NCBI RefSeq assembly: GCF_044704955.1
Contig: NC_091979.1
Location: 244,156,001-244,220,000, forward strand
Direction of reading: 5' to 3'
Source: Pristiophorus japonicus
Taxonomy: Eukaryota
DNA length: 64,000 nt
Shown: positions 1 to 64,000 of the stretch, one piece after another
Numbering within the stretch: position 1 is the stretch's first letter
Layout: each line of letters opens with the position of its first letter
Made by a program: the position numbers and the translations under genes
Notes under the pieces: generated by a model
Seen by the model: the letters and a program-made list of their open reading frames with translations, nothing else
Database searches by the model: none
Told to the model about the DNA's origin: nothing

Positions 1-909
1 AAATTAAGGACTGTGTTTGGAGAAATAAAAGTGCCAATTCAACTTTGCAATGGATCAACTTCCACCAAGAACAAAGAATTTCTTGCATGAGGAAGCAAAC
101 CATTGCATAATATGTGGTGCACCCAGTCTGCAAATTTAAATATAAAGATGTCGATGTGGCTGCCTCTCCCTGTCCAAATGGCCTCAGTCAGTCCCCCTCA
201 CAGCTCGAAGGCTGCTGCTGCTCCCGACCAGCCACTGACGCCGCTGCAATCCCATGGCCAAATGGCCTCAAATCCGTCCGGGTGCTGCATCTTCGCGGGG
301 AATGAAGGCCTGCCTCAAGCACCAAGGCTGCTTGCTGCCTGCCCCTGCCGTCGAGACCGACGCCACACCGCTGCCTCAAGCACTGAAGCTCAGCACCAAG
401 GCTGCTTGCTGCCTGCCCCCGAGACCGACGCCACACCGCTGCCTGAAAGGCCTGCCTGAAGCACTTTCACACAGGTAGGAACATGGTTTATTTAATCTTT
501 TCTTTGTTTATACATTTTTATTCAGGTTGGATTTATTTATATAATATTTGTATAAGTATAACGAAGGATTGATTGTAGAATTTAATGATTTCCCTTCCCC
601 CCCCCCCCAATTTGTAACCTGCGCCTGATTTTTTAAAGTGTAGACAAGGTTTTTTCAAGCATACAAAAATCTTCACTTGCTCCATTCTAAGTTAGTTTGG
701 AGTACATTTTCACTGTGGAAACTTTCAAATCAGGCGTCAGTGGCCGGACACGCCCCCTTTTGAAAATAAAATTCAATTCTAAAGTGAAACTGTTCTACCT
801 GACTAGAACTGCAGAAAACTAAATGTGGAGAATTCCGATTTCTAAGATACTCCGTTCTACACCAGTTGCTCCTAAAAATCAGGAGCAAATCATGTGGAAA
901 CTTGGGGCC
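1..909. mobile_element. Right part of a non-autonomous Harbinger-like TIR element
   Basis: Ends in gaaacttggggcc. Its last ~300 bp are clearly homologous to 24845-25144. Internal ~55-60 bp duplication at 318-377/392-445. Possible Myb/SANT-like start MDQLPPRTKNFLHEE at 50. Confidence 0.65.
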
Positions 910-1146
910 TATATAACTAGAAGTCCATTCTTCCTTTCTTGTGAGGCATTAACTATTTAATCACTGACATTGCGACTAACTGTCTACAATCTGGAAATGG
1001 ACCCAAAAATCGGCTTGAGGGAAGATGCTTTGATGGTAAAGATGTAGTATCCTAGAAAATCAGCACAAGTTTAAAAAAAAATCCAGGGTGACCAACTATT
1101 CACCTTGAGAGTAATTGATTTTATAGTTCAGTTATGTGAATCACTG

Positions 1147-1607
1147 AAAGACTTGGATTTATATAGCGCCTTTCACGACCACCGAACATCTCAAAGCACT
1201 TTACAGCCAATTAAGTACTTTTGGAGTGTAGTCACTGTTGCAATGGAAATGTGGCAGCCAATTTGTGCAGAAGCAAGCTCCCACAAACATCAATGTGATA
1301 ATGACCAGATACTCTGTTTTTTTGCTATGTTGATTGAGGGATAAATATTGGCCAAGGCACTGTGGATAACTACCCTGCTCTTCTTCGAAATAGTGCTATG
1401 GGATCTTTTACGTCCATCTGAGAGGAGCAGACGGGGCCTCGATTTAACACCTCATCCGGAAGATGGCACCTCCAACTGTGCAGGCTCCCTCAGCACTGCA
1501 CTGGAGTCAGCTTAGATTTGTTTTGTGCTCAAGTCCCTGGAGTGGGACATGAACCCACAACCTTCTGGCTGAGAGGCACGTGTGCCACCCACTGAGCCAC
1601 AGCTGAC
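1147..1607 (-). mobile_element. DeuSINE (SacSINE1-like)
   Basis: tRNA-like head (tcagctgtggctcagtgggtggcac...gtgggttcatgtccc), Deu-domain core (gtaaaagatcccatagcactatttcgaagaagagcagg) and tail aaaggcgctatataaat. Confidence 0.85.
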
Positions 1608-2222
1608 TAAACATTGAGGGCCTGTCAGGGGATGTAAAGACAACAAAAACATTTAAAACTCAATGCACATATACAGACACATGCACACAGGTTACATCAA
1701 TTCAATGTATGAATTTAATCGAGAACTCAAAATCATTTTGTTTTTAAAACTTATTTTAGCCACCAGCAGTATCTCGCAACCATACCTAACTAATTCTATC
1801 TTTGATTCAGTTTAAAAACTAGTTCATACATAAAACTTAAAATCTAAATAAATGGTTGTGAAGCAGCATTTCATTAAATACAAAATTACTTCATCATAGC
1901 ACATCTCGTCTGATATTTTTTTTAATAAAATCACATTTTCTACTGAGTTAAACACATGCACTGCTAAGCAGCATCTAAATTAGCACTTGATTTAGCCTTC
2001 CCCTATCGCCCCCTAAAACACAATAGGGAGCAGCAGAACCAAATGTATGTACTTAAACGTGTTGAGCTCTACTCCACACGGTGGTTCTGAGATTGGCATC
2101 AAAAAGCAGATTTTAAGCATTGAGTGCGCACAGTCCAACTCTAGCCAACATTGATGGCGCAGTGATCTTTTAACTCTTCATTATCCATTTCTATTCTTAC
2201 ATTGAACTTCTGTTGTGGTAAA

Positions 2223-2720
2223 TATAGAATCAGAATTGTTACAGCACAGAAGGCGGCCTTCAGCCAGTCGAGTCTGTGCCAGCTCTCTGCCAGAGCACTT
2301 CAGTTAGTCCCATTCCCCTGTCCTTTCCCTCGTAGCCCTACAATTTTTCTCTTTCAGGTACTTATCCAACTCCCTTTTGAAAGCCATGATTCAGTCTGCC
2401 TCCACCACCCTTTCAGGCAGTGCATTCCAGATCCTAACCACTCGCTGTGTAAAAAAGTTGTGTATTACGTCACCTTTGGTTCGTTTGCCAATCACCTTAA
2501 ATCTGTGTCCTCTGGTTCAATGGGAACAGTTTCTCTCTATCTACTCTGTCCAGACCCATGTTTTTAAAACCATCAAATCGCCTCTCAATCTTCTCTGCTC
2601 TAGGGAGAACAACCCCAGCTTCTCCAGTCTATCCAAGTAACTGAAGTCCTTCATTCCTGGAATCATTCTCGTAAATCTTTTCTGCATCCTCTCCAAAGCC
2701 TTCACATCCTTCCCAATATT
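2223..2720 (-). mobile_element. CR1 LINE 3' fragment
   Basis: Typical CR1 ORF2 C-terminal/3' UTR sequence (ctagagcagagaag...tggaatgcactgcctgaaagggtggtggaggcag). Confidence 0.8.
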
Positions 2721-2814
2721 CCCCAGTTGTTCTCCTCAATTATTTGCTCCACTTCATCGCTCAGAACTAAATCAAGCAATGTTTCTGTCCTTACTGTCAC
2801 CATATGCATTACTT

Positions 2815-3005
2815 TCAGAAAAGCAAAATACTGCAGATGCTGAAAATTTGAAATAGGAACAGAAAATACTGGAAATACTCAGCAGGTCAGGCTGTGGAGA
2901 AAGAAACAAAAAGTTAACATTTCAGTTCGATGACCTTTCATCAGTTTCTCTCTCCACAGATGCTGCTTGACCGAGTATTTCCAGCATTTTCTGTTTTTAT
3001 TGCAT
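2815..3005. mobile_element. Penelope pseudo-LTR remnant arranged as an inverted repeat
   Basis: The arms (acagaaaatactggaaatactc...ctgtggagaaagaaac and gtttctctctccacag...gagtatttccagcattttctgtt) are reverse complements and match the Penelope end at 28470-28570. Confidence 0.75.
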
Positions 3006-3189
3006 TACTTTTATCCAGTCCATCTTGATAATTAAAGCTGCCCTGGTCTTCCATATCTCTCAACCATCTGCAGATCTCCACCTCTACCGCATCTCCAGTT
3101 TTTGGCAGCCTATTATACACACCAAAAACTGTACCATTTAGCTTCCTTTTTCTTAGCTAAATCTATATCCATGTCAAGGTCTTGGAGGG

Positions 3190-3610
3190 TGCAGAAATTT
3201 AGGGGAATGATTACCAGGGATGAGGGACTTCAGTTATCTGGAGAAACCACAGAAGCTGGGATTATTCTCCTTTGAGCAGAGACGGTCAATGGGAGTCAAA
3301 ATTATGACAATTTTTGATAGAGTAAACAGGGAAAAACAGTTTGCACTGGCAGAGTCAGTAACCAGAGGACACAGATTTAAGGTAATTAGAACCAGAGGGG
3401 AGATGAGATTTTTTTTTTTTGCGCTGCAAGTTATGATGATTTGGAATGCACTGCGTGAAAGGGTGGCAGAAGCAGATTGAAAAGTAACTTTTAAAAAAGA
3501 GAATTGGATATATACTTGAAACGGAAATATTTGCAGGGCTATGGGGAAACCATAAGGGAGTGGGACTAATTGAATAGCCCCTTTAAAGAGCTGGCACATG
3601 CACGATGGTT
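3190..3610 (+). mobile_element. CR1 LINE 3' fragment
   Basis: Decayed ORF ...LGLFSFEQRR...TRGHRFKV...WNAL.ERVAEA, typical of the CR1 ORF2 end. Confidence 0.8.
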
Positions 3611-4181
3611 AAACTAGGACTCAGTCCATTTGTTTTTGGGAGCCTTTGGAGTTCACACTCACTGTGCTTGGTGACAGCCCATTCCACAAGTCACCTCAGA
3701 CATGAAGGAGCTACGGCTCAAGTTACATTTAGGTCATGGCTTCCTTATAAATCAGCAATGTACAATTCAGATTTGAAGTCCTTTCACTGGAGCAACTTTT
3801 GATATGACAACCAAATATGCTAATGTGTAATCACTTTTGGAATCTTTCATAGCTGCATATGATTATTAATATCAAATTGGCTTCTGTGTCAGAAACACAT
3901 TTGTGTTACTGACCATCTTTAAAGTAGGTACAACAGACACGTTAGTTTTCATTTTAAGATTTTCTTTTCCCCCAAAGAAGTTGCAAAATATATATGTTGC
4001 AGAACTTCCTCAATTCTAACCCATCATGGCACTTACTCAAACAAGAATAGTAAATACTGGAAAGGGACAACAGGTTCGTCAGCAGCTGCAAGATGAGCTA
4101 ATTTTTTTGGATCAGACCCTTAATAATTTTCCCTTTATTTTTGATTTCCAGTATTTGCAATTTGTATTCTATGGTACTTAC

Positions 4182-4316
4182 TCATGGACTCTATTGTCAC
4201 CATACAAGTCACTCAAACCAAAGCTGACGTAATGCCAGTGCTCTGGAACGTCCTGCGTCAGGCTCCCTGGATTTCTGTACATACTGATGTAGTCCAGTGG
4301 GTCTGGTCCTCCCAAC
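4182..4316 (-). CDS. SUFU: Suppressor of fused, coding exon 2 (135 bp)
   Basis: Acceptor ttttctttgaag|G and donor GA|GTAAGT. Translation (W)LGGPDPLDYISMYRNPGSLTQDVPEHWHYVSFGLSDLYGDNRVH(E) matches SUFU and is in phase with exon 1. Later exons were not seen and should lie beyond position 1. Confidence 0.97.
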
Positions 4317-4992
4317 CTTCAAAGAAAAAAAAGAGACACACGAGAATGTTTTTTGTAGCAGTGGATACAATTTTCAAGTTTAAATGTTGATTGATTGTCG
4401 ATGTGATTTGGAAGTATTGGAGGGTGGGGGGGCAGAGAAATAGGGAACAAAAAAAATAGACTGGCTTGGGGGGTGGGCAGAAAGTAATTTACGCCGAGGT
4501 TATGCCTAGTCAGGCAAATGTTATGAAGGTCAAAGCTTAGCCAATCATAATATTCCCGATGTCAATAACACATTAGTGCAATAGATTCAATTAGTCTATA
4601 CAACAGATGAATTATTCAGTAAGATAAGCACCCAACACTAAGTTCACAATGCATGGAAAAGGAAGAAAGAAAATCTGCCCCAGAAGTATTTATTTTAACA
4701 GAATTGTGTGTACAATAGTTATAGATTACAGCAAGAAGCTACTGTAATAAAACCAGTTTAACCTAGATAAATTCTCAATCCAGAGAAATACATCAAGACA
4801 CCAAAAACCAAACTAGAAATTTCCTGCCGATATGGGTGAGGGGGTGGGGCAGGATGTCAATGCTTTTTGTTTTCATGGGTCACTTGTGCCTACTACAGAA
4901 CCTCTCAGGCCACATCAAATATCCCACAATTGTATATATGTATTTAACTGCTGATAACAGATGTTGGTGCTCTGATTTAGGATATTAAAAAC

Positions 4993-5565
4993 AAACAGAA
5001 CATGAGAAATAGGAGCAGGAGTAGGCCATTGGCCTTTCGAGCCTGTTTGGTCATTCAATAAGATCATGGCTGATCTGATCATGGACTCAGCTCCACTTCC
5101 CTGCCCGCTCCCCATAACCCTCGACTTCCTTATCGCTCAAAAATCTGTCTATCTCCACCTTAAATATATTCAATGACCCAGCCTTTCCAGCTTTCTGGGG
5201 CAGAGAATTCCGCAGATTTGCAACCCTCAGAAGAAATTCCTCCTCATCTCAGTTTTAAATGGGCGGCCCCTTATTCAGAGACTATGTCCCTTAGTTTTAG
5301 TTTCCCCTATGAGTGGAAATATCTTCTCTGCCTCCGCCTTGTCGAGCCCCCTCATTCTTATAAATTTCAATAAGATCACCTCACATTCTTCTGAACTCCA
5401 ATGGGTATAGGCCTAACCTACCCTCATAAGTCAACCCCCACATCTGCGGAATCAACTGAGTGAACTTTCCCTGAACAGCCTCCAATACAAGTATATCCTT
5501 CCTTAAATACGGAGACCAAAACTGTACGCAGTACTCCAGGGGTGGCCTCACTAATACCCTGTATA
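4993..5565 (-). mobile_element. CR1 (HER1-type) LINE 3' fragment
   Basis: Tail agaacatgagaaataggagcaggagtaggcc. Upstream sequence encodes RPPLEYCVQFWSP on the minus strand. Confidence 0.85.
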
Positions 5566-6849
5566 GTATACTCCATTAATGAGCCAACTGCATTGACAAC
5601 ATCCCTTTCTAAACCTCCAGGCCCACAAAATTCAAATAGGACAAACCAGTGATCAAGAAATAAGTTCCAATAAAAAAAAAAGTTAATTCCCTGGGCTACA
5701 TAGGTCAGATACAAGGGATCACAGGCCTTTGTTTGGGCCCATGCCATTGATGCTTCAACAACCCTAGTTAAACAAGAACTTCAAAATGTAAGTGGTAGAG
5801 TTTCAGATAAGGCTGTCCGGAAGAGTGCTCCAGAGGTAGAAAAAATATTGCAGAACTTCAACATTGTTATTCAACATTGAATTTTTTGATTATTGTAGAA
5901 TATTCAGGCAGCAGCAGCACACAGGTCAAATTCACTGCACTTGGCCATTTCAGCTGGAATGCTGTTTGCCTTAGATAAAGCAGCCTACAGAGCCTCGCTC
6001 CTAACAAATTGCTCCCCCCACCCCCTACCCAACTTTGTTCTCTCATTACCAGTTATGCAAGCGAGGTGGCAATTTGAGATGGGCAGAGATACAGGTAGTG
6101 ACATTTTCAAGTTTTCAATTCTTCTCATCAGTCCCACTGTTTTTCCAACTCACGCACACACAAAGTCCCATTGCTGCTTCTCCACCTGGATACAAGAGCA
6201 GACTTGTGCTGGACAGGAGATTGACTCCTGGATTATTTCAGTGTTCATTCACAAACACCAGTACAGCAGAGGGAAAGTTGGTGTTTTCTGAGTTATGCGG
6301 CTCTTAGGACTATTTGTTTGTATTAAAACGGTACAACAGAATAAATATGTGGAAGGGTGCAACTTCTTTCCTCATGATTGAGAATGTGGGGCAATAGGCT
6401 GCAATGAAGCATGGCAGCGTACAACCCTGCCATGATGAGATATGGTTGTTGGACATGGGCCTGTTTTTCCCCCCGATCGAGCTTGGTTAATATATGGATC
6501 TGCTTCAGCATCAGAGTACTTCCCAAGTTCATTTTGCTTATTTAACAAAAAAATAACTTGATTATACAAAAATATTAAAAAAGTAAACTTTTCTTCATTT
6601 GACCGATTGAAAGTCTTAAAACAGAACACAAATGTATGTGAAAAGTAACATCTTGGCAATTTTACAAATTGTACAAAAATAAACTACAATTAAACGTTTT
6701 GATGATTTGGTATGATATTATTTGTACGGTCAATAATCATGTATAATCTTGCACGGGAATCCACCCTCCTTCACTAACTACACCCCTATAAAATGTTTGC
6801 TTTGGTGTCTTGAGCTACGACTGTAGTGCACTTGAACTATTTTTTTTAT

Positions 6850-7985
6850 TTGTTCACGGTATATGGGCATCACTGACAAGGCCAGCATTTATTGTCCATC
6901 CCCAATTGCCCTTGATAAGGTGGTAGTGAGCCGCCTTCTTGAACCGCTGCAATCCGTGTGGTGAAGGTAATCCCACAGTGCTGTTAGAGGGAGTTCCAGG
7001 ATTTTGACCCAGCGACAATGAAGAAACGGCGATATATTTCCAAGTCAGGATGGCGTGTGATGTGGAGGGTGTGGTGTTCCCATGCACCTCCTGCCCTTGT
7101 CCTTCTAGGTGGTAGAGGTCGCAGGTTTGGGAGGTACTGTCAAAGAAGCCTTGGTGATTTGCTGCAGTGCATTTTGTAGATGGTACACACTGCAGCCAAG
7201 GTGGTGGAGGTGTGAATGTTTAAGATGGTGGATGGGGTACCAATCAAGTGGGCTGCTTTGTCCTGGATGGACTCAAGCTTTGAGTGTTGTTGGAGCTGCA
7301 CTCATCCAGACATGTGGAGAGTATGAGTATTCCATCACACTCCTGACGTGCCTTTTAGATGGTGGAAAGGCTTTGGGTAGTCAGGAGGTGAGCACTCGCT
7401 GCAGAATATCCAGCCTTTGACCTGTTCTTGGCCTACCACAGTATTTATGTGGCTGGTCCAGTTAAGTTTCTGGTCAATGATGACCCCCAGGATGTTGATG
7501 GTGGGGGATTTGGCATAGGTAATGTCAAGGGACGGTGGCTAGAGTCTCGCTTGTTGGAGACAGTCATTACTTGGCACTTGTGTGGCGCGAACGTTACTTA
7601 TCACTTATCAGCCCAAGCCTGAATATCATTAAGGTCTGCTGAATGCAGGCATGGACTGCTCCATTATCTGAGGAGTTGCAAATGGCATTGAACATTCTGC
7701 AGTCATGAGTGAACTTCCCCACTTCTGACCTTATGATGGAGGGAAGGTCATTGTTGAAGCAGCTGAAGATGGTTGGGCCTAGGACATTGCCCTGAGGAAC
7801 TCCTGCAGTGATATCCTGGGTCTGTGATGATTGAACTCCAACAACCACAACCATTTTCCCTTTTACAAGGTATGACCCCAGCCAGTTTTCCCCAAATGCC
7901 AGCGACTTCAGTTTTATTAGGGCTCCTTGATGCTAAACTCAGTCAAATGCTGCCTTGATATCAAGGACAGTCACTCTCATCTCGC
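6850..7985 (-). mobile_element. CR1-group LINE, second family, RT and 3' end
   Basis: ORF 7594-7854 AGVPQGNVLGPTIFSCFNNDLPSIIRSEV (RT motif). The same 3' end recurs at 30660-30960 and 50440-50920. Confidence 0.8.
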
Positions 7986-9170
7986 ATGAATATGGTTGAC
8001 TATGGAAATGGGAGCCTCAATTTCATTCTGTGCTTGGAGCCAAAATAAGTCCCGCATCGTTCACTTACTAGTTGTGGAAGACAGATCCAGTCCGCTGCTC
8101 CAACTTGAAGGACACACCTGTTGAGGACTAATAGTCCAACTACATCACTCAAATGTTATAGATTGTTTAACAAAAGCAGAAAAAACAGGAATCTGATGCA
8201 GAATAGACAATCTTCATCTGATCGAATGGTCTGCACAGCTTTAATTGCATTAACGTCAAGAACATAATGTAAAATACAGATATAGGCTTTGTAGAACACT
8301 CTTATAGTCATGGAATTAACTGCACTGGAGAGGATGTGGTCATCAGCAAGAAAGAAAATCACTTTTCCCATAAAATAATGAAAATCAGAGATTCTTGAAT
8401 AGGTGGTGAATTGGATCAACGTGCATTTATCTTGGTTTGATATTGTTTTACAGACAGACAGGTACACAGAATTAATCACAAGCACCGTATAATGCTAGTT
8501 TCTCAATGAGGCGAGAGTGACAGAATCCAAAGAGCTACCACTCTGAATCAATCCATTTCTGGATATGGCCACATGTTGATTCAAACAGATTTCTGGTTTT
8601 GGCATAAACGAATGTAAATGCAGCATCACTTGGGTTTTCATTAGTACTGACGGAATCTGTAAGGGCCACTAGTGAGCAGGAGTTATAAATGAGATTTGTT
8701 TTTTTAAATATCAAACTACAAACTTGCATCTGAAAATCTCAAATCTGTGCTTGCGAATTAGAGTTCCGGTTCGGTACCCCACTGATTGAACAACTACCTT
8801 TGGAACCACAATAACCTGTTTTATCAAGTACCCAGAATTATGACAGAAATACAAGAAAGATTTTAATTGATTAAAAATTGCATGTAAAAATAAACAGTCT
8901 TAATTGAAGACATTTATTCTGCACTCTGCGGAAAGCACTCATACAACTGGAGTAGCCTGAGGTTATGAAGCAGACAAAACCATGTGTTTTGATCTACAAG
9001 GTAAATATGAGTAACTTATATGTGAAACCTTAGTTATAATATAATGCACAAATAAAAGTTTCAAAAATGAAGTACAGCAATCAAATTAAAACCATACAAT
9101 GAATTGAAAGTTTTTCCCTTGCTTCACAAGACTAGTTAAAAATAACAACTATACTCTGCATTACTCTGGA

Positions 9171-9605
9171 GTGTCAGCTGTGGTTCAGTGGGTAGCACAC
9201 TCGCCTTTGAGTCAGAAGGTTATGGGTTTGAGTCCCACTCCAGAGACTGGAGCACATAAATCTAGGCTGACACTCCCAGTGCAATACTGAGGGAGTGCTG
9301 CACTGTCGGATGAGGCATTAAACTGAGGTCCTGCCATCTGCTCTCAGATGGACGTAAAAGATCCCATGGCACTATTTCGAAGAAGAGCATGGAAGTTATC
9401 CCAGGTGTCTTGGCCAATATTTATCCCTCAATCAATATAACAAAAACAGATTATCTGGTCATTATCACATTGCTGTGCGCAAATTGGCTGTCGCGTTTCC
9501 TACATTACAACAGTAACTACACTCCAAAAGGCACTTCATTGGCTGTAAAGCGCTATGAGACTTCCAGTGGGTCTTGAAAGGCACTATATAAATGCAAGTC
9601 TTTCT
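9171..9605 (+). mobile_element. DeuSINE (SacSINE1-like)
   Basis: Full head, Deu core and tail, as at 1147-1607. Confidence 0.85.
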
Positions 9606-10049
9606 CTTTCTTTAAAGGTGGCACAACATACCAAATCTCAAACATTAAATAAGATAGACTTGAATGTAGATCATATCCAATCTAGATATTAATTGTTCTA
9701 CTGGTTCTTCTCTCCATCAGCCATATGTCTATAAAACTATTTTGACTTTAATCTGAAAATTACCACTTTTTGTTGAAACTCGATTGCACAAGATTTGGTT
9801 CTCATGCTGCTGTGGTTTGCAACATTTACTCAACAGACAAGTTGCACAAATAGTAATTACATTTTTATTTTTAATTGTCCTTGAACACCTGCCAGCTCTG
9901 GAAATTCCAAATTGACTTTCTGGCTTACATGCAAGATTTAGCAGGCAATATCCTCCCGAGCCCTTCATCTTGGTGTTCACACTCACGGCAGGTTTGTGAT
10001 GCTCCGTTACCCAACGAAGAGAAAAAGGCAAAATTGCTGTGAAGACTTA

Positions 10050-11040
10050 GAATTACATAGAAATGTGTGGCACAGAAACAGGCCATTCAGCCCAACTGGT
10101 CTATACCAGTGTTTATGCTCCACACTAGCCTCCTCCCACCTCTCATTTAACCCCATCAGCATAACCTTTTATTCCTTTCTCCCTAGTGTTTATCCAGCTT
10201 CCCTTTAAATGCATCCATGCTATTCGCCTCAACCACTCTCTGTGGCAGCAAGTTCCCCATTCTAACCACTCTCTGGGTAAAGACGTTTCTCCTGAATTTC
10301 CTACTGGATTTAATAGTGACTATCTTATATTTATGGCTCATAGTCCTGGTCTCCCCCAAAAGTGGAAACATTTTCTCTATGTCTACCCTATCAAACCCTT
10401 TCATAATCTTGAAGACCTCCATCAGGTCACCCCTCAGTCTTCTCTTTACTAGAGAAACGAGCCTGACAGTTATAACCTCAGTTCTGGGATCATCCCTGTA
10501 AATCTTTTCAGCACTTTCTCCAGTGCCTCAATATCCTTTTTATAATATAGACACCAGAATTATGCACCATACTCCAACTGTGGTCCAACCACAATTCTAT
10601 ACAAGTTGAACATAACTTCCTTGCTTTTCAATTCTAACCTTGTAGAAATTAGCCCCGTGCTTTGTTTGCTTTTTTTTTTTAAAGTAGCCTTATTAACCTG
10701 CATCGCTGCTTTTTGTGATGTATATCTGTACCCCTATATCCCTTTGCTCCTCGACCCCAATTGGACTTGTATTTTCCAAAGAGTATGTGGCCTCCTTATT
10801 CTTTCTACCAAAATGAACCAACTCAAACTTATCTATATTGAAATTAATTTTCCAATTACACACCCATTCTGCAACTTTATTAATGTGTTCTTGTATTTTG
10901 CCAGTCTTCCTTAATGTTAACTATCATCCGCAAATTTTTTGAAGATGTACTTCAGATTCCAAATTGTTTATGCAAATGACGAACAGCAGCTGTCTGAGCA
11001 CCGATCCTTGTGGAGCACCACTTTCCACTTGTACAAATCT
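10050..11040 (-). mobile_element. CR1 LINE 3' fragment
   Basis: ORF 10183-10422 MEVFKIMKGFDRVD...FTQRVVRMGNLLPQRVVEA. Confidence 0.8.
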
Positions 11041-11479
11041 GCAACATGAATACTGAACTTGAAAATCTTCATTATGGTTAGTAGCCCTCTGAACTTTCCT
11101 TTCTCATTCATTTCAAGCATCAAACATGCTCTTCCTTTTCCCTAAATCATCACAGTGTTGATATTACTCATCAGTCTATTAATCACTTATTCTTCTCAAA
11201 GACCTCAAAACTGCGAAACTCCGTGTCCCTCAGACGGTCCTTCCTCTTACAATCTTTAGCCTTTTAAAACAGGAGCTTGGCATCGCCCGATCACTATTTC
11301 CCAATTTACCTCACCACTTACTCTTGTTAACCTTGATAGTGTTCTGCACTATGGTCTTACCCTGATGCCGCAATTAAGAAAATCTAAAAAACAGCATTGG
11401 ACATTAATGAAAGTTCAAACTGCCTCCTCCTAAACAATCAGCATGGCTTTCCTTGAGATGCAGTGTGATTATATTGTAT

Positions 11480-12045
11480 CCTTTAGATTTTTTATCTCAT
11501 AATACTCCTGTGAAGTGCCTTGGGACGTTTCACTACATTATAGGCGCTATATAAATACATGGTGTTGTTGCTTTCAAATTTTTGTGCAACAACTTTTGTT
11601 TATACAGCGCCTTTAACATAGTAAAACGTCCTAAGGCGCTTCAAAGGAGTGTTATAAAACAAAATTTGACACCAGGCCACACAGATATTAGGGAAGATAA
11701 CCAAAAGCTTGGTCAAAGAGGTAGGCTTTAAAGGAGCATCTTAAAAGGTGGAGAGGTATAGGGAAGGAATTTCAGAGCTTAGAGCCTTGACAATGATGGA
11801 GCAATTAAAATTGGGGTTGCTGAAGAGGGCAGAATTAGAGGAGTGCTGATATATCAGAGGGTTGTGGGATGGAGGAGAGAACAGAGATAGGGAGGGGCGA
11901 GACCATGGAGGGATTTGAAAATAAAGATGAGAATTTGAGAGAGGGGGAGAGAAACTGTTCCCATTGGTGGAAGGGTCGAGAACCAGGGGACACAGATTTA
12001 AGAATGAAAGGTGATATGAGGAAAAACTTTTTTTATGCAGCGAGT
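11480..12045. mobile_element. Tail-to-tail L2-type LINE 3' ends plus a short CR1 piece
   Basis: L2-type tail gtgaagtgccttgggacgtttcactacattataggcgctatataaatac on + (11480-11572) and its reverse complement from 11586. CR1 piece at 11940-12045. Confidence 0.65.
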
Positions 12046-12596
12046 AACTTCTCTGCTGTAACCATTCTCGGATTCTAATTTTCATATTACTGGAAAGATG
12101 CAGGATTATTAGAGTCCCAAAGAGGGTGAGGAGACAGATTCCTGAAGTTGAGAATGCCGCTTTGAGGAAAGCTGGTCTTCCCTGGCACTTAACGCCAATG
12201 CTCTGGAGAACAGAATGGGGGTGGGGGTCGAGTAACTGGAGGAAAAATGATTGTTTTGCCTTGCTTCCTGTTTTAAAGTGTGTTAACAGGAGAGCCAAAA
12301 ATGAACTGCTCACTGCCCAAAATAAATATATGTAGAAGACAGCAAGTTCAATAGGCTAAATTTGATAACATTTGAGAACAATTTCTCCGCAAGTTGTACA
12401 TTTCGCATTTCATTACGGAGTCAAGTTTTACAAAAAAATTCATGTGATGCTTCACTACACCACTGGAAAAGCCACTCCAAAATGCACACCATCAATGCCA
12501 CATGAAATTCACCAACACAAAATGAGTTCCAGCACTCATGTGTTGGTGTAAAGTGAATAGGGTGTTGTACTGACAGTGATATAAAATCATCATCAC

Positions 12597-12813
12597 CGAG
12601 AGCATGCAGAAATCAAGTGCAGGCAGCGGAAAGAGTATGCAGCAAACCAGTCCCACGCACCCTTTCCCTCAAAGACTATCTGCCCCACCTGTGACAGGTA
12701 CTGTGGTTCTTGTATTGGACTGTTCAGCCACCTAAGGGCTCATTTTTTTTTTTTTTTATAAAAAGAGTGGAAGCAAGTCTTCCTCGATTCCGGGACTGCC
12801 TATGATGATGATG
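12597..12813 (+). mobile_element. RTE LINE 3' fragment
   Basis: C-terminal zinc-finger-like coding remnant (ICPTCDR.CGS.IGL.SH) and tail gtggaagcaagtcttcctcgattcc...(tga)n. Confidence 0.85.
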
Positions 12814-13113
12814 AAAATCAACTTCTCAATTAGGTAAGATCATGTTCATAACAGGAGACAGAAGTCGAACCCAAATGTAGTTTAGTCAATTTCCTCTGTG
12901 CCACACTCAAGCACTGCAAATCTGGAGCATTTGGGATTGCATGAAACTTCTCCATTTGTTGACCAGCCCTCCGTTTTTTTTTAGTTCTCTTATTTGACGA
13001 TAATTCACACTGGGGCACATAGTCATCTACAACTCTCGTGTTCCTCAATTTTTCCATGTGTTAGGCTGGATAGCAGCTATTTACCCGAAGTCCAAATTTC
13101 CCTAGACTAACTA

Positions 13114-13496
13114 CAGTTTGAACGTCAGAAATCTGGAGTTCCAAAATTCGGAATGTTCCGGAATCCGTACCGATTCATGGCGGGGTCATCCGCAATCCAG
13201 AAAATGTTCCGAAATCCGGACCTTTTTTTTTCAAAACCGATTTCCGCTGCGAGGGAGGAAATACAAAAACAATTCCAAAAAAAAACAATTTCACAAAACC
13301 CTTACCCACTAAATCGCTGAAAAAGAATTAATAAAAACTGTAACTTATCTTTTTGCAGGTCTTCAACGCAGGTTTATCCCCTCCGCCTTTACCTCGGGCC
13401 AGGCATTTCCGGATTTGGGACGTCAGAAAGACTTTCCGACATCCAGAAATACCCAAATTTCGGCCCGGGCGTTTCCAGATTTGGGCGCTCTACCTG
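13114..13496. mobile_element. pogo/Tigger-like MITE
   Basis: Imperfect TIRs (ta|cagtttgaacgtcagaaatctgg ... ccagatttgggcgctctacctg|tg) and repeated internal tccgga/ttcgga motifs. Confidence 0.65.
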
Positions 13497-13759
13497 TGCC
13501 ACCGAACAGCAACTCCAGTTGTTTCATGTACATTCCATTTTAGTTTTGGGCTGCTGAGGCCAATTCTGTATTCCCACCAACACTCAGATCACCCAACTCA
13601 GCTGAAGCTGGAACTTTCCTGATCTGCAATGATCAGCACTAGACCCTGCACTGCACTTATCCAATAGTTGCGATTTTATGGTAAATTTAGTCCACAGCAG
13701 ATCTGCAGTAGCAAATTAATGGTCGCTTCCAAATTCACACCTGTAATTCAAGTTTATTT

Positions 13760-14335
13760 CACTGTCCTCATCACTGTGCTGAAGCCCTCATCCATGCCTT
13801 TGTTACCGCCATACTTGACTATTCCAACACACTCCTGGTTGACCTCCTACATTCTACCCTACGTAAACTAGCAGTGATCAAAAAATCGACTGCCCATGTC
13901 CTAACTTGTACCAAGTCCCGCTCACCCATCACCCCTTGCTGACCTACATTGGCTTCCAGTTAAACAACGCCTCGATTTCAAAATTCTCTCTTATTTTCAA
14001 ATCCCTCCATAGCCTCGCCCCTCCCCATCTCTAATCTCCTCCAGCCCCACGAGATGTCTGCGCTCCTCTAATTCTGCCCTCTTGACCATCCTTGATTATA
14101 AATCGCTCAACCATCGGTGGCCGTGCTTTCTGTTGCCTAGTCCCCAAGCTCTGGAACTCCCTGCCAAAACCTCTCTGCCTCGCTATCCTCCTTCATAACA
14201 TATCTCTTTGACCAAGCCCTGTGCTAATTTCTACTTTTGTGGCTTGGTGTCAAATTTATCTCTCATAATACCCGTGAATTGCCTTGGGACATTTCACTAC
14301 GTTAAAGGTGCTATATAAATACAAGTTGTCGTTGT
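13760..14335 (+). mobile_element. L2-type LINE 3' fragment
   Basis: Decayed AEALIHAFVT..LDYSN.LL ORF2 C-terminus and the L2-type tail ending gctatataaatacaagttgtcgttgt. Confidence 0.75.
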
Positions 14336-16295
14336 CCCCTTTAAAATACAGGATGCCTCCAACAGCAAGGGCATTGAAGGCAAACCAGTTGTAGAAGTGA
14401 TCCAAAGCTCTCATTACTGAAAGAAGTGAAACCCCGAATGAACAAACATTATACTGAATGGTGCCAGCAATCAGTATGCGCCCACACCACCACGCATCAG
14501 ATTGTCATTTTGCAGTGTGGCTGCAGGTAAGTTAACCTATCTGTTGTCCAAGAAAGCTAGCAATGTATTGTTGGTGTTACTGGCGTTGAAAGACCTCTTG
14601 CTTGCCACCCATTCCCAAATGGCTCACCAGACTGGCAAACCTGTGCCTTCCATTACTCTCCCTTTTAAAAAAGAGGCAGTTAATTGGATATTGCAACACA
14701 TTTTTTTGGTGTGGCCTTTCTATGGCTTCTCCATAACAGCAAAACTTAAGAAAATTCATGATCTTGCTCACATCTGCTCAAAAACTAAGCAGCTTGTAGC
14801 TGCATACAGATTGCACACCATCACAGGAAGAAAAAGACAAGAAAGGTCATTCAGCCCATCCATTCAGAAAAGCTTACAATAATGTCCCATAATGTAATCT
14901 AACTGTCCCTTGAATGAGAAAGGTTTTCATCTACACTACCCTACCTGTAAGACCTTGGTGTCTAGCAGCTAGGTGCTCATTCTAGGCCTTGAGGCAAGGA
15001 GAAAAAGGAAACAGAGCATTAAAGATAAAGACAAAGCAGACACGAGCAGCAAGAGGAAAATCAGATTGAAAACAAATCGAGGCAAAAACATGTAAAACAA
15101 AAGTTACTAGTTTAGAACCTACCCATCACAATTTTTCCTGCATACATTCAATAACGTTGTGAAAACAGCATGTTTTCAAAATAATCAAAATCTCCCAACT
15201 TTTTTGGGTTGTATTCACATCCTTGTCTGCAAAAGGTAAGACTACAGGAGTAAGAAATGTGCTGCATTGAAAGTCTTATTATATGGGAACAATGAAATTC
15301 AAAATGGAACACCTCATGAGATCCAGATCTATTATCACATGGACATGCCTTTGTTGACCTGCGTTGGGAGATGTGTCCCAAACCTAAAGCCAGAAGTGTT
15401 CCCCTGCACTAAAAATAAACCTATTTAAATGCATCACAACTGTTTTCCCCCACCCCCGTCAACTTCAAAGGTGCTGATTAATACACTATATGGGAACACT
15501 ATTTTCTAATAATGTTGTATAAATTGGTGTTTAAATAACATCTGTACAGCTTCAGCATCAGTGCAAATACATGGCAGTTTAGAATTCAAAGCTAATTATA
15601 TGAAATCTCAACTTATCCTTTTTTTTAAATGAATGGATTCAAGATTACAACTGAATCCAATTAAAAATAACCAAATTACTATCACACCTGGTAAATTGTG
15701 ATATGTATCTGCCTTTTAAAAACATTAAAGTGCAGCAAAGTTCACAAACAATTACCAGTTCTGACTGAAAATTCTCAAACTGGGACTAACTTCTTTTGAA
15801 GTTGATTGTTTTTAATCACTAGCAATTATCCAAATTTAAACTACACATTTACAAATTACTTATTTGTTACAATTATGACAGTAGTTAGTTAAAAATTAAA
15901 CACAAAACAGGAAAAAAAAATCACTTTATCCACTCGCTGACAGCACTGTTTTTGTTAGAGAAATTGACCAGAAAATTCCACAGTCCGTTTTATTAGGACA
16001 CTATTATTTTACAAAATTACTTCACGCTGAAATAAATTAAAATGATGCAAACGAAAGTTCTTCAAACAATTTTTTTTAAATCTAACTTTATGTTCCAGAT
16101 ACTTATGTAAAATTACAAGTTTATTTATAATAAGTACGTGTTTGCTTTAAAGCCCCGTGGCAATGGTAAGATCCACTTCCTTTCAAATTGATGGTTGCAG
16201 AAACTTTCTCTGAGATGCAAATAATTGAAACTTTATTAAAAAAAAAGGTAAACACGAGAGCCCTATCAGACTGACAAAAAGTTTTTTGTTAAACT

Positions 16296-16470
16296 TTTAA
16301 AAGCTCGAAACTTTTAGAAGCAGCGAGAAACGTTTAAAAGCTCGAAACTTTTAGAAGCAGCGAGAAACTTTTCAACAAAGAAATCTGTGCACTAAAAAAG
16401 GGGAATAACTGAAAGAAATCTGTGTACTAAAATAAGGGAGAAACTGAAAGAAATATGTGTACTATAAAGA
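16296..16470. repeat. Two short tandem duplications in SUFU intron 1
   Basis: A 37-bp unit x2 (tttaaaagctcgaaacttttagaagcagcgagaaac) followed by a ~35-bp unit x3 (aaagaaatctgtgtactaaaa...). Confidence 0.8.
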
Positions 16471-16609
16471 GGAATTGGAAAAAAAATTGTTCACTTAAAA
16501 AAAGGAAATAATTGAAAACAATCTGATGTAAAGAGCCAACTTGCAAACCACAAAAAAGGAAAAGTCTGAATTTAAATTGCCTCAAATCAAAACCGTTGCC
16601 TTGATTTAA

Positions 16610-17550
16610 CGTAACTTGTCGGCTGCGGGGCCTGGGCCCGAAGTGGAAAAGTTGTTGATGTCGAGGGTAACGTACCAGTACTTGACGATGGCGGTGACTT
16701 GCAGCGGATTGGGCTGGTCCGAGTAAAGCCGCCTGCACTCCTGGTAGATGGCGTGCAGACCGACGGGCAGCAGCGCGGCGAGAGCCGGCCCGCTAGGCCT
16801 CAACTCCTCCATCGCTCCGGGTGCACAGGCGCCGGCTCTCGTCCGTCCTCCCGACCCTGGCTCCCGATCAGCCGACAGCTTCTTCTCCTTCTCCTCCCCA
16901 CCGCGTCAAAACTCAAGCCAGCTTTTCTGCTCAGCTTCAGGCCAAGCGCAGCTTCTCTCGTCAGCTTAGGATTGTCTCTCGGCTCCGCTCCAGCTCCCGC
17001 TGCTGCTGTTTGGTTCGCTCTGATTGGCCGCTGACTCCCCCCTCCCCTGCTGTTTAGCTCTCTCTGATTGCCCGCCAACTCCACACCCACCCTGCTGTTT
17101 GACTCGCTCTGATTGGCCGCCGATTCCCCCCTCTTCTGTTTAGCTCCTTCTAACTGCTCGCCGCCCCCCACGCTGATGTTTTTCTCGCTCTGATTGGCCG
17201 CCGGCTCCCTCCTCCCCCCACGGCTATTTGGCTCGCTCTGATTGGCTGCCGGCTCCCCCGCTGCTGTTTGGCTCGCTCTGATTGGCTGCCGGATCCCCTT
17301 CTGTTTGACTCGCTCTGATTGGGCGCTAGCTCCCCCCTCTGCTGTTTAGTTCCTTCTGTTTGGTTGCCGCCCTTCCCGCTGTTTGGCTCGCTCTGATTGG
17401 CCGCCGGCTCCCCTCCCCCGCTGATGTTTAGCTCGCTCTAATTGGCCGCCGGCTGCTCACGCTGCAGTTTGCCTAGTTCTGATTCGCGGCCTGCTCCCAG
17501 GGTTGCCGTGTGCTCCGATTCGCTCCCAACGTTCTCCAGTCAGGCTCGCG
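16610..17550 (-). promoter_or_regulatory. CpG-rich SUFU promoter/5' UTR with tandem CCAAT (NF-Y-type) boxes
   Basis: High CpG density compared with the flanks. ATTGG (CCAAT on the SUFU strand) occurs at 17023, 17112, 17193, 17241, 17281, 17318, 17396 and 17441, inside a ~40-45 bp repeat unit. Confidence 0.85.
16676..16812 (-). CDS. SUFU: Suppressor of fused, coding exon 1 (137 bp, phase-2 intron follows)
   Basis: Translation MEELRPSG...GLHAIYQECRRLYSDQPNPLQVTAIVKY-W matches the vertebrate SUFU N-terminus (human GLHAIYGECRRLYPDQPNPLQVTAIVKYW). Donor TG|GTACGT at 16675-16670. Lies in a CpG-rich region. Confidence 0.97.
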
Positions 17551-17564
17551 TGTTAAGGGTAAAG

Positions 17565-18145
17565 TGTTAGCTCAGTGGTTCAGTGGGTAGCACTCTCGCT
17601 TCTGAAGCAGAAAGTTATAAGTTCAAATCCCACACCAGGAACTTGAGTACAAAAATCTCGACTTCTATTGCAGTGCTGAGGGACTATCATCAACATAGGC
17701 ATTCTCTTGAAATCAAAGTAGACTTGCTTCTACTCTAAACGTGAATTCTTAGGTGACTGAACAGTCCAATACAGGAATTACAGTCTCTGTCACAGGTAGG
17801 ACAGACAGTGGGCGCTGAGGGAACGCTACACTGTTGGAGGTGCTGTCTTTTGGATGAGACATTAAACCAAGGCCCCGTCTGCTCTCTCAGGTGAACATAT
17901 TTTGAAGAAGAGCAGGGGAGTTATCCCCGGTGTTCTGGACAATATTTATCCCTCAATCAACATAGTAATAACACATTATTTGGTCATTATCACATTGCTG
18001 TTTGTGGGAGCATGCTGTGCGCAAATTGGCTGCCGCGTTTTGCACTTTACAACAGTGACTATACTCCAAAAGTACTTAATTGGCTGTAAAGCACTTCGGG
18101 ACATTCGGTGGTCGTGAAAGGTGCTATATAAATGCAAATATTTCT
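17565..18145 (+). mobile_element. DeuSINE interrupted by an RTE 3' fragment (~17690-17810, minus strand)
   Basis: SINE head at 17565. Reverse RTE tail catcaacataggc...gacttgcttctactctaa. The SINE core and tail resume at ~17812. Confidence 0.75.
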
Positions 18146-18309
18146 TTTTGTTCTGTACTGCTCCTCACACTTTCAGTTTCTACCCCTCACATTGCTCCTA
18201 ACACTCTGGTTCTACCTCTCACGTCAACTCCTACTCAACCACTGCCTATTGTGCGGTTGCTAAGTTGCGGAACCTCCAGGCCATTTGTCTCCAAAATGAC
18301 CAGAGCAAT

Positions 18310-18850
18310 TTACCGCAACATCCTGTAGAACCCCTGGGAGGACAGACGCACCAACATTAGCGTCCTCGACCAGGCCAGTATCTCCAGCACTGACCACACT
18401 TGATCAGCTCCGTTGGGCAGACCACATTGTTCGCATGCCTGACACGAGACTCCCAAAGCAAGCGCTCTACTCGGAACTCCTTCACGGCAAACGAGCCAAA
18501 GGTGGGCAGAGGAAACGTTACAAGGACACCATCAAAGCCTCCCTGATAAAGTGCAACATCCCCACTGACACCTGGGAGTCCCTGGCCAAAGACCGCCCTA
18601 AGTGGAGGAAGTGCATCCAGGAAGGCGCTGAGCACCTCGAGTCTCATCGTCGAGAGCATGCAGAAATCAAGCGCAGGCAGCAAAGAGCGTACGTCAAATC
18701 TGTCCCACCCTCCCTTACCCTCAACAACTATCTGTCCCACCTGTGACGGGAACTATGGCTCTCGTATTGGACTGTTCAGCTACCTAAGGACTCATTTTAA
18801 GAGTGGAAGCAAGTCTTCCTCGATTCTAAGGGACTGCCTATGATGATGAT
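18310..18850 (+). mobile_element. RTE LINE 3' fragment
   Basis: ORF MPDTRLPKQALYSELLHGKRAKGGQRKRYKD... and (tga)n tail. Confidence 0.9.
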
Positions 18851-18890
18851 ATTCCTGAGAGTTTAAAGAGACAAGCCCGTTTCCACTTTC

Positions 18891-19646
18891 GGCCTAGATT
18901 TTGCTGCGTTGATGATGGTGAGGTTATCAGCGTAGGCCGTTATTACTGCACAAAAGTGACAGCAGCTTCTGGCTTCTGGAAGTTGCTGTCAGTGATACCC
19001 TGCTTCTCCTCAGGCTGCGCTGTTGCAGTCCTCGCAATGTAATCTGCACAGAGACAGATGGTAAAATTAGAGCTTGTAGAATCAGGACTAACTGAGTTTT
19101 TAATGGCATATTAAGTGTTAATTAATGCTGAGTTTTTAATGGCATATTAAGTGTTAATTAATGCTGAGTTTTTAATGGCATATTAAGTGTTAATTAATGC
19201 TGAACAACCTCTCTGGCCCTGAAAATGTAATTTTACAAGTGTGGAGTCTCATTCCCTCAGAAGAAAATTAATGTTGCAGATTAAAATTAAAATCATTTTT
19301 TAAGTTTTTCTATTTTTCTATTTAATGTTTCTCCTTGAATGCCATGTGCATGTCCCAATCTTTATTTTTCTGCCTTTACAATGATTTAAATGTCATTTAT
19401 AATTTCTAGTTTTTTACTTCCTGCTTTACCGTCTGTGAGGATTCTTCAATCTGATTGGTTGTGAAGATGCCACGCTGCTTGAACTGCTCACAGATGTCAC
19501 AGATGCCCTGTAGAGGGCGCCGAGTTCAAACAGACGGTGGATGACTGGACATCGCCACTGACAAGCTCGCTAAAAGTCTATGCGCAATTGTACGTGAGGT
19601 GAACAGCGAACACCATTCCTTTGCCGCTCACAGCAAAATCTGGGCC
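18891..19646. mobile_element. Harbinger-like MITE
   Basis: 16-bp TIR ggcctagattttgctg / cagcaaaatctgggcc (1 mismatch). No ORF. Confidence 0.75.
19092..19203. repeat. 36-bp perfect tandem repeat x3 inside the MITE
   Basis: ctgagtttttaatggcatattaagtgttaattaatg at 19092, 19128 and 19164, with no spacers. Confidence 0.95.
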
Positions 19647-19974
19647 AATACAGCTGTGCCTACACTTTTAAAAGACTTGCATATATTCAGCACCTTATCT
19701 GGTCAATCAGAAACATCTCAATGGTTTTAGCTAGAATTAATTACTTTGAGTTGATTATTGTTATGCAAAAATAAATTGCTTTGCAGGAACAAACATAATT
19801 GCCAGGAATTTGCAGTCAACGGTGAAGCAAAGGCCTTCGGCGCTGGCCCCGAAGTATGCTCTGCACAAGGATCTCATGATCCCAGTGTCGAGAATTTCGG
19901 GTTTTCCGACCTTGAATTCAATTCAACGGAAATTAATGGGGATCCCCTGGTGTGAAATGCTGTGATGTCAACAG

Positions 19975-20470
19975 GTTTGCATTAGAGACTGTTCAGAGAA
20001 GGTTCTCTAGGTTGATTCCGGAGATGAGGGGGTTGACGTATGAAGATAGGTTGAGTAGATTGGGCCTGTACAAATTGGAGTTCAGAAGAATGAGAGGTGA
20101 TCTTATCGAAACATATAAGATAATGAGGGGGCTCGACAAGATGGATGCAGAGAGGATATTTCCACTCATAGGAAAAACTAAAACTACAGGACATAGTCTC
20201 AGAATAAGGGGCTGCCCATTTAGAACTGAGATGAGGAGGAATTTCCTCTTTCAGAGGGTTGTAAATCTATGGAATTCTCTGCCCCAGAGAGCTGTGGAGG
20301 CTGGGTCATTGAATATATTTAAGGCGGAGATAGACCGACTTTTGAGTGATAAGGAAGTAAAGGGTTATGGGGAGCGGGCAGGGAAGTGGAGCTGAATCTA
20401 TGATCAGATCAGCCATGATCCTATTACATGGCGGAGCAGGCTCGAGGGGCTAGGTGGCCTACTCCTGCTC
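19975..20470 (+). mobile_element. CR1 LINE 3' fragment inserted into an older MITE-like repeat (~19800-20780)
   Basis: ORF 19952-20395 ALETVQRRFSRLIPEMRGL...LWNSLPQRAVEA. Confidence 0.85.
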
Positions 20471-20779
20471 TGGAACAGGTTGCACTATGCTCCCCACGCT
20501 CCCCCCCCCCCCCCCCCACATAGAGGCGGCAATCTGTGTAATCACCCAAATCAGGGAAACTGACCAAAGCTTTGGCTCTCCCGCAGTAATTACGCTGTTA
20601 AATTCATCATTGAAAGTTTGACCCAAGGGATTAGGTGTAACCCTAGGATTTAACGGCGTATTGACTGCCAAGCAACTGTTAAGGGCCTGGAAAACTAATT
20701 TTAATTTTGTGCAGCATGAAATTTGACAATTTTAATAAAAATTTAAATTTTAAAGAAATATTTCACCCTCTGGGTGAAC

Positions 20780-21048
20780 AAAATCTCCTCAAATCCCCCC
20801 TAAACCGTCTGCCACTTACTTTAAATCTATGCCCTCTGGTTATTGACCCCTCTGCTAAGGGGACTAGGTCCTATCCACTCTATCTAGGCCCCTCATAATT
20901 TTATACACCTCAATAAGGTCTCCCCTCAGCCTCCTCTGTTCCAAAGAAAACAAACCCAGCCTATCCAATCTTTCCTCATAGCTAAAATCCTCTAGTCCAG
21001 GCAACATCCTCGTAAATCTCCTCTGTACCCTCTCCAGTGCAATCACAT
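20780..21048 (-). mobile_element. CR1 LINE fragment
   Basis: ORF 20864-21046 IALERVQRRFTRMLPGL... Confidence 0.85.
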
Positions 21049-21462
21049 CAAAAAAATCTCAGCTCCCAGCAACAGGATCCATTAACAAACCAGGTTGGCT
21101 GGTCAATCATTAGTACTGTCGAGGAGTGCTTCCTTGGCTGTAGTATTGGATTGCTGAGTTGCTGAGGGTATTCTCGGTTCTGATCTTCCATTGCCAGCTG
21201 TGCCATCTTGGAGCCACCTTGACCCCAAAGAGACCAATTTTACTCCCCCAGCCTTCAAGTAGGATAGTTACGAGTTGATCTGCCTGTCCGCATGGTTGGA
21301 AAACGTCCTCTATGTGCTGGCTGTAAAGACTGCAAAATGAACAGCCTGGACCCGATTCATAGTGAGTATACATAGTGAGTCCACAGCACAATACAACTAC
21401 TAATTTCATACCAATTGGCAGCTTCACTCAGATGGACCATAGGACGGCTTGTGTGGGAGAAA

Positions 21463-21905
21463 AAAGAAAGATTTGCATTTCTACAGCGCCTTTCACAATT
21501 TCAGGACATCTCAAAGCACTTTACAGACATGAAGTACTTTTGAAGTCTACTGTAGGAAACGTTGCAGCCAATTTGCATACAGCAAGCTCCCACAAACACA
21601 AATGACCAGATAATCAGTTTTAGTGATATTGATTGAGGTATAATTATTGGCTAGGTCACCAGGAATAACTCCTCTGCTCTTCTTCAAAATCGTGTCATGG
21701 GATCTTTTACATCCACCTGAGAGAGCAAACGGCCTCAGTTTAACATCTCATCCAAAAGACAGCATCTCTGACAATGCAGTGCTCCCTCAGTACTACACCA
21801 GAGTGTCAGTCTAGATTTTTGAGCTCAAGCCTTTGGCATGGGATTTGAACCCACAACCTTCTGATTCAGAGGCAAGAATGCTGCCCACTGAGCCACAGCT
21901 AACAC
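21463..21905 (-). mobile_element. DeuSINE (SacSINE1-like)
   Basis: Full-length reverse copy. Confidence 0.85.
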
Positions 21906-22479
21906 CATGAAAAATATTGCTCTATTGTAGTAGAGTGTCCTTCTGAGGGTGGGTACAGGCAGAGTAAACATAGCATTACTCTACATTTATTTATGTAGTC
22001 CTTAATTCGAGAGTGCATATTGTTGACACTATGCTCAGTAGCAATAAGATTCGTCACCTTGACAAACACAAGAATTCACCAATTAAAAAAAAATTGGACT
22101 TATTTAAAATGGTGGATAGAGCACCTGCAGTACATTAAAATGATGAATACTTTGCCCTCTGGACCCAAGTATAAAATAATTTAAAATTTAAAGAATGATA
22201 CCATTATAAAGAAATGCTTCAGCTAAAATACTGCAGCATATTTGCTTTTATCTGAAGTTGAAGTAATTATCTGAATTATATTTTGTTCTCTCTGCTCCTA
22301 AAGACTGTTGGATTAAGGTTGTACAAATGTCAGTTGGCCTCTGGAACCTTGCAGAAGTGACCATTTTTTATGGGCAAGCCTTAATAGCAAACGATGGCAG
22401 TGTATTTGACCAGAAGGAACGACAGGGATCACAACCCAAGCTTAATTGTGTTCTGACCCACTGAACCGCACCATAAGAA

Positions 22480-22857
22480 CTTGGCTACGTTACACTCGGT
22501 CCCTTCTTCCAAGTCGTTAATATAGATTGTAAATAGTTGGGGTCCCAGCACTGATCCCTGCAACACCCCACTAGTTACTGATTGCCAACCCGAGAATGAA
22601 CCATTTATCCCAACTCTCTGTTTTCTGTTAGTTAGCCGATCCTCTATCCATGCTAATATATTACCCCCAACCCCATGAACTTTTATCTTGTGCAATAACC
22701 GTTTATGTAGCACCTTGTCAAATGCCTTCTGGAAGTCCAAATACACCACATCAACTGGTTCCCCTTTATCCACCCTGTTCATTACATCCTCAAAGAACTC
22801 CAGCAAATTTGTCAAACATGACTTCCCTTTCATAAAACCATGCTGACTCTGCCTGAC
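22480..22857 (-). mobile_element. CR1 internal RT fragment
   Basis: [20 protein letters not shown]...[12 protein letters not shown]...[21 protein letters not shown]...AKF. Confidence 0.9.
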
Positions 22858-23440
22858 CTGGATTGTGATTAGCAACAGGATCAGGATCTCTACCTTAGTT
22901 TTCCTCTCCTGAAGGAGTGGGGAAGGGGAGGATGCTGAGGCCAGTTGTGGTGCCCCTACCAGTATCCAGCTGAGATCAGCTATCGCAGCATAGACTGGAG
23001 GTCCAACCTGGGATCTTCCCACTCTATTGTATCACAGTTATTGGCCCGGAATTTGTAGTTGGGGTGAGGGCGAGCTGGCAGCGTTCGCCATAATTCCGAG
23101 GAATAAACTACAAGAGCAAGGAGGTTATGCTTGAACTGTATAAAACACTAGTTAGGCCACAGCTAGAGCACTGCGTGCAGTTTTGGTCACCGCATTACAG
23201 GAGCATTTGGTTAGACAAGCAATAGGAAACTTATTATTTCAAAATTCTCATCCTTGTTTACAAATCCCTCCATGGCCTCGCCCCTCCTATCTCTGTAATG
23301 TCCAGCAGCCTCACAACCTACCGAGATATGCGCATCCATGATTATAATCGCTCAACCATTGGTGGCCGTGCCTTCTGATGCCTAAGCCCGAAGCTCTGGA
23401 ACTCCCTGCCTAAACCTCTCCACCTCTCTTTCTTCTCCAT

Positions 23441-25144
23441 GGGCCCAAGTTTCGGGCCGCGCCTAGAACGGCGCAGCCCCGACCTGGACGCCCGTTTTTC
23501 GCGCCACAAAGTGCGCCTAAAAAAAACTGACAGATTCTCCAGCTCACTGCTGGTCCTCTGGAGTCAGGGGCAGCGCAGCACGAGCTGTGGGGGGCGGAGC
23601 TAGATCCCTGCGCTGAAAACAGTGCCGGGACCTCTGCACATGCGCGCTACAGTGAGCGCGCATGTGCAGTAGCTCCAGGCGCCCAAAACTGTGTGGGAGG
23701 GGCCCGAAGCACACAGCCCCTAGCCCTGGCCGAATGGCCTTACTGGGGCTGCGTGCATAAGGCTGCCTCCCACGCCCAGCTCCTGCTTCCTCCCAACTCG
23801 ACTCCCGCTTCCCCCATGCCCCCGGACCGGACCCGCGCTCCCCCCCCCCACCCGACCTGACCTCTCTCTCCCTCCCTCCGCCCCACCCGCGACCCGAACC
23901 GAACCGACCTCCCTCCCACCACCCCTCCGACCCGACCCGCGCTCCTGACCCCCCCCACCTCACGTGGACCTGACCCAACCTGACCTCCCTCCCCCTGCCC
24001 CCGACACGAATCGACCCGACCTCCCTCTGCTCACCCCACCCCGGCCTGACCCGCGCTCCCCCCCCCCCCCCGACCCGACCCGTACTCCCGACCGCCCCCC
24101 CGGACCGGACCCGACCTCCCTCCGCCCCCCCGACCCGACCCGCGCTCCCGACCCCGACCCGCGCTCCCCCCGACCTGACCCGCGCGCCTGACCCCGGACC
24201 CGACCCAACACCACCTACCTGTAAATCTGGTGCTGGGGACGGTCCCTGCCCGAAGTCTTGGGCCCAGCTGGGCCCGGCCCATTCAGCCTCCCTCCCCCTT
24301 CTCCTTTCCCCCACCTTCTTCTTTCCTCCCCCCTTCTCCTTCCCCCCCCCTTCTCCTTCCCCCTCTTCTCCTTTCCCCCCTTCTCCTTCCCTTTTCCCTC
24401 TCCCCCCTCCCCCTTCTCCCCATCCCTCCCTCCCTCCCCTCCCCCTGCCCCCCTTTCCCTCCCCCTGCCCCCCTTTCCCTCTACCCCCCTCCTCTCCCTC
24501 CCCTCGCTGTCAGAAACACAGACACTGACAGAGAGTGAGAGACACACACAGACAGACAGACAGAGAGATAGAGACACTGACAGAGACACACTGTCGGGGG
24601 GGGGGGGGGGGATCCCAGCACGCTGTTGGAGGGCTCCCGGTGCTGCAGTCGGTAAGTAGAAAATGTTTTATTTATTGATTTAAATTTTTTTTTATTTCTT
24701 ATTAATTTTTTTTGATTGATTTATTGGTTGATTTATTTATGTTTTTATCATTTATTATTGATGATGGCTCTTTATTTGTAAAACTGAAGTGTTTAATGTT
24801 TGTAACCTTCCCTTTAAACCCCCCCCCCCCATTCCCTACGCCTGATTTGTAACCTACGCCTGATTTTCTAAAGTGTAGACAAGGTTTTTTCCAGCGTACA
24901 AAAATCTTCACTTACTCCATTCTAAGTTAGTTTGGAGTAAGTTTTCACTGCCGAAACTTTGAAAACAGGCGTAAGTGGTCGGATACGCCCCCTTTTGAAA
25001 AAAAAATTCTGTTCCAAAGTGAAACTGTTCTAACTGACTAGAACTGGAGCAAACTAAATGCCGAGAATTTGAATTTCTAAGATACTCCGTTCTACACCAG
25101 TTGCTCCAAAAAATCAGGAGCAACTGAGGCCGAAATTTGGGCCC
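23441..25144. mobile_element. Large non-autonomous Harbinger-like TIR element inserted in an L2 3' end
   Basis: TIRs gggcccaagtttcgggcc / ggccgaaatttgggcccc. The flanks 23240-23440 and 25145-25300 join into one L2 tail. Interior is CpG-rich and low-complexity. Confidence 0.8.
23780..24610. repeat. C-rich minisatellite, polypyrimidine tract and (GACA/GAGA)n
   Basis: Degenerate ccgacccgacccgcgctc units (23780-24210), near-pure C/T tract (24285-24505), then gaca/gaga repeats and a poly-G run. Confidence 0.9.
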
Positions 25145-25499
25145 CTTAAAACCTAACTCTTTAACCAAGCTTTTGATCATCTGCCATAATATCTTCTTAT
25201 GTGGCTCGGTCAAATCTTTGTCTGATAATACACCTGTGAAGCACCTTGGGACATTTTACTACTTTAAAGGTGCTATGTAAATACATGTTGTTATTGTTAT
25301 TAGTGCTCTGTGCTGGTAAGCTGCACATTTTTAATTGGCTAAACAGCAGTATCCTTGCACACACTTGGGAGCTCCAAGTCCTGGCTCTGGTCAATCTGTG
25401 CCTAAGCTCATTGGCCTCGTGTAGGTGGAGTGTACCTCTATGAAAAAATAGTGTGCACTCCATGTTGGGCAAACAAATCCACCCCCCCCCCCCTCCCCC

Positions 25500-25870
25500 A
25501 ACACTCTTATGTTTTTTCTCTCCTTGTCTCTAATGGCAGCTGGTCATTACTCCATCACACCCTATCTGGATTAACCTTTTTCGAACTTTGGTCATTACCA
25601 TTTCAATTTGGCCCATCATCTCTTTAGTCCCTCTAATCTCTCCTGCATTCCACCTTATCACAGACCTTCCCTTTTGTTCTTTCTTCCCATCTCCCTTTCA
25701 GTGCTTAAGAATGTGCTCTTTTCGAACATTCGGCAGTTCTGACGAAGGGTCGTTGACCCTAAACGTTAACTCTGTTTTTCCCTCCACAGATGCTGCCTGG
25801 CCCGCTGCGATTTCCAACATTCTCTGTTTTTATTTCAGATTCCAGCATCTGCAGCATTTTGCTTTTGTTA
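25500..25870 (+). mobile_element. Penelope-like element 3' end/pLTR
   Basis: Homologous to 28200-28570. Contains ctgacgaagggtcgttgaccctaaacgttaactctg. Confidence 0.75.
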
Positions 25871-26230
25871 TATTAAATATAATGTGGTTTGTTTAGGAAA
25901 ATTAAAAATATTTTAATTTAAAGGCTACTGTAATAACATTCTTTAAGTTTGTGATTTTAAAAGTTATAATTGAAATGGAAGCTTATAATGTGTATCCTGT
26001 GATGCAATACTTCCCTATCTGGCTGGATCCTGTGAATATAGCATTCAAAAAAAATGTTTATGTATATTTAGGAACACTTGGGTGAAAAAAGGCTGGGAGA
26101 TTTGAGTTCCAGCAAGTTACCTGGGTAAGGAACTGTTATTGGCAAAATGAAACGTCGTAAATGTTGGCAATATATGTTGAAATATTGTGGTTTCAGAAAA
26201 TGTGTGTGTGAAAAACACCCACATATGTAA

Positions 26231-27035
26231 TAAGAACATAAGAAATAGGAGCAGGAGTAGGCCATACGGCCCCTCGAGCCTGTTCCGCCATTTAATACAA
26301 TCATGGCTGATCTGATCATGGACTCAAGTCCAGTTCCCTGCCCACTCTCCATAACCCCTTATTCCCTTATCGTTTAAGAAAATGTCTATTTCTGTCTTAA
26401 ATTTATTCAATGTCCCAGCTTCTACAGCTCTCTGAAGCAGTAAATTCCACAGATCCACAATCCTCTGAGAGAAGAAATTTCTCATCTCAGTTTTAAAGGG
26501 GCGGCCCGTTATTCTAAGATTATGTCTGCTAGTTCTAGTCTCCCCTGTCAGTGGAAACATCCACTCTGTAGTGACTTCATAAAATGAAATTGTACTTTCT
26601 TGAGAATCCATACTAAAAAAGGGGAAAATTGTGGAATAATTCTACTACCTGAATGCTAGTTATTGGGTTTCACAACGCTCCGTAACAGGCTTGACAGGGT
26701 AGATGCAGAGAGGATGTTTACCCTGCCTAGAACCAGGGGTCACAGTCTCAGAATAAGGGGTCAGCCATTTAGGACTGAGATGAGGAGAAACTTCTTTACT
26801 CAGAGGATGGTGAATCTTTGGAATTCTCTACCCCAGAGGGCTGTGGAGGCTCAGTCTTTAAGTATATTCAAGATAGAGATCAATAGATTTTTAGATATTA
26901 AAGGAATCGAGGGATATGGGGATAGTGCAGGAAAGTGGAGTTGAGGTAGAAGATCAGCCATGATCTCATTGAGTTGCGGAGCAAGCTCGAGGAACCAATT
27001 GGCCTACTCCTGCTCCTATGTCTTATGTTCTTATT
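26231..27035. mobile_element. Two CR1 3' fragments (26231-26570 minus, 26685-27035 plus)
   Basis: ORFs 26324-26611 and 26663-26944 (TRGHSLRIRG.PFRTEMRRNFF) with (ttcttatg)n tails. Confidence 0.85.
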
Positions 27036-27337
27036 ATAACCAGCAAGTGTGCAGATGACAGAGAGAAAATGAATTTATAATTGATGGGGACTTGAGGTCT
27101 TGGTCGCTGTAGGGTAACAGATATGGTTACAAAGTTTGTTTTTAAACGAATACACCAGGATAAAACTTTACAATATATTAATTTTGTAAAGGCAAGTTTT
27201 AAAAAAAACGTAATAACTGGTGGTGACGTTTTTGCACTCAGCCATCATTGTCGCTTTTTAGGTCAGGAGGGTTCCTGGAAGCCAAGTCTGAATGAATGAA
27301 GCAATATCATCAAGTGCATTAATCACCATCACTTTTT

Positions 27338-27781
27338 CAAAGACTTGCATTTATATAGCACCTCGTATGACCACCAGACGTCCCAAAGCACTTTACACAG
27401 CTGATGAACTACTTTTTGAAGTGCAGTCACTGTTGTAATGTAGGAAACGCACATAGCAAGCTCCCACTAACAGCAATGTGTTAATGACCAGATAATCTGT
27501 TTTTGTTATATTGATTGAGGGATAAATATTGAGCAGGACACTGGGGAGAACCCGTCTGCTCTTCTTCGAAATAGTGCCATAGGATCTTTTATGTCCACCT
27601 GAAAAAGCAGACAGGACCTTGGTTTAATGTCTCATCCAAAAAACAGCACCTCCAACAGTACAGCACTCCCTCAATACTGCACTGGAGTGTCAGGCTAGAT
27701 TTTTGTGCCTGGAGTGGGACTTGAACCCATGGCCTTCTGAATCAGAAGCATGGGTACTACCAACTGAGCCACAACTGACAT
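27338..27781 (-). mobile_element. DeuSINE (SacSINE1-like)
   Basis: Full-length reverse copy. Confidence 0.85.
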
Positions 27782-27934
27782 TCAATACCTACAATGTCAG
27801 GAGAGCAAGGTCAAGCTTGTCGGATGGCAGCATCTATTGATATCACTATTACATTGACCATTTATAACTAAATATAATAAATATTTATGCAAACTGAATA
27901 GAAAATTCAGATGTAAAACCATTTAATACCAATA

Positions 27935-28570
27935 CCTAGATTGGGTGACTGCTTTGTGGAACACCTCCGTTCAGTCCGTAAGCGTGACCCCGAGCTTCTG
28001 GTCGCCTGTCATTTTAATTCTCCGCTCCACTCCCACTCTGACCTCTCCGTCCTCGCTCTCCTACACTGTTCCAATAAAGCTCAAGGTAAGTTCGAGGAAC
28101 AGCACCTCATCTTTTGTTTCGGCACTGTACATCTTTCTGAACTCAACATCAAGTTCAACAATTTCAGATCGTAACCCCTGCCGCTATTTTTTTCTGTGTT
28201 TTTTCTCTCTTTCCCACGGCAGTTGTTGATGATTCTGCCATTTCCATTTACACCCTATCTAGACTTAACTTTCCCCATTACCATCTCCTTTTGCCTTGCA
28301 CCATCATTCCTTTTGACTCTTAATCTCTTCTGCCTTCCACCCAATCACAGACCTTCCCTTTTGTTCTTTCCTCCCCTCCCCCCTTTCCCTGCCTCAACAC
28401 TTGCTTAAAAACCTGTTACATCTCTAACTATTTCCAGTTCTGACGAAGGGTCTTCAACCCGAAACATTAACTCTGCTTCTCTCCCACAGATGCTGCCCGA
28501 CCCAGAGTGTTTCCAGCATTTTCTGTTTTTATTTCAGATTTCCAGCATCCTCAGCATTTTGCTTTTGTTA
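27935..28570 (+). mobile_element. Penelope-like element: GIY-YIG endonuclease C-terminus plus pLTR
   Basis: ORF LGDCFVEHLRSVRK...VACHFNS..HSHSDL...EEQHLIF.FGT...LNIKFNNF is the conserved Penelope endonuclease tail. Hammerhead-like core at 28435-28475. Confidence 0.85.
28435..28475 (+). ncRNA. Minimal hammerhead-ribozyme motif in the Penelope pLTR (one substitution next to the core)
   Basis: agtt-CTGACGA-a-gggt cttca accc-GAAAC-att-aact: both core boxes, helix II, and a short helix I (agtt/aact). Confidence 0.6.
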
Positions 28571-29639
28571 CATCTATAAGCCCATAATCAATCAGTAATA
28601 ATTAATATAAATTGCATACATGTTGTTTTCAGATGACTATTACAATTAGGCTTTCTCCCAACACTTTTAATGTACGTTCATGATAGAAAAGGATTTCCAT
28701 AAGCAGACTTAGTTAGCAGAACCGGCTCCCTTATTCATGGAATGAATGGGACAGCGTGACACAGTGACCCTTTAATTACCATAAATACACTGCAGACCAT
28801 GTGAGATAACTGCGATGCTGCTGTCTACTCTGAAAGGTAGGAGATACCACATTGCCAGACCATTATAGTCAGGCTAAAACTAATAATCTGATTTATTTAC
28901 AAATAAAATAATTACACAGAAGCAGAGCAACACCGTACATTACTAATGGCATAGGTACTTCAAAAAATAATTCTGTTTAAAATATTTTTTCAGAATGCAT
29001 TTCTTAAACAGTGATAATTTGGAAAACTTTCTGAGGAAGCAGTCTTATAGCGGCCTCTTAATGAGATGTTTGTACATGGACGATACAATTCCTAAGGCAG
29101 CCTATTGAGTTCAAATGTCAATTTTGGAAGCTCAGTCAAACTGAACAAAAGATGTTGATGCAAGTTGGCAGTGTATTTCAGATCGGAACGCTTCTGAACA
29201 ATGAGCTGCTATGTATTTTACTGTGTTCCAGATCAGAATTGCCTCTGGGAAATTCAGCAGACTTGGTGCTCATGCCCATCACAAGTCTTATCTTGAATTA
29301 CATTTGTTTTTTTTCACATTTGTGACAAATACAATACCTTATTATATTTTGAAATGGTTATGCACACACAAGGCCATGATTTATCTATCAAGGCACTTTC
29401 AATTATGTATAGGTCGCCAAAGATGGCTGTTCTGGGATTCCTAGTTGGCGAACTGTTCAGGTTTTGTGTGGGTATGATATTTTCATGTTGCCTCAAAATG
29501 TCCAGCAATACATCCAAGGTGCAATCAGTAAATGACCCAGCTTCCTCAGTTTTCTCATGTTAATTTACTATTTATGCCTCATGATCAAACAAAGGAACAT
29601 ACATCATTATGTGTACGGACAGCCCCTCACAATCCCGCA

Positions 29640-30655
29640 ACAAACCCCTCACAAACGAGCTACAGTATGCGGACAACGCCTGTATCTGCGCACATACAGA
29701 GGCTGAACTCCAGGACATAGTCAACGTATTTACTGAGGCGTACGAAAGCATGGGCCTTACGTTAAACATCCGTAAGACAAAAGTCCTCCACCAGCCTGTC
29801 CTCGCCGCACAGCACTGCCTCCCCAGTCATCAAGATCCATGGCATGGCCCTGGACAACGTGGACCATTTCCCATACCTCAGGAGCCCCTTATCAACAAGA
29901 GCAGGCATTGACGACAAGATTCAACACCGCCACTAGTGCGCCAGTGCAGCCTTCGGCTGCCTGAGGAAAAGAGTGTTGGAAGACCAGGCCCTCAAATCTG
30001 CCACCAAGCTCATGGTCTACAGGGCTGTAGTAATACCCGCCCTCCTGTATGGCTCAGAGACATGGACCATGTACAGTAGACACCTCAAGTCGCTGGAGAA
30101 ATACCACCAACGATGTCTCCCCAAGATCCTACAAATCCCCTGGGAGGTTAGACGCACCAACGTTAGCGTCCTCGACCAGGCCAATATCCCCAGCATTGAA
30201 GCACTGACCACACTTGATCAGCTCCACTGGGCAGGCCACATTGTTCGCATGCCAGACACGAGACTCCCAAAGCAAGCACTCTAATCTGAACTCCTTCACG
30301 GCAAATGAGCCAAAGGTGGCAGAGGCAACATTACAAGGACACCCTCAAAGCCTCCCTGATAAAGTGCAACATCCCCACTGACACCTGGGAGTCCTTGGCC
30401 AAAGATCGCCCTAAGTGGAGGAAGTGCATCCAGGAGGGCGCTGAGCACCTTGAGTCTCATCGCCGAGAGCAAGCAGAAATCAGGCGCAGGCAGCGGAAGG
30501 AGCGCGCAGCAAACCTGTCTCACCCACCCTTTCCCTCAACGACTATCTGTCCCACGTGTGACAGGGACTGTGGTTCTCGTATTGGACTTTTAGAGTGGAA
30601 GCAAGTCTTCCTCGATTCCGAGGAACTGCCTATGATGATGATGATGATGATGATG
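29640..30655 (+). mobile_element. RTE LINE 3' portion (RT to tail)
   Basis: ELQYADNACICAH (YADD-like), LMVYRAVVIPALLYGSETW, zinc-finger-like end and a long (tga)n tail. Confidence 0.9.
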
Positions 30656-30659
30656 ACAA

Positions 30660-30960
30660 ACCCGCAAGCTCTACCACCCAGAAGGACAAGGGCAGCAGGC
30701 GCATGGGAACACCATCACCTCCAATTTCCCCTCCCAGTCACACACCATCCTGACTTGGAAATATACTGCCATTCCTTCAGCGTCGTTGGGTCAAAATCCT
30801 GGAATTCCCTCCCTAACAGCCCCTGTGGGAGCACCTTCAGCGCACGGACTGCAGCGATTCAAGAAGGCGGCTCATCACCACCTTCTCAAGTGCTATTGGT
30901 GGTGGGCAATAAATGCTGGCCTTGCCAGCGGCATCCACAACCCATGAACTAATATATAAA
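30660..30960 (+). mobile_element. CR1-group LINE 3' end (same family as 6850-7985)
   Basis: gggtcaaaatcctggaattccctccctaacagc...gggcaataaatgctggccttgccagc. Confidence 0.75.
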
Positions 30961-32389
30961 AAATATGTGTATAAAATAAAACTTAAGGATGTCTATCAAA
31001 AGGATCTAACACGTCATAAAAACACAGCGAGAGGCTGAAATGCTAATTTGCTTGAAAGTATAACCAGAACTTTGAATTTATTACATTATTTTAAGGTGAA
31101 AAAATCTGATACACAAAACCTTAAATCAGGCCAGAAACATCAGCTGGCTACACATAGTATACAGCACAATTGCAAGAAGGTTTTGCAAACCTACTAGAAA
31201 TAAGTATTGGAGATTGCATATAACTATGTGGGTGTGAATGTCTACATGTTTGAACAGCTGTCTCCTGATTCCCCAGCTCATAATCTACTAAATTCCCTTC
31301 CATTTTAGAGCTGTTTACCTCAGCTTTTGTCTTTCTGATGGCCATTCTACATTATTCAACATGTTTCACCTTTTAGTACACCTTATAAAGGGCTGCCACC
31401 TTATTATAATTTTCTGATTTTAACTTAAAAATTATTCTATATATTATTTAATTTTGTTTAAATATTCTTGATTATACCGATTCTAATATTGTAGAATCCT
31501 TATTTTACTTTAGTATTTACCATGTAAATTGAATTAAATTTTTTTCAAGTTTTTCGCCTGTGTCTATTTGCGTACACATTTTGGCTGCCGCTTCAGACCC
31601 GAGCCTTTGACTTCTTTTTACATTTCCTTCTCCCGCTTTTTGTCTCTTTCCCTCATTGGTCAATCTCTACTTTTTTTGTTGTCGTGTAACACTGTTGTGA
31701 AGCACCTTGGGACATTTTATTACGTTAAAAGCGCTATATAAATAAAAGTTATTATCAATTCTGGCTAAAAAAGTTAGACCTTGCATTTTATAACGTCTTT
31801 TATGACCTCAGGGGTCAGAGCACTTTGCAGCCAATGAAGTACTTTTTCAAGTGTAGTCACGGTTGTAATCTGGGAAACACGGCAACCAATTTGCGCACAG
31901 CAAGCTCCCACAAACAGCTATGTGATAATGACCCGATAATCTGTTTTAGTGATGTTGAATGCGGGATAAATATAGGGCAGTACACTGGACATCACCTGAT
32001 ATGTTAACATATCTTTTATCTTTGAGATACTGTGTGTTTCCAGAATTTTCTATTGATTATATTAATGGAGACATTTCAATGTAGGCATTTTTATAGTAGT
32101 CAAACATCAATTACCATAATAATTGGGATTAGCCAAATTATTAACAGGAAGAGAATTATAAGCTTTAAAATGAATATACAGTAAACAAGAATTTGTTGCT
32201 GTTTTTTTCAACATATCTTCAGCTGCTAGTAGCATTGAATTAGCTAAAATTAATTACATATTTTGATTTATATGCAACTCACCCTTGGAATGTTTTCATT
32301 AGTAACTATAGTACGGAGCCTTGGAGTTTCATTGTTGCGCTCCAAACAGCATAATAAAGGAGTCAATTCCACTGCAGTCACCATGGAAT

Positions 32390-33345
32390 CATCATCTTCA
32401 TAGGCAGTCCCTCGGAATTGAGGAAGACTTGCTTCCACTCTAAAAGTGAGTTCTCAGGTGACTGTACAGTCCAATACGGGAATTACAGTCTCTGTCGCAG
32501 GTGGGACAGACAGTCATTGAAGGAACGGGTGGGTGGGGAGTCTGGTTTGCCGCATGCTCCTTCCGCTGTCTGCGCTTGGTTTCTGCGTGCTCTCGGCGAT
32601 GAGACTCGAGTTGCTCAGCGCCCTTCTGGATGCACTTCCTCCACTTAGGGCGGTCTTGGGCCAGAGACTCCCAGGTGTCGGTGGGAATGTTGCATTTTAT
32701 CAAGGAGGCTTTGAGGGTGTCCTTGAAACATTTCCCCTGCCCACCTTGGGCTCGCTTGCCTTGCAGGAGTTCCGAGTAAAGCACTTGCTTTGGGAGTCCT
32801 GTGTCAGGCATGCAAACAATGTGGTCTGCCCAGCAGAGCTGATCAAGAGTGGTCAGTGCTTCAATGCTGGGGATGTTGGCCTTGTTGAGGACGCTAATGT
32901 TGGTACATTTGTCCTCCCAGGAGATTTGTAGCATCTTGCGGAGACATTGTTGGTGATATTTCTCCAGCGCTTTGAGGTGTCTACTGTACATGGTCCATGT
33001 CTCTGAGCCATACAGGAGGGTGGGTATTACTACAGCCCTGTAGACCATGAGCTTGGTGGCAGATTTGAGGGCCTGGTCTTCGAACACTCTTTCCCTCAGG
33101 CGGCCGAAGGCTGCACTGGCGCACTAGAGGCGGTGTTGAATCTTGTCGTCAATGTCTGCTCTTGTTGATAAGAGGCTCCCGAGGTAGGGAAATGGTCCAC
33201 GTTGTCCAGGGCCGCGCCATGGATCTTGATGACTGGGGGGCAGTGCTGTGCGGCGAGGACAGGCTGGTGGAGGACCTTTGTCTTACGGATATTTAGCGTA
33301 AGGCCCATGCTTTCGTACGACTCAGTAAATACGTTGACTATGACT
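32390..33345 (-). mobile_element. RTE LINE 3' portion
   Basis: ORF 32440-33087 (215 aa) is the RTE ORF C-terminus ending CPTCDRDCNSRIGLYSHLRTH. Confidence 0.92.
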
Positions 33346-33399
33346 TCCACTGCACTCGCCATGGAATCAGAATGGAGGTGACAGCATATGTGTTCTGCA

Positions 33400-33820
33400 C
33401 TCAAGCGTTGAGAGGTCGTGGCGGAGGTGCGGTGAATGTTTGTGGCGGGGGAGCGGCGAGAGATGGTGGCGGAGGTGCGGCAAATGAGGATATAGGGCCC
33501 AGAAGAGCCGAGAGCCCAGGGGCAGCATGGGCCAGCCCACACTGCGATATGTGTCAGCACTAGGTCCATGCAGCAGAGCAGGTCTCCAGTTGTCCTGGTT
33601 AACCCTTGCCACTGGATAAAGGCCTAGCTCTGTCAAGCCTGTGTGGTGGCTGATGTGCATCAGATACTACATGTTAAAAAAAATCCACGCAAAAGCATCT
33701 TCCACCCCTGGAGTTCAGGACTGGAATATCGGGTCCTTCATTGAAACATCTGTGAACTCATTCCTTTTTTGGTGTGGAAGCAAGTCATCCTTGTTCGAGA
33801 GACCGCCTATGATGATGATG
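33400..33820 (+). mobile_element. Non-coding element ending in an RTE 3' tail (RTE-mobilised SINE-like)
   Basis: The tail gtggaagcaagtcatcc...cctatgatgatgatg is shared with the RTE copies, but the body has no RTE ORF. Confidence 0.6.
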
Positions 33821-34085
33821 GAGGAGTAGAGGAGAAGCATCTGGGAAGGCACCGAACACCTCAAGTGTCTTTGTCGGGAGCACGCGGAAGCCAAGTACAA
33901 ACAGCGGAAGAAGCGTACGACAAATCAAGCACCTCACCCACCTGTCCCTCCAACCACCGTCTGCCCCACCTGTGACGGAGACTGTAGATCCCGCATTGGT
34001 CTCATCAGTCACCTTTGAACTCATTAATTAGTGTGGAAGCAAGTCATCCTCGACTCCGGGGGACATCCTAATGAGAAGAAGATGA
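33820..34085 (+). mobile_element. Older RTE 3' fragment
   Basis: gtctgccccacctgtgacggagactgtagatcccgcattgg...gtggaagcaagtcatcc. Confidence 0.75.
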
Positions 34086-34331
34086 TTGATCCAGTAGTTC
34101 ACACCATTTGTGTATCTGCTGATCTAAGTCTAGATAGCACATGGTCATCCTTGGAGACAGTTTCCATTCAGGTGGTGGTAGGTTGTCAAAAAAAAGGTGT
34201 AGCTAACCAATATCTTCCAAGTGACATGAGCAAAGTAGAATAATGATCGTTCGTCCAATGTTGCAGGTAATAAATCGATATAAGTCTGGTAATCAATGGT
34301 GATATTTGTGATGCTTTGTTAGTGAAAAGAA

Positions 34332-34787
34332 CAAAGACGTGCATTTATATAGCGCCTTTCATGACCACCGGACATCTCAAACGCTTTACAACCAATGAAG
34401 TACTTTTTGAAGTGTAGTTACTGTTGTAATGTTAGTAAACGCGGCAGCCAATTTGCACACAGCAAGCTCCCACAAACAGCAATGTGATAATGACCAGATA
34501 AATCTGTTTTCTGTAGTGATGTTGATTGAGGGATAAATATTGTCCAGGACACCGGGGATAACTCTCCTGCTCTTCTATGAAATAGTGCCATAGGATCTTT
34601 TACGTTCACCTGATAGAGCAGACGAGACCTCAGTTTAATGTCTCATCCGAAAGACAGTGCAGCACTCGCTCTGTATTGCACTGCAGTGTCAGCCTAGATT
34701 TATGTGCTCAAGTCCCTGGAGTGGGACGTGAATCCACAACCTGCTGACTCAGAAGGTGAGAGTGCTACCCACTGAGCCACTGCTGAC
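34332..34787 (-). mobile_element. DeuSINE (SacSINE1-like)
   Basis: Reverse copy with head, core and tail. Confidence 0.85.
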
Positions 34788-35435
34788 TACTAATACCTTG
34801 AGTTTATTTTAAAGAAATAATCATTGGAAATTAAATTCACGGGAAAGACTTCTTACTTGATTAGATGTTTTCCTTGGCAAGGAATCGACAAGGTCCCAGC
34901 AACTCAGATATGTCTCGTTCCACATAGCATTTAATCATCTTTATTTCGACAATCATCTTACAAACAGAACTCCAAATATTCATCAAACACTTTTAAAGGT
35001 GTCAATTTAGGCAGCATTATACGCTTTAGTTGGGACTCGAGTCCACCTATCCACCACTTCACACAATTATTCCCTCTAAACTTCCTCAAAATGGTTTTAA
35101 CAGGATAACACAAAGGCTGAATGATAATTATAAGACCCTTATATTAAATGCATCTGTGGCTGTTTTTCTAAGAACATGGAGTAGTAGGTTATGCTGTTGG
35201 CAAAAATCCTCCAGCTAATGTCGTGATTGTTGTGCATTTGTCCTTAGCCTCGAAAATGACATAATAGATTTTAATTTTAGTTCTCCACTTCCTTAATATT
35301 TGGGTAAATGAAATACCTGGGCGGGAGCTGATCTTTCTCCAGAGCGTCGTATTTCTATTTCGAGAAACCTTTCATGGTGTCTGGATAAAATCATCAAGCA
35401 ACGATAGCAACGCAGCATTCAGTTTGCAAATTTGC

Positions 35436-35975
35436 TCTGTTGGTGGTGCTCTCACCTCTGAGAAGGCAGTGGGTTCACTCTCTCCACTCCAGGCCTTGAG
35501 CATTCAATCTAAGTTCATAAACCAGTGCAGTATTAAGGGACTGATGCCAGATATGCCGTCCTTTGAATGAGACTTCTGCCTATTCGGTGGATGTTAAAGA
35601 TCCCATAAAGGTAGAAATAACTTGCATTTATATAGCGCCTTTCACAACCTCAGGACATCCCAGAGTGCTATACAAACAATCAAGTATCTTTGAAGTATGA
35701 TCACTGTTGTAATGTAGGAAATGTGGCAGCCACAACCTTCTGACCCACGGCACCGCTCAACATGACCAACAATCCTCCCTCAGTCAAAGCACCAAAAAAA
35801 GATAAAGATTAGCTGGCCATTCATCTCATCATTGTATGTCGGATCTTGTTGCATGAAATATGACTGCTGTGTTTAGCCATATAGAAACAGTCAATGCAGT
35901 TCAAGGTAATTCATTGTACATGAATACGTTGAGCTGTTGGGAGACATGACAAGGCATTTGATAAACGCAATCATT
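35436..35975. mobile_element. Old DeuSINE (+) interrupted by a partial reverse DeuSINE
   Basis: Degenerate head and core at 35436-35610, reverse tail piece at 35620-35740, degenerate tail to 35975. Confidence 0.55.
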
Positions 35976-36534
35976 TTTTTGTGATAAAAGGTTAAGAACA
36001 AGTGCTTAATATTTGGAAAAACCTGAATAATGAATTCAGGACACCTTAATCACGTTCAGTTACTTTAACACGTGCAGTTGCAATTTCTTACGCAAAAGGG
36101 ACGGCAATGTATTGTGGTGAATAGTAACGGTGAGGTATATTTTAAATCATGAGATGTCATTGGTGCCATGTGTTTGGCAACATTTCCCTACTAAAATAGC
36201 AGATGTGTTTTTTCACCAATTATCATCCCTCATCTGTCATCCTGCAGGTGTTGACTACTGAGGTACGGTTACACAGTACCAATCACACTCTGGTACTCTG
36301 CCCAAGTGCTCATTGTTTTGGGTGGACGTGTTATGGGTCTTAAACTATTTGACCACAGGGGACGTCTCAGCCCGATCCTACCCTCACCTGATGTACACAC
36401 ACGCCAGCAGAGTTTGCTGAATACTAACCAGGAGGTGGAACGTTGATTATTTTTTCATCTCCCTAACCTAGGGAGATCATAACCAAGTTTAGGCTAATTG
36501 TACTCTCACCTGTTGCTATCCCATCTGAGCTTGT

Positions 36535-37030
36535 ACTAATATACGGACAATGACAGACAGGTAAAGACCATTTGGTCCATCGAGCGTGTACCACACAATT
36601 ACCATACCTTGTGTATCACAACATTTACACTCCACCCCACCCGAAACCGTGATCTCCCGGGAGAGGCAAAAAAGATTTAAAAACCCAGGCCGATTTGGGG
36701 GAAAAAAATCTGGGAAATTCCTCTCCAACCCATCTCGGCGATCGAAACTAGTCCAGGAGATCACTCTGGCCTTTAAATTCCCTGCAGTGCCTACCTTCTG
36801 TAAGAGGCGATCTCCGCCTCAGCCACAAACAAATCCAGCTTTTGCTTGAAGGAACTCAGTGAGTCTATATCCACCACATGAAACGGCAGCTTGTTCCAGA
36901 GGTCTACTATTCTCTGGGGAAAGAACCACCTCCTGACGTCTAATCTAGATCTACCCCTATACAACTTAAATTTGTGCCCCCGGGTCCTGCCTAACCTATT
37001 TAATTGAAATAAACTGTCAGCATATGCATG
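36535..37030 (-). mobile_element. CR1 LINE 3' fragment (different 3' UTR family)
   Basis: ORF 36791-37036 RTRGHKFKL...FFPQRIVDLWNKLP..VV. Confidence 0.8.
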
Positions 37031-37218
37031 ACTCATCTACTCACTCGATAAACATATCGGCCCATCAGAAGATTTAAAGCTGAAAGCAAATGCAACCAGT
37101 CTTGTTTCAGAAAAACGGGCACAGAACAAAAAAGACATGGAAGTGAAAAACAATCCACATTTTCATTTAACATGTAAAAGTATCAACAGACTACAACTGA
37201 AGGTTTAAAAGCAAAGTA

Positions 37219-37562
37219 CAGGTTGAACCTCCCTTATCCAGAACTCCCTAATCCGGAACCACCCCTCGTCCAGAACCATTTCCGGCCACTAGGTGGCACA
37301 TGCGCAGGACTCCGACATGAACAAATTGAAGTCCTTCCTCGCTGCCGACTCCCGCCATCACTAGTCTGATACCGCGATCCACTCTCCCACCCCCCACCAT
37401 GATCTCTCTGCCCACTCCCAGCCCCCAAGCCAGCCAGCCCCGAAATCCCCTTTCTCAGTGCCTGTACCATCCAATTTTACATGACCACCCCTTGTGCAGA
37501 AAAAATCCCTTATCCAGATCAGGCCAGGTCCTGAGTGTTCCGGATAATGGAGGTTCAACCTG
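37219..37562. mobile_element. pogo/Tigger-like (Tc1/mariner) MITE, 344 bp
   Basis: TA|caggttgaacctcccttatcc ... ggataatggaggttcaacctg|TA: 21-bp TIR with 1 mismatch and a TA target duplication. Confidence 0.9.
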
Positions 37563-38043
37563 TACCTAGACTACGCAAAGGGAGGTTGGAAAGCCGCACA
37601 GCTTATTTGTGTCTTATGAAGCTTTGCTATTCTCTTTTTGATCCTGATTTTCTCATCTCCAACTTCCGCTCACCTTCTACATCTGAGAGGACAGGACAAG
37701 CAACATGTTCCCAGGTGCCACCAGTGTTGCTCCTGGCCGGTTGCCCAGAAGGTGTGTGAAAGCTGTTCAGTGGGGACTTGCCAACTGCTGCAACATAGCT
37801 CAATTTAGGAACTCAGTGAGTAATGATATCTAAACTGCAGTCCACCATTCTACAGTGCTGTCCCAATGTACGGTACCACTGCAAAGAGACATGGCTGAGC
37901 ATGCACTCAAACAGACAAGTCCTAACTCAGAATCAGAGTTTCATTATTAGCTAGTTGGAGATCTGCTTGTAGTGTTGCTCACATGTACCCCGGGGCCTAT
38001 GTCTAAAGGGTAGAGGAGTTGCACAAGAAATAGAGCAGCAACA

Positions 38044-38489
38044 GAAAGACTTGCATTTCGATAGCGCCTTTTAGGATCTCAGGACGTCCCAAAGCGCTTT
38101 ACAGCCAATGAAGTACTTTTTTGGAGTGTAGTCACTGTTGTAATGTAGGAAGCATAGCAACCAATTCACATACAGCAAGCTCCCACAAACAGCAATGTGA
38201 TAATGACCAGATAATCTGTTTTTGTTATGTTGAGAGATAAATATTAGCCAGGACAGCGGGGATAACTCCCCTGCTCTTCTCTCAAAATAATGCCATGGGA
38301 TCTTTTACGTCCACCTGAGAGAGCAGATAGGGCCTCAGCTTAGCGTCTCATCCGAAAGATGGCACTTCTGACAGCATTGCAATGGGAGCGTCAGCCTAGC
38401 TTTTTGTGCTCAAGTCTCTGGAGTGAGACTTAAACCCACAACCTGCTGGCTCAGAGGCACGAGTGCTACTCACTGTGCCATGGCTGACA
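38044..38489 (-). mobile_element. DeuSINE (SacSINE1-like)
   Basis: Reverse copy. Confidence 0.85.
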
Positions 38490-38593
38490 ATCAGGAATGC
38501 ACCATGGAATATAGCAAGATGGAAAACCGGGAGCCGGAGTGGAACACAAGGTGCACATTGAATCATGAGTGGAGCGGGGTAAGTTTCCTATTA

Positions 38594-38825
38594 TAGAAAC
38601 ATAGAAAATAGGTGCAGGAGTAGGCCATTTGGCCCTTCGAGCCTGCACCACCATTCAATGAGTTCATGGCTGAACATGCAACTTCGGTATCCCATTCCTG
38701 CTTTCTCGCCATACCCCTTGATCCCCCAAGTAGTAAGGACTACATCTAACTCCTTTTTGAATATATTTAGTGAATTGGCCTCAACAACTTTCTGTGGTAG
38801 AGAATTCCACAGATTCACCACTATC
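38594..38825 (-). mobile_element. CR1 3' fragment
   Basis: Near-identical to 44041-44270. Confidence 0.85.
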
Positions 38826-39357
38826 TGGCGTATGGAAGCGGCAAAGTCCAGGGTCTGAGGCGGCAGACAGAAGAATTCCTGAAATCCAGTTTGGGAACAG
38901 AAACATTCTTGGAGAGAGAGCAAAGGAGATCTCTGGGCCCGTCACTAGGAGCTGGGTGTGTTTCTGAACTGAAGCCCAGGTTCGAAGCATTCCTGGGGTT
39001 GGGTTTCAGGTGTTCCTGGAGGTGAGGCTGGGGATGGCTGCGTACTGGGGTTTGAATTCCTTGTGTCATTCGGCATTCCGCAGCGGATCTCGGGAATGAA
39101 GGCATTTCTGGATGAGATTCGTGGGGGGGTGGGGGGAGGAGGGGCGGACAGAGCTGAGCTTGGTGCTGAGGCCTATGGATGTAAGCAGTTCTGGCAGCCT
39201 GTGTTTGGCCAATCTTGCCGACAATCATAAGTGTTTATGAAATACCACCGCACCAACCCCAGTCCAAAATGTGTTCATTAAATTCGGAAAGTAGGAAGCC
39301 TTGAGCTGAGCTCTGGGTGTTTTTTCCACTGACTGTTTTCACAGAGTGACGTAAGTT

Positions 39358-39765
39358 ACATAAGAACATAAGAAATAGGAGCAGGAGTAGGCCATACGGC
39401 CCCTCGAGCCTGCCCCACCATTTAATACGATCATGGCTGATCCAATCATGGACTCAGGTCCACTTCCCTGCCCGTTCCCCATAACCACTTATTCCCTTAT
39501 CATTTAAGAAACTGTCTATCTCTGTCTTAGATTTACTCTGAGAGAAGAAATTTCTCTTCATCTCAGTTTTAAATGGGCGGCCCCTGATTCTAAGATCATG
39601 CCCTCTAGTTCTAGTCTCCTCTATCAGTGGAAACATCCTCTCTGCATCCACCTTGTCAAGCCCCCTCATAATCTTATACGTTTCGATAAGATCATCTCTC
39701 ATTCTTTTGAATTCCATTGAGCAGAGGCCCAACCTTTCCTCATAAGTCAACCCCCTCATCTCTGT
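39358..39765 (-). mobile_element. CR1 3' fragment
   Basis: ORF 39454-39897 (MRGLTYEERL...RGRPFKTEMKRNFF) and acataagaacataag tail. Confidence 0.85.
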
Positions 39766-39914
39766 TCGCTCGTCCTCTCCCGTGTCCAATACTGGCACCA
39801 CAACCAAACATAACAAAGAAAGGTGATGAGCTGCACATGTATTCCCGTTGCCCCGGTGTGACAAAAAAATTGAAAGCAGGGCTTGATGGCATTTCACATT
39901 TCTTACATTTCACA

Positions 39915-40614
39915 GGGCCGGATCATACCACGTAGGCTGTTAGTTAGACTTTTTTCTGCACCCTTCAGCTCAAAAATGATTTGTGCTGTGGCTTGCTGGA
40001 AGCGCAAGCTGACAACTGAGGCCAATGGGGCATCTGGGACCTTAGTGAACGGCGGGACCAACAGTCTATCTCCTTAACCAATGCAATTTATCGATGAAGA
40101 AAGAACGACGGAGTAGGCGGGTGAATTAGAATCAATTCAGGTACAGAGGGGGAAAGAAAGATTGGATTAAGAGAGAGAGAAAGAGACACAAAGGAAAAGT
40201 AAGTAAAATTGAAAAAAAAATTAAATTTGAAGGTTAAAAAATCTCAAAGAAACAATTTACCATCTGAAGGAATGAGACCCTATCATTTAAATTGTTCAAT
40301 TTCTTGGGCAGAGAGATTGATTGGCATTGCATTAACAATCATCACGTCAATAATCACGTAAATAAAATAGCACTCTTACGCTCTTAATTACCAGACTTAA
40401 CTTTCCGCGGTGAGTTTAATGAGCAAATAATGTGCGAAACCAGCAAGTTCTTAACAGGGAAATGAAGGGCGGAGCGGAGTAAATCGATCAGCAAGTTCTG
40501 GCGATTCGCAACTCACGCCCTGACTCTTAATCCCCTGAATCCGCGGGCTGGATTGTACATCAATCACTGCATGCGGCGTGAACGCACCATTAATCTTCCA
40601 GCAAGATCCAACTC
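39915..40614. mobile_element. Old MITE-like element
   Basis: Weak TIR gggccggatc / gatccaactc. Architecture resembles 18891-19646. Confidence 0.4.
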
Positions 40615-43600
40615 ATTATTTCATCCTTTGCTTATTGTTATATATGTATACTATAGATATACTCTCTGTATAGTCACTGTATAGTTGCATAAGATGGAGA
40701 CTTGTTTATCGGAGGTACCATCAACAAGGTTCACACTGTATACACTATGCTGGCACCACCAGAGGGTGCAACTGGTGGAGGCCCAGGGGTCACCTGTACA
40801 CCACAGGTACCCAGGTATAAAAGGGAGTCCACCATGTGGTATCCTCACTCTGGAGTTATATTAAATGGACTAAGGTCGCAACAGTTCAAGTACAATACTT
40901 TGCCTTGTGGAGTCATTATCAGAGCATCTAAAGACATAACAATTGGTGACGAGATTATGGACCTTAACGTGAAAATGGCTACCCTCGGTACGTTGCAGCA
41001 GTTCGCCCATGGTGATGATTGGGACGCCTTTGTTGAGAGGCTTGACCATTTCTTCACAGCAAACGACCTGGCAGGCGACAATTGGCCGCACTGGCTGATA
41101 AGCGCAGAGCTATCCTGTTAACCAGTTGTGGGCCCACTGTCTATGGCCTTGTCAGGGACTTTGTGGCACCAGCGAAGACAATGGCTAAGACATACGAGGA
41201 GCTTGTAACACTGATCCAAGAACAACTCAAGCCCAAAGAGAGCATCCTCACAGCCAGACACAGGTTTTACACCCACCAACGGCCCGAAGGCCAGGAAATC
41301 GCAAAATATGCTGCAGACCTCAGGAGGTTGGCGGCACCGTGTGATTTCGGCGACCACCTCACCGAAGCGCTGCGGGATATCTTTGTCGTCGGAATTGGCC
41401 ACGAGGGCCTTCTTCACAGGCTGCGGATACCACAGTCACACTGCAGAAAGCCATCACCATGAGCCAGTCAGATGACTCATCCTCAGGACTCAAACCCGGC
41501 AAGTACTGTACACAGACTGGCACCTGTTAGAGGCTGGGCTGTAGAACGTGAATTTCCTCAGGGGAGAGAGACCAGGCCCCCGAGTCCCTTAACTCTGAGT
41601 CCGCCGAGGGGGGCTAATCGGTTAGCACCATGCTGACGTTGCAGAGGAAATCACCGGGCTTACCAGTGCTGTTTTAAGGGCTATGTGTGCAAAGGGTGCA
41701 GCACAAAGGGCCACCTCCAGCGAATGTGTAAAAGAAATAGGACTCACCGTCTACAAAGGGCCATGAATCCAGCACGGATTATGAAGAGGTGATCAGAGAG
41801 GCAGCTCTGCCCCACGATGAGGTGTACGGAAGGTTCACCTGCACCACAGGATGTTCCCCGTTGAGGATGGAAGTTGAGATAAACGGCGTTCCAGTCTTCA
41901 TAGAGGTGGACATGGGGGTGAGCCAGTCAGTAATGAATCAAGAAGCCTTTCAGAGGCTATGGGACAATCAAATTGAAAGACCCAAGTTGGTCCCGGTTCA
42001 AGCAAAGCTGCACACCTACACCAATGAACTTATCCTAGTCGTTGGTAGTGCGAATGTTAAGGTACCCCATGATGGCGCGGTGCACAGGTTACCCCTATGG
42101 ATTGATGCAGGTGATGGACCAACGCTACTCAGAAGAAGGTGGATGGAGAAGATCCAGTGGAGCTGGGAAGATTTCATCCCTCCAGTGATCGACATCCCCT
42201 GCGCTCAGAGGCAAAGCAAGCCCCCACCTTAGGTTGGATCCGACATAAGAGAGCAGACCAGCACAGCACCCGAGGCACAGACCGCTCAGCATGACTGCGT
42301 GGCGATGATCCAGCTGAGACGACCTGAACGCACCTTCCAGGCTCCAGTGGCAGGACTCCAGAGGAAGAAAATTGGATCCAAAGGCAACTTCCCAGCTTCG
42401 GTGGCAGAACCCGGGGAGAAAAGGATCACAGCAGCCGACATCGTGGATGAAAGAAAGATGGAGCCCAAACCACGAGGTGAAGCGCTGAAGGAAAAGATGG
42501 CGGCGGCCAGACCATGAGGTGCAGCGCTGATGGAGCAACACGTGGTACCAAGCGAAGAAGAGAATTGGGGTAAAGATAGCAAGGCTCTCTTAAAGGAGTC
42601 CAGCAACCCACCACACTTAAAGGGACAGTCCCACATTCTCACTCAATGTTATAACAACTGTGAGCTAAATGTAAAGCTTGTAATTGATGATCAGAGTTTT
42701 ATACATGTAATAACCAAAGAAAAGTCGGGCGATTGCGATCGGAGCTACAGTTTATCTACAATAAGCAATGAAACGTTGCACGATGCAGGATTTCAACTGT
42801 ATTCTGATAATGTAGAGGGCAAACACCCATTGAAAGCACACAGGTCCAGCGGGCTACCCGATGCTGACGTCTGCGCCCCTGGGACCAGAGTGATGAACCA
42901 CGGAGTGTGGCCACAAGCAGCTAAAATAGACAAGCTGCAGAGCAAGCGATCTCAGGAGCGCAACTCACTGGTATCGATACCCTGCTCCTGACCGGCTCCA
43001 GCTCTCAGGGACCCGATGGCACCAACCGTCACGAGCCTGAATGAGCAAACTGTGCTAAGGCACAGCCCCCAGACCCCATCGCCACCAAGGCTACACCCGG
43101 GAACGAAGGGTCACCCGCAACGGTTTTCCCAATTGGGACCGGGACCAGCCAGGATCGCAAATCAAATAACGCCCAGGCAAGCGAGTTAGCTCACTGGGCA
43201 TTGCTAGACGACTGCTCCTCTGGGAGCAGCAGCGACCCGGGGCACAAGGAGAGGACAGGGAGGCCACAGGCATCTGTGAACTTGCCCGACGCGAGGAGTA
43301 ATGGCAAAGGCCCCGAGAGCAGGCAACTCGAGCCAACCGGGTTCCCACTGCCAGCACTGGGCAACGCGCCACCACCAGGCTGCCTGAACACCATCCAGCA
43401 GCTCTGCAACCAGCTTGTTCTCACACACTGGTGCTGACCCCAGCACTGATCCCAAAGATGTACTATCAATGTATCTCACCAGTCAAATGTACTTGCCTCA
43501 CAACTGTACCACAAATGCAATGATGTAAATGCAAATTTCCTTTTCTGGACTTGAATGTATATGAATGTATATGAATGTGATGAGCCACCAGCATGATCTA

Positions 43601-43744
43601 CATGTCGGGGGGAAAATGGATGTATGTAGCCCTGGACACACACATGGATCACACCCAGAACCCACTGAAGCCCCACTGCATCATCAAACCATCCCAACTG
43701 GTAACCACTACCCAACGTTGTGGCAATAAGGACATGGGGGTTAA

Positions 43745-46700
43745 CAGGGATGGCTGGACTGACATATGAGGAGAGACTGGATCAACTGGGACTTTATACA
43801 CTGGAGTTTGGAAGGATGAGAGGGGATCTCATAGAAACGTATAAGATTCTGACTGGACTGGACAGGTTAGATGCGGAAGAATGTTCCCGATATTGGGGAA
43901 GTCCAGAACCAGGGGACACAGTCTTAGGATAAGGGGTAGGCCATTTAGGACTGAGATGAGGAGAAACTTCTTCACTCAGAGAGTTGTTAACCTGTGGAAT
44001 TCCCTGCCGCAGAGAGTTGTTGATGCCAGTTCATTGGATATAGAAACATAGAAAATAGGTACAGGAGTAGGCCATTCGGCCCTTCGAGCCTGCACCGCCA
44101 TTCAATGAGTTCATGGCTGAACATGCAACTTCAGTACCCCATTCCTGCTTTCTCGCCATACCCCTTGATCCCCCGAGTAGTAAGGACTACATCTAACTCC
44201 TTTTTGAATATATTTAGTGAATTGGCCTCAACAACTTTCTGTGGTAGAGAATTCCACAGGTTCACCACTCTCTGGGTGAAGAAGTTTCTCCTCATCTCGG
44301 TCCTAAATGGCTTACCCCTTATCCTTAGACTGTGACCCCTGGTTCTGGACTTCCCCAACATCTAACCTGTCTAAACCCGTCAGAATTTTAAACGTTTCTA
44401 TGAGATCCCCTCTCATTCTTCTGAACTCCAGTGAATACAAGCCCAGTTGATCCAGTCTTTCTTGATATGTCAGTCCCGCCATCCCGGGAATCAGTCTGGT
44501 AAACCTTCGCTGCACTCCCTCAATAGCAAGAATGTCCTTCCTCAAGTTAGGAGACCAAAACTATACACAATACTCCAGGTGTGGCCTCACCAAGGCCCTG
44601 TACAACTGTAGTAACACCTCCCTGCCCCTGTACTCAAATCCCCTCGCTATGAAGGCCAACATGCCATTTGCTTTCTTAACCGCCTGCTGTACCTGCATGC
44701 CAACCTTCAATGACTGATGTACCATGACACCCAGGTCTCGTTGCACCTCCCCTTTTCCTAATCTGTCACCATTCAGATAATAGTCTGTCTCTCTGTGTTT
44801 ACCACCAAAGTGGATAACCTCACATTTATCCACATTATACTTTATCTGCCATGTATGCCCACTCACCTAATCTATCCAAGTCACTCATAGCATCCTCCTC
44901 ACAGCTCACACTGCCACCCAACTTAGTGTCATCCGCAAATTTGGAGATACTACATTTAATCCCCTCGTCTAAATCATTAATGTACAATGTAAACAGCTGG
45001 GGCCCCAGCACAGAACCTTGCGGTACCCCACTAGTCACTGCCAGCCATTCTGAAAAGTACCCATTTACTCCTACTCTTTGCTTCCTGTCTGACAACCAGC
45101 TCTCAAGCCATGTCAGAACACTACTCCCAATCCCATGTGCTTTAACTTTGCACATTAATCTCTTGTGTGGGACCTTGTCGAAAGCCTTCTGAACGTCCAA
45201 ATACACCACATCAACTGGTTCTCCCTTGTCCACTCTACTGGAAACAGCCACAAAAAATTCCAGAAGATTTGTCAAGCATGATTTCCCTTTCACAAATCCA
45301 TGCTGACTTGGATCTATCATGTCACCTCTTTCCAAATGCACTGCTATGACATCCTTAATAATTGATTCCATCATTTTACCCACTACCGATGTCAGGCTGA
45401 CCGGTCTATAATGCCCTGTTTTCTCTCTCCCTCCTTTTTTAAAAAGTGGGGTTACATTGGCTACCCTCCACTCCATAGGAACTGATCCAGAGTCTATGGA
45501 ATGTTGGAAAATGACTGTCAATGCATCCGCTATTTCCAAGGCTACCTCCTTAAGTACTCTGGGATGCAGTCCATCAGGCCCTGGGGATTTATCGGCCTTC
45601 AATCCTATCAATTTCCCCAACACAATTTCCTGACTAATAAGGATTTCCCTCAGTTCCTCCTTCTTACTGGACCCTCTGAACCCTTTTATAGCCGGAAGGT
45701 TGTTTGTGTCCTCCTTAGTGAATACCGAACCAAAGTACTTGTTCAATTGGTCTGCCATTTCTTTGTTCCCCGTTATGACTTCCCCTGATTCTGACTGCAG
45801 GGGACCTATGTTTGTCTTTACTAACCTTTTTCTCTTTACATATCTATAGAAGCTTTTGCAGTCCGTCTTAATGTTCCCTGCAAGCTTTCTCTCGTACTCT
45901 ATTTTCCCTGCCCTAAACAAACCCTTTGTCCTCCTCTGCTGAGTTCTAAATTTCTCCCAGCCCCCGGGTTCGCTGCTATTTCTGGCCAATTTGTATGCCA
46001 CTTCCTTGGCTTTAATACTATTCCTGATTTTCCTTGATAGCCACGGTTGAGCCACCTTCCCTTTTTTATTTTTACGCCAGACAGGATGTACAATTGTTGT
46101 AGTTCATCCATGCGGTCTCTAAATGTCTGCCATTGCCCATCCACTGTCAATCCCTTAAGTATCATTTGCCAATCTATCCTAGCCAATTCACGCCTCATAC
46201 CTTCAAAGTTAGCCTTCTTTAAGTTCTGGACCATGGTCTCTGAATTAACTGTTTCATTCTCCATCCTAATGTAGAATTCCACCATATTATGGTCACTCTT
46301 CCCCAAGGGGCCTCGCACAACGAGATTGCTAATTAATCCTCTCTCATTACACAACACCCAGTCTAAGATGGCCTCCCCCCTAGTTGGTTCCTCGACATAT
46401 TGGTCTCGAAAACCATCCCTTATGCACGCCAGGAAATCCTCCTCCATCGTATTGCTTCCAGTTTGGTTAGCCCAATCTATATGCATATTAAAGTCACCCA
46501 TGATAACTGCTGCACCTTTATTGCATACACCCCTAATTTCCTGTTTGATGCCCTCCCCAACATCACTACTACTGTTTGGAGGTCTGTACACAACTCCCAC
46601 TAACGTTTTTTGCCCTTTGGTGTTCTGCAGCTCTATCCATACAGATTCCACATCATCCAAGCTAATGTCCTTCCTAACTATTGCATTCATCTCCTCTTTA

Positions 46701-47820
46701 ACCAGCAATGCTACCCCACCTCCTTTTCCTTTTATTCTTTCCTTCCTGAATGTTGAATACCCTTGGATGTTGAGTTCCCAGCCCTGATCATCCTGGAGCT
46801 ACGTCTCTGTAATCCCAATCACATCATATCCGTTAACATCTATTTGCACAGTTAATTCATCCACCTTATTATGGATACTCCTTGCATTAAGACACAAAGC
46901 CTTCAGGCTTGTTTTTTTAACACCCTTTGTCCTTTTAGAATTATGATGTAGTGTGGCCCTTTTTGTTTCTTGCCTTTGTTTACTCGGCCTTCCACTATTG
47001 CTTTTTATCTTTCTACCATCTGTTTCTGACTCCATATTACTTCGCCCTGTCTCGCTGCATAGGTAGTTTAAACACTCCCGAACTGCATTAGCAAATGTTA
47101 CCCCCAGGACATCTGTACCAGTCCTGCCCAAGTGCAAACCGTATCTTTTTGTACAGGTCCCACTTCCTCCAGAACTGGTTCCAATGTCCCAGGAATTTGA
47201 ATCCCTCCCTCTTGCACCACTGCTCAAGCCAAGTACTTATTCTAACTATCCTGCTCCCTCTACTCTGCTTAGCACGTGGCACTGGTAGCAATCCAGAGAT
47301 TACTACCTTTGAGGTCCTACTTTTTAATTTAACTCCTAGCTCCCTAAATTCAGCTTGTAGAACCTCGTCCCACTTCTTACCTATATCGTTGGTACCTACA
47401 TGTACCATGATAACTAGCTGTTCACCCTCCCTCTCCAGAATGCTCTGCAGCTGCTCCGAGACATCCTTGACCCTTGCACCAGGGAGGCAACATACCATCC
47501 TGGAGTCTCGGTTGCAGCCGCAGAAACTCCTATCTATTCCCCTTACCATAGAGTCTCCTATCACTATAGTTCTCCCACTCTTTTTCCTGCCCTTCTGTGC
47601 AGCAGAGCCACCCATGGTGCCATGAACCTGGCTGCTGGTGCCAGGGAGTCAATAGGGAGTTAGATATGGCCCTTATGGCTAAAGGGATCAAGGGGTATGG
47701 AGAGAAAGCAGGAAAGGGATACTGAGGGAAAGATCAGTCATGATCTTATTGAATGGTGGTGTGGGCTTGAAGGGCCGAATGGCCTACTCCTGCACCTATT
47801 TTCCATGTTTCTATGTTTCT
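43745..47820 (+). mobile_element. CR1 3' fragment inside the LTR element, itself split by a long reverse CR1
   Basis: 43745-44040 and 47645-47820 join as one CR1 end (…cattggata / …agggagttagatatgg). taacaggga occurs at both junctions. Confidence 0.8.
44041..47643 (-). mobile_element. Long CR1 LINE: part of ORF1 (SGNH esterase-like) and ORF2 (APE + RT), frameshifted
   Basis: ORF1 IVIGDSMVR...[67 protein letters not shown]. (ttctatgt)n tail. Confidence 0.95.
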
Positions 47821-48297
47821 AACAGGGAGAGAGCCAAGCCAAAGCACAGCCAAGGTGCAAGGGCTATTGGCACTTACGGCTGGGGAGAGCGAAGCCAGAG
47901 CACATAGTGCAAAGGTATTGGCACAAAAGACTTGGGGGAGAGTGATGTTATATATGTATACTATAGATATACTCTCTGTGTAGTCACTGTAGAGTTGCAA
48001 AAGATGGAGACTTGTTTACTGGAGGTACCATCAACAAGGTTCACACTGTACACACTATACTGGCACCACCAGAGGGTGCAACTGGTGGAGGCCCAGGGGT
48101 CACCTGTACATCACGGGTACCCAGGTATAAAAGGGAGTCCACCATGTGGTATCCTCACTCTGGAGTTAAATGGACTAAGGCCACTACAGTTCAAGTGCAA
48201 TACTTTGCCTCATGGCGTCATTATCAGAGCATTTAAAGACCTAACACTTATGAATAAGGGCAATAAAATATTGTCCATTCACATGGTTTGAATGGCT

Positions 48298-48720
48298 AGA
48301 CACGAGGCTCCCAAAGCAAGCGCTCTACTCGGAACTCCCTCACAGTAAGCGAGCCAAAGGTGGGCAGAGGAAACATTACAAGGACACCCTCAAAGCCTCC
48401 CTTTTAAAGTGCAACATCCTCACCAACACCTGGGAGTCCCTGACCAAAGACTGCCTTAAGTGGAGGCCGTGCATCTGGGAGGACGCTAAGCACCTCGCAT
48501 CCCATCACCGAGAGCATGCAGAAATCAAGCGCAGGCAGCGGAAAGAGCATGCGGCAAACCAGTCCCATCCACCCTTTCCCTCAATGACTATCTCTCGCCC
48601 ACCTGTGACAGAGACTGTGGTTCTTGTATTGGACTGTACAGCCACCTAACAAGTCATTTTAAGAGTGGAAGCAAGTCTTCCTTGATTCCGAGGGACGGCC
48701 TATGATGATGATGATGATGG
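48298..48720 (+). mobile_element. RTE LINE 3' fragment
   Basis: Homologous to 18440-18850, with (tga)n tail. Confidence 0.88.
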
Positions 48721-49182
48721 ATGGCCACAGTTTGGTGGGACATTGCTGGGGCAGAATGACTGCATTTCATGTCTTCAGCATGAATCACAGAAGCGTCTGT
48801 GGTCCAAAATGGCTTTGGACCAGTTTATCAATTGGGCAGACACAAGCTTCAAAGCTACGAGAGACACTATACGCGCCAACAATCCATCCCCGAATCCAGA
48901 TACGAGCACTCATCAAAGCAAAAAAAACATTCAAAATGGGATGAGCTTGTTTAAATCAAACTGAACATAATTTAAACCTGTGCCAACTCAGTTTGGATTT
49001 GGCTGTAATTCTTTATTTTCAAAGTTCACAACCTCTCAAGAACAGAAAGGGGTTTGTCCAAGTACAGGCATGCATTCCTGGAAAAAAAACCTAATTGTCA
49101 AAAAGCCTCACTTGTGGATGCAGTGACGGGGTGTCTTCCCTTTTCATGCACTCATGTCTGAGATTGCAAATTCATGAAAAAG

Positions 49183-49620
49183 TAAAGACTTGCATTTATA
49201 TAGTGGCTTTCAGGACCACCAGACATCTCAAAGTGCTTCATAGCCAATTAAGTACTTTTGGAGTGTAGTCACGCAGCCAACTTGTGCACAGTAAACTTCC
49301 ACAAACAGGAATGTGATAATGACCCAGATAATCTGTTTTTTTGTTGTGTTGATTGAGGGATAAATATTGGCCCCAGGACACCGGGGATAATTCCCCTGCT
49401 CTTCTTCGAAATGGTGCCATGGGATCTTTTACATCCACCTGAGAGAGCAGACGGGGGCCTCGGTTTAACATCTCATCCGAAAGATGGCACCTCTGGCAGT
49501 GCAGCACTCCCTCAGCACTGCACTGGAGTGTCAGCCTAGATTTTTGTGCTCTGGAGTGGGACTTGAACCCACAAACTTCTGATCCCGAGGTGACTGTGCT
49601 ATTGATGAAGCCACAGCTGT
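49183..49620 (-). mobile_element. DeuSINE (SacSINE1-like)
   Basis: Reverse copy. Confidence 0.85.
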
Positions 49621-49875
49621 TAGTGAAATGAAGAGCAAAGCACTGCAAATACAACAGGTCAGTCAGCACCTTTAAAGAGAAAAGAGAGATTATGGTGTTT
49701 CGGGTGTGTATGCTTCAGTGTTATTCATCAGCTCTGATGGTTACACCTAAAATGTCATAACATGTCTTTTCTCTTTACAAACCCTGACTCATCTGCTGCA
49801 TATGTCTGGCATTTTCTGTTTTGGTAGAATTCAAGAACAAATAAAGGATTGTTGGGATCTCTATTGTAAAAGTAG

Positions 49876-50345
49876 TGATGTTGCCGGGAGTGGTGAATCT
49901 AAGCTATGAGGACAGATTGGATAGGCTGGATTTGTTTTCATTGGAACAGAGGAGGCTGAGGGGAGACCTCATTGAGGTGTATAAAATTATGAGGGGCCTG
50001 GATAGAGTGGATAGTAAGGGCCTATTTTCCTTCGCAGAGGGGTCAACAACCAGGGGGCATATGTTTAAAGTAATTGATAGGAGGTTTAGAGGGGATTTGA
50101 GGGGAAATTTCTTCACCCAGAGGGTAGTGGGGGTCTGGAACTCACTGCCTGAAAGGGTGGTAGAGGCAGAAACCCTCACCACATTTAAAAAGTACTTGGA
50201 TGTGTACCTGATGTGCCGTAACCTACAGAGCTACAGACCTAGAGCTGGAAAGTGGGATTAGGCTGGATAGCCTCTTGTTGGCTGGCATGGACACGATGGG
50301 TCAAAATGGCCTCCTTCCGCACTGTAAACTTCTATGATTTTATGA
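49876..50345 (+). mobile_element. CR1 3' fragment
   Basis: ORF 49875-50261 LFSLEQRRLRGDLIEVYKIM...WNSLPERVVEA. Confidence 0.88.
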
Positions 50346-50439
50346 TTGACCTACATTTATCAAGAGCTTTTGTAGCAATAAACTCTTGCTGCACCAAGAA
50401 GCCATTGTTTAATCAGTACAATATTGGACACACTTACTT

Positions 50440-50920
50440 GATGTGGAATTCTCTCCACTTGCCTGGATGAGTGCAGCTGCAACAACACTCAAGAAGCTCG
50501 ACACCATCCAGGACAAAGCAGCCCGCTTGATTGGCGATCCCTTCACCACCTTAAACATCCACTTTCTTCACCACCGGCGCACCGTAGCTGCAGTGTGACC
50601 CATCTACAAGATACACTGCAGCAACTTGTAAAGACTTCTTCGGCAGCACCTCCAAAACCCTCGATCTCTACCACCATCACCTGCAAATTCCCATCCAAGT
50701 CACACACTATCCTGATTTGGAAATATATCGCCGTTCCTTCATCGTCGCTGGGTCAAAATCCTGAAACTCCCTACCTAACAGCACTGTGGGAGTACCTTCA
50801 CCACACGGACTGCAGCAGTTCAAGAAGGTGGCTCACCACCACCTTCTCAAGGGCAACTGGTAATGGGCAATAAATGCTGGTCTCGCCAGCGACGCCCACA
50901 TCTCAAGAATGAAATTTTTT
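50440..50920 (+). mobile_element. CR1-group LINE 3' end (same family as 6850-7985)
   Basis: SPLAWMSAAATTLKKLDTIQDKAARLI-like remnant and the shared tail. Confidence 0.78.
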
Positions 50921-51183
50921 TAAATTCCCGATAAACAAAACATTTGGAAGTTACAATAATCGCAACTGAAGTTCATTAACTACAACTATGAAAAATGAAT
51001 CTTCTTTCTATATCTCTCAGTCCTTGAAAATAACTCTACACTGTGCAACTCAACGGGGTTCCAGTTTATCTTACACTTATGCTTGTGAGTGCTCTCTCCA
51101 GGTAATGCACTGAAATTGGCGGCTGTGCAAGTACCAAATTCAGGATAGGCTGAAGACAGGGCTTTCTAAGAAATGGTATCATT

Positions 51184-51822
51184 GGAGCCAATTTTCATCA
51201 AGGCCTCCGCCCACCCAAGTGTCGCCGAGGTACCGGATGGTACTTTTGCGGGACATTCATCGCCAAGGGCCCTTGAAGGTCGGCAAATGGACGACGTACA
51301 CCGCCAATCTTGGCGGCAGCAGGTAGGAAGTCTCATTCTCGGCGGCAAAGGCACTTGCCGCCCAAGTGCCATCGAGGATGGAGTCGGGCTCACGGAGGGT
51401 CGAAGACCTGAAAAAAAAATCAACAGTAAAAAAATGTTTTAAACTATCCGAAGACCTTCAGGGGGACCCCATTCAGGTAAGTCGCTGTGGAAATTTAAAA
51501 AAAAAAATCTTCACTTACCTTTTTTTCAGGTTGTTCCTACTCACCATCGGGGACAGACCAGCCTACAGCCAGCGGTCCACCCCCGTTCTGCCACCGAATC
51601 CCGCCGACTCCCACTCGCAGGAATCTGGGAGTTCAGCGGGCGGGAGCTCAGCTGCGCCACTCGGCCGTTCGTTGACGACAGCGGGAGGTTCCTGGCGGTT
51701 CTCTCCTCCCGCCCGCTCCAGGCCACCCCGAAAGTGGCACTGGGCGGATCCTGACAAGGAATGTCAGTGGCAGTGGGCAGCAGTCGGCGGCAGCGGGCGG
51801 TGACTTGCTGAATTTCGGCCCC
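51184..51822. mobile_element. Harbinger-like MITE with a 3-bp TSD
   Basis: ATT|ggagccaattttc ... gaatttcggcccc|ATT. CpG-rich, non-coding. Confidence 0.8.
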
Positions 51823-53015
51823 ATTGTTACTTGAACAACCAGTATGGAGCAATCGTCGAAGAATGATAATAATCTGGGGGATCGCATGAGAACAGCAAAC
51901 CCCGGCAGAAGATTGAGATGGAAAAATACAAAAGGAGCTCAGCAGAAAACTATGTGAAGGTATTTCTGACAATATTCTTACTAAAGGTGAAAGGTGACTT
52001 ACCAACGCTCACAGTGCTGGACTCCACAAAATGTTAAAAACAGTCAGAGGGAGGCAGAGACGATTGGGTTGTCGAATAACATTTGGTGGTCAATGAAATG
52101 AAGATGTGAAGTAGAAGGCAGCAATTGCAAAACAGGCATTTAACAAGCGTTACATAGCATCCCGTGGAACATAGGAACAGGAGTAGGCCATTCAGTCCCT
52201 CGAGCCTTTTCCCCTTTGTTAGATCATGGCTGATGTGTATCTTAACTCAATCTACCCGCCTAGGTTCCATAACCCTCAACGCCCATGCCAAACACAAATT
52301 ACAGGGTGTTACACCTGGATCACAAGGCATCCCAGATTACTGGGAATTATAGTTGCATCACAGTACAGCATCCTGCTTCAGTACTCCTCGTACTGTTCAA
52401 TCACACTAGTCCTCAACACTATAGTTTTAAGGGGGCTTCATTTCCTCCATTGCCTGCTATCATTCATTCTCGATATAAATCATTTGAAAACAAAATGTTA
52501 TACTCTTTTTCTATTGCAATGTCTAACAACACAAAGCCCCTTACTTTTCAGGATTAAAGAAAGAATATATTACAACAGTGACACACTTCAAAAATACTTC
52601 ATTGGTTGTAAAGTGCTTTGGGACATCCTGAAGTCATGAATGACGTATAAATGCAAGTCTTTCTTTACTTGTTTTCTCTGATGCTTTACAGCGATGTGTG
52701 ATAAGAATTTTCTTACGTAAGCTTTATGTAAAGTCAGACAACCCATGTCATCTACTTTGAGACATACATTTAGAATTCAGGCAAGTGACCAAGACAGAGT
52801 TTCAGTTAATGTAATTGTGTTAGGAAGTAACACAAGTTTCTCAGAGCTCAATAATCACAGTCTTGCCCCTGTGAGGAGGTTGTGGGTTCAAGACTCATGT
52901 AAATCTAGAAGCTGACCTTTCAGTCCAGTCCAGTCCAGTCCAGAGAGAGTGTTAACTTTGGGTGAAACACCCTATCTGGCAGTTCAGGAGGATGTAAAAG
53001 ATTCTATGGTACTAT

Positions 53016-53478
53016 GTGTCAGCTGTGGCTCAGTGGGTAGCACCCTCACCTCTACGTCAGAAGGTTGTGGGTTCAAGTCCCACTCCAGAGACTTGAGCAC
53101 AAAAATATAGGCTGGCTCTCCAATGCAGTGCTGAGGGAGTGCTGCACCTTTGGACGTGCCATCTTTCGGATAAGACATTAAACCGAAGCCCTGTTTACCC
53201 TCTCAGGTGGCTGTAGAGGATCCCATGGCACTATTTTGCAGAAAAGAGGGGAGTTATCCCCAGTGTCCTGGCCAATATTTGTCCCTCAATCAACATCACT
53301 AAAAAAAAATGATCTGTGCATTATCACATTGCTGTTTGTGGGAGCTAGCTGTGCATGAAATTGGCTGCCGTGTTTTCTACATGACAACAGTGACTACAAT
53401 CAAAAAAGTACTTCATTGGCCGTAAAGCACTTTGAGGCCAAGGTGGTCGTGAAGGGTGTTATATAAATCCAAGTCCTT
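53016..53478 (+). mobile_element. DeuSINE (SacSINE1-like)
   Basis: Full head, core and tail. Confidence 0.88.
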
Positions 53479-54365
53479 TTTTTAAAAAGGCAACTACCAG
53501 ACATATGTGTTACTCCTAAACTGTAGCAACCTTTCAGCAAAGCACAACTTGTTTTTAGTTAAAGGTGCCACCTTGTGGTCATTAACAGTGCCTATAATGT
53601 TCTGCTGCAGTGGTCTCATTTTGTTCTCTCCTCCCCCCGCGTTCCTGCTGGAATAGAGTTTCTCGAGTGCCAGTTGCTCTGTCATGTAGCTATTATTCAT
53701 GTCTGAACCCTCATAGTATCGGCAGGCTAATCAACTGCAAAGGCATCACAGCTGAATATGATGCTGATCTCATTCGCAATTATCCATTTACACTGCCTGC
53801 TTCAATAGTCTTCCTATTAACTTCTTCAACAACTTTATTATCTTTTGTGTGAAAAGGTTCCACCTGACTTCCCTTCTTACTCCTACTTACTAATTTTTAA
53901 CTTGTGTAACCTGGTATCTGAACCCTTCGCCACAGCAAACAATTTGCCTGGATTACTTTTGTTAATCCTCTTTAGAATCCTGCGCAATTCAATGAGATCA
54001 CCTCCTCTTTCCCAAAGAAAACAAGTTCAACCTCCTTAACCTTTCTTTGCAACTTAAATTTGTTGACAACCAGTCATCTTTGATGCTTGCCGTTGTACTT
54101 TCTCAAGGTTATTAATGTCTGTGCTTAGCATAGTTATTATCACTACAGATAATTACAAGGCACGAGCATACCATTGGACTACATGTTATTATGTGTTCAC
54201 AGGACGTGGGCAAGGCCTTACTTAGCGTGGCCTGTCTCTAGTTGCCCTCAAATGGTGGTGGGCTTTTCCCTTGAACCACTGCTGCTCCCACTATGGTGTT
54301 GGACAGGGCTGTCTGATTTTTTTATCTCCATTATTTTTTTAACTTTGCAGTGATTATTAACAACT

Positions 54366-55024
54366 GAGGAGTGGAAATTCGGTCTTCTGCCACCCCTCTT
54401 AGCGCCCCGGAGGGGCGGCAATGGCAGCGGGAGGCACTTGCGCCTGGGCGGCCAGCTTCCAGCACCCTGCCGGGACATTCGGTGCTGGTATCAGGTTGAG
54501 GGTGGGGGGGGGGTGGCGGAGCAGTACTGCCTGGGATAGGCGGGCCAGTGTGCAACGCCCCTGGTTGCGACACTGGCTACATTTTTGGCTGCCGCCCGAC
54601 CCGTAGTGCTCTGTAGCGCCCCCGGTGGGACCGCCTGTGAAAGTGGGCGGTCCGAGGTGTAGCGGCCGCAGTGAGGTAAGTAATGTCCACCTCAGGCAAG
54701 TGTGATTGTTATTTTTTGTTGCGATTTATGTTGTGGTGGCGTGAGCTATGGATTAGGAATGTTTTTGATGGGTTTTTTTCTGGTCGCCCCCGCCAGGCCT
54801 CTGTTATGGTGCTCTGGGGCCGGCTGTTTAGCTCGGGATTTTCCCTTGTTCAGCCGGCCCAGCACCCTAAAAGCGGTGTGCAACACCTCCCTTAGCGCTC
54901 CGCTCCAAACTCCAGGCCCAGATGATGAATTTTGCGGCGGCAGTACGCAAACCATTTGCCGACGCAAAATTTACTGCTCCACCCGGGACACCGTCCCAAC
55001 TGATTCGAGACCGAATTTCTCCTC
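54366..55024. mobile_element. Harbinger-like MITE
   Basis: TIR core gaaattcggtct / agaccgaatttc. CpG-rich interior. Confidence 0.7.
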
Positions 55025-55422
55025 AAGTGTCTTGTTTGGCCACTTCATGGAGAATTTAGTCAACTGCAGTGGAGGACTGAAGTCTTGCTTAGGCCAGACA
55101 AGTAGGGGAGGAAGGCTCTCTTTCTTGAAGATCATTAGTGAACCAACTGGCTTCTTAAACAATGATCTGGGAGCAGATTTATTACATTTCATTTCACAAC
55201 ATGCAGGGTGGGATTTGAACTCATAGGCCTCGATTGTAACACTCCCCAACCCTCCAGCCGACTGAACGAAAATGATGAGGGGTTGTTAGGCTGAGTTAAT
55301 TTATCGGCCTGAGGTTGCTCCATTCCCAATGTGTCCTGTCCTTGCACTTCAGCTGCATTTCGCAAGAAAAAAAAGTGATCTGTAAAGTCATTGCTGGAAT
55401 TAACACATTTCGTCATCACCGA

Positions 55423-58400
55423 TGTTAAGTATGAAAGAACTCCACAAGACTGAGTACTGTGAGCTAAAACTGATGTGACCTTAGTCTCTTTAATACAACT
55501 CCAGAGTGCCGAAGCAGCCTGGCAGACAACCTTTTATACTCCCTTGCACGAGGTGTGCAGGTGACCCTTGGGCCTCCAACAGTTGCACCCTCTGGTGGCA
55601 AGTCTTACACAGTTACAATGTTTCCATACATAACATCACTCCCCCGCCCCCCAAATTATTTACAAGTTGAGACGATCCGGGGTCCTACATTCCCTGGTTG
55701 ATCGTCCGAGTTAAAACCCTGGCATGGGTGAGTTGGTCGGACCATTGCTGCACTGCGGCGCGGCTGGTCTGATGGGACTGTTGGGAATGGTGGGTTCATC
55801 CTCTTGATTGACAGTGAGGTCGATTGCTGGTTGGGTGTGTGTTGGTGGATCGATGGTGATGTCCTCTTCCAGTTGTTCCTGGCGGTCGGTGAACCGCAGT
55901 TTGGTCTGATCCAAATGGTTTCTGCACGTTTGTCCATAAATACTCCATTCCCCTCCTTGGCCAAGACAGTGCTAGCGACCCATTTAGGACCATGACCGTA
56001 ATTAAGGACAAACACAGGGTCGTTAACATCAATGTCGCGCGATACAGCCGTGCGATCATGGTACATGTTTTGCCGGTGACGCCAGGTTTCCACATGATCA
56101 TTTAGATCCGGGTGGACTAAGGAGAGCCTGGTTTTGAGTGCTCTCTTCATTAACAATTCTGCACAGGGAACCCCAGTGAGCGAGTAGGGTCGCGTCCGGT
56201 AGCTGAGCAGAACTCAAGTTAAGCGGGTCTGCAAGGAGCCTTCCGTCACGCATTTCAAGGTCTGCTTGATAGTTTGGACTGCCCGTTCCGCTTGACTGTT
56301 GGATGGTGGCTTAAACGGGGCGGACCTGACATGCTTGATGCTATTGCGGATCATAAACTTGAATTCCGAGCTTGTGAAACACGGTCCATTGTCACTGACA
56401 AGGATGTCGGGCAAGCCATGGGTGGCGAACATAGCCCGGAGGCTTTCAATGGTGGCAATGGATGTGCTGGATGACATGATTACAACATTCAATCCATTTA
56501 GAGTAAGCGTCCACTACAATTAAAAACATCTTTCCGAGAAAGGGGCCAACAAAATCTACGTGGATCCTGGACCAAGGTTTGGAGGGCTATGACCACAGAC
56601 TCAATGGAGCCTCCCTTGGTGCATTGCTCAATTGTGAGCATGCGGTGCACTGGTGTACGCATGACTCTAAGTCCGAGTCAATGCCGGGCCACCAAACATG
56701 AGACCTGGCTATAGCCTTCATCATGACTATGCCTGGGTGGGTACTGTGTAGGTCGTGTATAAACGTTTCCCTGCCTTTCTTTTGGCAAAACCATGCGATT
56801 ACCCCATAAGAGACAATCCGACTGGATGGACATTTCATCTTTGCGTCGGTGAAACGGCTTAATTTCATGTTGCATTTCATCAGGAACGGCCGACCAGCTC
56901 CCATTAAGGACGCAACTTTTTACAAGTGATAGCACAGGATCCTGGCTGGTCCAGGTCCTGATCTGGCAAGCAGTGACGAGTGACCCCTCGCTCTCAAAAG
57001 CATCCATGACCAGAAGGAAATCTGCGGGCTGCACCATTTCCACCCCGGTAGTGGGCAATGGTAGCCGACTGAGGGCATCAGTACATTCTCCGTGCCTGGT
57101 CTGTGGCGGATAACATAGTCATAGGCAGACAATGTTAGTGCCCATCTTTGGATGCGGGACGAAGCATTGGTGTTTATACCTTTGCTTTCTGAAAACAGCA
57201 AAATGAGCGGTTTGTGGTCAGTTTCAAGCTCAAACTGAAGTCCAAATAGGTATTGGTGCATTTTCTTAACCCCATATACACATGCTAACGCCTCTTTCTC
57301 AACCATATTGTAGGTTCTTTCAGCCTTAGATAGATTTCTAGACGTGTATACAACCGGTTGAAGTTTGCCCAATACATTGGTTTGCAGTAACACACTCCTG
57401 TACATCTCCTGTACGAAGATACACCACAAGCTAGCACTAATCGTTTACACGGATCATGCAGTACAAGTAACTTATTAGAACAAAGTAGGTTTCTGGCCTT
57501 CTCAAAGGCTGTCTCTTGAAATTTACCCCAAACCCAGTCGACACCTTTACGTAGCAATATGTGCAACGGTTCCAGCAAAGTGCTTAACCCGGGTAGAAAG
57601 TTACCAAAATAGTTGAGGAGTCCCAGGAACGAACGCAGCTCCATCACATTCTGTGGTCTGGGTGCATTCTTGATGGCCTCTGTCTTTGAGTCCGTGGATC
57701 TGATGCCATCTGCCACAATCTTTCTCCCCAAAAATTCGACCTCTGGCGCCAGGAAAACACACTTGGAGCGTTTCAGCCTGAGTCCCACTCTGTCTAGTCG
57801 ACTTAGAATCTCTTCCAGCTTGTGCAGGTGTTCGGAGGTGTCACAACCGGTGATCAGGGTGTTGTCTTGAAACAAAACGGTGTATGGAACCGATTTCAGC
57901 AGACTCTCCATGTTCCTCTGGAAGATGGCAGCAGCCGAGCGAATCCCAAAAGAGCATCTGTGGTATATAAACAGTCCTTTGTGCATGTTGATGCACGTCA
58001 ATCTTTTCGAAGATTCAGCCAGCTCTTGTGTCATGTAGGCGGAGATTAGGTCCAACTTGGTGAACGACTTCCCCCCCGCTAACGTTGTGAACAGGTCATC
58101 CATCTTGGGTAGTGGGTACTGGTCTTGTAACGAGACTCGGTTGATCGTTATCTTGTAGTCTTCGCAGATTCTGACCGTGCAATCGCTTTTCAACACCGGA
58201 AGAATCGGACTGGCCCATTCGTTGAACTCGATTGGCGATATGATTCCCTCTCGTTGAAGTCTGTTCAGTTTGATTTCGACTTTCTTCCTCATCATATATG
58301 GAACCGCTCGAACTTTGTAATGAACGGGCCTTGCATCGGGAACTAGATAGATCTGCACCTTGGCACCTGTGAAGTTGCCGATGCCTGGTTCAAATAGTGA

Positions 58401-59360
58401 CGGAAACTTGCTCAGCACTTGGGCGCACGAGGCATCATCCACTGAAGATAGTGCTTTGATGTCGTCCCAGTTCCATCGAATCTTTCCCAGCCAGCTTCTG
58501 CCGAATAGCGTTGGGCCATCGCCTAGTATAATCCACAGTGATAAATCATGCACAGCTCCATTGTGCAATACCTTAACTGCCGCACTGCCAATGACAGGTA
58601 TGAGCTCTTTGATGTAGGTGCGCAGCTCTGTCTGAATCGGGCTCAGTTTGGGCCTTTGTGCCTTGTTGCCCCACAGTTTCTCAAAAGCCTTCTGTTTCAT
58701 AATTGAGTAACTCGCCCCCGTGTCCAACTCCATTGATACCGGAATACCGTTCAATTTGACTTTCAACATGATAGGAGGGCTCTTGGTGGTGAAGGTGTGT
58801 ACCCCATACACTTCTTCCTTGGGTTGAGTTGCCTCTCTTGTTTGTTCTGCGTGGTCCGCGCCGGATCGATCATCCTCTGCCAACTCTGCCACGTGGTGAG
58901 TCGCAGCACTCTTGCACATTCGCTGGAGGTGCCCCATTGTTTCACATCCTTTGCACACGTCGTGCTTGAATCAACATTGATAAGCTCGATGATTACCACC
59001 CCCCGTCCCCCAGCGCTAACATGGTGCTAATGGATTTGCATTCAAGCCCGATGGCGGATTCTGAGTCATCCTAGGTCTTGCAGCTGCAGACGTGTAGGTC
59101 CTGCCATATGCAGTGCTGCCTGCTAGCGACGTTATTTTATGCACAGTACTTGCCAGTGAGCTTCGATGCTGGGAAGATATTTGTCTGGTATTATCGCTCA
59201 TGGATATGAATGCCTGGGCTATCGTGATGGGCTTGCTCAGGTCTAGGGATTCGGCGGACAGCAGCTTGCAAAGAATGACCTCGTGGCCGATGTCCCACAG
59301 CATTTCCCCCCAAAATCCATCAAATTCGCAAGTTCCCTCAAGGCGCCTCAGGTCGGCGAT
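55423..59360 (-). mobile_element. Gypsy LTR retrotransposon (3' LTR, IN, RH, RT, PR, part of gag), 5' part interrupted
   Basis: LTR 55423-55635 and adjacent PPT. Integrase (LHSTHPGI..MK..ARS.VWWP, VSDNGP.F.S.EF, SNSQAERAVQT). RNase H (LETDHKPL). RT (KLDL.SAY, FQDN.LI). PR MELDTGAS. CKGC...GHL knuckle. Confidence 0.93.
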
Positions 59361-62300
59361 GTGTATCTGTAAAGCATGCACTCCCATGTTCCGCCAACAG
59401 GGCGCTCAACCCCTGAAGTCCCAAGGGATCCCAGCATCCCTTGGGAGCACTGTATATAAGCCAGCTCCTAAGGCCTGTTCCTCACTCTGGAGTGTCCTTT
59501 TGAAGACTGAGGTCACTGTTACTTTAACCTCCGTGTGCAGCCTCATCTGTGTTAGGAACACAATAACTGGCGACGAGAATACGAATCCAACGCAAAGATG
59601 CAGCAAACTGTGGGCATCCTGGAGAAGTTCTCGGAGGGTGAGGACTGGGAAGCCTATGTCGAACGGCTAGACCAGTACTTTGTAGCCAACGAGCTGGACG
59701 GAGAAGGAAGCGCTGCAAAAAGGAGAGCGGTCCTCCTCACAGTCTCCGGGGCACCGACCTACAGCCTCATGAAGAATCTTCTGGCTCTGGTGAAACCCAC
59801 AGATAAGTCGTATGAGGAGCTGTGTACACTAGCATCGGGAACATCTTAACCCGAGGGAGAGCGTGCTGATGGCGAGGTATCGGTTCTACAAATGCCAGCG
59901 ATCTGAAGGTCAGGAAGTGGCGAGCTATGTCGCCGAGCTAAGGCGACTTGCAGGACAATGTGAGTTGGCTGGCTACCTGCAGCAAATGCTCAGGGACTTT
60001 TTTGTACTGGGCATTGGCCACGAGACCATCCTACGAAAACTTTTGACTGTAGAGACACTGACCCTCAGTAAGGCCATTGCGATAGCACAGACGTTTATGT
60101 CCACCAGTGATAACACCAAACAAATCTCTCAGCACACAAGTGCGAGCAATGTTCATAAATTAATTGGAACTGTGTTTGCGAGCAGAAATGTACAGGGCAG
60201 ATCCCACGAGTCTGCAACTGCCAGCAGGCCTCAGGTGACCCAGATGACTCAGAGTCCCCAACAAAGGATGAATGCAAGGCAATTCACACCTTGTTGACGT
60301 TGTGGAGGCTTCCATTCAGCCTATTCATGCCGCTTCAAAGGATATGTTTGCAAGAGCTGTGGAACAATGGGGCACCTCCAACGAGCTTGCAAACAAGCTG
60401 CAAGCTCTGCAAAACCTGCTAACCACCACGTGGCAGAGGAAGATTGGCCCATGGTGGATCAAAGCAATTTAGAGCCTCAGAGAGAGGAGGCAGATGCTGA
60501 AGTACACGGGTGCACATATTTTCGACGAAATGTCCACCTATAATGCTAAACGTAAAATTGAATGGCTTACCCGTAGCCATGGAACTGGACACTGACGCTA
60601 GCCAATCCATCATGAGTAAAAAGATGTTTGAGAGACTGTGGTGCAACAAGGCATTCAGACCAGCCCTGAGCCCTATCCACACGAAATTGAGAATGTACAC
60701 CAAAGAGCTCATCACTGTCCTGGGGAGCGCCATGGTCAAGGTCACCTATGAGGGCACAGTGCACGAATTGCCACTCTGGATTGTCCCGGGCGATGGCCCC
60801 ACACTGCTTGGAAGGAGCTGGCTGGGCAAAATCCGCTGGAACTGGGATGACATCCGAGTGCTATCACATGTCGATAAGGCCTCATGTACCCAGGTTCTTA
60901 ACAAATTTCCTTCCCTTTTTGAGCCAGGCATTGGAAACTTTTCCGGGGCGAAGGTGTGGATCCACTTGGTCCCAGAGGCATGACCCATTCACCACAAGGC
61001 GCGAGCGGTACCTCACATGATGAGGGAGAGAGTGGAAATCGAGCTGGACAGGCTGCAACGCGAGGGCATCATCTCTCTAATAGAATTCAGCAAGTGGGCC
61101 AGCCCGATTGTTCCAATACGCAAAAGTGATGGCACGGTCGGGATTTGCGGCGATTATAAAGTAACTATTAATCATTTCTCGCTACAGGACCAATACCTGC
61201 TCCCTAAGGCAGACGACCTATTTGTGACGCTGGCAGGAGGCAAGACTTTCACCAAGCTCGACCTGACTTCGGCCTAGATGACGCAGGAGCTGGAGGAGTC
61301 TTCGAAGGGCCTCACCTGCATCAACACACACAAGGGACTGTTCATCTACAACAGATGCCCATTTGGAATTCGGTCGGCTGCAGCGATCTTCCAGAGAAAC
61401 ATGGAGAGGCTACTCAAGTCGGTACCACACACAGTGGTCTTTCAGGACGACATATTGGTCACGGGTCGGGACACCGCCGAGCACCTACAAAACCTGGAGG
61501 AGGTCCTCCAGCGACTGGATCGCGTAGGGCTGGGGATGAAGAGGTCGAAAAGCGTCTTCATGGCAACAGAAGTGGAGTTTTTGGGGAGAAAGATCACGGC
61601 GGATGGCATTCGGCCCACAGACGCCAAGACAGAGGCTATCAGGAATGCGCCCAGGCCACAGAACGTCACAGAGCTGAGGTCATTCCTGGGACTCCTCAAA
61701 TATTTTGGTAACTTCCTACCGGGGTTAAGCACCCTCTTAGAGCCCCTACATGTGTTATTGCGCAAAGGTGAGAACTGGGTATGGGGAAAAAAACCAAGTA
61801 ATTGCTTTTGAGAAAGCCAGAAACATTTTATGCTCCAACAAGCTGCTTGTATTGTATAACCCGTCTAAAATACTTGTGCTAGCATGTGACGCGTTGTCGT
61901 ACGGAGTCGGGTGTGTATTACAACAAGCTAACATTGCGGGGAAGTTGCAACCTGTCGCCTATGCTTCCAGGAGATTGTCTAAGGCCAAGAGGGCCTACAG
62001 CATGATTGAGAAAGAGGCATTAGTGTGTGTGTTCGGGGTAAAGAAAATGCATCAGTACCTGTTTGGCCTCAAATTTGAGCTGGAAACCGATCACAAGCGC
62101 CTCACATCCCTGTTTGCTGAAAACAAGGAGATAAATACTAATGCCTCAGCCCACATACAAAGGTGGGCACTCGCGCTATCCGCGTATAACTATACCATCC
62201 GCCACAGGCCAGGCACCGAGAACTGTGCAGATGCTCTCAGTCGGCTACCATTGCCCACCACGGGGGTGGAAATGGCGCAGCCTGTAAACTTGTTGATGGT

Positions 62301-62588
62301 GGCGCAGCCCGCAGACTTGTTGATGGTCATGGAAGCGTTTGAAAATGATAAATCACCTGTCACGGCCCGCCAGATTAGGACTTGGGCCAGCCAAGATCCT
62401 CTGCTGTCCCTAGTCAAAAACTGTGTACTGCATGGGAGCTGGGCCAGCATCCCGTTGAAATGCAAGAGCCAATCAAGCCATTCCAGTGGCGAAAGGACGA
62501 GCTGTCCATTCAGGCAGACTGCCTGTTGTGGGGCAACCGCGTAGTGCTACCAAAAAACGGCAGGGAGACGTTCATCTCGGATCTCCAC
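59360..62588 (+). mobile_element. Gypsy LTR retrotransposon (5' LTR, gag, PR, RT, RH), interrupted before integrase
   Basis: LTR ~59360-59565 and PBS TGGCGACGAG at 59568. Gag from 59598. PR MELDTDAS, RT VFQDDILV, RH LACDA.SYGVG...ETDHK. Several stops and frameshifts. Confidence 0.93.
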
Positions 62589-63452
62589 TGTCATGTATCT
62601 TACATTATTATATATAACTGTATCCTAACATGCTATACATGACTGTAATAAGATATGCCCTGTAACCACCAGCATACCTTACCACCAGGGGTGCACTTGC
62701 AAGAGACAGCTATATAAGGACAGGTCTCAGGCAAGTGCAGCATTGCAGAGCTGTGAAATAAAGGTGCAGGTCCAGAGTGACCTTGACTTCACTACACGCC
62801 TCGTGTGAATCTGTACTGAGGGGACAGGACTTTACAGTGGTGACGAGTTACGGGATTACAGAATCCACAGAATGGCGAACAACGGATCAGATGAAAAGTA
62901 CAATGCGGGAGACAATTGGGAGGACTTTATAGAAAGGCTCCAGCAAAGCTTTGTAACCAAAGACTGTAAGGCAACGATAAGGCAGTCAAGAGAAGAGCCC
63001 ATATCTTGACCAGCTGTGGCTCGAAAACATACGCTTTAATGAAGGATCTGTTGGCACCCGAGAAACCAGCAAGCAAGTCGTTTGAAGAATTGAGCACACT
63101 GGTAAGAGACCACCTGAAGCCAGCGAGCAGCCTACACATGGTCAGACACAGGTTCTACAACTACAGACGCTGTGTGGGCCAGAGCATACCCCACTTTGTG
63201 GCGGAACTTCGGAAGTTGGCTAGTTTATGTGAGTTCTCCGATGAACTGAGAAGAGAAATGCTGAGAGACTTTTTCATTGAAGGAATAGGCCACGCAGGCA
63301 TATTCCGAAAGCTCATAGAGACCAAGAACCTGACCTTAGAGGCAGCAGCACTGGTTGCACAGACATTCTTGGTAGGGGAAGAAGAAACGAGGTTGATTTA
63401 TAATGCAGGCACGACAACTAATGAAATATTGGAACAAGAGGTTCACAGCACA
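62589..63452 (+). mobile_element. Gypsy element: 5' LTR and gag
   Basis: LTR 62589-62836 (TG...CA) and PBS TGGTGACGAG at 62838. Gag MANNGSDEKYNAGDNWEDFIERL from 62872, continuing in ORF 63006. Confidence 0.9.
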
Positions 63453-64000
63453 GAGAGGCGGGAGTCGAGAGAGGCAGCGGCCTATAAAAGGCTCAGCAGT
63501 CCGGGGAGAGTCGAGAGAGGCGGGAGTCGAGAGAGGCAGCGGCATATAAAAGGCTCAGCAGTCCGGGGAGCGTCGAGAGACGCGGGAGTCGAGAGAGGCA
63601 GCGGCCTATAAAAGGCTCAGCAGTCCGGGGAGCGTCGAGAGACGCGGGAGTCGAGAGAGGCAGCGGCCTATAAAAGGCTCAGCAGTCCGGGGAGCGTCGA
63701 GAGAGGCAGCGGCCTATAAAAGGCTCAGCAGTCCGGGGAGCGTCGAGAGAGGCGGGAGTCGAGAGAGGCAGCGGCCTATAAAAGGCTCAGCAGTCCGGGG
63801 AGCGTCGAGAGAGGCGGGAGTCGAGAGAGGCAGCGGCCTATAAAAGGCTCAGCAGTCCGGGGAGCGTCGAGAGAGGCGGGAGTCGAGAGAGGCAGCGGTC
63901 TATAAAAGGCTCAGCAGTCCGGGGAGCGTCGAGAGAGGCGGGAGTCTAGAGAGGCAGCGGCCTATAAAAGGCTCAGCAGTCCGGGGAGCGTCGAGAGAGG
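63452..64000 (+). repeat. 62-bp tandem array, one TATA box per unit (runs off the window)
   Basis: Unit gagagaggcgggagtcgagagaggcagcggcctataaaaggctcagcagtccggggagcgtc. TATAAAA at 63483, 63545, 63607, 63669, 63715, 63777, 63839, 63901 and 63963 (one 46-bp unit). Confidence 0.95.

Follow-up and report, generated by a model that had tools for sequence, protein, structure and literature searches.

The LTR element at 40636-48246 of the window, the 64,000-nucleotide stretch of Pristiophorus japonicus contig NC_091979.1 analysed here, raises the question of what is encoded behind the protease of a Gypsy element that has no working polymerase, and why the reading frame should stay open there. It belongs, as a decayed copy, to a large family of non-autonomous Gypsy retrotransposons with the layout LTR-PBS-gag-protease-X-PPT-LTR, X being the tail in question, and a length of ~3.5 kb once a nested CR1 block is removed. 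On the forward strand, the 5' LTR (40636..40941, 306 nt, TG..CA) and the 3' LTR (47946..48246) are identical at 283 of 301 ungapped columns (94%, K2P 0.063), and the target-site duplication CTTAT is present on both sides (40631..40635 and 48247..48251). The primer-binding site at 40944..40954, TGGTGACGAGA, is the complement of the tRNA-Ser(GCT) 3' end with one mismatch in this copy, and tRNA-Ser(GCT) genes with matching 3' ends are present in the genome (ARAGORN called 3 of 5 loci). A polypurine tract is located at 47932..47945. The earlier note on this DNA, which had described a complete LTR element primed by this tRNA, is confirmed in this respect. The 3' non-coding interior is split into 43414..43750 and 47820..47931 by a minus-strand CR1-type LINE block (43751..47819), which inserted later and is missing from other copies. 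The 9-nt duplication TAACAGGGA, one unit of which forms the last 9 nt of the first part, flanks the block and is single in uninterrupted copies, as expected from the nesting already proposed.

Between the primer-binding site and this non-coding interior lie gag with its zinc knuckles (40957..41780), the aspartic protease (41816..42172), which in the family shares the frame of gag, and X (42173..43413, 413 codons), in frame with both. In this copy gag is broken by shifts near 41083, 41421, 41471 (a deletion) and 41749 and by a stop near 41635, and the active-site triad of the protease is altered; of the 36 copies of subfamily A that can be read there, 22 have D-T/S-G. The gag and protease of the window ORFs gave weak Pfam matches with E values of 0.016-0.03, below the cut-off. 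Gag and protease are present, and no catalytic motif of reverse transcriptase (RT), RNase H or integrase was found in the element, in line with the first reading of the locus. X itself is interrupted in this copy by two stops, at 42230 and 42515, and by a shift near 42965. It had been read as a run of ~300 codons to ~43190, broken only by single stops, which needs correction: the segment 42992-43189 is off-frame because of the copy's own frameshift near 42965, and the family frame goes on in the ORF 43045-43437 to a family stop column at 43411, giving 413 codons in the subfamily of this copy.

The copy is representative in what it lacks. In 39 loci chosen by LTR and gag alone, X follows the protease in 37 and pol in none, so that X is not single-copy and the siblings are without normal pol; the internal deletions among these loci all have different breakpoints. 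The family is multicopy with paired LTRs, and of 25 full copies 17 have target-site duplications with at most one mismatch, which upholds the proposal that it moved in this form. Six subfamilies, A, B, C, D, E and F, were aligned with 42, 29, 20, 20, 25 and 25 copies, respectively (161 in total); D and F are the younger ones. The subfamilies appear to recombine, and since their ancestry is also common, they are not six independent tests. The family has the Ty3/Gypsy hallmarks of paired TG..CA LTRs, short target-site duplication, primer-binding site and polypurine tract, as well as the Gypsy-homologous order of a gag zinc knuckle followed by an aspartic protease. The catalytic RT, RNase H and integrase motifs of an autonomous Gypsy are missing from it.

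The tail had been regarded as an unknown extension with no resemblance to pol. Comparison of the sequences leads to a different view, in which X is a shrunken, degenerate pol. Collinear, in-frame relics are distributed along it: RT motif E (the primer grip) and the start of the thumb at 42308..42545, each tandemly duplicated in frame, followed by RNase H and the RNase H-integrase linker at 42788..43168. The resulting order of protease, RT, RNase H and linker fits PR-RT-RH-IN, with integrase itself absent. The RNase H/linker relic was matched to pol by hhalign with a probability of 86% (E 4.7e-6), against 0.1% for the reversed control, and by nhmmer (E down to 2.8e-11). In subfamily E, a 67-residue stretch of X has 45-46% identity to pol (E 1e-10), and the reversed controls gave no match. 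Catalytic motifs are present in 20-24 of 30 pol copies versus 0-1 copies in any X set, and hydrophobic residues make up 21-26% of X versus 34% of pol. The hhalign comparison of X with pol was not significant for B, C and F (probability 0.7%, 0.3% and 0.2%), and nhmmer recovered pol relics in few B and C copies and in none of D or F; pol ancestry of the B, C, D and F tails therefore rests on their being homologous to those of A and E. All subfamilies retain the KM..PRG duplication, D only weakly.

That X could be an unrelated host or viral domain, captured and fused to Gag-protease, is very improbable. Such a capture would suit the failure of any database family to match X: Pfam searches of the window ORFs and of natural stop-free X stretches gave no family for it, and a PDB sequence search returned 0 matches. 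The best ESM Atlas score, 0.76, was under the shuffled-control level, the top cluster, with a retrotransposon peptidase family, being a lead only; an AlphaFold model with pLDDT 29, built from an 8-row alignment, shows little. The 189-nt insert in C and F and the repeat tail of D, which are without traced origin, would also be in keeping with capture. Against it, the relics of pol run collinear and in frame along X, which refutes the reading for the bulk of the tail, and the sole protein matches (5 among 1.84 billion proteins and 1 in another search) are all shark gene models containing pieces of this same element.

The most striking property of the tail is its open frame. Majority-stop columns number zero in the gag-protease frame of every subfamily, in agreement with the earlier proposal of one continuous frame through Gag, protease and X, against the following counts in the other five frames: 0/413 versus 8-20 in A, 0/367 versus 6-19 in B, 0/464 versus 6-24 in C, 0/276 versus 2-8 in D, 0/367 versus 5-18 in E and 0/366 versus 8-28 in F. 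The tail of D, however, is GC-rich, so that stops are scarce in all its frames, and it resembles X only weakly. Most of the commonest stop columns in the tail, the highest of them shared by 39% of copies, fall at CpG sites and reflect decay after insertion. Simple inertia, by which X inherited the frame of pol and master lineages escaped stops by chance, would agree with the near-neutral amino-acid drift over most of X. However, neutral substitution at the measured divergence predicts 5-11 stops in X, and none is seen (P(0) 4e-3 to 8e-6 per comparison). Inside X, the indels that became fixed between subfamilies preserve the frame, being divisible by three or offset by one another (between B and C, 6, 3, 189, then 2+1 about 100 nt apart, and 33), whereas four in five private indels break it; multiples of three account for 40 of 194 private indels and, downstream of the stop, for 1 of 10 indels between A and B. 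In view of the stop counts and the indel pattern inertia is largely refuted, and hardly any credence is left to it. In subfamily C the 3' part of X is even in a shifted frame, yet has no stop until 13 nt short of the LTR; across subfamilies the distance from stop to LTR is 13-511 nt.

It should be noted that the encoded amino acids were not kept in the same manner. Transition-corrected dN/dS was used, since the NG86 baseline came out near 0.55-0.6, and the within-family neutral baseline was 0.5-1.05 (about 0.8). Between subfamilies, net dN/dS is 0.15-0.28 for gag and 0.22-0.49 for protease, values that place both under purifying selection. The expectation of a ratio below 1 throughout thus held for these two and failed for X over its full length (net 0.62-1.01); the first ~140 codons are mildly constrained, only among A, B and C (0.36-0.55, with intervals reaching 0.68-0.97). 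The middle and last thirds gave 0.37-1.8, where distal alignments are uncertain and some pairs saturated. By these measures most of X undergoes near-neutral amino-acid drift, even through compensated frame shifts. With gag and protease conserved and X drifting yet stop-free, selection therefore seems to hold the frame and not the protein, while the mild constraint on the first ~140 codons implies that part of the tail may have a role as protein or RNA.

Two readings build on that first part. According to one, unlikely but deserving attention, the tail is needed as a protein, a flexible stand-in for Pol in which the duplicated RT primer-grip/thumb relic is functional and the rest is a length-tolerant spacer; it might aid dimerisation of the embedded protease, keep particle geometry or dock the helper Pol. 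The low ratios in the first third among A, B and C, with third positions changing faster, and the retention of the KM..PRG duplication are in favour, and protein function likewise predicts an open frame. However, the same part is unconstrained in pairs with E or F (0.69-1.05), a further 250 codons stayed open while drifting freely and shifting frame, and the database searches of Pfam, PDB and Atlas yielded no match. According to the other, which we consider improbable, X was kept for cis-acting signals, either for packaging/dimerisation or as YY1-like DNA sites, the open frame being a secondary need. The first third is the best conserved at the DNA level (82% A-B), its synonymous divergence is below that of gag in 8 of 10 subfamily pairs, and AAGATGG motifs, which would be the YY1-like sites, recur at fixed spacing in A, B and D; two such AAGATGG(C) motifs lie 39 nt apart inside the RT relic of the present copy. 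Nevertheless, AAGATGG also reads in frame as K-M, and signals alone do not account for stop avoidance. The cis-signal reading is compatible with an explanation at the RNA level and may be its missing half.

We lean towards such an RNA-level explanation, in which the tail was held stop-free as translation to near the 3' end of the RNA aided RNA survival and packaging, with RT and integrase likely borrowed. The family would have encoded a single Gag-protease-tail protein, the tail being a collapsed, non-catalytic pol. Gag and protease would act in cis on their own RNA, because only benefit to that RNA explains their conservation in an element unable to copy itself. Pol-bearing relatives, which share LTR core, primer site and polypurine tract, would contribute their single-frame Gag-Pol to jointly assembled particles, and related complete elements would supply RT and integrase. 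An early stop would be penalised at the RNA level by one of two routes: an untranslated tail of 1.2-1.7 kb would invite nonsense-mediated decay, or co-translational packaging would be lost. Long 3' UTRs are reported to expose retroviral RNA to decay (PMC2925335). This explanation gives no reason why the tail was not removed by in-frame deletion.

A candidate type of helper lies in the same window, namely the pol-bearing Gypsy at 55423..59400 on the minus strand. Over 160 nt its LTR core has 77% identity to that of the element, in support of the sharing noted previously. Its family, P, presumably Mag/K02A2.6-like, is tRNA-Ser-primed and resembles the X family in its single gag-pol frame, primer-binding site, polypurine tract, protease and LTR core (72-80%), but its RT, RNase H and integrase motifs are of the intact type. 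Copies are of similar age (median pairwise identity 0.92 in P versus 0.90-0.94). P is not the direct parent, and in a knuckle-protease tree A, B and C form a clade separate from it (99/96). Among the loci examined in genome searches, with the best 40-114 candidates scored, there was no closer pol-bearing parent and no proven helper.

The closest known counterpart is mouse IAP 1delta1, in which, according to the accounts drawn on here, a gag-pol deletion created one in-frame fusion ORF, Pol is needed in trans, and the highly successful element has a Gag-Pol fusion reported to act in cis (PMC6466679, PMC7411935). The shark family, which is likewise non-autonomous, also has an ORF that fuses Gag in frame to a deleted Pol, and on indirect evolutionary evidence this ORF may promote retrotransposition in cis; unlike IAP 1delta1, a class II mouse endogenous retrovirus, it is homologous to Gypsy elements of the same genome. 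The label TR-GAG, previously attached to the element, does not fit, since the definition published for plants (Chaparro et al. 2015, PMC4350172) asks for similarity to Gag and for none to protease, RT, RNase H or integrase. Shared with TR-GAG, as described in that source, are a length <4 kb, LTRs, primer-binding site, polypurine tract, 5-bp target-site duplication, a single Gag ORF, no working RT, RNase H or integrase and multiple copies, whereas the conserved protease, the 370-460-codon pol-derived tail and the vertebrate host are different (PMC4350172). Zebrafish BHIKHARI Bik-1/Bik-2 and chicken ENS-1 are also vertebrate, non-autonomous, Gag-encoding LTR elements that presumably rely on the pol of a partner, but they belong to a retroviral lineage and are gag only, no protease or pol relic being described in the account available (PMC12067270).

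An earlier description of a gag-protease-X family or of a stop-free degenerate pol was not found in the open literature, although a Repbase or Dfam entry may exist. The usual classes for non-autonomous LTR elements are non-coding, gag-only and single-domain. For annotation, the family is a warning that the long open tails become part of gene models in sharks, among them those of a bile-acid transporter and a tetraspanin-4-like protein, and that a long ORF beside a protease with no database match need not be a new domain. With its conserved gag and protease and dead, open pol, selection on frame becomes separable from selection on protein, and the choice between RNA decay and a protein tail is made testable with reporters. 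The family also provides an evolutionary counterpart to the one experimental case, IAP 1delta1, of cis translation driving the success of a defective element. It is possible, if not quite probable, that a radiation of vertebrate Gypsy parasites made pol "frame-only", with 280-460 codons kept open and the amino acids nearly disregarded. If true, the frame was upheld long enough to wipe out nearly all sequence likeness to pol, and frame-only pol would be natural genomic proof of selection on end-to-end translation of an element's own RNA.

The placement of the studied element at 40636-48246 was confirmed by its LTR pair (5' LTR 40636-40941; 3' LTR 47946-48246), each member starting with TG and ending with CA, by the TSD CTTAT adjoining both outer ends, and by a PBS and a PPT starting at 40944 and 47932, respectively. 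The LTRs are identical at 283 of 301 ungapped columns (K2P 0.063). Searching by pattern from the PBS end located tRNA genes, with tRNA-Ser(GCT) in three of five fetched loci (ARAGORN). A CR1-type block (43751-47819) carrying its own 9-nt duplication was inserted later, and the surrounding repeats are presumably of shark type. Private frame shifts of this copy were observed near 41083, 41421, 41471, 41749 and 42965, so that the family frame moves into the ORF at 43045-43437, and X, the tail following the protease at 42173-43413, comprises 413 codons in subfamily A rather than the approximately 300 proposed in an earlier note based on sequence alone. In subfamily A, the gag frame runs without shared stops about 90 codons further upstream, within the 5' LTR (window 40693-40956), possibly by chance. 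Elsewhere in the window, two pol-bearing Gypsy elements lie back to back at 55423-63400. The one on the minus strand is missing its 5' LTR, and beyond the pair come a third gag start and an array of 62-nt tandem units at 63328-64000.

When X was used as query against its own genome, scoring of the best 40 of 9,939 candidates gave matches at 84-93%, and X was located between protease and PPT-LTR in the 30 retained loci. As a guard against circularity, 39 further loci were chosen by 5' LTR and gag start alone. X was present in 37, two loci ending earlier, and pol followed the protease in none of the 39, which are the copies most similar to that of the window, such that a more distant autonomous parent would fall outside the set. 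Where pol was matched, in five of these loci, the match comes from a separate element, nested or flanking, and the breakpoints of internal deletions all differ. Among 25 copies having both LTRs, a 5-bp TSD with at most one mismatch was observed in 17, and LTR divergence had a median of 0.060 (range 0.034-0.099). The paired LTRs and TSDs demonstrate that the pol-less element multiplied in its present form, as the note had proposed for a Gag-PR-X family. Subfamily A copies often house other nested subfamilies, B and D among them, and one A copy is inserted inside a C copy (loci L084, L078, L089 and L092).

X was compared, by profile and pairwise, with the pol-bearing neighbour family, for which 30 copies were used and which also forms a single open gag-pol frame. 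Relics of pol, collinear and in the pol frame, can be observed in the order protease-RT linker, RT motif E/primer grip and thumb start (the latter two each tandemly duplicated), a weak connection-domain trace, RNase H start, and RNase H end with the linker to integrase. The hhalign probability was 86% for A (E 4.7e-6) and 97% for subfamily E (E 4.9e-10), with reversed controls at 0.1%; subfamily E copies share 45-46% identity with pol over 67 residues, and nhmmer recovered the relic of the linker in all 25 copies of E and in 36 of the 37 of A, with blank reversed controls. Direct matches to pol were not significant for B, C and F and absent for D; B, C and F can be aligned with A and E along X, and D is linked by a short motif only. 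RT palm, RNase H active-site and integrase motifs were not found in X, nor did Pfam, ESM Atlas, PDB sequence search or AlphaFold yield a family, structure or confident fold. By sequence comparison, X is degenerate pol, contrary to the earlier view that it bears no likeness to pol; its capture from a foreign source, against which these ordered relics speak, is very improbable. The tail of subfamily E (L200-L224), A-like at its start and B-like at its end, suggests a mosaic that may derive from recombination between co-packaged RNAs. Other features of the tails were also observed. C and F have in common an in-frame, Asn/Lys-rich 189-nt insert. Subfamily D (L180-L199; e.g., L092 1222-4089, minus strand) is a younger gag-protease family with LTR identity mostly 94-99%, its tail open for 276 codons with an in-frame 27-residue tandem repeat grown into long arrays in some copies. 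AAGATGG(C) motifs, which we take to resemble YY1 sites, keep a fixed 39-nt spacing at window 42455-42506 and in the otherwise diverged tails of A, B and D. Exons made of X occur in public shark gene models P0004, P0007, P0008 and P0009 (a bile-acid cotransporter, a tetraspanin-4-like protein, an Ig-domain protein and an unnamed one), probably as annotation artefacts and possibly by exonisation.

The open frame was assessed by counting stops per column in aligned copies. Subfamily A was represented by 42 copies from 69 loci plus the window, large-insertion copies and duplicates being left out, and five further pol-less subfamilies were traced via nested diverged elements and two database matches (B, 29 of 30 loci; C and D, 20 each; E and F, 25 each). 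In the 42 A copies, one frame without shared stop runs from the LTR through gag and protease into X, as far as window 43411. Across the tail, majority-stop columns numbered 0 in the gag-protease frame of every subfamily and 2-28 in each other frame, which bears out the single continuous Gag-PR-X frame predicted earlier. Single natural copies are free of stops over protease and X for 462, 384 and 402 codons, the longest such stretches in D and F reaching 613-679 codons; the commonest stops (up to 39% of copies) lie mostly at CpG columns. Inertia as the cause of the open frame is scarcely credible, the analytic neutral expectation at the measured between-subfamily divergence being 5-11 stops (P(0) 4e-3 to 8e-6), although the subfamilies are related, A, B and C forming one clade (support 99/96), and the stop tests are therefore not independent. 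Private indels are divisible by three in 40 of 194 cases and A-B indels behind the stop in 1 of 10, while fixed indels within X keep or restore the frame; one A-B stretch of +52 and +2 nt may reflect misalignment or, instead, a shift that was compensated.

Net between-subfamily dN/dS, with within-family decay subtracted and transitions corrected, was 0.15-0.28 for gag and 0.22-0.49 for protease; values within families were 0.5-1.05. In the first third of X the net ratio was 0.38-0.55 among A, B and C and 0.69-1.05 in pairs with E or F, and in the remainder 0.37-1.8 with wide intervals; a ratio below one, the check proposed in the note, is supported for gag and protease but not for X overall, where mild constraint is confined to the first part in pairs among A, B and C. 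Between B and C, the reading frames part for some 30 codons and then come together again, and in C the last part of X lies in another frame, which stays free of stops up to 13 nt from the LTR. Together with the dN/dS values, these switched stretches indicate that the frame of X is conserved and its sequence mostly is not. That the first part of X, where the lower ratios occur, acts as protein is a tentative alternative, and retention of X for cis-acting signals appears doubtful.

The reading we favour, with somewhat better than even confidence, is that an early stop in the tail would be penalised at the RNA level. The stop-to-LTR distance is 13-511 nt across subfamilies and 39 nt in the pol-bearing family; an early stop would lengthen it to 1.2-1.7 kb. 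A long 3' UTR is a documented liability for retroviral RNA (PMC2925335). This RNA-level penalty leaves the absence of in-frame tail deletion unexplained. Since Gag and protease are conserved in an element devoid of RT, they would benefit their own RNA in cis; the relatives have Gag-Pol as a single frame, so RT and integrase would come from particles assembled jointly with helper Gag-Pol. The pol-bearing family, similar in age and having LTR core, PBS and PPT in common with the studied one, is a candidate helper type only.

In its working, the family is closest to mouse IAP 1delta1; there, the fused Gag-Pol reportedly acts in cis and needs Gag and Pol in trans (PMC6466679, PMC7411935). The label TR-GAG-like is apt for size and layout; however, the definition (PMC4350172) excludes protease and pol similarity, both of which are present here. 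Bik-1/2 of zebrafish, of retroviral type, carry gag only (PMC12067270), and single-domain elements are listed for sunflower (PMC9784723). In the literature searched, which did not extend to repeat libraries, subscription journals or supplements, no earlier account of the family or of a degenerate pol kept free of stops was found. The feature is real and its first reading was right in part. Its element class is a familiar one, and the clear, testable peculiarity lies in a pol relic that stays open in six subfamilies although its sequence drifts.
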